Assembly (NCBI GenBank): GCA_044355085.1
Contig: JBIKYU010000004.1
Location: 1-52,507 of the forward strand
Source of the DNA: Rickettsiales bacterium
Lineage (GTDB): Bacteria; Pseudomonadota; Alphaproteobacteria; Rickettsiales; JBIKYU01
Length of the DNA stretch: 52,507 bases
Direction of reading: 5' to 3'
Shown: positions 1 to 52,507 of the stretch, piece after piece
How positions within the stretch are numbered: position 1 is the first letter of the stretch
Layout of the letters: every line of letters begins with the position of its first letter
Notes under the pieces: generated by a model
Seen by the model: the letters and a program-made list of their open reading frames with translations, nothing else
Databases searched by the model: none
Told to the model about the DNA's origin: nothing
Translations under genes and position numbers: made by a program

Positions 1-87
1 GCACAAAACCTCAATCGTCTCATGGCCAGAAGCCCCTTCCTGCAACAACTTCACAATCTGTGATTCACTCAATTTATGCTGCTTCAT
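1..87 (-). CDS. IS3-family transposase OrfA, N-terminus (partial)
   Basis: Hand translation MKQHKLSESQIVKLLQEGASGHETIEVLC matches the OrfA HTH start pattern (MKxxxFSExQIxxxLxExxxGxxxxxLC). Absent from the ORF track because it runs off the window. Confidence 0.85.
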   Translation of the reverse strand, partial: MKQHKLSESQIVKLLQEGASGHETIEVLC

Positions 88-160
88 AGAAAATCTCCTT
101 GCTTCTTTAATTACAAGAAAATCCTCCAGTTACAATCGGATCTATTCTAGGGGAGGGTTA
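1..160 (-). mobile_element. Left end of IS3-family insertion sequence (IS407-group-like), truncated by window edge
   Basis: Minus strand reads TAACCCTCCCCTAGAATAGATCC from 160, resembling an IS3/IS407-group terminal IR, followed by an AAGGAG RBS and an OrfA-type start at 87. Confidence 0.8.
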
Positions 161-402
161 GCGCCACACCAAGATTTTCGCTTACAAAGGCTTTTAGCAT
201 GTTCCAGTCAGAATTATTAAATGGTTTCAAATGCTTTTGCGCGTAGACAGTACTAAGGGATTTTAAGACCCCCCTTTTTTTCTGAAAGATAACAAGCCCG
301 TGTAAACTTTTGTGTAGATTTTGTAAAAAGTAACGCAAAAGTAGAAAAAGTTGGTTGACGGAATAGGTGGAAGAAACGTAGAGTCTGTTGAGAGAGAGAG
401 CA

Positions 403-432
403 GGGGCACCCTTCGGGGTGCCCTTTGTTTTT
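403..432 (+). terminator. Intrinsic terminator with cUUCGg tetraloop
   Basis: GGGGCACCC-TTCG-GGGTGCCCT followed by TTGTTTTT. The U-tract is present only on the + strand. Confidence 0.8.
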
Positions 433-452
433 GAAAATGAACCTGCTGAAAT

Positions 453-1234
453 CTAGGCAGTGGCCTGATCTAGGGCGATTTTGTATCCTGCACTTGAAAA
501 TAATTTCCAATCATTTTTGTAGAATGTTTCGAGGTGATTCTCTGTTGGGAAGCTGTAGTAAGATTCTCCTTCTGGTTGAGCCGAGGTGCTTGGAAAGCGG
601 CTTGATAGTATTTGTGTTAGTGCATCTTCAAAAATTTTGATTCCACCTGCATAAAGTTTTGCCACATTGCCGATATAGCAAAGCGAGCGGTCAAGTGGCT
701 GGCGGTGAATCGCCACAATATCTCCAGTGTCGATAGTGGCGTCTTGGATCCAGTGGAGGCTGCAGCCGATTTCAGAATCGTTGTTATGCATGGCCCAAAA
801 ACTAGGCATAACTCCGCGATAATTGGGTAAAATTCCCGAATGAAGATTGAGAATTCCAAGGCTGCTGGTAGCAATCATTTCGCTTGAGAAAATCATACCG
901 AAACGAATAGAGATAATTAAATCAGGGCAATAAATTTGCAGTAATTTTAGTGCGCGGGTTTTTTCGTTGGGCAAAAAATATGCAAGAGAGGCCGAATTTT
1001 TTTCGGCTAAATCTTGGAAGCTGATTGCGTTTGGTAGGGTTTCGAAAGGCACGATTTTTTCGAGGAAAGAGAGCATATGTAGTGGAGATGGACCACAGAG
1101 CTGGCGATGCTGCCAACGTGCTCAGTGACAAAAAAATGCAGCTTGTGATTAGCAAGAAGTGGCAAGAGACGGCGCGCGCAATAATAGCTGTGAATATCTT
1201 GGTTCAGACAAATGATAATTTTTTGCGAAGACAT
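453..1234 (-). pseudogene. Formyltransferase-family gene split by a frameshift (pseudogene or sequence error)
   Basis: 453..1076 has NLHSGILPNYRG and IDTGDIV formyltransferase motifs but lacks the N-terminal strand/helix. That part is in ORF 1007..1234 (MSSQKIIICLNQDI...HFFVTEHVG) in another frame. Confidence 0.7.
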
Positions 1235-1262
1235 TTTTTTCTCGAATTTATAGTTAATAAAA

Positions 1263-1745
1263 CTATGTGCTGATTGTTGGCGTAACTGGCGTGATTAGGC
1301 AGATATTGCCTTCTAGACCTGTGATTTTTACTTCGCCGCCCACGTCGATATTGGTGCTGATGTGAGGCTCGAGGCGAGCTTTGCAAATGCGATTAGATAC
1401 GCGCACAGTACCAGTTTGCGAAGGTGTGATGTTGTTGTAGATAACAACAGCTTTGGTGCCAATCATTCCTGTGGAGAAATCGTTTTTAGTTATTCGCCTG
1501 ATAATTTTCTGCTGTGTAAGAAGTAAAATTGCAAAAAAAGTAAAAATAAGAATCGATAAAACAAATTGTGGCAGAGATAATTTGGCGTCGATGATTGAAT
1601 AGTTTATGAAGCCTGCAAGCGCGAAAGAGCTTAGGCTTGCTGCGCTCAAAAAAATTGGAAAACGCATGTAAAAAGCTGCGCTTCCAAATATCAGTCCAAT
1701 AATTATAAAAAAAATCGCGACGTGACTTGTGAGGATTTCAAACAT
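1263..1745 (-). CDS. NfeD-family membrane protein
   Basis: Three hydrophobic helices followed by an OB-fold-like C-terminus (MIGTKAVV...GTVRV...GGEVKITGLEGNICLI). Confidence 0.75.
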   Translation of the reverse strand: MFEILTSHVAIFFIIIGLIFGSAAFYMRFPIFLSAASLSSFALAGFINYSIIDAKLSLPQFVLSILIFTFFAILLLTQQKIIRRITKNDFSTGMIGTKAVVIYNNITPSQTGTVRVSNRICKARLEPHISTNIDVGGEVKITGLEGNICLITPVTPTIST

Positions 1746-1840
1746 TTTGTTTTAGAATTTTAAAATAAAGTTGCGGGAGCATGATTTCTTGCAAAGAGAT
1801 TTATACACGCGCATTATTTTCAAGCAACAAGGGGAATTAA

Positions 1841-3670
1841 ATGGCGACTGTGGTCGTAAATATTGATGAAGCATCGCTGAATTTTGGCGGAAAACCATTG
1901 TTTGAGAATTTGTCTTTGGCAATTCACGCGGGAGAAAAACTTTGCTTGGTCGGTCGTAATGGCGCGGGAAAAACAACTCTGATGCGGCTTTTGGCAGGTG
2001 AGATAGATCCAGATTCCGGCAGCAGATTTATTTTGCCTGGTATAAAAGTCGGTTATTTGGCGCAATCTTTCCGCGTGACAGAAATACAAGGTACGGTGCG
2101 TGAGTTTATTCTCTCTGGTTTACCAGAGATTGAGCGGACGGAGGCGCATTATTATCGCGCTGATAAAGTGATGGAGCCGCTTGAGCTTGAATCGGATTGG
2201 TTGCTTAAAACCTTGTCTGGCGGCCAATTACGGCGTGCAGCATTAGCAAGAGCACTAGTTACAGAGCCAGATTTTTTGATGCTTGATGAGCCGACAAATC
2301 ATTTGGATTTGGGCGGTATTGAATGGCTTGAGACGTATCTTGCAAATTATCCTGGCGCGGTTTTATGCGTGAGCCATGACCGAGTTTTCTTGCGCAATAT
2401 TGCGCGTAAAGTTGTGTGGCTTGATCGCGGCTTTGTAAGAATTTCTCCAAAAGGTTATGCGGAATTTGATGATTGGGCCGATGCAATTTTGGAACAAGAA
2501 GCACGCGCATTACAAAATGCACAAAAAAAACTGGAGCTAGAAGAACATTGGCTGCAGGGCGGTGTGACGGCGCGGCGCAAACGGAATATGCAGAGAATGC
2601 GGGAATTGCTGAATTTGCGAGAGCAATTGAAGCAAGATCGTAATTCATTAAAGCAAATGAAGGCGGTGATTGAGGTCGATATTCACAAGCATGAATTAGC
2701 GGCAAATATTGTGGCTGAATTTCGCAATGTTACAAAAACTTTTGTGCAGGATCAGCGTAGCATATCGATTCTAGATGATTTTAGTTTGCGTTTAGTGCGT
2801 GGCGATAGATTAGGAATCGTTGGTAAAAACGGCTCGGGGAAATCAAGTTTTTTGAAAATGCTGATTGGTGAAATGGAGGGAGATTCTGGTCAAATAAAGC
2901 GTGGAAAGCGTAGTGTTTTTTCGTTCTTCGACCAGCAGAGAATGGCGCTAAATCCTGATGATACCTTAAAGGAAGCGTTGTGCGTTGGTGGTGGAGATCA
3001 TGTTTATTTGCAGCGTGATGGTGCATTAGTTCCGCGTCATGTGTGCGGCTATTTGAAAGAATTTTTATTTGATCCAAAGAGTTCTACAGACAAAATTAGT
3101 ACGCTTTCTGGTGGTCAGCAGCATCGCCTGATGTTGGCTAAAACTCTAATGAATCCAGGAAATGTTTTGATTCTAGATGAGCCAACTAATGATCTTGATA
3201 TGGACACTCTAGATCGTTTGCAGGAAATACTTGATGCGTATGAAGGCACGTTGATTTTAGTTAGTCATGATCGTGATTTTTTAGACAGAACTGTACATAA
3301 ATTATTGGTTTTTGAGGGCGACGGAAAAGTTAGTTCCGTGATCGGTGGATATAGCGATTATTTGGCGCAGAAAAAAAATGATGTTTTAAATTCGCGCGCT
3401 AAAAGCGAAAATATTACCGAGCGTAGAGACAATAAAAAAAGCGGCAAATTTTCTTATAATTTAGAGCGTGAATGGCAGATGCTGCCTGATAAAATCGCTG
3501 CTCTTGAATTAGAAATTAATGAACTAAAACACAGTCTTTCTGATCAAGATTTATATACGAGCAACGCAAAATTATTTGATGAAATAAGCGCTCGTTTTGC
3601 GCAGGCGCAAGCAGAGCTGCAAACAGCAGAGAATAGATGGTTAGAGCTTGCAGAAATGCGCGAGCAATAA
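1841..3670 (+). CDS. uup: ABC-F family ATP-binding protein (Uup-like)
   Basis: Two ABC domains (GRNGAGKT, LSGGQ, LDEPTN; GKNGSGKS), linker GVTARRKRN, C-terminal coiled coil ending RWLELAE, no TM segments. Confidence 0.9.
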   Translation: MATVVVNIDEASLNFGGKPLFENLSLAIHAGEKLCLVGRNGAGKTTLMRLLAGEIDPDSGSRFILPGIKVGYLAQSFRVTEIQGTVREFILSGLPEIERTEAHYYRADKVMEPLELESDWLLKTLSGGQLRRAALARALVTEPDFLMLDEPTNHLDLGGIEWLETYLANYPGAVLCVSHDRVFLRNIARKVVWLDRGFVRISPKGYAEFDDWADAILEQEARALQNAQKKLELEEHWLQGGVTARRKRNMQRMRELLNLREQLKQDRNSLKQMKAVIEVDIHKHELAANIVAEFRNVTKTFVQDQRSISILDDFSLRLVRGDRLGIVGKNGSGKSSFLKMLIGEMEGDSGQIKRGKRSVFSFFDQQRMALNPDDTLKEALCVGGGDHVYLQRDGALVPRHVCGYLKEFLFDPKSSTDKISTLSGGQQHRLMLAKTLMNPGNVLILDEPTNDLDMDTLDRLQEILDAYEGTLILVSHDRDFLDRTVHKLLVFEGDGKVSSVIGGYSDYLAQKKNDVLNSRAKSENITERRDNKKSGKFSYNLEREWQMLPDKIAALELEINELKHSLSDQDLYTSNAKLFDEISARFAQAQAELQTAENRWLELAEMREQ

Positions 3671-3775
3671 AAATATGGTAAGTAGCAAAATTTGGCCAAG
3701 CTGGTTTTGAATCCAGGATTGTTCCACTAAAAGATTTTTAGCAGAAATAATTTTCTCGATAAAAATGTGGAAATA

Positions 3776-3807
3776 AAAAAGGCGGAGCCCAGAGGCCCCG
3801 CCTTTTT
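3776..3807 (-). terminator. Intrinsic terminator of groESL, probably bidirectional
   Basis: Minus strand GGCGGGGCC-TCTG-GGCTCCGCC-TTTTTT with A/T tracts on both sides, between convergent uup and groEL. Confidence 0.85.
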
Positions 3808-3895
3808 CTTTGATTCTAGCTTGATATTTATGCAGGTTTTTTTGCGCAGAGGCAGAAAAAATGCATAAAAATATGAAGCGAATTGGAGCTGCGGA

Positions 3896-5578
<1,683 letters not shown>

Positions 5579-5878
5579 TTAAGCGGCAAGAACGCCGAGA
5601 ATGTCTGATTCTTTCAAAATAAGGTAATCTTGACCGTCAACTTTGACTTCTGATCCGCCCCATTTTGCGAACAGTACAACATCGCCCACTTTTACATCGA
5701 GCGGAACGACTTTACCGGACTCATCGCGCGCGCCATTGCCAACCGCAACTATGCGTCCTTTTGTTGGTTTTTCTTTTGCTGTATCAGGAATGATGATTCC
5801 GCCTGATGTACGTTCTTCTTCTTCCACTCGTTGCACGAGCACGCGGTCATGCAACGGACGAATAGCGATAGATGCCAT
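5579..5878 (-). CDS. groES: Co-chaperonin GroES
   Basis: [30 protein letters not shown]; directly upstream of groEL. Confidence 0.99.
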
Positions 5879-5980
5879 ATTGTAAGACTCCAGATAAGTG
5901 ATTTACCGAGTGCAAAACCGTCATTGGAAATGCACAGATTGCCTAAGTTTTAGGGCGAAGCCCTGTCGAAAGCGGGGCCT

Positions 5981-6009
5981 ATATAGGACCACCAATCAAC
6001 CCTTTCAAG
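5981..6009 (-). promoter_or_regulatory. RpoH (sigma-32) promoter of groESL
   Basis: Minus strand CTTGAA-N16-CCTATAT, matching the alphaproteobacterial RpoH consensus. Confidence 0.8.
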
Positions 6010-6093
6010 GGCAGGGGCAATAATTTTTTTGCTCAAGCATTTTTTTTTAAGTATGAAGACGCGCAACTTTAACTCAATTTATGCCGATAATTT

Positions 6094-6756
6094 ATGCTGA
6101 ATATTGCCGTTATTTTATCTGGTTGCGGACATCTCGATGGCGCAGAAATCCGAGAATCTGTCTGTAGTTTATTGGCGCTTGATCGCGCGAATGCAGAAGT
6201 TTCTGTTTTCGCACCAAACCGTCAACAGTTTCATAGTGTTAATCATTTGAACGGCACAGAAACAGACGATAATCGCAATATTCTTGTTGAGGCTGCACGC
6301 ATTGCGAGGGGAAAAATAGCGCCGCTTGAAGATTTAGATGTGCAGAATTTTTCTGCGCTGATTCTGCCTGGTGGTTTTGGAGCAGCAAAAAATTTTTCAG
6401 ACATTGCTATAAAAGGTGGGGAAGCAAGAGCAGAAGCTGATGTAGCGATGGTAATTCAAGATTTTTTCAAACAAAAAAAACCAATCGGCGCAATTTGTAT
6501 TGCTCCTGCTTTGGTAACATTGGCGCTTAGAAATTTAACTACAGCTAAAGTTACATTAGGTGATGCTTCGAACGCGGCTTTGATTGAGGCTTTGGGCGGA
6601 CATCACGTTGCTTGTGTAACCAATGAAATTTGTATTGATGAAAAAAATCGCCTTGTCAGCTGCTCTGCTTATATGCGTGATGATAGGCTTTCTTTTGTTG
6701 CAGAAGGGATCGACAAATTGGTCGCTGCTGTACTAACTCTGATAGAAAATAAATGA
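6094..6756 (+). CDS. elbB: DJ-1/PfpI-family glyoxalase ElbB
   Basis: ILSGCGHLDGAEIRE, EAARIARG, PGGFGAAKN, GAICIAP motifs. Confidence 0.92.
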   Translation: MLNIAVILSGCGHLDGAEIRESVCSLLALDRANAEVSVFAPNRQQFHSVNHLNGTETDDNRNILVEAARIARGKIAPLEDLDVQNFSALILPGGFGAAKNFSDIAIKGGEARAEADVAMVIQDFFKQKKPIGAICIAPALVTLALRNLTTAKVTLGDASNAALIEALGGHHVACVTNEICIDEKNRLVSCSAYMRDDRLSFVAEGIDKLVAAVLTLIENK

Positions 6757-7781
6757 GCACAAACAGCATCAAAAAATATTTTTTTCGTGGAGCCGTTGCG
6801 GCAATTTTTCTGTTTTTTCTCAGCATGACAAATGGCGCTAATGCAACCGTAATTTTGCCGAATAAAATTACGCCAGAGGCGGAAAAAGAAAACACTAAAT
6901 CTGAGGCGGAAAAAGAAATCAAAGCGCAGGAGGAGCAATCAGGCCAGGAAAAAACAGCAATTCAAATTCCAGCCGCAGTCACGCCATGTGCGCCAACAGC
7001 AAGAGTTGCGCCTGAAAATCTGCCAGAAAAAATAAGCTCCAACAGCAATTTAAGACGTAAGCCTGGTCAAGCAGAAGTCGCAAAGGGCAATTTTATTTTG
7101 CTGGAAGGAGAAATATTAGATTCTTTCTGTTTACCCATTCCAAATGCCGTTATTACTTTGTGGCAGCGTGATAGTGACGGTTTTTTGTTATCTGATTACA
7201 GCAAGGCAGAGGTGCCTGATAATACGAAGCTGGCGGAAGAAAAGAAAGCTGCAGAGCAAAAAACAGCAGATGAGCAAAAAACTGCAGATGAGCAAAAAAC
7301 TGCAGATGAGCAAAAAACTGCAGAAAAAATTTCAGAAGAAAAACCTCACGCAGAAAAAGCTGAAATTGGAGCGGCAGAAAAAACCGCTGCTGTTGTGGCT
7401 ATTGATTACGCGCCGCAGCCGATAGTTTCTCTGCCAGAAAATGCGAAGCCCGATAGTTTTTTTGCTTATTCTGGGCGAGCAACAACAGATAATGCAGGCC
7501 GTTTTCGCTTTTTAACGATCATGCCAGGAGCAGTAAAACCTTATGCTCCAGCCATTTTTATTCAAGTGCATCACAAAGAATTTCCACTTTTTAGCAGTCG
7601 TTTTATTTTTGCAAATCATTCGCTAAATAACAGTGATCCGTTGCTTAAAACTACGCCGCCATCAAGCGAGAAAGACGTTAGTTTGTCTGGCTTTCCAGTA
7701 AGTGTGAATAACCCTGCTCTGGGTCGAAGCTATATGATGCGGATAGTGCTTGATGGGAAAATTAGCTTCGAAAGATTTTAA
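6753..7781 (+). CDS. Exported intradiol ring-cleavage dioxygenase-like protein, apparently lacking iron ligands
   Basis: Signal-peptide-like N-terminus; fold motifs GEILDSFCLPIPNAVITLWQRD, GRATTDNAGRFRFLTIMPG; ATGA overlap with elbB. Confidence 0.75.
   Translation: MSTNSIKKYFFRGAVAAIFLFFLSMTNGANATVILPNKITPEAEKENTKSEAEKEIKAQEEQSGQEKTAIQIPAAVTPCAPTARVAPENLPEKISSNSNLRRKPGQAEVAKGNFILLEGEILDSFCLPIPNAVITLWQRDSDGFLLSDYSKAEVPDNTKLAEEKKAAEQKTADEQKTADEQKTADEQKTAEKISEEKPHAEKAEIGAAEKTAAVVAIDYAPQPIVSLPENAKPDSFFAYSGRATTDNAGRFRFLTIMPGAVKPYAPAIFIQVHHKEFPLFSSRFIFANHSLNNSDPLLKTTPPSSEKDVSLSGFPVSVNNPALGRSYMMRIVLDGKISFERF
7254..7325 (+). repeat. In-frame 18-bp tandem repeat x4 (EQKTAD)
   Basis: GAGCAAAAAAC(A/T)GCAGA(T/A) at 7254, 7272, 7290, 7308. 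Confidence 0.95.
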
Positions 7782-7834
7782 AATCTTTGCCGAATTTTTC
7801 CGTACAATTAAGTTGGCATCAGAAAATAACAAAT

Positions 7835-8566
7835 TTATGAGCCGTAGCTGCGGACTAAGCTTCCTGCCAGCATGTACCAGCCGTCAACGAGAACAAAAAA
7901 TATCAGCTTGAAAGGCAGAGAAATCATCACTGGTGGTAGCATCATCATTCCCATTGCCATTAATGTTGAAGCGACCATCATGTCGATAACCAAAAATGGA
8001 ATGAAAAGTAAAAATCCAATCTCAAAAGCGCGGCGCAATTCGCTAATCATAAAAGCGGGGATAACAGCGCGCCAGGGCAGGAGCTCAGCTTTTTCAACGG
8101 GTTTTATGTTTCCTAATTCTAGAAATAAAGCGATGTCTTTTTCGCGCGTATGCGTAATCATAAATTGATGGAAAGGCCTGGTAATTGGCTCGATTGCGTT
8201 TTCTTCGGTGATTTTTTTTTGAATAAGCGGTTGTATGCCTTGCGTATAAGATTTTTCAAAAACTGGTGTCATGATAAAAAATGTTAGAAAAAGCGCCAAG
8301 CTAACCATAACCATATTCGGTGGCGATTGTTGTAGACCAAGCGCGCTTCGTAAAATCGACAGCACAACGATAATGCGTGTGAATGAGGTGACCATCACCA
8401 AAATTGATGGCGCTAAGCCAATCACAGTAATAATTGCAATCAGCTGAATCATATTGGCTGCGACCGAATCGCGGCTGCCAAGATCAACAGAAATTGTTTG
8501 TGCAAAAGCCTCTGGGCTAGAAAATAAAAAACCTAGAGCTAGGCAAGTTAACAACCATAATCGCAT
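7835..8566 (-). CDS. fliP: Flagellar export apparatus protein FliP
   Basis: TSFTRIIVVLSILRSALGLQQSPPN, PAFMISELRRAFEIGF, GMMMLPP, LPFKLIFFVLVDGW. Confidence 0.98.
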   Translation of the reverse strand: MRLWLLTCLALGFLFSSPEAFAQTISVDLGSRDSVAANMIQLIAIITVIGLAPSILVMVTSFTRIIVVLSILRSALGLQQSPPNMVMVSLALFLTFFIMTPVFEKSYTQGIQPLIQKKITEENAIEPITRPFHQFMITHTREKDIALFLELGNIKPVEKAELLPWRAVIPAFMISELRRAFEIGFLLFIPFLVIDMMVASTLMAMGMMMLPPVMISLPFKLIFFVLVDGWYMLAGSLVRSYGS

Positions 8567-8580
8567 GTTAAAAGCCTTTA

Positions 8581-9147
8581 TTAAGATGAGGATTTGCGAG
8601 CGTTTCCACGCTTGCGTGCGGGGCGCTTGCGAGTGGGTGAGGTTTTTTGCGCATTGTTTGCAGAAAATTCGCTGCTGTTTTCTTCCGGGGCATGAGCTGC
8701 AGAGAAATTTTCATTACTATCATCATCTTCATCAGCATAAATTGTTGCAGAATTTTCTGCGTCTGTTTCTTCAATTTCTGCTACAAAATTTCTGCTGCTA
8801 GTTTGAGTGTAAGGCTCGTTTTGTGGCCATTTTGGCGGCATGTGCGGCTGATCAAAATCCTCTGAAAGATCGTGGATTTTAGTTTTTAAATCATAAGCAT
8901 CTACGAGGATCTCTCCGTCAACACCAAGCAATATCACATATTCCCGCGTGGCATTTTCATTTTCTACGCGCAACAAACGACGCTTTTGATCAATCATCAA
9001 TCCTTCGATAATACGTAGTTTTTTGTCGCGCTTACGATTGGAGCCGTTTTTTTCTCCCGCACGACGCACTAATAAAGCCAAGCCATAGATACAGCCAACA
9101 ACTAACAACAAAGCGGCTATGCTGCGCAAAACCAATACGATATCCAT
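8581..9147 (-). CDS. fliO: FliO-like flagellar biosynthesis protein with acidic/basic disordered tail
   Basis: Single N-terminal TM, then LRIIEGLMIDQKRRLLRV...EYVILLG; immediately upstream of fliP. Confidence 0.75.
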   Translation of the reverse strand: MDIVLVLRSIAALLLVVGCIYGLALLVRRAGEKNGSNRKRDKKLRIIEGLMIDQKRRLLRVENENATREYVILLGVDGEILVDAYDLKTKIHDLSEDFDQPHMPPKWPQNEPYTQTSSRNFVAEIEETDAENSATIYADEDDDSNENFSAAHAPEENSSEFSANNAQKTSPTRKRPARKRGNARKSSS

Positions 9148-9165
9148 TCTGCTTTCTCCCTGTGG

Positions 9166-9504
9166 TTATTCTATTGGTTGTTTCTGTGGCAATAAATGCG
9201 TGGCCTGAACATAAGCGCGCTGGCCAAAATTGCGCTTTGTTGCTGCATCTATGGAAGCGGCAATATTACTCTGCTGCTCCTGTAGCATGATTGTGATGGC
9301 GCTAATTTTTGAAACTAGCATTTCAACACTTTCTTGGTACTCACGCGCTACAGCGCTGGGCATTTTCTGTATTTCATCGCAAATATTTGCGGCTTCATCT
9401 TCTAATCCTGCGAGAGAAACAGCTCCGCCAGATGCAAGGATTTGCTGATGTTCATCGAGTGTTTGCGCTAATTTTTGTATGCGCGTGTGAATTATATTGC
9501 TCAT
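9166..9504 (-). CDS. Hypothetical helical protein upstream of fliO-fliP
   Basis: AGGAG RBS, 112 aa, coiled-coil-like, 18-bp gap to fliO. Confidence 0.7.
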   Translation of the reverse strand: MSNIIHTRIQKLAQTLDEHQQILASGGAVSLAGLEDEAANICDEIQKMPSAVAREYQESVEMLVSKISAITIMLQEQQSNIAASIDAATKRNFGQRAYVQATHLLPQKQPIE

Positions 9505-9603
9505 AATTTTTTCTCCTTTTGCAGTGATAAAATCAGAAGCAACATGCAGGACAAATTATTGCTGTGCATGTTCTTATTCAAAGGTCAGAAAAACGCTGGC
9601 ACT

Positions 9604-10533
9604 CTATGTAGGAAACAAAGCGCGCGCAAGTTGAATCAGCAAAGGAATACTGAGCATCGATACAATTGTTTCTAAAGTGACGATTGCTGATGCCATTGGC
9701 ACATTGCCGCCAAATCTTGCAGCTAAAACTGTTGCTGCTGCGGCTGCTGGTAAGGTTGCATAAAGCACAACTACTTGCGCTGCTAAGCCACTCACGCCAA
9801 ACCATGAAATTAGAACCATCACCGAAAGTGGCATCAATAATAATTTTGTGACGGAAGATAAAATCATTGGCCATTCATAACCGCGCACTGCTTTGATATT
9901 TAAGGCGGCGCCTACAACCATTAATCCTATTGGCGCTGAGGCATTAGCAACTAAATTCAGAGCAGAAGCAAAAACTTTTGGAAGCGGGAAGCCAGATATA
10001 AGCCACAGCATTCCAAGTAAACAGGCGAGTACTTGCGGCGAGGTCAAAACATTTTTCAAAATTTTTAGCGGATGAAAAATTTTCTGCGTCGATAAAATCG
10101 ATAGCATTGTTACGACTAAAATATTTATGAATGGCACGATAAACGCAATCATCATCGCGTAAATAGCAACGCCTTTAAGCCCGTATAAAGCCAGAACGCA
10201 AGGCATGCCAACATAGCCAACATTCGCATGCACAGCGCCTTGGAAAATCGAGGCAAACTCGGCGTTTTCTATCGAGTAGCGCGCGCGCATAAACCATAGA
10301 AATGCCGATACAGACAAAGTTGCAATGACAACCGCAACAACAAGCGGCGCTACTTGCGCGATGTTGAGCTGGGAGTTAGCAATGCTATAAAATAACAAAA
10401 TGGGCAGAAGGACGCGATAGACAAGCATCTCGGCGCCGCGCCAAAACTCTGCCGCGAAAACACCGAAATGTCGCAGGCAATAACCAAGCACAATTACCAA
10501 AAAAACTGGCAATATTACTACGACTACAGACAT
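9604..10533 (-). CDS. AEC (auxin efflux carrier)-family transporter
   Basis: About 10 TM helices, ILPVFLVIVLGY, NVGYVGMP, KLLLMP. Start moved to ATG 10533 behind GGAGAG. Confidence 0.88.
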   Translation of the reverse strand: MSVVVVILPVFLVIVLGYCLRHFGVFAAEFWRGAEMLVYRVLLPILLFYSIANSQLNIAQVAPLVVAVVIATLSVSAFLWFMRARYSIENAEFASIFQGAVHANVGYVGMPCVLALYGLKGVAIYAMMIAFIVPFINILVVTMLSILSTQKIFHPLKILKNVLTSPQVLACLLGMLWLISGFPLPKVFASALNLVANASAPIGLMVVGAALNIKAVRGYEWPMILSSVTKLLLMPLSVMVLISWFGVSGLAAQVVVLYATLPAAAAATVLAARFGGNVPMASAIVTLETIVSMLSIPLLIQLARALFPT

Positions 10534-10596
10534 TTCTCTCCCCAATAAAAAAAGAGAGAGTGACAGATCTAAGGTTTCGACAGGCTAGGACAAAAC

Positions 10597-11019
10597 TTAT
10601 GGAAGAATGTCACACTCAGCAAAAAAGAATGCTACTTCGCGAGCGGCATTTTCAGAGCTATCCGAGCCATGAACAGAGTTCTCGCCAATGTTTAATGCAT
10701 GGGCTTTGCGAATTGTTCCGTCTGCAGCTTGAGCTGGATTTGTGGCTCCCATCAATTCGCGATAGGCGGCAACTGCATTCTCGCGCGCTAGAACTTGAAC
10801 CACAACAGGTGCAGAAACCATCTGCTCGACTAGTTCGCCAAAGAATGGGCGATCTTTGTGAACAGCGTAGAAACGTTGCGCGTCACGGCGACTTAAATGA
10901 ACGCGGCGCTGAGCAATAATTTGGAAGCCAGCTTCTTCAATCATGGCATTTATTTTGCCAGTTAAATTACGACGTGTAGCATCAGGCTTAAGAATGCTTA
11001 GTGTTTGTTGAATGGTCAT
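10597..11019 (-). CDS. ndk: Nucleoside diphosphate kinase
   Basis: [24 protein letters not shown]. Confidence 0.99.
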
Positions 11020-11109
11020 GATTTTTCTCTCTAGAATAAAAACGGAAGTCCTTAGAAATCCGAAAGCGCGCGCCCTATATACGCCTGCTAGTAAAGTTGC
11101 AAGCTCTTT

Positions 11110-12615
11110 CTACAATAAGCTCTCTTGGACAAAATTAGTTTTTGGCGCTTTTGTGTTTTTCGATGTTTTTTTCTGTGGCAGATTTTTGTCTTCAGCACGG
11201 CGTATTTGCAGGCTGCCATCATGAAATTCCAGCTGATAATTCTTTTCGCTTTTTATCATTGAAGCTGAGCCAATTAGCGCGCCTTTATCATCGCGCAGCA
11301 GAGCAAATCCGCGTGATAAAATATTTTGGTAGCTAACGCTTGCGAGTAAGCGCGAGGCTTGCTGATAACTGGCACGCGAATTTTCTAAGAGCGGAGTAAT
11401 GCAATAATGTAGTCGTTTTTCAATTGCAGAAAGGCGCTCGGAGAAGCGCGCGATATTTTGTAAGAATAAATTATCGCTCCATCCTTGAAGGACAGATTTT
11501 AGGCGCATTTCAGCTTGGAGCAAATATTTTGGCAAAGCCTTTTCTAAAGCTGCTGAGCTAGTTTGAAAACGCATTTGTGTGAGATAAAATCTCTGCGGCA
11601 AACTATTTTGCATGCGCAAAATTGTCTGATCCAAATTCTGTTGAAAGAAATTGAAAAGCCGATCTGAAGAAGGAAGAGCGCGAATAATTCCGCGATAATT
11701 ATTTTCTGCTTCAGTCACGCCGCGTTGGAGTGACGAGAGAAGCCGCTGATTGTTTTGCTGGACAGTGAGCAGTAAATCTAAGCGGACTGGAACGGCGATT
11801 TCTGCTGCTGCTGTTGGTGTTGGCGCGCGCATGTCGGCGGCGTAATCAATCAAAGTGAAGTCTGTTTCATGGCCGATTGCCGAAATTATTGGAATTTTTG
11901 ACGCCGCAACGGCGCGCACGATTATTTCCTCATTAAACGCCCAGAGATCTTCTATGGAACCGCCGCCGCGCGCCACGATTAGCAGGTCGGGACGAGGTAC
12001 AATATCGCCATTTTTCTTCAAATTATTGAAGCCGGAAATGGCCTCGGCAATTTGTTTTGCGGCTTGATCGCCTTGCACTAAAACTGGCCATAATAAAACC
12101 AGACGGCCGAATCTCTCGCGCAGGCGATGCAAAATATCGCGAATCACTGCGCCACTTGGTGAGGTTATAACGCCAATTACGTCGGGCAAAAATGGCAGAG
12201 GTTTTTTTCTCTCGGCGGCGAATAAACCCTCAGCTGCAAATTGTGCTTTGCGTTTTTCTAACAGCGCCATCAAAGCGCCTTTTCCCGCTGGTTCTAGCGC
12301 TTCTATGACTAGTTGATATTGCGATTTTCCGCCGTAAGTTGTGATTTTTCCTGTGGCGATAACTTCCATTCCATCTTCTGGTGCGATGGCAAAACGCGCG
12401 GCAACTCCGCGCCAACAAACGGCAGAAATGACGCTTTGTTGATCTTTAAGCGATAGATAAATATGCCCAGAAGGAGCAGCTTTCAGGCCTGAAATTTCTC
12501 CACGCACACGCACATATGAAAATGCGCCTTCAACCACTTGTTTAATTGCATGTGATAATTCACCTACGGAAAAAACAGGAACATTATCCGTATCGGCTGG
12601 AAAAGTCGGTGACAT
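11110..12615 (-). CDS. xseA: Exodeoxyribonuclease VII large subunit
   Basis: VRVRGEISG, ARGGGSIEDLWAFNEE, SAIGHETD, RAPTPTAAAE. Confidence 0.98.
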   Translation of the reverse strand: MSPTFPADTDNVPVFSVGELSHAIKQVVEGAFSYVRVRGEISGLKAAPSGHIYLSLKDQQSVISAVCWRGVAARFAIAPEDGMEVIATGKITTYGGKSQYQLVIEALEPAGKGALMALLEKRKAQFAAEGLFAAERKKPLPFLPDVIGVITSPSGAVIRDILHRLRERFGRLVLLWPVLVQGDQAAKQIAEAISGFNNLKKNGDIVPRPDLLIVARGGGSIEDLWAFNEEIIVRAVAASKIPIISAIGHETDFTLIDYAADMRAPTPTAAAEIAVPVRLDLLLTVQQNNQRLLSSLQRGVTEAENNYRGIIRALPSSDRLFNFFQQNLDQTILRMQNSLPQRFYLTQMRFQTSSAALEKALPKYLLQAEMRLKSVLQGWSDNLFLQNIARFSERLSAIEKRLHYCITPLLENSRASYQQASRLLASVSYQNILSRGFALLRDDKGALIGSASMIKSEKNYQLEFHDGSLQIRRAEDKNLPQKKTSKNTKAPKTNFVQESLL

Positions 12616-12772
12616 AGGGTGGTTGCGCTCCTTGGCGATCTCTGTATATACCGATGGAAGTTAAAAAATGGCTGCAAATTTTCTGGAAAAATTTTTCCTG
12701 CTCAAGCGAGATTGTTTTTTTCAAAAAAATAGATTTATGCGAGTGCAGATAAAAAACCACAAGGATTTTCTT

Positions 12773-14047
12773 ATGCGGATATTACTGATTGGTTCTGGCG
12801 GGCGCGAACATGCTTTGGCTGATGCAATAAAACGCTCAAAACATACTAGCGCATTATTCGTTGCGCCTGGAAATGCAGGAATTGCAAAGATTTCACAATG
12901 TGTGCAAATCACAACCAATGCAGAAATTCTTAATTTCTGCTTAGTTGAGAAAATAGATTTTGTTGTGGTTGGGCCAGAAGCTCCGCTCGTAGACGGGCTG
13001 GCAGATATTTTGCGCGCAGCGGGAATAAAAGTTTTTGGGCCAGCAAAAATTGCCGCGCAGCTTGAAGGCTCAAAAGCGTTTATGAAAAATATTTGCGCCA
13101 AATATAATATTCCTTCAGCGAGATTTGCGGCGTTTAGCGAAGCAGCTGCAGCGATAAAATTCGCTCATAGTCTTGCATTGCCAGTGGTAGTAAAGGCCGA
13201 TGGATTGGCTGCGGGAAAAGGTGTGGTTATCGCTGAAAATTACGCTGAGGCTGAATCGGCAATTAGCGGCATGCTTTCTGGTAATAGTTTCGGAAATGCA
13301 GGGAAAACAATAGTTATAGAAGAATTTTTAGTTGGCGAAGAAATCAGTTTATTTGCTCTTTGTGATGGCAGAGACGCGGTTTATTTTGGTTCGGCGCAAG
13401 ATCACAAACGCGTTGGCGATGGTGATACTGGTCCAAATACAGGTGGCATGGGAACATACGCGCCCGCACCTATTCTTACTGATAATTTACGCGACAAAAT
13501 AATGAGAGAGCTGATAAAACCTACTGTTTCTGCGCTTATTGGCGAGGGCATAGATTATCGCGGTGTTTTATTCGCAGGAATTATGATTACGGCAGAAGGT
13601 CCAAAATTGTTAGAATATAACATTCGCTTTGGTGATCCTGAAACACAAGTTTTGATGGCGCGACTTGAGTCAGATTTAGTAGAGCATCTGCTTGCAACAG
13701 AAAACGGAAATGTTGCTGAGCAAAAAATTCAAATGCGTGAAGAGGCGGCAATTTGTGTGGTGATGGCGAGTGCAGGCTATCCTGGAAGTTTTGTAAAAAA
13801 TACGGTGATAAAAAATCTTGAGCAGGCTGAGGAAATTCCAAATGTTACGATATATCATGCGGCAACGCGGCGCGAAGAAAATGGCGATATAACTGCGCAA
13901 GGTGGCCGCGTGTTAGGCGTAACTGCAATTGGCAAAACCGTTGTTGCGGCGAGAGAGAGCGCTTATCAAGCGGTTGATGCAATAAATTGGCCCGAAGGTT
14001 TTTGTCGTCGTGATATTGCTTGGCGTGCAATTCCTTTGAAGGTTTAG
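12773..14047 (+). CDS. purD: Phosphoribosylamine-glycine ligase
   Basis: [14 protein letters not shown] start (ATG 12773), [30 protein letters not shown]. Confidence 0.98.
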
Positions 14048-14051
14048 CGTT

Positions 14052-14771
14052 TTATTCTTTTGAGCGACGGCGATCATGCCAGAAATGTAGGCGGCAGCTT
14101 TTTGTTGCGTTGTTATTTTGGTAAGTGGCAGAGCTGCTGGCGATGCTGTTATCAACACATGATGAGGTGGAAAAATCATCGCCCCAACTAGCATAGATAT
14201 AGCCATTTGAAGCGAGGCCGTCATCGGCTTTGCGGTCAATATTCTCTGCATCGGCTGCGGTAAAGGCGCCGAAATGCGCGACGCTATCGGTATCGGGTGA
14301 ATTGATTTTTGCAACGTCAATACTGTGGCCAGTGAAATTATAAATCGCAGTGCTATGTGTGCGGAAACTATAGACGATATCGCCATTTCCAACAGGCGCG
14401 ACTGGAACATTTTGTCCGGGAATTATTCTGGTTGGGCTGGGTACGCCTGTGAAGTTGGTTTCAATTTCGCGTGCGAGGCTTAAATGTTGCCAGCTTCTTA
14501 AAGCTTCAGCGGTTTCTTCAACTTGCCAATCGCCGTCACCATTGCCAGTTACGCCGCCGCTCCAATAAGTTGTGGCGAGAGGAAAATCGCCAGGCAAATA
14601 TTTAAAACGCTCGTTAAAGCGCTCAATTGCGCCTTCGTAAGCTTCCACCCAAGCGATGAGAGACCTATTTTGTGCGGCTTTGCGAAGATGTGCGCCACCC
14701 AAAACTCCGCTGATTAAAAGGCCAGCAACAGCAAGAACAATGGCTAATTCAACTAAGGTAAAGCCGCGCAT
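14052..14771 (-). CDS. Prepilin-type N-terminal cleavage/methylation protein (type IV pilin/pseudopilin-like)
   Basis: MRG|FTLVELAIVL class III signal peptide with Glu5; YLPGD and IDRKADDG motifs; C-terminal Cys pair. Confidence 0.88.
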   Translation of the reverse strand: MRGFTLVELAIVLAVAGLLISGVLGGAHLRKAAQNRSLIAWVEAYEGAIERFNERFKYLPGDFPLATTYWSGGVTGNGDGDWQVEETAEALRSWQHLSLAREIETNFTGVPSPTRIIPGQNVPVAPVGNGDIVYSFRTHSTAIYNFTGHSIDVAKINSPDTDSVAHFGAFTAADAENIDRKADDGLASNGYIYASWGDDFSTSSCVDNSIASSSATYQNNNATKSCRLHFWHDRRRSKE

Positions 14772-14819
14772 ATGATTATCCTTTGAGGATTTTTTTGAAA
14801 GATTTTTGCAAGTTAGAAT

Positions 14820-15512
14820 TTACGGACGATACTGCCAAGTAAAAAATAATGGTGTGCGTCCTGCTTGGTTGGCTTTTTCGTGATAGCGTGTTGGTTGCCA
14901 ATGTGAAAAGGGCTTTTCCCAAGTTGATTTCTCAGGATTAAGCCAATAAAACATAGGCATTTCCTGCATTGTGGCGATTATCCATTCTGCATAATTGTGA
15001 TCATCAGTAGCGATTTGCAATGTGCCGTTTGCAACGAAGATGCGTGCGAGCATTTTTATAAGATCAGCGTTGATTAGGCGGCGCTTATGATGGCGATTTT
15101 TCGGCCAAGGATCAGGAAATAAAATAAAGGCGGAATGAATCGAATCACCTGGTAAGCGGCTGAGCAAAAGCCTGACATCGAAAGGCCAGATGGCAAGATT
15201 TTTAAGCTTAGCTAAGTCAGCCTCGGCAATAAGATGCGCAACGCCATTTAGAAATGGTTCGGCTCCAACCCAGGCATATTCAGGATTTGCTAGGGCTTGG
15301 CTGAGCAAATGGTCACCAGTGCCGAAGCCAATTTCTAACGCAAATTTTTTATGTTGCGGAAAATATTCTGTGAGAGAAATATCGCCATTTTCTGGTAAGG
15401 CGTAATGCGAGAGGCGCTCAGCCAATAGCTGATGATGGTGTGGTTGCAAGCGTGCGCGGATGCGTCCAAAAGAACGCAGCCACGGGGCGCTAGAGTAATC
15501 CTTTGAGTTCAT
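14820..15512 (-). CDS. trmB: tRNA (guanine-N7)-methyltransferase
   Basis: [32 protein letters not shown]. Likely start ATG 15512, overlapping the metK end. Confidence 0.96.
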
Positions 15513-16674
15513 GCACAAGATCCGTACGTTCCCAGGAAAAATGGCCTTCTGCATCAGCTGTGCGGCCGAAATGTCCGTAGGCAGCAGTTTTTTGATAGAT
15601 TGGCCGGTTCAGTCCTAAATGCGTGCGAATGCCGCGCGGTGAAAGATCAACAAGTTCAGGAAGAATTTTTTCTAATTTTCTCTCATCGACGCGACCAGCT
15701 CCATGCGTTGAAACATAGAAAGCAAGAGGCTTTGCTACGCCTATCGCATAGGCGATTTGAATTGTGCATTGCTCTGCAAGTTCAGCAGCAACAATATTTT
15801 TTGCTAAATAGCGCGCAACGTAAGCGGCGGAGCGATCAACTTTTGTTGGATCTTTTCCGGAGAATGCGCCGCCGCCATGCGGAGCTGCGCCGCCGTAAGT
15901 ATCAACGATAATTTTGCGGCCAGTTAAACCGGCATCACCATCTGGTCCGCCGATCACGAATTTGCCAGTTGGGTTTACCAGAAACCTAGATTCATCACAC
16001 ATCCAGCCATCTGGAAGAGCTTCAAGAACGAAAGGTCTAACAATATCGCGCACTTGTGCTGTGGTTGCGTCTTCGTGATGTTGAGTGGAGACGAGAATGT
16101 TTTCTGCTTTCACAGGTTTGCCATTTTCATAAAGAAGCGTCACTTGTGCTTTTGCGTCTGGTCCTAGAGCTGGCGCTTTTCCTGCATGACGCGCATCAGC
16201 AAGTAAGCGCAAAATATTATGCGCGTAGTAAATTGGTGCGGGCATGAGAGAAATTGTCTCGCGGCAAGCATAACCAAACATAATTCCTTGATCTCCAGCG
16301 CCTTCGTCTTTATCGGTGCTGGCATCAACTCCGCGCGCGATATCGGCAGATTGTTCGTGTAGAAGAATATCGATTTTGGCTTTCTTCCAGTGGAAACCAT
16401 CTTGTTCATAGCCGATATTGCGAATGGTTTGGCGGGTTACTTCTTCTAATTCTGCGAAAGTAATACTTTCAGGGCCGCGTACTTCTCCAGCAATTACAAC
16501 GCGGTTTGTTGTAGCTAGAGTTTCAATTGCAGCGCGTGCTTGCGGATCGGCTTTAAGATAGACATCAACAATTGCATCAGAAATTTGGTCGCAGATTTTA
16601 TCGGGATGTCCTTCAGATACGGATTCACTGGTGAAAACATAACGGTCTTTTCGTTGAAGGAAGCTTGAGAACAC
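15490..16674 (-). CDS. metK: S-adenosylmethionine synthetase
   Basis: [35 protein letters not shown]. Confidence 0.99.
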
Positions 16675-16733
16675 TGGATTTCTCTCAATTTGCGGTGATT
16701 GTTACAAAATGATTTGGAAAAATTAGGCGGGCA

Positions 16734-16799
16734 TTGCTAGAGAATTTATTGTTAAAGTCAAGGATGAAGCTTGACAGTGAAGGCGGCTGTGCGTATCAA
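16734..16799. promoter_or_regulatory. Back-to-back sigma-70-like promoters for metK (-) and rpsT (+)
   Basis: Plus: TTGACA(16771)-N17-TATCAA. Minus: TTGACT(16761)-N16-TAGCAA. Confidence 0.55.
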
Positions 16800-16865
16800 G
16801 CCAGGCCCGTTTTTATGGGATCAGTGTTATAGGGAAATAGTGAATTAATTTTCAGGAGTCGCTCA

Positions 16866-17132
16866 ATGGCGAACACTAAATCAGCTAAAAAAGCCGCGCG
16901 CCGCGCGGACCGTCGTCAAATTATCAACGCAGCACGCAAAAGCCGTGTGCGTGGATTTATTCGCAAAGTAGAAGAAGCTATTTTGGGCGGAGAAAAAACT
17001 AAAGCAGTAGAGGCTCTTCGCGTTGCTGAATCTGAAATAATGCGCGGTGTTGGTAAAAATGTTGTGCATAAAAATACTGCTGCACGCAAGGTAAGCCGCC
17101 TGTCTAAGCGCGTTAAGGCTTTGGCTTCTTAA
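16866..17132 (+). CDS. rpsT: 30S ribosomal protein S20
   Basis: [24 protein letters not shown]; AGGAG RBS. Confidence 0.99.
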
Positions 17133-17155
17133 GCGATTTTTTGTTTGCGGATATT

Positions 17156-17196
17156 CTAAAAACTAGAAACATTTTCTGTGGTTTTTAGTTTTTTTT
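17156..17196 (+). terminator. Probable rpsT terminator
   Basis: CTAAAAAC...GTTTTTAG stem followed by T8. Confidence 0.55.
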
Positions 17197-17324
17197 AGGC
17201 AAATCAAATTTATGCTCGCTTTGACTTAAGCTTGGTGTTTTTCCTTGCCAAGCGGAATTTCCCTGCCTTATACCTCAAGCTTTACGGCTATTGTTTAAGC
17301 GAAAGAATTTTGGGGGATGTCTTC

Positions 17325-18569
17325 ATGCTTGCGGTTCAACGCAATTCCGAAAAAAAATTGCTGGAAATGGTGCAAAGTCTGAAGGACGCATCAGCTGGTT
17401 ATTATGGTGTGCATTTCCATTTTTCTGAGCTGCAGACGCAATATCGCAGCGAATATCAAATTAAAATCGCGGTGAATATTATCACTGACACTTTCAAAGG
17501 TCAGGATGGCGTGGTTTTCGTGTGTAAAGATAATGATCTTTTCATGCTTTATCACGGTGTTGAGCGGACTTTTATAGAAAAAGCAGTTTTTCAATTGCGC
17601 TATTTGTTCATGGATGATCCTCTGGCTTATAACGATGAGGGCTTTGAGAACGAGGATTTTGCCTCGGTTTATGATCTTGAATTTCAAGCAAAAGAATTTT
17701 TGAATTTATGTCGTCGCAAAGTTGTTGGTGGCGATACGCGTGACCCTTCTGTGCGGTCGGAGATCCTAGAAAAAAGACAAAGCAAGAGCGTAGGAAATTA
17801 TGGCGACCGCCATAAAATGCAGCTTTTTCAGGCCTCTCATTTGGCGAATATAGAAAGTGATATTAGGGTAACTGATATTGGCCCAGCTCTTAGAAGTCAG
17901 CCAGTGTGTGCGTTTGCAGCGGGGAAGCCTGCAAAACCTGTATTTGAAGAGGTTTATGTTCATATCGCGCATTTGCGCAAAATGATGCGTCTGGATGTAG
18001 ATTTTTTAAGCAGCCGACCACTGTTTAAGCATCTAACAGAAATATTGGATAAGCGAGTTTTGAATTTAATGAACACGCAGCCAACGCAATATTTTAAAGT
18101 TCCGATGAGTCTGAATTTAAATATCAAAAGCCTGATAACCGAGGAATTCGCTGCTTTTGATGCGATGGTTCCAGCAAAATTTAAAACATCAGTGATTGTG
18201 GAAGTTCATATTGCGGATGTATTTGAAGATATTTCCACTTTTATGATTGCCTGCAAAGCAGTGCAAAAGCTTGGTTACAGAGTTTGTCTGGATGGTCTAA
18301 ATAGTTTGAGCTTCAAACAAATTGATCGCGAGCTTCTAGGTGTTGATATGGTGAAGCTGCAATGGAACCCTGAAATGCAAGCCTCCAATGATGATCCCGA
18401 AAATATTCTATTGCGGCAAAAAGTTCAGCAATTCAACCCGCACCGCGTGATTCTATGCTGGTGCGATAACGACAGCGCCATCTCCTACGGTCATGCGCTT
18501 GGAATTTCGCTTTTTCAAGGGCGGTATCTTGATCGGATAGTTAATCCCAGTGCTAAGGTCACAAACTAA
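17325..18569 (+). CDS. Degenerate EAL-domain-like protein
   Basis: C-terminal EAL-like order QPV...SLNLN...IVEV...GYRVCLDG...DMVKL...GISLFQG, without intact EAL/DDFG motifs. Start ATG 17325 behind GGGGGA. Confidence 0.75.
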   Translation: MLAVQRNSEKKLLEMVQSLKDASAGYYGVHFHFSELQTQYRSEYQIKIAVNIITDTFKGQDGVVFVCKDNDLFMLYHGVERTFIEKAVFQLRYLFMDDPLAYNDEGFENEDFASVYDLEFQAKEFLNLCRRKVVGGDTRDPSVRSEILEKRQSKSVGNYGDRHKMQLFQASHLANIESDIRVTDIGPALRSQPVCAFAAGKPAKPVFEEVYVHIAHLRKMMRLDVDFLSSRPLFKHLTEILDKRVLNLMNTQPTQYFKVPMSLNLNIKSLITEEFAAFDAMVPAKFKTSVIVEVHIADVFEDISTFMIACKAVQKLGYRVCLDGLNSLSFKQIDRELLGVDMVKLQWNPEMQASNDDPENILLRQKVQQFNPHRVILCWCDNDSAISYGHALGISLFQGRYLDRIVNPSAKVTN

Positions 18570-18691
18570 TACCTTCATATTTTTTGTATTACGTCGTTAG
18601 AGCTGGCGGTTTTTAAGCTCATGTACGTTTTAGTACATTCAAGCTTAAAACCCTTGCTCTTCCTAGTACTAGCAGAAAATCTGAAGGTATT
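18568..18691. repeat. Palindromic MITE-like element (RPE-like)
   Basis: Terminal IR AATACCTTCATATTTTTTG / CAGAAAATCTGAAGGTATT (17/19 match) and nested inner palindrome TTTTAAGCTCATGTAC-gtttta-GTACATTCAAGCTTAAAA. Confidence 0.75.
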
Positions 18692-18749
18692 TGGGGAAGC
18701 ATATTTTTTGTATTACGTCGTTAGAGCTGGCGGTTTTTAAGCTCATGTA
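18576..18749 (+). repeat. Exact 50-bp direct repeat (18576-18625 and 18700-18749)
   Basis: CATATTTTTTGTATTACGTCGTTAGAGCTGGCGGTTTTTAAGCTCATGTA occurs twice. Confidence 0.97.
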
Positions 18750-18793
18750 ATTTGCCGCAGAAAAATCTTCCAGATTTTTATATTTGCTTTGCC

Positions 18794-18821
18794 CTTGTCT
18801 TGTGGAAACTAAGGCATATAT
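18794..18821 (+). promoter_or_regulatory. Probable RpoH promoter of clpB
   Basis: CTTG-N17-CATATAT upstream of a heat-shock gene; same architecture as the groES promoter. Confidence 0.6.
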
Positions 18822-18857
18822 GGCTCTCAGCCAGTTTGTTTTTTGAAGGAGAGCATC

Positions 18858-21440
18858 GTGCAGTTAAATCAATTCACGGAAAAAGCCAGGAATATAATTA
18901 TAGCAGCGCAGAACCGTGCAGTGGCACAAGGTCACCAGAAATTTTCACCAGAACATATTTTGGCCATGTTACTTGATGATGCGGGTGAGGCAGGAGAAAA
19001 TCTTGCAGTTAGAGTTTTGCTATCAAGCGGTGCGCAGGTTGGCGGTATAAGGGAAGGATTGCAGCGGTTGTTGGCGGCTTTTCCGAAAATTTCAGGATCA
19101 GGTTCAGGTCAGATTTTTTTAGCAGCAGAGACGGCAAAGATTTTAGAAGAAGCTTTGAAGTTTGCACAAAAAGCACAGGATCAATTCGTCACATTGGAGC
19201 GTTTGCTGCAGGCTTTGGCGACAGTGGATTCTGCAGTTTCACGACTGTTGCGCGATAATGGTGTGAGCTTAGAAAAACTAGATGCAGCAATCGCGCTGAT
19301 GCGGCGGGGAAGAACGGCGGATAATGAGCAGGCGGAGGATAATTTCGAAGCTTTGCGCAAATATGCGACTGATCTTACGCAAGCAGCAGCGCAGGGAAAA
19401 TTAGATCCAGTAATTGGGCGCGATGAAGAAATTCGTAGAACAATTCAGGTTCTATCACGACGCACAAAAAATAATCCAGTTTTAATTGGCGAGCCAGGAG
19501 TCGGAAAAACCGCGGTGGTTGAGGGGTTGGCCGCGCGTATGGTTGCTGGTGATGTGCCAGAAAATATGAAAAATTGTCGCTTGCTGAGTTTAGATCTTGG
19601 GGCATTAATTGCGGGGGCAAAATTTCGCGGTGAATTTGAAGAGCGCTTGAAATCGGTGTTGAAGGAAATTCAAGCCGCTGAAGGTGAGGTAATTTTATTT
19701 ATCGACGAGCTGCATACGTTAGTTGGTGCTGGTGCGGCAGAGGGCGCGATGGATGCTTCAAATCTACTGAAGCCCGCTTTGGCGCGCGGAGAACTGCACT
19801 GCGTTGGTGCTACGACATTAAATGAATATCGAAAACATATCGAAAAAGATGCGGCGCTGGCGCGGAGATTTCAGACGATTTTTGTCTCGGAGCCAACGGT
19901 TGAAGACAGTATTTCGATATTGCGTGGCTTGAAAGAAAAATATGAACTGCATCACGGCGTGCAAATTGCAGATAGCGCTGTGGTTGCGGCAGCGACTTTG
20001 TCGAATCGTTATATAACTGATCGGTTTCTTCCTGATAAAGCGATAGATCTGATGGATGAAGCGGCAAGTCGTTTGCGGATGGAGGCTGATAGCAAGCCAG
20101 AGGAAATGGATGAACTTGATCGCAGAATTATTCAGTTAAAAATTGAAGCAGAAGTTTTGAAAAAAGAAAAAGATGCAGCTGCAAAGGAAAGATTAGAAAA
20201 AATAAATTCAGAACTTGAAGATCTGGGCCAGAAGGCCGCAGATTTCAACAGTAATTGGCAGGCTGAGAAATTAAAAATGCAGCGGGCGCAGAAGCTGAAA
20301 GAGCAAATCGATGCAGCGCGGCATGAGCTGGAAATTGTTCAGCGCAAAGGTGATTTAGCGCGCGCTGGAGAGATTACATACGGCGTGATTCCGCAATTGC
20401 AGAAAGATCTCGAAAATGCCGAGAAAGAGTCAGGAAAAATGCGGCTATTGCGTGAGTCGGTTGCGGCTGAGGATATTGCTGCGATTGTGTCGCGCTGGAC
20501 GGGAGTTCCGGTTGAGAAAATGCTGGAAGGAGAGCGAGAAAAATTAGTAAAAATGGAGGAAGTAATTGGCCAGACAGTTATTGGTCAGGCAGAAGCCATT
20601 CATGCGGTTAGTAATGCGGTAAGGCGCGCGCGTGCTGGTTTGCAGGATCAAGAGCGCCCGCTTGGTTCATTCTTGTTTTTAGGTCCAACGGGAGTTGGAA
20701 AAACGGAGCTCTCTAAAACATTGGCGCAGTTTTTATTCGATGATAAAGCAGCTTTGCTTAGAGTTGATATGTCGGAATATATGGAGAAACATGCGGTTTC
20801 GCGCTTGATTGGAGCGCCTCCAGGTTATGTTGGTTATGATGAAGGCGGCGCTTTGACTGAGGCGGTGCGTAGGCGTCCTTATCAAGTGATTTTATTTGAT
20901 GAGGTCGAGAAAGCACATCCCGATGTTTTCAATGTTCTGCTGCAGGTTCTGGATGAAGGAAGGCTTACTGACGGTCAGGGGCGCACGGTTGATTTTCGTA
21001 ACACGATTATAATTTTGACATCAAATTTGGGCTCAGATTTATTGGCTCATATGGCAGATGGTGCGGCGGTTGATCAAGTGCGTGCGCCAGTGATGGAAAT
21101 AGTTAAGCAGACATTTAGGCCGGAATTTTTAAATCGCTTGGATGAAATTATTTTGTTTCATCGTTTGGCGCGTTCGCATATGGGCGCAATTGTTGAGGTG
21201 CAGCTTGAGCGGCTGCGCTCTTTATTGTTGGCGCGCAATTTGACTTTGCAATTAACATCAGAGGCAAAAGAATGGTTGGCTGAGCGCGGTTATGATCAGA
21301 TTTACGGTGCGCGTCCGCTTAAGCGCGTTATCCAGCAATATGTACAAAATCCGCTCGCAGTGATGCTGTTGGATGGAAAAGTAAAAGCGGGCGAAACAGT
21401 AAAATTAGCGGTTAGTGAAGGGCAGCTAGTGTTCGCGTGA
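18858..21440 (+). CDS. clpB: ATP-dependent disaggregase ClpB
   Basis: Two AAA+ domains ([16 protein letters not shown]), coiled-coil middle domain, GYVGY pore loop. GTG start 18858 behind AAGGAG. Confidence 0.99.
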
Positions 21441-22175
21441 GGAAGCAGCAGCAGGCATTTGCACGAATTTCCGATTGGCTTGCGATTTTTTATGCAGAGT
21501 TTGAGTAATGGCTTGGCCTTCTTGTTGGCGTAGCACTGCAAGCAAGGCCAGGCCAAAATATCCAGGAATAGAAGTGCCGATTATCTCCCAAAAGCGGTAG
21601 GTTTTAATGAACCAGCGCTTGGTTATTGGCGGCGCATAGAGCGCACTTTGGCAGGATTCCAAAACCAAAGGAAATGCAGAAATTAGGTTGATAAGGTCGT
21701 GAGTGCTGAAGAAATTTCCGCGCGTTAATATGCGCTGACGAAAAAAACGCCAAGGGCTAAAGCGGTTTGGAACTAAAAGTAGAACTCGTCCTTGTGGTTT
21801 TAAAATTCGGCAGATTTCTTTTAGCAGTGTTTCGCGGTGGTGTGTGAATTCTAAAATATGAGCAACGATAACCATATCGGCGCAATGGTTGGGAAGTGGC
21901 AATAGGGACTCATAAGCAACACAAGAATGATGGCTTTTTGCAAGAGTAAGAGGCGGTTTCGAGGCAGCAGTTGGTAGAACATGAAATATGTTGTGTCCGC
22001 CTTCCTTGGCTATCGATAAGAAGGGCAAGGCATAGCCAATTCCAATGATTGTAGCTGGGGCGGAGTTAGGAAAAAGAGGCAAAAAAATACGTCGCAAGAT
22101 ACGAAATTGTAAGCGCCCGATGCGATCGGAATAAAAACTTTTGAATTCCGTTAGGCTGGGCCAGCTATTGCGCAT
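21426..22175 (-). CDS. Class I SAM-dependent methyltransferase-like protein (YafS-like)
   Basis: IIGIGYALPF, LPLPNHCADMVIVAHILEF, LKEICRILKPQGRVLLLVPN. Confidence 0.8.
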   Translation of the reverse strand: MRNSWPSLTEFKSFYSDRIGRLQFRILRRIFLPLFPNSAPATIIGIGYALPFLSIAKEGGHNIFHVLPTAASKPPLTLAKSHHSCVAYESLLPLPNHCADMVIVAHILEFTHHRETLLKEICRILKPQGRVLLLVPNRFSPWRFFRQRILTRGNFFSTHDLINLISAFPLVLESCQSALYAPPITKRWFIKTYRFWEIIGTSIPGYFGLALLAVLRQQEGQAITQTLHKKSQANRKFVQMPAAASSREH

Positions 22176-22252
22176 TTATTTACATTCCATGAAGGTTAGG
22201 AAGTCGAGCTATCTCTCGCTTCTGGTTAGCACATGGAACTGCAGTTAGACAA

Positions 22253-22283
22253 GAAAAGAAAAAAGGGCAGGAGAACCCTGCCC
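22253..22283 (-). terminator. Intrinsic terminator
   Basis: Minus strand GGGCAGG-GTTCT-CCTGCCC-TTTTTTCTTTTC. Confidence 0.85.
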
Positions 22284-22364
22284 CGTGTGAATATTGAAGA
22301 TCAATGCGCTATAGGAATGAGGAGGAAGGAAGGAAGGAAGAGGAATAATCGCGCATCAACCCTC
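22256..22364 (-). ncRNA. Candidate small RNA with pyrimidine-rich anti-SD loop
   Basis: -10-like TATATT 6 nt upstream of the stem; 14-bp stem that pairs fully only on the minus strand (G-U pairs); 41-nt UUCC/CCUCCU loop; own terminator. Confidence 0.65.
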
Positions 22365-22408
22365 GAAATGAATATAACCTGTGAATTGTGAAGACAATAT
22401 GACATTTT

Positions 22409-23338
22409 TCAACTTGGGGGTGATAAAGTTGTGGGCAAAGAAGATTTGCGACTGAATAGAGTGTTGGTGATTGTTGAGCTCGATCCGACTAAAGCGCCGC
22501 CAATGATGCAGATGAAGGCCATGATAAAACCAAGATTAAGCTCGATAACATCCAGGAGTGAAAGCCAAAAAATAGCAGATAGCGGGCCGATGTAAGAAAG
22601 CAAGCTAAGTGCTCGAATATTGCCGTGGCGAATTGCGTGTTTCCAAGCGATATAGGCGCTGCCGCTAGGTAAAAGCCCGAGAATAATTATGTAGGCAAGG
22701 CTGTTTGGTGGAGGAATTATGATTTCGTTTTCAAAAATAAAATGCAGCAGAGTTGAAAGGGCGGATGAGATAATAAAAACCAGCCCGAGGCTTTCTGATT
22801 GCACAGAAATATAGCGCGAACTTTTGTTGGAATAAAATGCCCAGCAAAAAGCAGCTAATATTGCGCAGACATGACCAATAGTGAATGAATGTCCTAAGTT
22901 TTCGCTTTGGATTTTTGCAAGAATAGATATGCCAGTTAAGCAGAGGAAAAGAGCAGCTTTTTCATTTTTTTGTAAAGGTTTTTTGCTTTGTTTTGCAGCC
23001 AGGAGCATGGAAATTACTTGCCAGCTATTGAGCAGCAGAAAAGCCTCGGCTGGTGGCGCTAAGCGTAGCGCAAAAATATAGAGAATATTGATGCCAAAAA
23101 TTCCCGTAAGGCTAAGGAGCAAATAAGGTGTGATGTTTTTTTGGCGCAGTAGTTTGAGTGGAGAAATTTTTTTTATTCTCCATAAAAAAAGAGACAGCGC
23201 GCTGGCGCAGGCAAACATCATTGCCGTCATTTGAAATCCAGGAACGCGGCCAGATAGAATGATTAGCGCTGGAGTGGTTCCCCAAAAAATTGGGCCGATC
23301 ATACCAATTAGCGTTGCTTTTAGCTCAGCTTGCGTCAT
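22409..23338 (-). CDS. DMT/EamA-family transporter
   Basis: About 10 TM helices, ALRLAPPAEAFLL, WAFYS, AWKHAIRHGNI. Start uncertain; ATG 23338 chosen. Confidence 0.85.
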   Translation of the reverse strand: MTQAELKATLIGMIGPIFWGTTPALIILSGRVPGFQMTAMMFACASALSLFLWRIKKISPLKLLRQKNITPYLLLSLTGIFGINILYIFALRLAPPAEAFLLLNSWQVISMLLAAKQSKKPLQKNEKAALFLCLTGISILAKIQSENLGHSFTIGHVCAILAAFCWAFYSNKSSRYISVQSESLGLVFIISSALSTLLHFIFENEIIIPPPNSLAYIIILGLLPSGSAYIAWKHAIRHGNIRALSLLSYIGPLSAIFWLSLLDVIELNLGFIMAFICIIGGALVGSSSTITNTLFSRKSSLPTTLSPPS

Positions 23339-23437
23339 TGTGTTTTGCTGTTGATGCACGAGAATATTTTTAGATTTTTTTGAAAAAAATAGTTTAAGGA
23401 GGGCGGCGAACATATGTAGATAAACAGAATGGTTCAA

Positions 23438-23603
23438 TTAGAACCTGGTGCAAAAATTTAGTTCCCAATACAAAATTAGATTTCTTTGCTCCTTGAAGTC
23501 GCAGCTGATGAGTTTTTATTGTACTCCGTTTTAAAAAATGCAGCTCCTACGCATGCTTCAAAATATGAAATTTTATCACCTGAAGATCTTGGCAATATTC
23601 TAA
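23438..23603. repeat. Degenerate palindromic (RPE-like) element
   Basis: TTAGAA...TTCTAA ends with imperfect IR (TTAGAACCTGGTGCAAAAATT vs TTAGAATATTGCCAAGATCTT on the other strand); internal GTACTCCG core. Confidence 0.4.
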
Positions 23604-23620
23604 AATTTTATTGAGGAAAA

Positions 23621-23866
23621 ATGGAAAAAATTCTGGAATCAATTTTCTTATTTATGTTGGTTTTCTGTGTGGTGTGGATGGCTGTTTTACCGATTGGAGT
23701 AAAAATGGAAAAATCTCCACAGCGTGGTAATGCTGCAAGCGCGCCAGAGAAAGCCTATTTAGGGCGTAAATTTATAGCTGCGTTTTTTATATCAGTTTCG
23801 ATTACTGCAGCGTTGATGTGGTGGAATGTTATGACGTTTTTTGTGTTATGGGCTTTGCAGCGCTAG
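23621..23866 (+). CDS. DUF1467-like small membrane protein
   Basis: MAVLPIGV...GNAASAPEKAYLGRKF pattern, two TM segments, GAGG RBS. Confidence 0.8.
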   Translation: MEKILESIFLFMLVFCVVWMAVLPIGVKMEKSPQRGNAASAPEKAYLGRKFIAAFFISVSITAALMWWNVMTFFVLWALQR

Positions 23867-23904
23867 TTCTGTGATCCGCAGAATACAACGTTGTTTTGGG
23901 GTAT

Positions 23905-23932
23905 TTGACTTGAAGACTTTTATTTCTATGAT
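23905..23932 (+). promoter_or_regulatory. Sigma-70-like promoter of acpP
   Basis: TTGACT-N16-TATGAT. Confidence 0.55.
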
Positions 23933-23989
23933 GCCCCCCCTATGCGTTTTACCAAATAATTAATGACTAACTATAAGTAAGGTATTCTG

Positions 23990-24232
23990 ATGAGCGATAT
24001 CGAAACCAGAGTAAGAAAAATAGTTGCTGAGCACCTAGACATTGAAGAATCAAAAATTGCTCCGAATGCGAGCTTTATTGATGACCTCGGCGCTGATAGC
24101 TTGGACCAAGTTGAATTGGTTATGGCTTTTGAAGAAGAATTCGGATGTGAAATTCCGGATGAAGACGCCGAGAAAATCGTAACCGTTCAGGATGCGATTC
24201 GTTTCATTGAGGCCAGTGCTGAAGCAGCGTAA
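23990..24232 (+). CDS. acpP: Acyl carrier protein
   Basis: [20 protein letters not shown]. Confidence 0.99.
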
Positions 24233-24289
24233 GTTGCTTCAGATTTTTGTGTCCTTAGTTTTGTACGTCTTTCCTAGGAAATATGTGTG

Positions 24290-25546
24290 ATGCGTCGTGT
24301 TGTAGTAACCGGCTTAGGTTTGGTGACGCCACTTGCTTGTTGTGTTGACGAAACATGGAGGCGTTTGCTGGCTGGCCATTCTGGTCTGCGTGGCATAACC
24401 CGTTTTGATGTTTCTGATTTGCCTGCGCGTATTGCAGGTGAAGTTAGAGAAGCTTCCGAGCAGAATGGTTTTCCAGTAGATGATTATGTTGCGCCAAAAG
24501 ATCAGCGCAAGATGGATCGTTTTATACATTTTGGTTTGGCAGCGGCACAGCAAGCGGTTGAAGATGCGGGCTTGACGGCAGTTTCTGAGGAAGAAGGTGA
24601 TCGTGTTGGAGTCCTTATTGGATCTGGCATTGGTGGTCTTCCTGCGATTGAGGAAAGTGCAATTCTGGTGCATGAAAAAGGCCCGCGTCGTCTCAGTCCA
24701 TTTTTTATTCCATCAAGCTTGATTAATTTGGTCTCTGGCCATGTATCAATCCGCTATGGGTTCCGTGGTCCAAATCATGCAGTGGTAACTGCTTGTTCGA
24801 CAGGAGCGCATGCGATTGGTGATGCTGGTCGCATTATTCAATGGGGTGATGCAGATGTGATGGTTGCTGGCGGTGCTGAATCGGCTTTATGTCGTTTGGG
24901 CATGGCGGGTTTTGCTGCGGCTAGAGCTTTATCTACGCATTTCAATGAAACTCCTGAAAAGGCCTCTAGGCCTTGGGATCGTGACCGTGATGGGTTCGTT
25001 ATGGGCGAGGGCGCTGGCATAGTTGTTCTCGAAGAATATGAACATGCTAAGCGGCGCGGTGCTAAAATTTACGGCGAGCTAGTTGGTTATGGCCTTTCTG
25101 GTGATGGATATCACATAACTGCTCCGCATCCAGAAGGTGCGGGTGGTTATCGCGCGATGAAAATGGCGCTTGAGCGTGCTAATCTCAATGTTGATGCAGT
25201 TGACTATATAAACGCGCATGGCACTTCTACTCCGCTCGGTGATGAGATAGAGCTTGGTGCGGTGAAGCGTTTATTTGGCGATGCTGCTTATCGTCTTTCA
25301 ATGTCTTCAACTAAATCGGCTATGGGTCATTTGTTGGGAGCAGCGGGTAGTGTGGAAGCAATTTTCGCATTATTGTCTTTGCGTGATCAGATTGTTCCAC
25401 CGACATTGAATCTTGAAAATCCTTCAGATGGATGTGACATAGACCTTGTCCCGCTTGTGGCAAAAGAGCGCTCTGTGAAAGTTGCGCTGTCTAATTCTTT
25501 TGGCTTTGGTGGCACTAACGCCTCGATAATTTTTCAGAAGATTTAA
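24290..25546 (+). CDS. fabF: 3-oxoacyl-ACP synthase II
   Basis: MRRVVVTGLG, TACSTG, NAHGTST, KSAMGHLLGAAG, SNSFGFGGTN. Confidence 0.99.
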   Translation: MRRVVVTGLGLVTPLACCVDETWRRLLAGHSGLRGITRFDVSDLPARIAGEVREASEQNGFPVDDYVAPKDQRKMDRFIHFGLAAAQQAVEDAGLTAVSEEEGDRVGVLIGSGIGGLPAIEESAILVHEKGPRRLSPFFIPSSLINLVSGHVSIRYGFRGPNHAVVTACSTGAHAIGDAGRIIQWGDADVMVAGGAESALCRLGMAGFAAARALSTHFNETPEKASRPWDRDRDGFVMGEGAGIVVLEEYEHAKRRGAKIYGELVGYGLSGDGYHITAPHPEGAGGYRAMKMALERANLNVDAVDYINAHGTSTPLGDEIELGAVKRLFGDAAYRLSMSSTKSAMGHLLGAAGSVEAIFALLSLRDQIVPPTLNLENPSDGCDIDLVPLVAKERSVKVALSNSFGFGGTNASIIFQKI

Positions 25547-25548
25547 CA

Positions 25549-26532
25549 ATGAAACAGTTGCTGCGCAGGTTGATCTTTCTACTGATCTCCGGCGCCATAC
25601 TGGTGGTGACTGTCTGGATTTTTCTATTGTTTCGAGTTGAGTCTCCTGGGCCGCTTACAGATGCTCGCAGTGTTGTGATTGCGCCTGGTTCTTCATCACA
25701 AGAAATCGCAGCAAAGCTAGAGCAAGAGGGCGTAATTAGCTCGCGCTTGTGGTTCTTGTTATATCTGAAAAGCTATTTCGCTCACACAAGTCTGAAGGCG
25801 GGAGAGTATGGTTTTTTGCCAGCGCAAAACACGCGTTCAGTGATTGAAAGCCTGGTCTCTGGCGAAGTGGTAGAACATAGCGTAACAATTCCAGAAGGCT
25901 TGACCACAGCACAAATTTTATCATTGATTGCGGCGATTCCTAACATGGATGGAGAAGTGCCGCAGAATGCGCCAGAGGGAGTTTTTCTGCCTGAGACATA
26001 TCACTATCTTTACGGCGATAAGCGCGCAGATTTACTAAAGCGGATGGAGAGGGCGCAAGCAGAACTTATCGAGCAATTATGGCAAAAACGTGATCCTGAT
26101 TTACCGATAAAAACTGCAGAAGAGGCAATAATTTTGGCCTCGATTGTAGAAAAAGAAACGGGCCTTGCGGATGAGCGCACTCGTGTTTCGGCAGTGTTTA
26201 TTAATCGTCTGCGCAAAGGTATGCGTCTGCAATCTGATCCGACCGTGATTTACGGATTGACAAAAGGCAGTGGGGTTCTTGATCGGCCAATAACTTTGGT
26301 CGATTTACAAGCGCCATCGCCATATAACACTTATTTGATTAATGGCTTGCCGCCGCTGCCGATTGCTAATCCTGGGAAAGCAGCGATTGAGGCGGTTTTG
26401 CACCCGATGGATACAGATGAGATTTATTTTGTTGCCGATGGAACGGGTGGGCATCGTTTTGCAAAAACTTTAGAAGAGCATAATCGTAATGTGCAATATT
26501 GGCGTCAGTTTAGGCGACAAAACGCGCAATAA
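25549..26532 (+). CDS. mltG: Endolytic transglycosylase MltG
   Basis: N-terminal TM, TIPEG, LASIVEKET, LQSDPTV, SPYNTY, GLPPLPIANPG. Confidence 0.97.
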   Translation: MKQLLRRLIFLLISGAILVVTVWIFLLFRVESPGPLTDARSVVIAPGSSSQEIAAKLEQEGVISSRLWFLLYLKSYFAHTSLKAGEYGFLPAQNTRSVIESLVSGEVVEHSVTIPEGLTTAQILSLIAAIPNMDGEVPQNAPEGVFLPETYHYLYGDKRADLLKRMERAQAELIEQLWQKRDPDLPIKTAEEAIILASIVEKETGLADERTRVSAVFINRLRKGMRLQSDPTVIYGLTKGSGVLDRPITLVDLQAPSPYNTYLINGLPPLPIANPGKAAIEAVLHPMDTDEIYFVADGTGGHRFAKTLEEHNRNVQYWRQFRRQNAQ

Positions 26533-26589
26533 TTTTTGTTTGCCGAGTTGTGTTATAAAGTAACAAATATAGAAATAGAGAAAATATCG

Positions 26590-27189
26590 GTGTTGTTTGA
26601 TTTTGTTGTCTGGGGAATTATTTCCTATTTATGTGGTTCAATTCCTTTTGGCTTTTTGTTGACTAAATTGGCTGGTCTTGGCGATATTCGTAATATTGGT
26701 TCGGGCAATATTGGCGCAACGAATGTATTGCGTACAGGTCGCAAGAGTTTGGCTTTATTGACGCTTTTTCTCGATGGTTTGAAAGCGGTTTTGCCAATTG
26801 CGATAATATTATTTTTATATGCAGATTCTGAATTTATAGAGCCAATAATTTTGGCGTGGTTTGCGGGTTTTGCAGCGATTCTGGGGCATATGTTTCCCGT
26901 TTGGCTGAAAGGGCGTGGTGGAAAAGGCGTGGCAACTTCAGCGGCGGTTGTTTTGCTGCTGGCGCCGTTAGTTTTTGTTTTTGCGTTACTCGCATGGATT
27001 ACGGTTTTTTGGTGGAAGAAAACTTCTTCTCTGGCTGCTTTTGCTGCGCTTGTTATCGCGGTTATAGCAGGATTTATTTTTCAGCCATTGCCAGAAGCTG
27101 GCAGTGTTTTTTTCTTGGCGTGTTTAGTTTTGTCTAGGCATCGTAGCAATATCGAGCGTTTACTTGCTGGCCGTGAAGGTAAATTTTAG
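26590..27189 (+). CDS. plsY: Glycerol-3-phosphate acyltransferase PlsY
   Basis: GSGNIGATNVLR, GHMFPVW, GGKGVAT, RHRSNI. Start uncertain; GTG 26590 chosen. Confidence 0.97.
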   Translation: MLFDFVVWGIISYLCGSIPFGFLLTKLAGLGDIRNIGSGNIGATNVLRTGRKSLALLTLFLDGLKAVLPIAIILFLYADSEFIEPIILAWFAGFAAILGHMFPVWLKGRGGKGVATSAAVVLLLAPLVFVFALLAWITVFWWKKTSSLAAFAALVIAVIAGFIFQPLPEAGSVFFLACLVLSRHRSNIERLLAGREGKF

Positions 27190-27192
27190 AGA

Positions 27193-28245
27193 TTAGGCGT
27201 CGATTCCAATAATGTCTGTTATTGAGGTGACGCCTTCTTTGTCTAGCTCGGTGCTGAGTCCAGATAAAATACGTGGAATGAGAGAAAATCCTTCGTAAAT
27301 TAAGCCTGAATAAATTGCGACCAAGTCAGCGCCAGCACGAAATTTCAGATAGGCATCATTAGCAGAAGCAACGCCACCAACGCCAATTAAGGGGATATTT
27401 CCTTTGAGCAGGCGACGAAAGCGTTTTAATTGCGCAGTTGAGCGTTCGAATAAAGGAGATCCGCTTAATCCGCCAGATTCAGATGCATATTTGCTCTTCA
27501 AGCTCATTGGTCTGGTGATGGTTGTGTTGCAAACTATAAGCCCGTCAGTGCCTGTTGATAGCAGCACTTCAGCGATGTCGGTTTCATCTTGTGGCTCAAT
27601 ATCTGGAGCAATTTTTAGGAAAACTGGGACTTTACGATTGAGGTTTTCACTCAAAATATTGCGTGTTTTTATGATGGCAGAAAGCAGGCCCGTTAGCGCC
27701 TCTTTTTGTTGGAGCGCGCGCAAGCCAGGAGTATTAGGCGAAGAGACATTTACGGTTACGTAATCTGCATATGGAAAAACTCCTTCCAGGCAGGTGAGGT
27801 AATCGGAATTTTGATCAAGCGCATCTTTGTTTTTGCCAATATTTGCGCCGATTATTAGGCCCTGGGGACGATGGCGTAATTGTGTGGAAAAATTATGTAG
27901 GCCTTTGTTGTTAAAGCCCATGCGATTTATAATTGCGCCGTCTTCGCTGAGACGGAATAAGCGCGGTTTGGGGTTTCCAGCCTGGGGTTTTGGTGTGACA
28001 GTTCCTGCTTCAATAAAGCCAAAATTTTGTCTGGCGAGACTGTGTAGAGCTTCAGCGTTTTTGTCGAATCCAGCGGCAAGTCCGATAGGATTGCGAAAAA
28101 ATAATCCAGCGATTTGTTGTTCTAAGCGTGGATCATTATAGGGGCTGGCTTTGGGTAAAAAACGCAAAGCATGCAAGGCAAGATTATGCGCGTATTCTGG
28201 CGGCAGCTGGAACAAAAATGGGCGAAAATAGCGATATAAAAACAT
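27193..28245 (-). CDS. pyrD: Quinone-dependent dihydroorotate dehydrogenase
   Basis: GLAAGFDKN, INRMGFNN, NVSSPNTPGLR, KIAPD, GGLSG. Confidence 0.98.
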   Translation of the reverse strand: MFLYRYFRPFLFQLPPEYAHNLALHALRFLPKASPYNDPRLEQQIAGLFFRNPIGLAAGFDKNAEALHSLARQNFGFIEAGTVTPKPQAGNPKPRLFRLSEDGAIINRMGFNNKGLHNFSTQLRHRPQGLIIGANIGKNKDALDQNSDYLTCLEGVFPYADYVTVNVSSPNTPGLRALQQKEALTGLLSAIIKTRNILSENLNRKVPVFLKIAPDIEPQDETDIAEVLLSTGTDGLIVCNTTITRPMSLKSKYASESGGLSGSPLFERSTAQLKRFRRLLKGNIPLIGVGGVASANDAYLKFRAGADLVAIYSGLIYEGFSLIPRILSGLSTELDKEGVTSITDIIGIDA

Positions 28246-28507
28246 GATGTGAAAATGCTATGGAAAAAACATGGATTTTGTGGGTGTGCTTGTGTAGAAA
28301 CAACGCGCTTTTCTTGTTGCTAGTATTTTGCATTTAAATTTGCATGTCTATAGGTAAGAAAGGTCGTTGTTCCTTGGTGCGGCTATTTTGTTGATTTTCT
28401 CTTGTATAAAATTGCTTTTCTCAGTTTTTGAGTTAGGTAAAATTTACACAAGAAAAATTATCGAGATGTTTATAGAGTGCCAGAACGTGAGGGCAAGAGG
28501 GGGCCGA

Positions 28508-30832
28508 ATGGCATTTGGGCGAAGAGTAAAAAAACAGCAAAATAATTTTATATCCCTTGGTTTGGGATTTTTGTCGTGCGTGTTTTTTCCGGCTTTAGCT
28601 TTTGCAGATCCGCCAATTCCTGCGCCTGTCCAGGTGATTGTTGATATTCCAAAAACCATACAAATGGATGCTAATTCGGGCAAAGTTAAAAACGAAAAAC
28701 CAGGCGGCGCACCTGAGGTTATTGAAGGCAGCGGCGCGGTGCAGAGAGTTCCTGCTGTTCCCACAGAGCCAGTTTCGTCAATGCCACTTTCTGCTGATGA
28801 TGTAATTGAAGGCAGTTCTGGAATGGAATTGCCCGCTGTTGCTGGTGATTCGCTCCCTGCTAATAAAGATGATATGCCTTCAGAAGAGGAGATTTTTTCC
28901 GAGGTGGCGGAAGAAAAAAAAGATGTAGTTAATACTGATTCTGCGCAAACAACAGAAGCAGTGCTGCCAAGCGAAAACGGAGGCATGTGGGCGCTTCGGC
29001 GTGCATTAAAAGAGCGTTTGCAAAAAACTTTTTCTACGACTGCAGTAGCTGATAAAGCACCAGAGAAAAAAACAGAAACCGCTGCAGCTGATTCTGCTAA
29101 CACAGTGCCTAATTTAGAAAATCAAGCAGATCCAGCCATTGCAGGGCAGGGAGAAGTGGCGTCTACAGCTGGAACAAATGCCAATGAAAATATTGCTGCT
29201 GCGCCTGTAGATGTTGCAGCGCCAATTCCGACTGAGTCTATTGCTCCAACTACTGATGTCGCGCAATCTCCTAATCAAGCTGGAACAAATGCGCAGAGTG
29301 CTGAAACTATTGCAGTGCCAGAGCAAAAAAATTCAGCAGAGGAAGATTTTTTTGCAGGCGTTGCGCCAGTTGCAGATGAGCAAGTCACAATTTTGTGGCG
29401 GCAGTTGCAGGTACAAAATCCAGATTTAAAATTGGCGGAAGTTTCAGCTCGTCTAGGCGAATGCGGAGGATTGTTAGAGGCATTTCAGCAATGCAGTAAT
29501 TATCGCTGCAGCATAGAGCTATCCGCCTCTGGTATGAAACCAATTGAAATCGCGATTGAGAAGGATGCTGCGGCAAATTCTTGTGTTCTGCGAAGAGTAG
29601 CGCAGGCTGAGGAAAGTATTTGTCCGCTTAACAATGATAACCGTAATGTCTTTCAGGAAGAATGGCGACAATACCTAGCTGTTGGCGAATCGATCTATGC
29701 AAATAATTCTGGCAATGTGGCGGTGTTGAAAGCAAATTCTGTGCGGCAGAAATGCCGAGAAGAGATGCTAGCAAAAGCGGCGCCTGAGCCTGCGGCGATA
29801 AAAAAAGTAGAAAAGCTTGAGAGAAAAACTGAAGTTGTGGTGGCGGATAATTTGCAAAATCCACAAAAGGCTGAATATGCGCGCGCTGAAGTGGAAGCAA
29901 AAAAACTAGCGAAAAAAGAAAAGGAAAAGCGCGCTAATCAGGCGAAGCAGGTCGCGGTTGAGCAGGCAATTTCTAAGAACCAACCTTATTTCGAATATTT
30001 AGATAAAACGCGTAAACGTCAGGAAAAAAGCGACTTTGCGCAGGAGACTGATGAAGTATTTAAGCGCGCACAACGTGTTGTTGGTGGTGCGGCAATTCCA
30101 GATGAGAAAATTGAACATAACGATTCGCTATCTATTAGTCGCGGCAGTCAAAACAAAAAAACTCCTGAAAATATTGATGGTGTAAGAAGAAGCGATGGGC
30201 CGATGGATATTGCGGTGCGCGACACAAACAAACCCGAAGATTTTTTGACCACCCAGGTGCAGTTAGAATCGGCTTACCGCGCGCTTATGGCGGGGCAGAC
30301 GGAAGCAGCAATTGGAATATATAAGCAAGTATTGGTACAAAGTTCCAAAAACCAAACAGCATTATTTGGTATGGCAACGGCTTATCACCGCAATGGACAA
30401 TTCGATCAGGCGCGTCAAATTTATACCGAGCTCTTACAGCTTGATCCTAATAATATTGAAGCGCTGAATAATTTTTTGGTCTTGGCGGCGGAGGAATCTC
30501 CAGAAGATGCTTTGGTTGAGCTGAAAAAATTGGAGCGTTTAAATAGCGGATTCAGCCCAGTTGCTGCACAAATCGGCATGATTTATTTTCGCTCGAATGA
30601 TCTTAATAACGCCGCGCGTTATCTGAATCGTGCGGTGACATTATCGCCAGAGAATGTGACTTACCGTTATAATTTAGCGGTAATTTATGACAAGCTCGGT
30701 CGTTATTCTCAAGCTTCAGCTTTATATCAGCAGGTGGTGAAATCGGCAGAAGAAGGTCGTGCGGTGCTGCCTGTTTCGGTCTTGAGCTTGCGCGAGAGAA
30801 TGGCGTTTATTGCTACAAAGGTAAATTTGTAA
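28508..30832 (+). CDS. Large exported TPR protein with low-complexity N-region and Cys-rich central domain
   Basis: Signal peptide ending ALAFA-D, Pro/Ala/Glu-rich linker, six-Cys segment, C-terminal TPRs (YRYNLAVIYDKLG). Start ATG 28508 behind GAGGGG. Confidence 0.8.
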   Translation: MAFGRRVKKQQNNFISLGLGFLSCVFFPALAFADPPIPAPVQVIVDIPKTIQMDANSGKVKNEKPGGAPEVIEGSGAVQRVPAVPTEPVSSMPLSADDVIEGSSGMELPAVAGDSLPANKDDMPSEEEIFSEVAEEKKDVVNTDSAQTTEAVLPSENGGMWALRRALKERLQKTFSTTAVADKAPEKKTETAAADSANTVPNLENQADPAIAGQGEVASTAGTNANENIAAAPVDVAAPIPTESIAPTTDVAQSPNQAGTNAQSAETIAVPEQKNSAEEDFFAGVAPVADEQVTILWRQLQVQNPDLKLAEVSARLGECGGLLEAFQQCSNYRCSIELSASGMKPIEIAIEKDAAANSCVLRRVAQAEESICPLNNDNRNVFQEEWRQYLAVGESIYANNSGNVAVLKANSVRQKCREEMLAKAAPEPAAIKKVEKLERKTEVVVADNLQNPQKAEYARAEVEAKKLAKKEKEKRANQAKQVAVEQAISKNQPYFEYLDKTRKRQEKSDFAQETDEVFKRAQRVVGGAAIPDEKIEHNDSLSISRGSQNKKTPENIDGVRRSDGPMDIAVRDTNKPEDFLTTQVQLESAYRALMAGQTEAAIGIYKQVLVQSSKNQTALFGMATAYHRNGQFDQARQIYTELLQLDPNNIEALNNFLVLAAEESPEDALVELKKLERLNSGFSPVAAQIGMIYFRSNDLNNAARYLNRAVTLSPENVTYRYNLAVIYDKLGRYSQASALYQQVVKSAEEGRAVLPVSVLSLRERMAFIATKVNL

Positions 30833-30860
30833 TCGAACGTGAAATTTAAAAAGAGGCATC

Positions 30861-31946
30861 ATGCAGATTACAGAGCTAGTTGCGTTCGCAAAAAAACATC
30901 AAGCATCAGACTTGCATTTATCTTCTAATCATCCACCGACATTGCGGATTCATGGGCAGATTGTGCCTCTTAGAGTTGCTGCGCTTAACGCTGTCGAAGT
31001 TGGAGAAATTGTGCATTCAATCATGAATGATAGTCAGCGCAACGATTATAAAAAATACCAAGAAATAGATTTTGCAGTGCAGTTTGATGATGAAACGCGC
31101 TACCGGGTTAATGCGTTTACTGATGTGAATGGACCTGGTGTGGTGATGCGGGAGATTCCGTTAAAAATTCGTAGCTTAGAAGAGCTAAAATTACCTGCGG
31201 TTTTGTCGCGCTTGGTGAAGCTAAGCAAAGGTTTGATTTTGGTAACTGGTCCAACAGGAAGTGGAAAATCAACAACTTTGGCGGCGATGATTAATGCGAT
31301 AAATCAAACTCAGCAGCGTCATATTATTACTATTGAGGATCCAGTAGAATTTTTGCATCGTTCGCAAAAATGTTTAGTTAATCAGCGCGAAGTTGGTTCG
31401 CATACACAATCATTTTCGCGCGCGTTAAAAAGTGCTTTGCGTGAAGATCCAGATGTAATTTTAGTAGGAGAGTTGCGCGATATAGAAACAATTCGTATGG
31501 CGCTAACAGCAGCAGAAACAGGGCATTTGGTGTTGGCGACGCTGCATACTAGCTCTGCGGCTACGACAATTGATCGTGTTATTGACGTGTTCCCTCCAGG
31601 CGATAAAGACATGGTGCGGATGATGCTCTCAACTTCAATAGAGGGAATTATCGCGCAGCTATTATTGCGCAATGCTGATGGTAAGGGCAGGACAGCTGTG
31701 CATGAAATTTTATTGGCGAGCTCGGCTGTGCGTAATTTAATTCGTGATCATAAAATTCCGCAGATTTATTCGCTGATGCAGGTTGGCTCGCGCGTTGGCA
31801 TGTGCACTATGCGTGATAGTGTTCAACAAGTGCTTGAGAAGGGAATAATATCGCGCGATGAAATGCGCAGCGTGCTTAATTTAGAAGGTGATGATAATTC
31901 TAGCGCTAATAATATAGCGGATTCTTCGTCTACGACTAGGTTCTAG
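30861..31946 (+). CDS. pilT: Type IV pilus retraction ATPase PilT
   Basis: ASDLHL, GPTGSGKST, TIEDPVE, LREDPD, AAETGH, AVRNLIRD (AIRNLIRE variant). Confidence 0.96.
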   Translation: MQITELVAFAKKHQASDLHLSSNHPPTLRIHGQIVPLRVAALNAVEVGEIVHSIMNDSQRNDYKKYQEIDFAVQFDDETRYRVNAFTDVNGPGVVMREIPLKIRSLEELKLPAVLSRLVKLSKGLILVTGPTGSGKSTTLAAMINAINQTQQRHIITIEDPVEFLHRSQKCLVNQREVGSHTQSFSRALKSALREDPDVILVGELRDIETIRMALTAAETGHLVLATLHTSSAATTIDRVIDVFPPGDKDMVRMMLSTSIEGIIAQLLLRNADGKGRTAVHEILLASSAVRNLIRDHKIPQIYSLMQVGSRVGMCTMRDSVQQVLEKGIISRDEMRSVLNLEGDDNSSANNIADSSSTTRF

Positions 31947-31992
31947 CTTTTTAATTGCTATGGGCCTTGGCAGAAGAATATTTATCCGAAAA

Positions 31993-33390
31993 TCAGTCGC
32001 AAAATTTAGGCAGGCTGAGCGCGTGCGGAGCAAGTAAATTTTCTAATTCCGCATAAAGTTTTGGCAGAGAATCGGCTTTATAGGCCTCAACGCGTGCAAC
32101 CAAAACTGGTTCAGTATTAGAGGCGCGCAGCAGCCACCAACCTTCATCCGTATGAACGCGCAAGCCATCAGTGGTAATTATCTCGGCTTTTGAAGAGGCA
32201 AGCGCTTTGCTGATTGCGCTGAGTATCATCGGTTTTTTTTCATCGGCGCAATTAATTCTAATTTCTGGTGTTGCATACATGCGCGGATATTCTTTCAGGA
32301 GCGATGCAAGCGGCTGTCCTTTACGCGCAACCAAATCAAATAATTTGACGCCAGCATAGAGTGCATCATCGATGCCGTAATGTTCTTTGAAGAAAATATG
32401 GCCGCTCATTTCTCCTGCAATTAATGCGTTTGTGGCTTCCATTTTTGCTTTGATCAAAGAATGGCCTGTCTTCCACATCATAGCGTTTGCGCCATGTTTG
32501 GAGATTTCATTGAAGAATGCTTGGCTGGTTTTTACATCGGCGATGAAAGTAGCGCTTGCATTTTGTGTTAGTGCATCTTTGGCGAAAAGATAGAGCAGCT
32601 GATCGCCCCATAAAATATTTCCGTGCTGATCTACAACGCCTATACGGTCGCCATCTCCATCTAGCGCAACACCAAAATCGTAATGATCACGTTTGACGAT
32701 ATCAATTAGCTGCTGCAAATTTTCGGGCTTAGTTGGATCGGGGTGATGCGCAGGAAAATCGCCATCAATAGCGCCGTTTATCAGTAAATGGCGACCTGGT
32801 AGCATTATTAATAGCTGGCGGAGAATGTCTCCCGCTGCTCCGTTGCCTGGATCCCAGGCGATTGCTGGTAAATAATGCGTAGACGCGACATTAAACGCGC
32901 GTGTGAGAGAAGATAAATACGAGGAGTGAATATTGTGCGATTGAACTTTGCCGTTGCCGCTTATACACTTGCTTTGGTCGTTTGCGAGAGTTTGTAGATT
33001 CTCGATTGCTTCACCAAATAAAGTGGTGTGCTGGCACATCATTTTGAAGCCATTATATTGGGGCGCGTTATGCGAGCCTGTAATCATAAGGCCGCCAGCG
33101 GCTTGGAGCGTGTGTGTGGCGTAATAAAGCATCGGGGTTGGTCCGCAACCAAGATCGAGAACATCAGCGCCGCTTTCAATAAAAGCTTTGGTCATAATTG
33201 CGTGTAATTTGGGCGAAGAATGACGTCCGTCATAGGCCAAGCAAATTGTTGGTGCGTGAGTTTTTGCATGGGTTTGTACGTATGATGCAAAGGCGCGGCC
33301 AATCTTATAGGCGGCATCATCGGTTAGGGCTTCATCCACAATGCCGCGAATATCGTAAGCGCGAAAAAGAGAGGAATTTATATCAGTCAT
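31993..33390 (-). CDS. Phosphomannomutase/phosphoglucomutase (AlgC-like)
   Basis: FRAYDIRG, TGSHN, DGDGDR, GEMSGH, RASNTEP. Confidence 0.96.
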   Translation of the reverse strand: MTDINSSLFRAYDIRGIVDEALTDDAAYKIGRAFASYVQTHAKTHAPTICLAYDGRHSSPKLHAIMTKAFIESGADVLDLGCGPTPMLYYATHTLQAAGGLMITGSHNAPQYNGFKMMCQHTTLFGEAIENLQTLANDQSKCISGNGKVQSHNIHSSYLSSLTRAFNVASTHYLPAIAWDPGNGAAGDILRQLLIMLPGRHLLINGAIDGDFPAHHPDPTKPENLQQLIDIVKRDHYDFGVALDGDGDRIGVVDQHGNILWGDQLLYLFAKDALTQNASATFIADVKTSQAFFNEISKHGANAMMWKTGHSLIKAKMEATNALIAGEMSGHIFFKEHYGIDDALYAGVKLFDLVARKGQPLASLLKEYPRMYATPEIRINCADEKKPMILSAISKALASSKAEIITTDGLRVHTDEGWWLLRASNTEPVLVARVEAYKADSLPKLYAELENLLAPHALSLPKFCD

Positions 33391-34194
33391 TTATTTGCTC
33401 GCTAAAGAAGATGCAGAAGAAAAAGGTTTTTTATTAGGCATGCGGCTTAAGATTGGGTCAATCAGGCAGTTTGGTAGGGCAGCCATAAGACGCACCGCAA
33501 AAGAAAATGGAAAAGGAAAGCTAATTAAGGCGGAATTTTTTTCTAGTTTGCGTTTGATATAAAGCGCTGCATCTTTTGCAGGAAGCAAAAAAGGCATCGG
33601 AAAATCATTCACATCAGTCATTGGTGTTTGAATATATCCAGGAGTAATAACGCTAAGTTGGATTCCTGATTTTTTTAGCAATGGCCGCAATCCTTCGCCG
33701 TAGGCTCTAACTGCGGCTTTGCTGGCGCTGTAAGATGGGCAATTGGGCAATCCACGAAAACCAGCAAGGGAACTTATCAGCGCAATTTGTCCGCATCCGC
33801 GCTTATAAAAATAGGGCAGAATTGGGTGAATAGTATTGAGTGTGCCAAATAAATTCGTGGCAAAAATCATTTCGCTTTGCGTGGCTGATTCTGGCTCGCT
33901 TCCTGATGTTCCAGCAGAGATTCCTGCATTGGCGATAACTAAATCGATGGCGTGTTCTGTTGTAATTACCGCAATCCAATCAGAAAAAGATTTTTGATCG
34001 CAAATATCTAAGTTGTGGAAGAAAACTTCTGCGCCTTTTGCGCGACAAATTTGAGCGCTTTTTTCTAAGCGTTCGTGATTGCGCGCGGTTAGAAATAAGG
34101 TGATTCCAGCTGCAGCATAAATTTCTGCAAGCGCTGCGCCTAAGCCACTGCTTGCACCAGTTATAAGAATATTTTTGGGTTTGTTGATGGCCAT
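33391..34194 (-). CDS. SDR-family oxidoreductase
   Basis: ITGASSGLG, NAGIS, YSASK. Start moved to ATG 34194, right after the Rrf2 stop. Confidence 0.93.
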   Translation of the reverse strand: MAINKPKNILITGASSGLGAALAEIYAAAGITLFLTARNHERLEKSAQICRAKGAEVFFHNLDICDQKSFSDWIAVITTEHAIDLVIANAGISAGTSGSEPESATQSEMIFATNLFGTLNTIHPILPYFYKRGCGQIALISSLAGFRGLPNCPSYSASKAAVRAYGEGLRPLLKKSGIQLSVITPGYIQTPMTDVNDFPMPFLLPAKDAALYIKRKLEKNSALISFPFPFSFAVRLMAALPNCLIDPILSRMPNKKPFSSASSLASK

Positions 34195-34195
34195 T

Positions 34196-34633
34196 TTATA
34201 CACAATAATCGAGAACGTGATTTGCTCTAGAAACGTCTGAAAGCTTTGTGTTATCAAGGATTCCACTGGTGCTGTTTCGCACTTGTAGAAAAACATGACG
34301 AATCGCACAATTGGCTTCATCGCGACAATCTTCGCAGCGTTGATAGGCAGTTTTGCTGACGCAAGGAAGCAGTGCTAATGGGCCATCGATAACGCGCAAA
34401 ATATCACCAAAAGTTATGTCTTGCGGAGGTTTGGCGAGTTGATAGCCACCATGCGTGCCGCGATAGCTTTTTACCAAATTAGCATTTTTTAATTGCTGTA
34501 AAATTGCATCAAGAAATTTTTTGGGCAAGCCCTCCTGTGCAGCCATTTCTGCGCATTGCAGGGGTTTGTTTTGTGATTCTGTAGCAAGAAGAAGCATCGC
34601 TTTTAGTGCGTAGCGTGATTTCTGCGATAGCAT
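34196..34633 (-). CDS. Rrf2-family transcriptional regulator (four-Cys type)
   Basis: RYALKAM, SYRGTHGGYQL, C-terminal PCVSKTAYQRCEDCRDEANC. Confidence 0.93.
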   Translation of the reverse strand: MLSQKSRYALKAMLLLATESQNKPLQCAEMAAQEGLPKKFLDAILQQLKNANLVKSYRGTHGGYQLAKPPQDITFGDILRVIDGPLALLPCVSKTAYQRCEDCRDEANCAIRHVFLQVRNSTSGILDNTKLSDVSRANHVLDYCV

Positions 34634-34765
34634 AATAACCTTATATTTTGTTTAGTGATTAGCGGTATATCATAGCTTCATATATGCAAAATAGCCTTTT
34701 TGCTGGTTTCTTCATTTTTTTTTCTGATGATGCAGCGCAAATTTATAAGATTCATAGAGGAAAAT

Positions 34766-36196
34766 ATGAAGTCGTATGGTTTATGGATTGATGGTAATTG
34801 GCGCAAATCTAGCTCTATGGAATGGTTTGCGGTTGAGAATCCTGCAAACGGAGAAAAAATAGCGGAAGTTTCTAGCGCCAATGCTGAAGATGTGGAGTTG
34901 GCTGTTTCTGCGGCTTATCGGGCCTTCTTGCAATGGAGGAAATTAACAGCGCGTGTGCGTGCGGATTTTTTGCGGCGCTGGTATGAATTAATTATAGAAG
35001 CTGGAAATGAACTCGCTGCTTTGATTACCAAAGAGCAGGGCAAGCCTTTTCAAGAAGCTCAGGCAGAAATAAAATATGCGGCTTCTTTCCTGCAGTGGTT
35101 TTCTGAAGAAGCGCCGCGCGTTTATGGTCAGGTGATTCCTTCGCCGTGGGATGATGAAAAAATCTATACGCTGAAAGAGCCAGTTGGTGTGGCTTTGCTG
35201 ATTACGCCGTGGAATTTCCCTGCAGCGATGATTACGAGAAAAGCTGGTGCTGCTTTGGCAGCTGGTTGTGCGGTGATTATAAAACCTGCATCTGATACGC
35301 CACTTACGGCTCTGCGGTTGGCTGAGCTTGCTTCTGTGGCTGGAATTCCTGCTGGTGTTGTAAATGTTGTAACTGGTGATGCAGAAAAAATTACAAAAAT
35401 TTGCATGGACGATGAGCGAATTAGAAAAGTTAGTTTCACTGGTTCAACAGCAATTGGCAAAAAATTGATGCAGCAGGCGGCTAAAACTATGAAGCGCTTG
35501 TCGCTGGAATTGGGAGGAAATGCGCCTTTCATCGTTTGCGAAGATGCGAATATCGATGCAGCATTAGAAGGTTTGATGCGTAGTAAATTCCGCAATGCTG
35601 GTCAGACTTGCATTGCAGCGAATCGGGTTTTGTTGCATGAAAAAATTCAACAACAATTTGTCGAAAAATTATTAGCGAAAATTTCAGCGTTAAAAATCGG
35701 TAATGGCGAAGATGGAAACACCGATATTGGTCCGTTGATTAACGCGAAAGCGGTAATGCGCGTTGCTGGAGGAATTGAATCCGCAATAAATTTAGGCGCA
35801 AAATGCATAATTGGTGGCGAGAGAAATTCTGCAGGTGCGAATTTTTTCACACCAACTATTTTGCTTGATATGCCAATAGAGGCAAATTTTTGGCAGGAAG
35901 AAATTTTTGCTCCGATTGTAGCGATAAAATCTTTTTCAAGCGATGAAGAGGCGCTGATTCTGGCTAATAATCAGGCTTACGGCTTGGCTAGTTATTGTTA
36001 TACAGTAACAAATTCACGCATGGAGAGTTATATAAAAAATCTCGATTTTGGCATGGTGGCAATGAATAGCGGTGTGCTTTCAACCTCGGTTGCGCCTTTT
36101 GGTGGACGCAAAGAATCAGGCTTTGGCCGCGAGGGCGGGAGTGAAGGAATCGCAGAATATTTGGATGTGAAAATGATACATTTGGGAGTGGTGTAG
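34766..36196 (+). CDS. gabD: NAD(P)-dependent succinate-semialdehyde dehydrogenase-like ALDH
   Basis: ITPWNFP, FTGST, ELGGNAP, KFRNAGQTC, EEIFAP. Start ATG 34766 behind GAGG. Confidence 0.9.
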   Translation: MKSYGLWIDGNWRKSSSMEWFAVENPANGEKIAEVSSANAEDVELAVSAAYRAFLQWRKLTARVRADFLRRWYELIIEAGNELAALITKEQGKPFQEAQAEIKYAASFLQWFSEEAPRVYGQVIPSPWDDEKIYTLKEPVGVALLITPWNFPAAMITRKAGAALAAGCAVIIKPASDTPLTALRLAELASVAGIPAGVVNVVTGDAEKITKICMDDERIRKVSFTGSTAIGKKLMQQAAKTMKRLSLELGGNAPFIVCEDANIDAALEGLMRSKFRNAGQTCIAANRVLLHEKIQQQFVEKLLAKISALKIGNGEDGNTDIGPLINAKAVMRVAGGIESAINLGAKCIIGGERNSAGANFFTPTILLDMPIEANFWQEEIFAPIVAIKSFSSDEEALILANNQAYGLASYCYTVTNSRMESYIKNLDFGMVAMNSGVLSTSVAPFGGRKESGFGREGGSEGIAEYLDVKMIHLGVV

Positions 36197-37464
36197 TGCA
36201 GAATTTTTCTCCTTCATGGTATCAGGAAAATTTCCAATATCTTTGGTATCCATACGCGCAAATGCAAACGATGATGCCGCCATTGCCAGTAGTTTCTGCG
36301 CAAGGCGTGCGGATTAATCTAGGCGATGGTAGAAGTTTAATTGACGGAATTTCTTCGTGGTGGAGCGTTTGTCACGGTTATCAGCATCCGCATATTGTCG
36401 AAGAAATGCAGAAGCAATTGGGTAAGATTTCGCATGTGATGTTTGCAGGAATTGCGCATGAGGGCGCTTATATTTTGGCGCAGCGTTTGTGTAAATTAGC
36501 GCGGCTTGAGAAAATATTTTTTACTGATTCAGGTTCAACTGCGATTGAAACAGCGATGAAAATTGCGGTGCAATATTGGCGCAATAATGGGCATAAATAT
36601 CGCAATAAATTTGTCTGTTTTCAGAATGGCTATCATGGCGACACAATGGGCGCGATGTCGCTTTCTGATCAAACTGGCGGTTTGTATAAATTTGCGCATG
36701 CTTATATGCCTGAGCAATATTCAATTCCAATTCCTGCTGATGAATATGCATTTGCAGAATTTGATAGTTTGTTAGCAGCGATGGCGCGCAGTGTTGCAGC
36801 TGTAGTGATTGAGCCGTTGGTGCAGGGCGCAGGTGGAATGCGTTTTCACACGGCTGATGTTTTAGCGGAAATTTCACGCATCACAAAAAAACATGGTTTG
36901 CTTTTAATTGCTGATGAAGTGATGACGGGTTTTTATCGCACGGGAAATTTATTCGCCCATCAAGAAGCAGGAATTCTGCCAGATATTTTATGTGTGGGTA
37001 AGGCGCTAACGGGCGGAATGATTGGCATGGCGGCAGCGCTCACAACGCAGCAAGTTTATGATGCTTTCTTAGGTGAATCATTAGATTTGGCGCTGATGAG
37101 TGGTCCAACTTTTATGGCGAATCCGTTGGCTTGTGCTGCTGCTAATGCATCGCTTGATTTATTCGAGCGCGAGCCACGCAGCAAACAAGTCGAGAAAATA
37201 GAAAAAATTCTGCACGAAGAATTATCACCATGTTTGCAATATAAAAATATCATCGATGTGCGGGTGAAAGGCGCAATTGCTGTGGTGCAATGCGAAGGTC
37301 TCAACTGGCAGAAAATCCAAGCTTTGCGTGCTAAAGCGCAAGAGCTCGGCGTTTGGTTGCGGCCATTTTCTGATGTGATTTATGTGATGCCGCCATTTGT
37401 AATTAGTGAAGAAGATCTGCGTTTATTATGTGGAGTGGTGCGAGAGTTAGCTAGTGGTGTTTGA
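36196..37464 (+). CDS. bioA: Adenosylmethionine-8-amino-7-oxononanoate aminotransferase
   Basis: WYPYAQM, DGISSWW, GYHGDT, DEVMTGF, GKALTGG, WLRPF. Confidence 0.93.
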   Translation: MQNFSPSWYQENFQYLWYPYAQMQTMMPPLPVVSAQGVRINLGDGRSLIDGISSWWSVCHGYQHPHIVEEMQKQLGKISHVMFAGIAHEGAYILAQRLCKLARLEKIFFTDSGSTAIETAMKIAVQYWRNNGHKYRNKFVCFQNGYHGDTMGAMSLSDQTGGLYKFAHAYMPEQYSIPIPADEYAFAEFDSLLAAMARSVAAVVIEPLVQGAGGMRFHTADVLAEISRITKKHGLLLIADEVMTGFYRTGNLFAHQEAGILPDILCVGKALTGGMIGMAAALTTQQVYDAFLGESLDLALMSGPTFMANPLACAAANASLDLFEREPRSKQVEKIEKILHEELSPCLQYKNIIDVRVKGAIAVVQCEGLNWQKIQALRAKAQELGVWLRPFSDVIYVMPPFVISEEDLRLLCGVVRELASGV

Positions 37465-37486
37465 GCGGCAAGAACCACTAGCTAGC
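37446..37486. terminator. Hairpin between convergent bioA and ahpD
   Basis: GTTAGCTAGTGGT...ACCACTAGCTAGC inverted repeat spanning the bioA stop; no clear U-tract. Confidence 0.4.
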
Positions 37487-37506
37487 ATTGTTATAAAGTA
37501 GCATTG

Positions 37507-38049
37507 TTATTTTGTAACAAGTATATGTGAGAAAGCATTGACAACAGCGGCGATACGCACTGCAGATTGCGAACCGATTTTGCTAATTCCTGCTTTTCCG
37601 ACTTCATGTAAATGAGCTTCCATGCACATTCCGCAGCCATTTATCGCAGAAACAGCCAGACTCATAAGTTCAAAATCAACTTTGGCAATTTGTGGATTGC
37701 CAATAATATTCATGCGCAATTTGGCTGGTAGCGATTTAATTTCGGCATCATTTGATAAATGCACGAAGCGATAATAAACATTGTTCATCGCCATAATTGC
37801 AGCAGCAGCGCGCGCAGCATTTATATATTCCGCCGATAAAACGCTGCTTAAATCATTTTCTAATGCGGTAATTAAAACGGAGTTTTTTGTCGCATAGGCT
37901 GAGGCGAGAAAAATTCCTAGACGTTGTTCATCGCTTAAATCTGGCGCACCATCTGCATTTACGAGTGTGCCTAAATTCAGGCGAATATCTTTGGCGTAAT
38001 CTGGCAGAGAGTCACGCAATTGTTCAAGATGTGAAAGAATGTTGCTCAT
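37507..38049 (-). CDS. ahpD: Alkyl hydroperoxidase AhpD
   Basis: PDYAKDIRLNL, MAMNNVYYR, SAINGCGMCMEAH. Confidence 0.96.
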   Translation of the reverse strand: MSNILSHLEQLRDSLPDYAKDIRLNLGTLVNADGAPDLSDEQRLGIFLASAYATKNSVLITALENDLSSVLSAEYINAARAAAAIMAMNNVYYRFVHLSNDAEIKSLPAKLRMNIIGNPQIAKVDFELMSLAVSAINGCGMCMEAHLHEVGKAGISKIGSQSAVRIAAVVNAFSHILVTK

Positions 38050-38071
38050 AAAATCCTCGTTTTTTTAAATT

Positions 38072-38115
38072 GGGCGGCGTCTTGTAGTTATTCAGGAAAT
38101 ACTATGACGCCGCCC
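38072..38115. other. Intercistronic stem-loop between ahpC and ahpD
   Basis: Perfect 10-bp IR GGGCGGCGTC / GACGCCGCCC. Confidence 0.75.
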
Positions 38116-38123
38116 GTTTTTGC

Positions 38124-38663
38124 TTATGAAATTTTGATGGTGTCTTCGCCTTTTTGCCAGTTGCACGGGCAGAGCTCATCGGTTTGTAAGGCATCAAGGA
38201 CACGCAAAACTTCGCGCACATTGCGGCCAACATTTAGATCGGTAACCATGACGAATCTGATTATTCCTTCAGGATCGATGATAAAAGTTGCGCGCTGGGC
38301 TACGCCTTCTTGTGGATCGAGAATGCCAAGTGCGGTTGATAATTCGCGTTTAACATCAGCAAGCATCGGGAAGGGTAGATCATGCAAATCTTTGTGGTTT
38401 TGTCGCCAAGCCAGATGCACAAATTCTGAATCGGTGCTGGCGCCATAAACAACTGTGTCGCGGTCGGAAAATTCGCGCGATAATTTGCCAAATTCGGCAA
38501 TTTCAGTCGGGCAAACGAAGGTAAAATCTTTCGGCCAGAAAAATAAAACCAGCCATTTTCCGCGAGAGTTTTCTTGAGTGATTTCAGTAAAAGCATTTTT
38601 AATATCGGTTGAAATAGTTGCTTTTACGCGAAAATCAGGAAGTTTTTGACCGACGCTTAACAT
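38124..38663 (-). CDS. ahpC: Peroxiredoxin AhpC (AhpD-partnered type)
   Basis: FFWPKDFTFVCPTEI and DELCPCNW. Confidence 0.98.
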   Translation of the reverse strand: MLSVGQKLPDFRVKATISTDIKNAFTEITQENSRGKWLVLFFWPKDFTFVCPTEIAEFGKLSREFSDRDTVVYGASTDSEFVHLAWRQNHKDLHDLPFPMLADVKRELSTALGILDPQEGVAQRATFIIDPEGIIRFVMVTDLNVGRNVREVLRVLDALQTDELCPCNWQKGEDTIKIS

Positions 38664-38690
38664 TTTTTTCTCCTTAGTTTTTGATTAAAG

Positions 38691-38822
38691 TTAGGCTTTG
38701 AGAGAAGAGTTTTTCTTGAGAAGTTTTCTGCACTCACATTGGGCTTCTTTAGAAATTGTCTTGCTTTCAGCAGCAAGCTGCATCTGACAAAACAACAGCC
38801 AGGAATCGATATCGTGAGACAT
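38691..38822 (-). CDS. Candidate 43-aa small protein upstream of ahpC
   Basis: AAGGAG RBS 8 nt before the ATG; MSHDIDSWLLFCQMQLAAESKTISKEAQCECRKLLKKNSSLKA*; below the ORF-track cutoff. Confidence 0.55.
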   Translation of the reverse strand: MSHDIDSWLLFCQMQLAAESKTISKEAQCECRKLLKKNSSLKA

Positions 38823-38879
38823 ATAGATTCTCCTTGAGGGTTTAAATTTAAGTAGATGCAATATGCGCCAAAATTTTCT

Positions 38880-38925
38880 ATTGATAAAATATATTGTTTA
38901 AAAGGTTATAATTGAGAAAATCGAA
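38880..38925. promoter_or_regulatory. Probable OxyR operator
   Basis: Two LysR T-N11-A boxes (ATTGATAAAATATAT and ATTGAGAAAATCGAA) 31 bp apart, between divergent ahpC and oxyR. Confidence 0.6.
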
Positions 38926-38927
38926 TT

Positions 38928-39803
38928 ATGAATTTGCGTGATCTTGAATATATTTTGGCGATTGCAGAGTTTAAAAACATGGCAAAAGCCGCAGAAAACT
39001 GCAATGTAAGCCAATCAACATTAAGTATTCAGTTGAAAAAACTTGAAGGAGAATTGGGCGTTGTTTTATTCGAGCGCAATAATAAACGGGTGATTTTATC
39101 GCAAGAAGGTTTGGCGATATTGCCTTATGCAGAGGAAATAATTCGTAATGCGAAAGCCATGCGAATTAAGGCAAAGTCGTTGCGCGCCCCTGAGTCTCTG
39201 CCGCTTAAGATTGGTGCTTTTCCTACGCTTGCGCCTTATTGGTTTCCAAAATTTGTGCGCCAAATTCGAAAGAATTTTCCGCATTTGCAATTGATATTGA
39301 TTGAAGAAAAAACCGATTCTTTGTTGGAAAAACTACATGCGGGAGAAATAGATTGCGCGGCGTTGGCTTATCCTGTTGAGGGCAAAGATTTGGCTTATAA
39401 AAAAATATTTAAAGAGCCGTTTTTCTTGGCGATTTCTAATAATCATGATTTGGCGAAGCGTAAATTTATTCGTCCAGAAGAAATCGCTGATGAAGAAATT
39501 TTGCTTCTGGATGAGGGGCATTGTTTGCGCGGGCAAGCGCTGGATTTTTGTTTGCGCGTGCAGTTGCGCGAAGCACAGAATTACCGCGCCACAAGCTTAG
39601 AAACTTTGCGGAATATGGTGCGTGCAGGTTCTGGAATGACGATTATTCCTGAATGTGCAGTTCCAGGAAAAGATTATGGAATTAGTTATATTCCATTCAA
39701 AAAGCCTGAACCTGGTAGAACCATTGCAATTTACTGGCGCAATATGAATCCGCGCGCAGATTGGATCAAAAAATTGGCGGATTCTTTGGAAGATAAAAAA
39801 TGA
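38928..39803 (+). CDS. oxyR: Hydrogen peroxide sensor OxyR
   Basis: LysR HTH; GHCLRGQALDFC redox Cys pair; ATSLETLRNMV; divergent from ahpCD. Confidence 0.95.
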   Translation: MNLRDLEYILAIAEFKNMAKAAENCNVSQSTLSIQLKKLEGELGVVLFERNNKRVILSQEGLAILPYAEEIIRNAKAMRIKAKSLRAPESLPLKIGAFPTLAPYWFPKFVRQIRKNFPHLQLILIEEKTDSLLEKLHAGEIDCAALAYPVEGKDLAYKKIFKEPFFLAISNNHDLAKRKFIRPEEIADEEILLLDEGHCLRGQALDFCLRVQLREAQNYRATSLETLRNMVRAGSGMTIIPECAVPGKDYGISYIPFKKPEPGRTIAIYWRNMNPRADWIKKLADSLEDKK

Positions 39804-41342
39804 TTAGCCGATCATGTCTTCAGGCCTTACCCATTGATCAAATTGTTCGGCAGTTAAAAGCCCCAAAGCGAGAGCAGCAGCCTTTAGTGTGGTGCCTTCT
39901 TTGTGAGCATGTTTGGCAATTTTTGCGGCGTTGTCATAGCCAATATATGGATTGAGCGCGGTGACCAACATTAAAGATTGTTCAAGCAATTGCTTGATGC
40001 GCGCTTCATTAGCTTCAATTCCAACTAAGCAATTATCAATAAAACTGTTGATGCCATCAGACAGCAAATTGATTGACTCAATGACATTGCGAATAATCAT
40101 TGGGCGAAACACATTTAACTCAAAATGCCCTTGCATTCCGCCAGTTGTAACTGCCACATTATTTCCAATCACTTGGCAAGCAATCATAGTTAATGCTTCG
40201 CACTGAGTTGGGTTGACTTTTCCAGGCATTATTGAAGATCCGGGTTCGTTTTCTGGCAGTGAAATTTCTCCCAAGCCAGAGCGCGGACCGCTGGCAAGGA
40301 AGCGGATGTCGTTGGCAATTTTCATTATTGAATTGGCAAGAGTATTTAATGCGCCAGAAAAATGAACTAAGGAATCGCAAGTTGCTAGAGCTTCAAATTT
40401 ATTCCAAGCCGTTTCAAAGCCTTTTTTATCAAATTGTGCTTTAAAATTTGCAAAATCCCAATTCTTGTCCATTGATGAAAAATCATTCCATATTGCGCTG
40501 ATTTTATTTCTAACATCACTTATTTTTGAAACTTTATCGGCAAAAATTTTAGCAAATTCTTTATGGCAATTTAATCCTGTTCCAACCGCTGTGCCGCCTT
40601 GAGCGAGAAATAATATTCCGTCAATAGAATCACTAACTCTAATTATTGAAGAGAAAATTTGATAACGGTAAGCTGAAAATTCCTGACCCAGAGTTACAGG
40701 AGTTGCGTCTTGAGTGTGGGTTCTGCCAATTTTAATAATATGCTCAAATTTAATCGCCTTTTCATTTAGAGCTTTATAAAACTTCATTAATGACGGAAGC
40801 AATTTATCATAAATTCCAAGCACCGTTGCAATGTGCATCGCAGTTGGAAAAGTGTCATTCGAGCTTTGTCCTAAATTGACGTGATCATTGGGATGAACTG
40901 GAGATTTGCCGCCTTTCTCGCCAGTTGCTTTTTCGTTAGCAACCGAAGCAATCACTTCATTAACATTCATATTGGTTTGAGTGCCAGAGCCAGTTTGCCA
41001 AACCACCAATGGAAAATGATGAGCATAAAAATTTTCAAAATCAGCCAGAATAAAATCAACTGCCGCAACAATTTTATCGGCAATATCGGCGGAGAATTTT
41101 TTAAATTCAGTTGAGCTTGGGTCTTGCTGCATCAATTCTTTATTGGTGAGTGCCGCCGCTTTTTTAATATAAAGCATTGCGCGGATGACTTCCCTCGGCA
41201 TTTTGTGTCCAGCGTTATCAGTTTGAATCGGAAAATTTTGAACCGAACGCTGAGTTTGCGCGCCGTAATAACGATCTGCAGCGACAGCAATTTCACCAAA
41301 ACTATCAGTTTCAATACGTGTTTTCATAGGTTTAGAGACCAT
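39804..41342 (-). CDS. fumC: Class II fumarate hydratase with insertions
   Basis: [40 protein letters not shown]. Confidence 0.96.
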
Positions 41343-41520
41343 TTTAGATAAAAAATTGTGGATTTTTGAGGATGCTTTTGCAGTAGAGAAAAATTCGCAA
41401 CTACAAATTTTTTAAAAATAGCGGCGCGCCTGTTACCATCTTTCTTGCGGAAGAGCAAATCTCTCTTTTCTGCAGGAGTGCTTTTATCTGAAACCTGCAA
41501 AAGATCAGTTTTATAAAAAT

Positions 41521-42168
41521 CTAGATGCGATTTCCTTGAATGATAATCACATCAGATTCAGCTTTTACTGAGAGAGCCAAACCAGCGCGATGGGCCAAAA
41601 AGACGGCCAAATAACCGTGCACATTGCGTGAGGTTACAAGGTTGGTAAGTTCAGCAGAAGGCTGCTCTAGAATTTGCGCCATGACGGGATCGTATTTCAC
41701 CTGTTTGCCGCGTCCAGTTATTTTAAGTGGCTGCAGCCCATCATCATCTGGCCATTGTAAGGTTATTTCTCCGCCATGAATTAAGGCATCGGAGACACAA
41801 AGCATCAGATTCAAAACTGATTGACAAAAAGCAGAGTTAGTAAGAATTGCACCAGCCTCTAAAATGCTTGGAAGTGGCTGTAGATTTGCTTTTCGTTGAA
41901 TGAGTAGAGCGCGTGCGTAGCCTTCTAAAATTTCCCATTGTGTCTCACCAACTTCGTGAACCATGCCTAATGCTTGGCGATAAAATAGCAGCCTGTCTAC
42001 TGCTTCTTTAGCGCTGCTCTCTACTAGGCCAATGGCTGAATCCATGGCGATGCCGTCGTTTTCGCGCCAGAATTCAACGCCATTATTTACTGCTCCCAGA
42101 GGGCCAGCTAAATCGTGACAAAGCCTTGTTGAAACCATTTGCGCTAGCTTTATTTCGTTGTCGCTCAT
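41521..42168 (-). CDS. chpT: Histidine phosphotransferase ChpT
   Basis: STRLCHDLAGPLGAVNNGVE, RLLFYRQALG, degenerate HATPase-like C-terminus; adjacent to ctrA. Confidence 0.92.
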   Translation of the reverse strand: MSDNEIKLAQMVSTRLCHDLAGPLGAVNNGVEFWRENDGIAMDSAIGLVESSAKEAVDRLLFYRQALGMVHEVGETQWEILEGYARALLIQRKANLQPLPSILEAGAILTNSAFCQSVLNLMLCVSDALIHGGEITLQWPDDDGLQPLKITGRGKQVKYDPVMAQILEQPSAELTNLVTSRNVHGYLAVFLAHRAGLALSVKAESDVIIIQGNRI

Positions 42169-42199
42169 GTGAAATACCTTGCTTGAAAACTAAATAAAT

Positions 42200-42224
42200 A
42201 AGGAAAGCTAGAGAAGCTTCCCTT
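42200..42224 (-). terminator. Possible terminator between ctrA and chpT
   Basis: Minus strand AAGGGAAGCT-TCTCT-AGCTTTCCTT then ATTTATTT. Confidence 0.5.
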
Positions 42225-42278
42225 TGGAAAAGATTGCGTCGCAAATGGCTTATTTGCTGATTTTTTAAATCAATAGAA

Positions 42279-43067
42279 CTAACGGAGAGAAACGACTTTA
42301 TTTTTTACAGCTTTTTCTGATTTTTTATCATCAGTTGGATTGTCGTCATCTTCATCAGGCTTGCTTGAGGCGTTATTTACCAAGCGTTCGCCATCTTCTT
42401 TTAGCATGTAACCCCGCCCCCAGACGGTTTCTACGTAATTAATTCCGCCAGTTGCTGTGGCAAGTTTTTTGCGGAGTTTGCAAATAAATACGTCGATGAT
42501 TTTTAAATCAGGTTCGTCAATTCCACCATAAAGATGATTCAAAAACATTTCTTTGGTTAGAATTGCGCCGCGTCGTAGTGCGATAAGTTCGAAAATTCCA
42601 TATTCCTTGCTGGTTAGATGAACGGTTTTGCCGTTTGCTTCAACCGAACGAGATTCCATGTTAAGAACAAGATGTTCGCCAATATGAATGTTTGAATCGG
42701 AATGACCTTTCGAACGCCTTACAATTGCTTGAATGCGCGCTAGTAGCTCGCCGCGATTAAAAGGTTTGGTGAGATAATCATCGGCACCAAAGCCCAAGCC
42801 TTTTATTTTTTGATCAACACCTGAGAGCCCAGAAAGAATCAAAATCGGAATCTTCACTTTTGCAGAGCGCAAACGCAGTAAAACTTCATAGCCGTCAATG
42901 TCTGGAAGCATTAAATCGAGAATGATTATGTCGTAATCATAGAGTTTTCCTATCTCAAGGCCCTCTTCCCCGAGGCGTGCTGAATCACAAACTATTCCTT
43001 CTGATGCCAGAGCTAGCTCTATTGAACGCGCCGTAGCTGAGTCATCTTCTACCAGGAGAACACGCAT
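42279..43067 (-). CDS. ctrA: Cell-cycle response regulator CtrA
   Basis: [58 protein letters not shown]. Confidence 0.97.
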
Positions 43068-43334
43068 ATTCTGTACCTTTCAGAGGGTTAGGAAGTGGCA
43101 TTCTGCCCAACCTTAAAAAGGAAAGCAAGCAGAGATTGCCGCTTCTTTGTAAAAAACCACTTTGCGAGCAGCTCACAAACCGCTAGAAACCTCACTCAAT
43201 TTGGATATATATGCTAGATGAAGTTTAAGCAGCGCGAAAATATCGACAGGCAGTTAATGTGCGCAAAGCTTGGTAAATCCAGGCTTTCAAGGTATGAAAA
43301 GACTTAAATCTGGTTTCAAGATAAGGGGCTGCTA

Positions 43335-44825
43335 ATGACAATTTCTGCCGAACTGAAAGTGCGCCAACATATAACTCGGGGCCGATTTTTTCTTCTGCAA
43401 TTGCTGCCGCCAATCGCGGCAATCGCAATTATAGCAGCGGAATCACATATTCCGCTTCCTCCAGCTATGACTCGCGTCCTTGCCATAATGATGTGGATGA
43501 TTGTTTGGTGGTTGTCGGAAATTATTCCGCTTGGCGTGACGGCGCTATTGCCGATTCTGTGTTTTCCGCTTTTAGGAATAATGGATTTGCGTACGGCGAC
43601 TTCAGCTTATGGTGATCCGATAGTGTTCTTGTTCATGGGTGGAATGATTCTAGCGATGGCCTTAGAAAAATGGCAGCTGCATCGGCGCTTGTCGTTATAT
43701 ATTCTGCGCTTCACAGGGCATAGTCCGCGAGGAATTTTGCTGGGCTTTATGGTGGCGACTGCGTTTATAAGCCTGTGGATTAGTAATACGGCGACAACTT
43801 TGATGATGTTGCCTTTGGTACTTTCAGTTTTGCGCGCTATTGGGCAAGAAGATATTGGCGATAAAAATTCTAGTCTGCGTCCGTTTGCAGTGGCGCTTTT
43901 GCTTGGCGTTGCTTACGCATCGAGCATAGGCGGAATGGGCACTTTAATTGGTACTCCGACCAATGCAGTTTTTGCTTCATATTCTGCGCGTTACAATAAT
44001 ATCGGCATTAATTTTGGCGAATGGATGATTAATATCATTCCGCTGGTTCTGATTTTATTCATTGTGACATGGTTTTTGCTTGGAGCAAGATTGCGTCGCA
44101 TTGATAATGATGCGTTTAAAAATGCTCTGGAGAAACTGTCTTCTGAACGCCGCTCTCTTGGTAAGATTGGGCCAGATGAGAAAAAAATGCTGTTAGTTTT
44201 TTTTATAACTGCATTTCTTTGGATGTTTCACAATCCGATCACGGGCTATCTGAATTTGCCAGCGCTTTCTGATACAGCAATTGCTGTTGCTGCAGCGATA
44301 TCGTTGTTTTTTATTCCAGCAAGAGATAGCAAGTCGCAATTTTTGTTGGAATGGCATGATATTCAGCGCATGCCGTGGAATATTTTATTGTTATTTGGTG
44401 GCGGTTTGTGTTTGGCAAGTGCGCTTGAATCAAGCGGAACCCTGCAATGGTTAGGCAATAATTTTCTGAGTGATTTACAAGCTTGGCATCCTTTAATGGC
44501 AATGCTTGCTGTGACGCTGTTGGTTACTTTTTTGAGCGAAATAATGAGCAATGTTGCGTTGATCACGATTTTGCTGCCGATGCTGCATGCGATTTCAATT
44601 GCTTCGGACATTCCGTTTTTTGTGATTGCGGTGCCAGCGACATTAGCGGCAAGCTGTGGATTTATGCTGCCGATGGCGACTCCGCCAAATGCGATTGTGT
44701 TCTCAAGCGGTAGCATCAGAATTCATGAAATGATGCGTTCAGGATTGGCGCTTAATCTTGTCGCTTCTCTGATTATCGCGCTTTACATGCAGTTGCCATT
44801 CTTAAAGCAGTTTCTAGAGCCATGA
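43335..44825 (+). CDS. SLC13/DASS-family anion (dicarboxylate/sulfate) transporter
   Basis: WISNTAT, GTPTN, MSNVA, PMATPPNAIV motifs. Confidence 0.93.
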   Translation: MTISAELKVRQHITRGRFFLLQLLPPIAAIAIIAAESHIPLPPAMTRVLAIMMWMIVWWLSEIIPLGVTALLPILCFPLLGIMDLRTATSAYGDPIVFLFMGGMILAMALEKWQLHRRLSLYILRFTGHSPRGILLGFMVATAFISLWISNTATTLMMLPLVLSVLRAIGQEDIGDKNSSLRPFAVALLLGVAYASSIGGMGTLIGTPTNAVFASYSARYNNIGINFGEWMINIIPLVLILFIVTWFLLGARLRRIDNDAFKNALEKLSSERRSLGKIGPDEKKMLLVFFITAFLWMFHNPITGYLNLPALSDTAIAVAAAISLFFIPARDSKSQFLLEWHDIQRMPWNILLLFGGGLCLASALESSGTLQWLGNNFLSDLQAWHPLMAMLAVTLLVTFLSEIMSNVALITILLPMLHAISIASDIPFFVIAVPATLAASCGFMLPMATPPNAIVFSSGSIRIHEMMRSGLALNLVASLIIALYMQLPFLKQFLEP

Positions 44826-46150
44826 GCAGCGCGCTGCTAGTAAAGACAAAAGAGGCTTTAAAAACTATTCGTCCGAATCAATGGTATGGCGAAGTTTCTT
44901 CTGTGCGCGGCCTTTTGATTGAATGTCAGGGCGCGCAGAATTTAGTTCATATTGGTACGCGTTGCCAAATTCATACTCGCACAGCGCAAAAAATTCTGGC
45001 TGAAGTAATCGGTTTGCAGAGCGATAAGGCATTGATTTTGCCGTTTACTGATCCTGAGGGAATAGGCCTTGGTTGTCGTGTCGATATTTTGCCTGAGGAA
45101 GATTCTCTCTATCCATGTGATGCTTGGATTGGTCGTGTTTTGAATGCTTTGGGTAAGCCACTTGATGATGATCGGCCTTTGGAGCAAGGGGCTGAGGCTT
45201 ATAGTTTGCGAGCTTCTCCGCCGCCTGCTTATCAGCGCAGACGCGTGAATGGAAAATTAGAATTGGGCGTGCGGGCGCTGAATAGTTTTTTGACCTGTTG
45301 CCGTGGTCAAAGAATGGGAATTTTTGCTGGTTCTGGTGTCGGAAAATCGATGCTAATTTCAATGCTGGCAAAATATTCTGGTGCTGATGTTAATGTGATC
45401 GGCTTGGTTGGTGAGCGCGGGCGCGAAGTGCAGGAATTTATCGAAGATTATTTAGGGCCAGAAGGTTGCAAGCGCTCAGTCGTAGTGGTGGCAACTGGAG
45501 ATGAATCGGCGCTAATGCGTAGACAAGCAGCCTATACAACGCTTACCATTGCTGAATATTTTCGCAATCAAGGAAAAGATGTTTTGTGCTTTGTTGATAG
45601 TGTAACGCGTGTGGCGATGGCGCAGCGGGAAATAGGCTTGGCATCAGGTGAGCCACCAACAACAAAAGGCTATACGCCAACGGTTTTTTCAGAATTACCA
45701 AAATTGTTGGAGCGCGCTGGTCCAGGCACAGAAAATCAAGGAAATATAACCGGCTTTTTTAGCGTTTTGGTCGAGGGTGATGATCATAACGAACCAATCG
45801 CAGATACTGTGCGCGGAATTTTGGATGGCCATATTGTGCTCGACCGCAATATCGCTGAACGCGGTCGTTTCCCAGCGATTAATATTCTGAAAAGCATTTC
45901 ACGGACGATGCCGAATTGCAATTCAGCGGAGGAAAATCAGCTGATTTCGCGCGCGCGCTTGCTGATGGCTACTTACAGCAATATGGAAGAGTTGATTCGA
46001 CTTGGTGCCTATAAAAAAGGTAGTGATGCGCAAGTTGATGAAGCAATAAAATATCGCGATGCGCTGGAGGAATTTCTGCGCCAAGCGCCAAATGAGCATG
46101 TAACGCTTGCAGATAGCTATGCTGATTTAGCTAAGGTTCTGGCAGCTTAG
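44822..46150 (+). CDS. fliI: Flagellar export ATPase FliI
   Basis: GQRMGIFAGSGVGKS, GERGREV, GEPPTTKGY, LDGHIVL. Confidence 0.96.
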   Translation: MSSALLVKTKEALKTIRPNQWYGEVSSVRGLLIECQGAQNLVHIGTRCQIHTRTAQKILAEVIGLQSDKALILPFTDPEGIGLGCRVDILPEEDSLYPCDAWIGRVLNALGKPLDDDRPLEQGAEAYSLRASPPPAYQRRRVNGKLELGVRALNSFLTCCRGQRMGIFAGSGVGKSMLISMLAKYSGADVNVIGLVGERGREVQEFIEDYLGPEGCKRSVVVVATGDESALMRRQAAYTTLTIAEYFRNQGKDVLCFVDSVTRVAMAQREIGLASGEPPTTKGYTPTVFSELPKLLERAGPGTENQGNITGFFSVLVEGDDHNEPIADTVRGILDGHIVLDRNIAERGRFPAINILKSISRTMPNCNSAEENQLISRARLLMATYSNMEELIRLGAYKKGSDAQVDEAIKYRDALEEFLRQAPNEHVTLADSYADLAKVLAA

Positions 46151-46295
46151 TGATATTGCTCATGATTGCCTTGATCGGCAATTCACGCTTTGCTTAGCAG
46201 TGAAAATTTCTTTTTGCCTTTTCAGAATAAGGCGCTATGGCCATTTGGAGTTTATATTTTAAAGCAGAATTTAGGAATTATGCGGAGAGCAACTT

Positions 46296-46670
46296 GTGAA
46301 TAAGCCAGATAAAACTAAAAAAATAAAACCAGCAGAATTGATGAATTCAGAGACATTAAAAAAATTGATTGAAGCCGAGCTAGATGACGCAAAAGCTGAG
46401 GAAATCACAGTTATTGATCTCGCAGGGAAAACCGATATTGCCGATTATATGATCGTTGCATCGGGGCGCTCTGATCGCCATGTTGCAGCAATCGCGGATC
46501 GTGTGGCGGAGGCGCTCAAAAAAGCAGGTTGCCAAGATTTATCAGTTGAAGGAAAAGAAAAAGCTGATTGGGTGTTGGTTGATGCGATCGATGTAATCGT
46601 GCATTTATTCAGGCAAGAGGTGCGTGAATATTATAATCTGGAGAAAATGTGGGCGGCGCCAATGCGCTGA
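46296..46670 (+). CDS. rsfS: Ribosome silencing factor (Iojap)
   Basis: LDDAKAEEI, ADYMIVASG, DWVLVD, REYYNLEKMW. Confidence 0.97.
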   Translation: MNKPDKTKKIKPAELMNSETLKKLIEAELDDAKAEEITVIDLAGKTDIADYMIVASGRSDRHVAAIADRVAEALKKAGCQDLSVEGKEKADWVLVDAIDVIVHLFRQEVREYYNLEKMWAAPMR

Positions 46671-46709
46671 TACTCACAGAAATAGAGCTTCTTGGTGGTT
46701 TTAATTCTT

Positions 46710-46862
46710 TGTATTTTTTAGCAAAAAGCTTGTTTGATTGCGTGGCTGCGCTTCGTCTAATCTAAGGTCTGACCTTGAATTAGGCAGATAGATGGTGACT
46801 ACAAACCATGCGTGCGCCTTCTTAAAAAGCTTGCAGTTCGTCGTTATAGTTAAAAATATGCA
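46710..46862. repeat. Degenerate intergenic palindromic element
   Basis: Central hairpin GTCTAATCTAAGGTC-T-GACCTTGAATTAGGC; imperfect outer IR TGTATTTTTTAGC / GTTAAAAATATGCA; AAAAAGCTTG twice. Confidence 0.35.
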
Positions 46863-46869
46863 ATGGCAT

Positions 46870-47802
46870 TTAACCAGTTAAATGCCTGAAGACATCTTCT
46901 AGATCTGGCTCTTTGGTTGAAAGATCGCGGATGGTTAGGTGCGATTGATTGATAGCATCAAGAATTTTATTCGGCGTGACCTGGCTGCGTTGATAAGCAA
47001 AAACGATAGTTCCGTTTTCCTGTAGGCTTGGGCTAAATTGCTGCAGATTTTCTGGCACTGCAGATAGTGGCTCGGCAAAAGTGATAGTTAGTGTTTTGTG
47101 ATCAAGCAATTGCATGAGATTTTTTTTACTATCGTTGGCGATAATTTTCCCGTGATTGATAACAGCTATGTGATCGCAAAGTGCTTCTGCTTCTTCCAGA
47201 TAATGAGTGGTAAGTAAAATTGTGGTGCCACGGCGATTTAATTCGCGCACATAATCCCAAAGCTGCGTGCGGAGTTCAACATCAACGCCTGCTGTTGGTT
47301 CGTCGAGAATTAGAACTTCTGGCGTATGTACTAATGCTTTTGCGACTAGCAATCTGCGTCGCATTCCGCCTGAGAGCGAGCGCGCGGGCGAGAAGGCTTT
47401 CTCCTTCAGTCCGAGTGCCTCGATAATTTCCATCGAGCGGCGTTTTTCTTTTGGTACGCCGTAAAAACCAGCGGTGTTTTCCAGAACTTCATAAGCAGGA
47501 AAAAATGGATCAAGAATTAGCTCTTGTGGAACTACGCCAAGAGCGCGGCGTGCAGCGCGCATATCGCGCTCGATATCAAAGCCACAGACTTCAGCCGAGC
47601 CAGAAGTTTTCAAAACTATGCCAGAAATTATGTTGATCAGCGTTGATTTTCCTGCGCCATTCGGCCCAAGTAGTGCGAAAAATGCGCCGCGCGGAACGGT
47701 CAATGAGACATCAGACAATGCCGTTTTTTCTGTACCAGTTTTCGTGCGATAAGTTTTACATAAATTTTTTATCGACAGGGCTGGAGATGATTTATCAAGC
47801 AT
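46870..47802 (-). CDS. ABC transporter ATP-binding protein (YadG-like)
   Basis: GPNGAGKST, LSGGMRRR, LDEPTAGVD, TTHYLEEAE. Confidence 0.94.
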   Translation of the reverse strand: MLDKSSPALSIKNLCKTYRTKTGTEKTALSDVSLTVPRGAFFALLGPNGAGKSTLINIISGIVLKTSGSAEVCGFDIERDMRAARRALGVVPQELILDPFFPAYEVLENTAGFYGVPKEKRRSMEIIEALGLKEKAFSPARSLSGGMRRRLLVAKALVHTPEVLILDEPTAGVDVELRTQLWDYVRELNRRGTTILLTTHYLEEAEALCDHIAVINHGKIIANDSKKNLMQLLDHKTLTITFAEPLSAVPENLQQFSPSLQENGTIVFAYQRSQVTPNKILDAINQSHLTIRDLSTKEPDLEDVFRHLTG

Positions 47803-48133
47803 GAGGCTGAATATTTTTTGCAGTTAGAAGCGCTTGCAGCTCCCCGTTTTCATACATTTCACGAGCAATATCGCAGCCGCCGATAAATTCGCCTTTGATG
47901 TAGAGCTGCGGCAGAGTTGGCCAATCGCTGAAGGATTTAACGGCATTGCGGAGCTCTTGGTCTTTCAAAATATCGATGCCTTTGAAGCCAACTTTTAAAT
48001 TTTTTAGAATGCTGCAAACCGTTGCAGAAAATCCGCACATCGGTGCAGAAGGCGAGCCTTTCATGAATAAAACAATATCGTTGTTTCGGATTTCATGGCG
48101 AATAGAGTCGAAAAGTGGGTTTGTATCAGGCAT
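47795..48133 (-). CDS. grxD: Monothiol glutaredoxin (Grx4)
   Basis: FMKG, CGFS, WPTLPQLY, GGCD. Confidence 0.97.
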   Translation of the reverse strand: MPDTNPLFDSIRHEIRNNDIVLFMKGSPSAPMCGFSATVCSILKNLKVGFKGIDILKDQELRNAVKSFSDWPTLPQLYIKGEFIGGCDIAREMYENGELQALLTAKNIQPHA

Positions 48134-48144
48134 TTTTTTCTCTT

Positions 48145-48375
48145 TTATTTTTCGTGAGTTTGTAATTGCAAAGCATGGAGAGCGCCGCCCATATTTCCCT
48201 GCAAGGCTTGGTAAACCATTTTATGTTGTAAAACGCGGCTTTTTCCGCTGAAAGCAGAGCTGATAATTTTCACCGACCAGTGATCATCATCGCCAGCTAA
48301 GTCTGTAATGGTAATATCGGCGTCAGGAAAAGCGCTTTTTATAAATGATTCAAGCTGTTCTTTTGCCATAGGCAT
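48145..48375 (-). CDS. BolA/IbaG-family protein
   Basis: DDDHW, FSGKSRVLQHKMVY, LHALQL; start ATG 48375 behind GGAG; upstream of grxD. Confidence 0.94.
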   Translation of the reverse strand: MPMAKEQLESFIKSAFPDADITITDLAGDDDHWSVKIISSAFSGKSRVLQHKMVYQALQGNMGGALHALQLQTHEK

Positions 48376-48527
48376 GGCGGATTCTCCAGTTTTTTTGCGT
48401 GTAGATCGCAGTTCGCTTAGCATGCAAGACTTACAAAAGTAAAGAAAATTTTCCTTTTTAAGTAAGTCATTGATCGAGTAGACTGACCGCCCCCTTCGCT
48501 TGGGGCTTATAAATAATTGGAGAAATT

Positions 48528-49667
48528 ATGCAAAAAGCGGCGATAAATCTCGCAAATGCCCATTGCGTTGTGATTAAAATTGGCTCCGCCCTTGTGGTTG
48601 ATCAACAAAGCGGGAATGCCAGAATTTCTTGGCTGCGCTCACTTGTTGAAGATGTTGTGGCTTTGCGCGCGCTTGGAATTCGCGTGGTGATTGTAAGCTC
48701 TGGTGCGGTGGCGTTGGGCCGTAAATATATTCCGATTCAGCGTGCGGTGATGCGCTTGGAGGAAAAACAAGCAGCGGCGGCTTGCGGGCAAATCGAGCTG
48801 GTGCGCTATTATCGTAGGATGTTTGCGCCGCATGGAGTTCACGCGGCGCAAATTTTGCTAACTTTGCGTGATTCGGAAGATCGTCGTCGTTATTTGAATG
48901 CGCGCAATACGCTGCAAACTTTGCTGAATGCAAATATCGTTCCTGTGATTAATGAAAATGATACTGTCGCAACAACCGAGCTGCGCTTTGGTGATAATGA
49001 TCGCTTGGCGGCGCGTGTGGCGCAAATGGTTGGCGCGGATGTGCTGGTTTTATTGTCAGATATTGATGGGCTGTATAGCGCGAATCCCAAGCTTTATCCT
49101 GATGCGGTGCATCTTCCTATTGTGCATGAAATTTCTCCTGAAATAGAAGCAATGGCTGGTAATTCGATTTCGAATATGAGCTCTGGTGGAATGGTGACAA
49201 AAATAGAAGCAGCAAAAATTGCGATGATGAGCGGCTGTTATATGGCGATTTTGAAAGGCAAGCGTCGCAATCCTTTGCAGGCATTATTAGAAGAGCGCGC
49301 AAAAGTAACTTGGTTTACTCCGCAGGAATCTCCCGCAAATGCCCGTAAAACCTGGATTGCAAGCATGTTGCAAAGTAAGGGAGAATTAATTGTTGATGAT
49401 GGCGCTTTGCGCGCACTGCGCACGGGAAAAAGTTTGTTGCCAGCTGGCGTGGTTGATATTCGTGGAAAGTTTGATCGCGGTGATCCAGTGATAATTCGTG
49501 ATTGCCGAATGAAAGATATTGGGCGCGGCTTGGTCGCTTATGCAAGCGAAGATGCGGAATTAATCAAAGGTCATCATAGTCGCGAGATCGAGAATATCGT
49601 TGGTTTTTCTGGTCGTGATGAGTTGGTTCATCGTGACGATATGGTTTTGTGGGATGTAAAAGAATGA
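48528..49667 (+). CDS. proB: Glutamate 5-kinase
   Basis: VIKIGS, SSGAV, INENDTV, FGDND, GGMVTK, C-terminal PUA domain. Confidence 0.98.
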   Translation: MQKAAINLANAHCVVIKIGSALVVDQQSGNARISWLRSLVEDVVALRALGIRVVIVSSGAVALGRKYIPIQRAVMRLEEKQAAAACGQIELVRYYRRMFAPHGVHAAQILLTLRDSEDRRRYLNARNTLQTLLNANIVPVINENDTVATTELRFGDNDRLAARVAQMVGADVLVLLSDIDGLYSANPKLYPDAVHLPIVHEISPEIEAMAGNSISNMSSGGMVTKIEAAKIAMMSGCYMAILKGKRRNPLQALLEERAKVTWFTPQESPANARKTWIASMLQSKGELIVDDGALRALRTGKSLLPAGVVDIRGKFDRGDPVIIRDCRMKDIGRGLVAYASEDAELIKGHHSREIENIVGFSGRDELVHRDDMVLWDVKE

Positions 49668-50920
49668 GTACGCAAAAAATAATGGATGAATTGGTAATGC
49701 GCGCGCGCGCTGCTGCGTTGGTTCTGGCGCAAGCTTCAGATATCCAGAAAAACCGTGCGATATGTGCAGCAGCAACGCAAATTCGTTTGCAAGAAGCTGA
49801 AATTCTAGCCGCAAATTCTGCCGATATTGCCAGTGCAGAAAATCTTTCTGCGGCGATGCTTGATCGCTTAAAGCTGAACTCAGCGCGTGTTGATGCGATG
49901 GCTGCGGCGCTGGAGTCGATTGCTGGCCTTGCTGATCCAGTTGGAAAAATATTATCGGAATGGAAGCGGCCAAATGGCTTGCAAATAGCGCGTATTAGCG
50001 TTCCTCTTGGCGTGGTTGGAATTATTTATGAATCGCGCCCAAATGTTACAGCTGATGCGAGTGGATTATGTTTGAAATCAGGAAATGCTGTGATTTTGCG
50101 CGGCGGTTCTGAAAGTTCTGCGACTTCAGCGGTAATTGCAAAATGTATTCGCGCGGGATTGCGCATTGCAAATTTACCAGAAGATGCGGTGCAAATTGTG
50201 CCAACGAAGGATCGCGAAGCGGTAGGTTTTATGCTTTCTATGGCGGGAAAAATTGATGTTATTATTCCGCGCGGTGGAAAAAATTTATGTGAGCGCGTGC
50301 AGAATGAAAGTCGCGTGCCAACGCTTTTGCATTTGGAAGGAAACTGCCATACCTACATTCACACAAGTGCAGATTTTAAAATGGCGGAAGAAATTTTATT
50401 GAATGCAAAAATGCGGCGTACAGGCATTTGTGGCGCGACCGAATCGCTTTTGATTGATCGTGAAATTGCTGCAGAAATTTTGCCGAAATTAGTTGCGGTT
50501 TTATCAGAAAAAAACTGTGAAATTCGCGGTGATGCTGATTCAATTAATATTGATGCGCGCATAAAACCTGCAACAGAAGATGATTGGCGGGCTGAATATT
50601 TATCGGCGATTTTATCGGTAAAAATTATCGATGGTTTAGAAGAAGCAGTTGCTTGGATAAATAATTATGGCTCGCATCACACTGATGCAATTATTGCTTC
50701 TGCGCCAAAAGCGGCGGAATATTTTTTGGCAAATGTTGATAGCGCCATTGTGATGCATAATGCTTCAACGCAATTTGCCGATGGTGGAGAATTTGGCTTG
50801 GGTGCTGAAATCGGCATTGCAACTGGGCGCTTGCATGCGCGTGGCCCTGTTGGTGCGGAGCAGCTGGTTACTTACAAATATCTTGTACATGGAAATGGGC
50901 AAATTCGCCCTCTAGCTTAG
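49664..50920 (+). CDS. proA: Gamma-glutamyl phosphate reductase
   Basis: IYESRPNVT, LRGGSE, ICGATE, NASTQFADG, HARGPVG; ATGA overlap with proB. Confidence 0.98.
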   Translation: MSTQKIMDELVMRARAAALVLAQASDIQKNRAICAAATQIRLQEAEILAANSADIASAENLSAAMLDRLKLNSARVDAMAAALESIAGLADPVGKILSEWKRPNGLQIARISVPLGVVGIIYESRPNVTADASGLCLKSGNAVILRGGSESSATSAVIAKCIRAGLRIANLPEDAVQIVPTKDREAVGFMLSMAGKIDVIIPRGGKNLCERVQNESRVPTLLHLEGNCHTYIHTSADFKMAEEILLNAKMRRTGICGATESLLIDREIAAEILPKLVAVLSEKNCEIRGDADSINIDARIKPATEDDWRAEYLSAILSVKIIDGLEEAVAWINNYGSHHTDAIIASAPKAAEYFLANVDSAIVMHNASTQFADGGEFGLGAEIGIATGRLHARGPVGAEQLVTYKYLVHGNGQIRPLA

Positions 50921-50928
50921 AGGATAAA

Positions 50929-51513
50929 ATGCAGACTCTGCGCTCTTTTCGTAACTTGTCGCGTTACAAAAAAATGCGCATTGGTTTGTTAGGAGGTTCT
51001 TTTAATCCGCCACATGCGGGGCATTTTTTTATCAGCAAACAAGCGCAGAAAAAAATGCAGCTAGATAGAATTTGGTGGGTTGTTTCGCCGCAGAATCCTT
51101 TGAAATCTTCTGAAAACATGGCTGATTTTTCTGCAAGAGAAGCTGCTTGTTCGCAGTTTATGCGGAATCGAAAAATCGAATTATGCACGCTGGAAGCTTT
51201 GCTATCTGCTCCTTACACGACGCATAAGTTTATTGATAAACTAAAAAAACATTGCGTCGATGTAGAATTTTTTTGGATCATCGGTAGCGATAATTTGGAG
51301 CAGCTGCAGCGATGGTTTCGCTGGAAAAATTTAAGCGAAAAAATTGATTTCATAATTTTTGATCGCGGTAAATCATGGCACCGCTCTGTTAGAAGCAAGA
51401 GCAATATTTGTTTGCGCAAAAGAAGCAAAAAATTATTTTTCATGCATGGGAAAAAACATCAGGCATCATCGAGTTTGATTAGGGATAAAATCGGCTTTAG
51501 AAAAAAATTATAG
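50929..51513 (+). CDS. nadD: Nicotinate-nucleotide adenylyltransferase
   Basis: GGSFNPPHAGH, IIGSDN, SSSLIR; follows proA. Confidence 0.92.
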   Translation: MQTLRSFRNLSRYKKMRIGLLGGSFNPPHAGHFFISKQAQKKMQLDRIWWVVSPQNPLKSSENMADFSAREAACSQFMRNRKIELCTLEALLSAPYTTHKFIDKLKKHCVDVEFFWIIGSDNLEQLQRWFRWKNLSEKIDFIIFDRGKSWHRSVRSKSNICLRKRSKKLFFMHGKKHQASSSLIRDKIGFRKKL

Positions 51514-51527
51514 ATAGGGTTTTACAA

Positions 51528-52507
51528 GTGATCAGTGATTATACGGCTAAATATTTTGCACATGAGTTAACAAGGCGCTTTCCTTCAGATAGCTCTGAAA
51601 AATTGGCGAGTGCGTTGGTTGATGCGCAGGTTGATTTAAATCCACATCAAGTTGAAGCTGCGCTTTTTGCTTTTCGCTCTCCACTTTCAAAGGGCGCGTT
51701 GTTGGCTGATGAGGTGGGTTTAGGAAAAACAATTGAAGCAGGTTTGGTTCTTGCGCAAAAATGGGCAGAAAGAAAACGCAAAATTCTTGTCATCACGCCT
51801 TCAAATCTAAGAAAACAATGGCACCAAGAGCTGCAGGAAAAATTTTTTCTACCTTGTGCGATACTAGAAGCAAAAGCATATAACGAGGCGATTAAAGCGG
51901 GTAATTTTCAGCCGTTTGAAAATAAAGAGAACATAATTATTTGTTCGTATCAATTCGCGCGCAGCAAAGCCTCTGATGTTCACAGAATTGCATGGGATTT
52001 GGTAGTAATTGACGAAGCGCACAGATTACGAAATGTATATAAAACTTCAAATGTAATTTCTAATACACTCAAGAATGCTCTTGGTTCTGTTCCAAAGATT
52101 CTGCTAACTGCAACGCCGCTACAAAATTCGCTGCTCGAATTATTTGGTTTAGTTAGCTTTATTGATGAAAAAACTTTTGGTGATTTAAAAAGTTTTCGTG
52201 AGCAATTCCTGCACTTAAATGAAGAGCAAGTATTCAATGCTCTGAAAGCAAGATTGCATCCAGTATGTCACCGCACATTGCGACGCCAAGTTACTTCGGT
52301 TTCATATACAAATCGCTTGCCAATGGTGGAGCAATTTACACCAGAAGCAAGCGAAGATCAGCTTTATCATTTAGTTTCAAATTATCTGAGACGAGAAAAT
52401 CTTCAGGCGCTACCTAATAGTCAGCGTGCATTAATGACATTGGTTTTGCGCAAATTACTAGCTTCATCAACATTTACTATAACTAATACATTAGATACTT
52501 TGATAAA
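51528..52507 (+). CDS. SNF2-family DEAH helicase, 5' part (runs off window)
   Basis: Hand translation from GTG 51528, open to the end: MISDYTAKYFAHELTRR...DAQVDLNPHQVEAALFAFRSPLSKGALLADEVGLGKTIEAG...DEAHRLRN...LTATPLQN. Missing from the ORF track. Confidence 0.93.
   Translation, partial: MISDYTAKYFAHELTRRFPSDSSEKLASALVDAQVDLNPHQVEAALFAFRSPLSKGALLADEVGLGKTIEAGLVLAQKWAERKRKILVITPSNLRKQWHQELQEKFFLPCAILEAKAYNEAIKAGNFQPFENKENIIICSYQFARSKASDVHRIAWDLVVIDEAHRLRNVYKTSNVISNTLKNALGSVPKILLTATPLQNSLLELFGLVSFIDEKTFGDLKSFREQFLHLNEEQVFNALKARLHPVCHRTLRRQVTSVSYTNRLPMVEQFTPEASEDQLYHLVSNYLRRENLQALPNSQRALMTLVLRKLLASSTFTITNTLDTLI

What the first reader, a model, noticed from the sequence alone, without database searches (positions are those of the whole stretch)
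22253..22400. Candidate sRNA displaying seven anti-GGA motifs in one large loop
Seen (minus): TATATT box, then GAGGGUUGAUGCGC pairing 14/14 with GCGCAUUGAUCUUC. Five pairs are G-U, so the stem forms fully only on this strand. The loop GAUUAUUCCUCUUCCUUCCUUCCUUCCUCCUCAUUCCUAUA contains six UUCC (four in tandem) and a CCUCCU anti-SD, followed by a short linker and a textbook terminator. Established: alphaproteobacterial cuckoo and MmgR/alpha-r8 (suhB) sRNAs expose CU-rich anti-SD loops. Inference: a trans-acting RBS-binding regulator or sponge for GGA-rich RNAs, with a multivalent single-loop design and a slippage-prone UUCC repeat. This is the best candidate for an undescribed element in the window. 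Alternatives are a processed 3' UTR of the DMT gene or an attenuator for the downstream methyltransferase.
Basis: partly seen in the sequence, partly recalled or inferred. Interest (0 to 1): 0.72.

Follow-up and report, generated by a model that had tools for sequence, protein, structure and literature searches.

The report
Three-copy small RNA with anti-Shine-Dalgarno loop
An uncultured Rickettsiales-like bacterium carries three related copies of a predicted small RNA gene. Each has a conserved upstream control sequence and one large loop of seven or eight motifs complementary to ribosome-binding sites, so it likely silences many messenger RNAs; no relative was found in the other genomes searched.

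Summary
The structure is real and not chance (minus-strand fold z about -4; the stem has four G-U pairs, not five). New here: two paralogues lie in tandem on another contig. All three share the stem, the terminator and, in exact ungapped register, an upstream block with the palindrome CAACTT-N10-AAGTTG over a TTGAA -35-like box, found nowhere else in the genome. This points to stand-alone, co-regulated sRNA genes of about 110-125 nt on the minus strand. It argues against an attenuator or a plus-strand CsrA sponge.

The host is Rickettsiales-like and uses Shine-Dalgarno sites. It has CsrA and FliW; Hfq and ProQ were not found (90% complete). No Rfam family reaches threshold; cuckoo/ar14, suhB/MmgR and ar15/AbcR fail. 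No homologue turned up in 230 order and 150 class genomes.

Best reading: a chaperone-free, trans-acting translational repressor whose open 36-41 nt UUCC/CCUCC loop pairs with AGGA/GGAG sites, like CJnc190, RepG or NfeR1 but with all seeds in one loop. Target leads are weak: an XRE regulator for this copy, and a nine-gene LRR/ankyrin family with a shared leader for the paralogues. There is no transcript evidence.

The parts
22405..22454 (-). Conserved upstream block shared with both C45 paralogues; lies in the last codons of the EamA/DMT gene
   Evidence: 32 of 50 nt identical to C45b without gaps at the same distance from the stem; 0 of 300,000 random genomic windows reach this; 12-nt run identical in all three copies
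22410..22431 (.). Palindrome CAACTT-N10-AAGTTG, predicted transcription-factor site overlapping the -35 box (regulator unknown)
   Evidence: Exact form occurs twice in the genome (here and C45b), and with one mismatch at C45a; a PWM built from these three sites scores them 31-33 and the next genomic hit 17
22385..22412 (-). Sigma70-like promoter TTGAAA-16-CACAAT; predicted start at G22379
   Evidence: Only consensus hit in 21800-22900 (1 found, 2.2 expected by chance, so weak alone); same register as TTGAAG/TTGCAG-16-TACACT in C45; an 8-nt identical run there is matched by 164 of 200,000 random windows
22371..22376 (-).
   Evidence: Sequence; C45 has TAGAGT one base out of register and no matching -35
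22351..22364 (-). 5' arm of the 14-bp closing stem
   Evidence: 4 of 14 pairs vary on one side only, between G-C or A-U and G-U
22310..22350 (-). 41-nt unpaired C/U-rich loop with 6 UUCC / 7 UCC and CCUCCU: predicted multivalent anti-Shine-Dalgarno seed
   Evidence: the host 16S 3' end reads ACCUCCUUU
22296..22309 (-). 3' arm of the closing stem
22254..22284 (-). Intrinsic terminator hairpin (8 bp, invariant in the three copies) and U tract; homology between copies ends here
22409..23437 (-). Upstream neighbour: EamA/YddG-like DMT transporter gene; would share the terminator
21426..22175 (-). Downstream neighbour: class I SAM methyltransferase gene; not part of the element
   Evidence: none of 29 orthologous loci carries the RNA

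Best explanation
This is one of three related copies of a likely stand-alone small RNA gene, predicted to be transcribed from the minus strand under a shared upstream regulator site and likely to repress translation by pairing its open C/U-rich loop with the Shine-Dalgarno regions of many mRNAs. Shown: the fold, the three copies, the conserved upstream block and terminator, Shine-Dalgarno use in the genome, and the loop's complementarity to those sites. Inferred: transcription (110-125 nt), control by a dimeric factor at the palindrome, and the mechanism. The 14-bp stem would hold a 36-41 nt pyrimidine tract permanently unpaired. Its 7-8 overlapping UCCU/CCUCC registers would give fast nucleation on AAGGA/GGAG sites without Hfq or ProQ and block 30S entry. 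The few non-repeat loop bases, which differ between the C30 and C45 copies, would tune which mRNAs are bound best.
For: Fold z -4.4, -6.1 and -5.9 for the three copies on the minus strand, against -0.7, -2.2 and -2.7 on plus. The four pairing-preserving stem changes are G-C/A-U to G-U, tolerated only on this strand. Homology runs from the upstream block to the U tract. A 4-nt indel between C45a and C45b and the lack of a shared ORF argue against coding. The genome has a clear SD peak at -12 to -9. The C30 loop has perfect 6/7/8-nt matches in the SD window of 265/101/41 of 1380 called genes, against 53/9/2 in coding controls (expected of any anti-SD sequence, so this shows capacity, not function). 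No hfq or proQ found. Precedents read as passages: CJnc190 and RepG use a C/U-rich loop in bacteria lacking Hfq/ProQ (PMC8687705); NfeR1 is Hfq-independent with redundant anti-SD seeds (PMC10746234).
Against: No transcript evidence. There are only two independent sequences and no pair changed on both sides (0 of 22). No homologue outside this genome. Whole-loop duplex energies were no better on start regions than on coding controls (-8.9 vs -8.85 kcal/mol), and the real loop's difference (-0.28) lay within that of 30 shuffled loops (0.13 +/- 0.37). No target stands out after correction. Gene starts come from my own rough caller. The genome is 90% complete, so hfq could be missing from the assembly.
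Confidence: 0.7

Rival explanations
1. The RNA is made from the minus strand but acts in the CsrA circuit: its anti-GGA loop masks CsrA sites on mRNAs or soaks up a GGA-rich CsrA-titrating RNA.
For: The genome encodes CsrA and FliW in a flgK-flgL-fliW-flagellin-like cluster. CsrA sites and SD sites share GGA (recalled).
Against: No GGA-rich intergenic RNA candidate comparable to the antisense of these loci was seen (output partly cut). The flagellin leader has one GGA, in its SD. CsrA is found in 28 of 41 genomes of the order sample, yet the RNA was found in none of the others.
Confidence: 0.1
2. The functional RNA is the plus strand, an RsmY/CsrB-like CsrA sponge with eight GGA motifs.
For: CsrA is present. 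The antisense strands of the three loci are the most GGA-dense intergenic spots. Csr/Rsm RNAs are often multicopy (recalled).
Against: The U tract, the conserved upstream block and the wobble changes all point to the minus strand. On plus the hairpin is preceded by an A run, not followed by U, and similarity between copies stops at that end. The window copy's plus-strand fold is not better than shuffles.
Confidence: 0.04
3. It is a cis element or a processed 3' end of the upstream mRNA (DMT here, recJ on C45), or an attenuator for the methyltransferase.
For: The window copy and C45b both lie behind a co-oriented gene and would supply its terminator.
Against: The upstream block is conserved between a coding and an intergenic setting. 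C45a was duplicated with 118 nt of upstream DNA and has no gene directly in front. Neither C45 copy has a co-oriented gene behind it. 0 of 29 methyltransferase loci in relatives carry it.
Confidence: 0.07
4. It is a protein-binding or ribosome-related decoy (a 16S 3'-tail mimic or a pyrimidine-tract ligand), or a functionless duplicated scrap with a slipping microsatellite.
For: The loop resembles the 16S tail, no specific target is proven, and the repeat slips.
Against: Stem, terminator and upstream palindrome are kept between copies whose intervening 40 nt have drifted to 35-40% identity, which implies selection. No protein partner is suggested by the neighbours.
Confidence: 0.09

Closest known systems
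CJnc190 (Campylobacter jejuni) and RepG (Helicobacter pylori)
   Same: One C/U-rich loop that pairs with a G-rich RBS or 5' UTR, in hosts lacking Hfq and ProQ (PMC8687705 passages)
   Different: Other phylum; no Rfam match; here there are three copies, a UUCC-periodic loop closed by a 14-bp stem, and a separate terminator; no antisense partner is known
Cuckoo / alpha-r14 family (NfeR1, RSs0680/CcsR; RF02344)
   Same: Alphaproteobacterial, multicopy, redundant anti-SD seeds; NfeR1 is Hfq-independent
   Different: Cuckoo has 2-4 small hairpins, each with CCUCCUCCC in a 9-27 nt loop. Here there is one 36-41 nt loop, no CCUCCUCCC in the window copy, and no RF02344 match at these loci
suhB / MmgR (alpha-r8; RF00519)
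   Same: Anti-SD tract ahead of a GGGC-type terminator
   Different: The C45 copies score 17 bits against a gathering score of 41, mostly from the terminator; the window copy has no match. MmgR is 77 nt and Hfq-dependent
AbcR1/2 (alpha-r15; RF02345)
   Same: 110-120 nt, tandem paralogues with own promoters, CU-rich anti-SD motifs
   Different: Three stem-loops, two seeds, Hfq-binding; no RF02345 match at these loci
CsrB/RsmY/RsmZ CsrA sponges
   Same: Multicopy; the antisense strand is GGA-rich; the host has CsrA
   Different: The predicted transcribed strand has no GGA; no Rfam match

Membership tests
Cuckoo / alpha-r14 | 2-4 adjacent hairpins, each with a 9-27 nt loop | tested here: not met
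   One stem with a 36-41 nt loop plus terminator; definition from PMC4615179 passages
Cuckoo / alpha-r14 | Loop motif CCUCCUCCC | tested here: not met
   Absent from the window copy. The C45 loops end in CCUCCUCCU, one base off
Cuckoo / alpha-r14 | RF02344 score at or above 58.8 bits | tested here: not met
   No match at the three loci at E <= 1
suhB / MmgR (alpha-r8) | RF00519 score at or above 41 bits | tested here: not met
   17.3 and 16.6 bits for the C45 copies, none for the window copy
suhB / MmgR (alpha-r8) | Hfq dependence | tested here: inconclusive
   No hfq found in a 90%-complete genome; binding cannot be tested here
AbcR (alpha-r15) | RF02345 score at or above 40 bits; three stem-loops with two seeds | tested here: not met
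CsrB/RsmY/RsmZ | Several GGA motifs on the transcribed strand, ending in a terminator | tested here: not met
   0 GGA on the strand with the terminator, 8 on the other; strand evidence
Trans-acting anti-SD sRNAs (functional class) | Unpaired C/U-rich seed complementary to SD sites | tested here: met
Trans-acting anti-SD sRNAs (functional class) | Own promoter and terminator | tested here: inconclusive
   Conserved in sequence across three copies; not shown to work
Trans-acting anti-SD sRNAs (functional class) | Discrete transcript and repression of a target by base pairing | not testable with these tools
   Needs stranded reads and reporter assays
Type I antitoxin or leader-peptide attenuator | Conserved small ORF overlapping on either strand | tested here: not met
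   Short ORFs differ between copies and are frameshifted by the 4-nt indel

The most novel reading that the evidence does not exclude
A lineage-specific sRNA family of an early-branching Rickettsiales acts as a chaperone-free master switch. One regulator turns on three RNAs whose slippage-tunable anti-SD loops are addressed by a few unique bases: the C45 pair to the shared 5' leader of a nine-gene LRR/ankyrin family of likely secreted host-targeting proteins, and the window copy to an XRE regulator. This would be RNA control of a whole effector set through a duplicated leader.
Probability: 0.2. Interest if true: 0.72.

Novelty: new variant of a known kind. Interest (0 to 1): 0.47.

Why it matters
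Base-pairing sRNAs have been reported in Rickettsia, whose genomes lack hfq, and whether they need a chaperone is left open there (PMC5105140 passages). This family gives a concrete design for working without a chaperone: all seeds in one very large, permanently open loop, with seed number changed by repeat slippage. It comes with a private upstream motif and two testable target leads. Its reach is limited because it is so far known from one uncultured genome and works, most likely, by a familiar mechanism.

Tried and rejected
Rfam: 0 matches at gathering in the window. Only sub-threshold, terminator-driven matches at E <= 10.

Homologue searches, all negative:
- BLASTN in 40 other genomes of the order gave only short matches, best E 0.001.
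- The full model R1 matched in 31 of 150 order genomes at E <= 0.05. I inspected the best match of 29 of those 31; nearly all were generic terminators and none had the loop-in-stem layout.
- The stem-loop model R2 matched in 8 of 150 order genomes, 0 of 80 further order genomes and 5 of 150 class genomes, at most 26.5 bits against 81-95 for its own copies. All 13 matches overlap long ORFs. Both models rest on three sequences and would miss distant kin.
- Exact patterns: 0 and 17 stretches in the species-genome collection, none with the layout; 1 metagenome stretch without the stem; 3 viral stretches at <= 12.5 bits; no plasmid match.
- One search was too loose (196 of 400 other genomes matched, similar to its reversed control). 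One search missed the three own copies because the gap was too short. Neither counts as a negative.
- Synteny at the methyltransferase: 0 of 29 loci (partly cut).

Reads: no RNA holder listed.

Regulator: no CRP/FNR-type HTH found. Two LysR genes exist and the palindrome fits the loose T-N11-A rule (recalled), which is too weak to count. No further site of the motif in the genome. No DUF1127 protein found.

Targets: whole-loop energy ranking was dominated by GA-rich leaders and showed no enrichment.

Literature: nine searches listed no description of such an RNA. They cover an open-access library only and cannot search by sequence. No supplements were read; sRNA lists in supplements could bear on novelty. 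Earlier scan notes held nothing on this element.

Full report
Observation. The minus strand of 22250-22400 folds as described: a 14-bp stem (22364-22351 with 22309-22296), an unpaired 41-nt loop, an 11-nt linker and a terminator hairpin with a U tract. The energy is -34.8 kcal/mol, z = -3.88, with 0 of 200 shuffles as good; the plus strand gives z = -1.30. The loop holds six UUCC, seven UCC and CCUCCU; the stem has four G-U pairs, not five. It is the only (TTCC)4 run in the genome. Rfam gives nothing at gathering level and only terminator-driven noise below it.

Host. The genome is 1.64 Mb, 43% G+C and 90% complete, with a permuted tmRNA. No same-family or same-genus genome was offered among its relatives. 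It encodes CsrA and FliW beside flagellar genes. Hfq, ProQ and DUF1127 were not found. In a sample of the order that includes this genome, CsrA is in 28 of 41 and Hfq in 9 of 41. Shine-Dalgarno motifs peak at -12 to -9, and the 16S tail is ACCUCCUUU.

Three copies. Two paralogues lie on contig C45 between recJ and dciA (2036-2149 and 2860-2973, minus; 75-78% identical to the window copy). They are a duplication of about 230 bp (118 nt upstream plus the RNA) and differ by one 4-nt repeat unit. All fold alike (z -4.4, -6.1, -5.9 on minus; -0.7, -2.2, -2.7 on plus). Of 22 pairs, 16 never vary, 4 change on one side between G-C or A-U and G-U, 2 are unpaired in C45 in this alignment, and none changes on both sides. 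So there is no formal covariation, but the wobble changes are tolerated only on the minus strand. No ORF is shared, and the 4-nt indel breaks the frames.

Own control region. Anchored on the stem and without gaps, the window copy and C45b share 32 of 50 nt at -90 to -41; 0 of 300,000 random windows reach that. The 40 nt next to the stem have drifted to 35-40% identity. The block contains CAACTT-N10-AAGTTG (22431-22410). This palindrome is exact only here and at C45b, and one base off at C45a. With one mismatch allowed there are 9 sites, about what other spacings give. A PWM of the three sites finds nothing else near their score (31-33 against 17). The palindrome overlaps TTGAAA-16-CACAAT, matched in register by TTGAAG/TTGCAG-16-TACACT on C45, with a conserved G at 22379 as the candidate start. 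In the window the block lies inside the DMT gene's last codons, and on C45 it is intergenic, so it belongs to the RNA gene. The regulator is unknown. That the palindrome is a protein site rather than a small RNA hairpin is an inference.

Relatives. None was found. The models built from the three copies gave only generic terminators or matches inside ORFs: R1 in 150 order genomes, and R2 in 230 order and 150 class genomes. Pattern scans of the genome, metagenome and viral collections and a plasmid BLAST gave chance hits or nothing. The RNA is not beside the methyltransferase in 29 relatives. Two pattern searches were uninformative. The models are narrow, so this means 'not found in those searched'.

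How it likely works. The stem presents a long pyrimidine tract that cannot fold on itself, carrying 7-8 overlapping UCC units. The window loop matches the SD window of 265, 101 and 41 of 1380 called genes over 6, 7 and 8 nt, against 53, 9 and 2 coding controls; any anti-SD sequence would do this. Against the reading, whole-loop duplex energies did not separate start regions from coding controls. By analogy with CJnc190/RepG (PMC8687705, passages) and NfeR1 (PMC10746234, passages), the RNA would block ribosome entry on many mRNAs without a chaperone. Repression is inferred, not shown.

Target leads. (a) Window copy: a 14-nt perfect match covers the SD just before the start of an XRE-type HTH gene (G000:C117:15899 minus). 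Loops with the nine non-repeat bases randomised reach 14 nt or more in 72 of 3000 trials, before allowing for the several tests I ran. (b) C45 copies: the two non-repeat loop segments pair, in order and with G-U pairs, with two motifs in a leader shared by LRR/ankyrin genes, several ending in CaaX-like tails (label recalled). The two-motif pattern, drawn up after seeing the data, occurs 10 times in the genome: 8 leaders and the 2 RNAs. This nine-member set is the only leader family larger than two among 1380 starts. For the eight leaders tested, 2 of 2261 randomised loops gave as large a median gain. Against it: the family was picked after the fact and its leaders share ancestry; randomised loops gave some single gene a gain above the family median in all trials and above its maximum in 96%; the C45 loops have no perfect match longer than 9 nt; and the window copy gains nothing on this family. 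These are leads, not findings.

Rivals. A plus-strand CsrA sponge was taken seriously because these loci are the most GGA-dense intergenic spots and CsrA is present. Terminator, upstream block and wobbles all point the other way, and the minus strand has no GGA. A role in masking CsrA sites remains possible but has no partner RNA in view. Attenuator and pure 3'-UTR readings do not fit the C45 copies.

Comparison and verdict. It works like known anti-SD sRNAs but is not a member of cuckoo/alpha-r14 (PMC4615179, passages), suhB/MmgR or AbcR (PMC7143759, passages). Nine literature searches listed no description (listings only, apart from the five papers read as passages). Verdict: a real, apparently undescribed orphan sRNA family of three, a new architectural variant of a known kind, with no expression or target proof. 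Interest 0.47.

Noticed in passing
G000 C91:525+, C80:10114+, C80:2145-, C10:10906-, C10:9838-, C64:31174+, C64:32839+, C15:3344-, C15:~490- (L112-L117): Nine LRR or ankyrin genes, several with CaaX-like C-termini, share a promoter-plus-leader cassette of about 150 bp (TTGACA box, 74-88% identity): a likely co-regulated set of secreted host-targeting proteins.
   Followed up: partly
L158 (G000:C121:444-522, +): The 3' UTR of rpmG carries UUUCCUCCUCCU directly before a strong terminator; suhB model 21 bits, under the 41 cut-off. Possible further anti-SD RNA.
   Followed up: partly
L009 (G000:C95:19766-20008) and L013 (G000:C26:3523-5714): A stand-alone csrA, and fliW between an flgL-like gene and flagellin. 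CsrA is found in 28 of 41 genomes of the order sample; a targeted literature search listed no paper on it in this order.
   Followed up: partly
G000:C93:2760-2990 (+), L047/L179: Strongly structured intergenic stretch behind a cold-shock-like gene, weakly hit by two RNA models (18-20 bits); it has no C/U-rich loop.
   Followed up: no
window 37507-39803: LysR gene divergent from two genes that look like ahpC/ahpD (by eye from the N-termini), likely oxyR.
   Followed up: no
G000:C18:18568-18800: Repeats of about 36 nt with unique spacers that look like a CRISPR array (seen).
   Followed up: no
L150 (WOR-3 MAG contig), 658-742: A run of about six TTCC units ahead of a hairpin and terminator; layout differs from the element and is probably unrelated.
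   Followed up: partly
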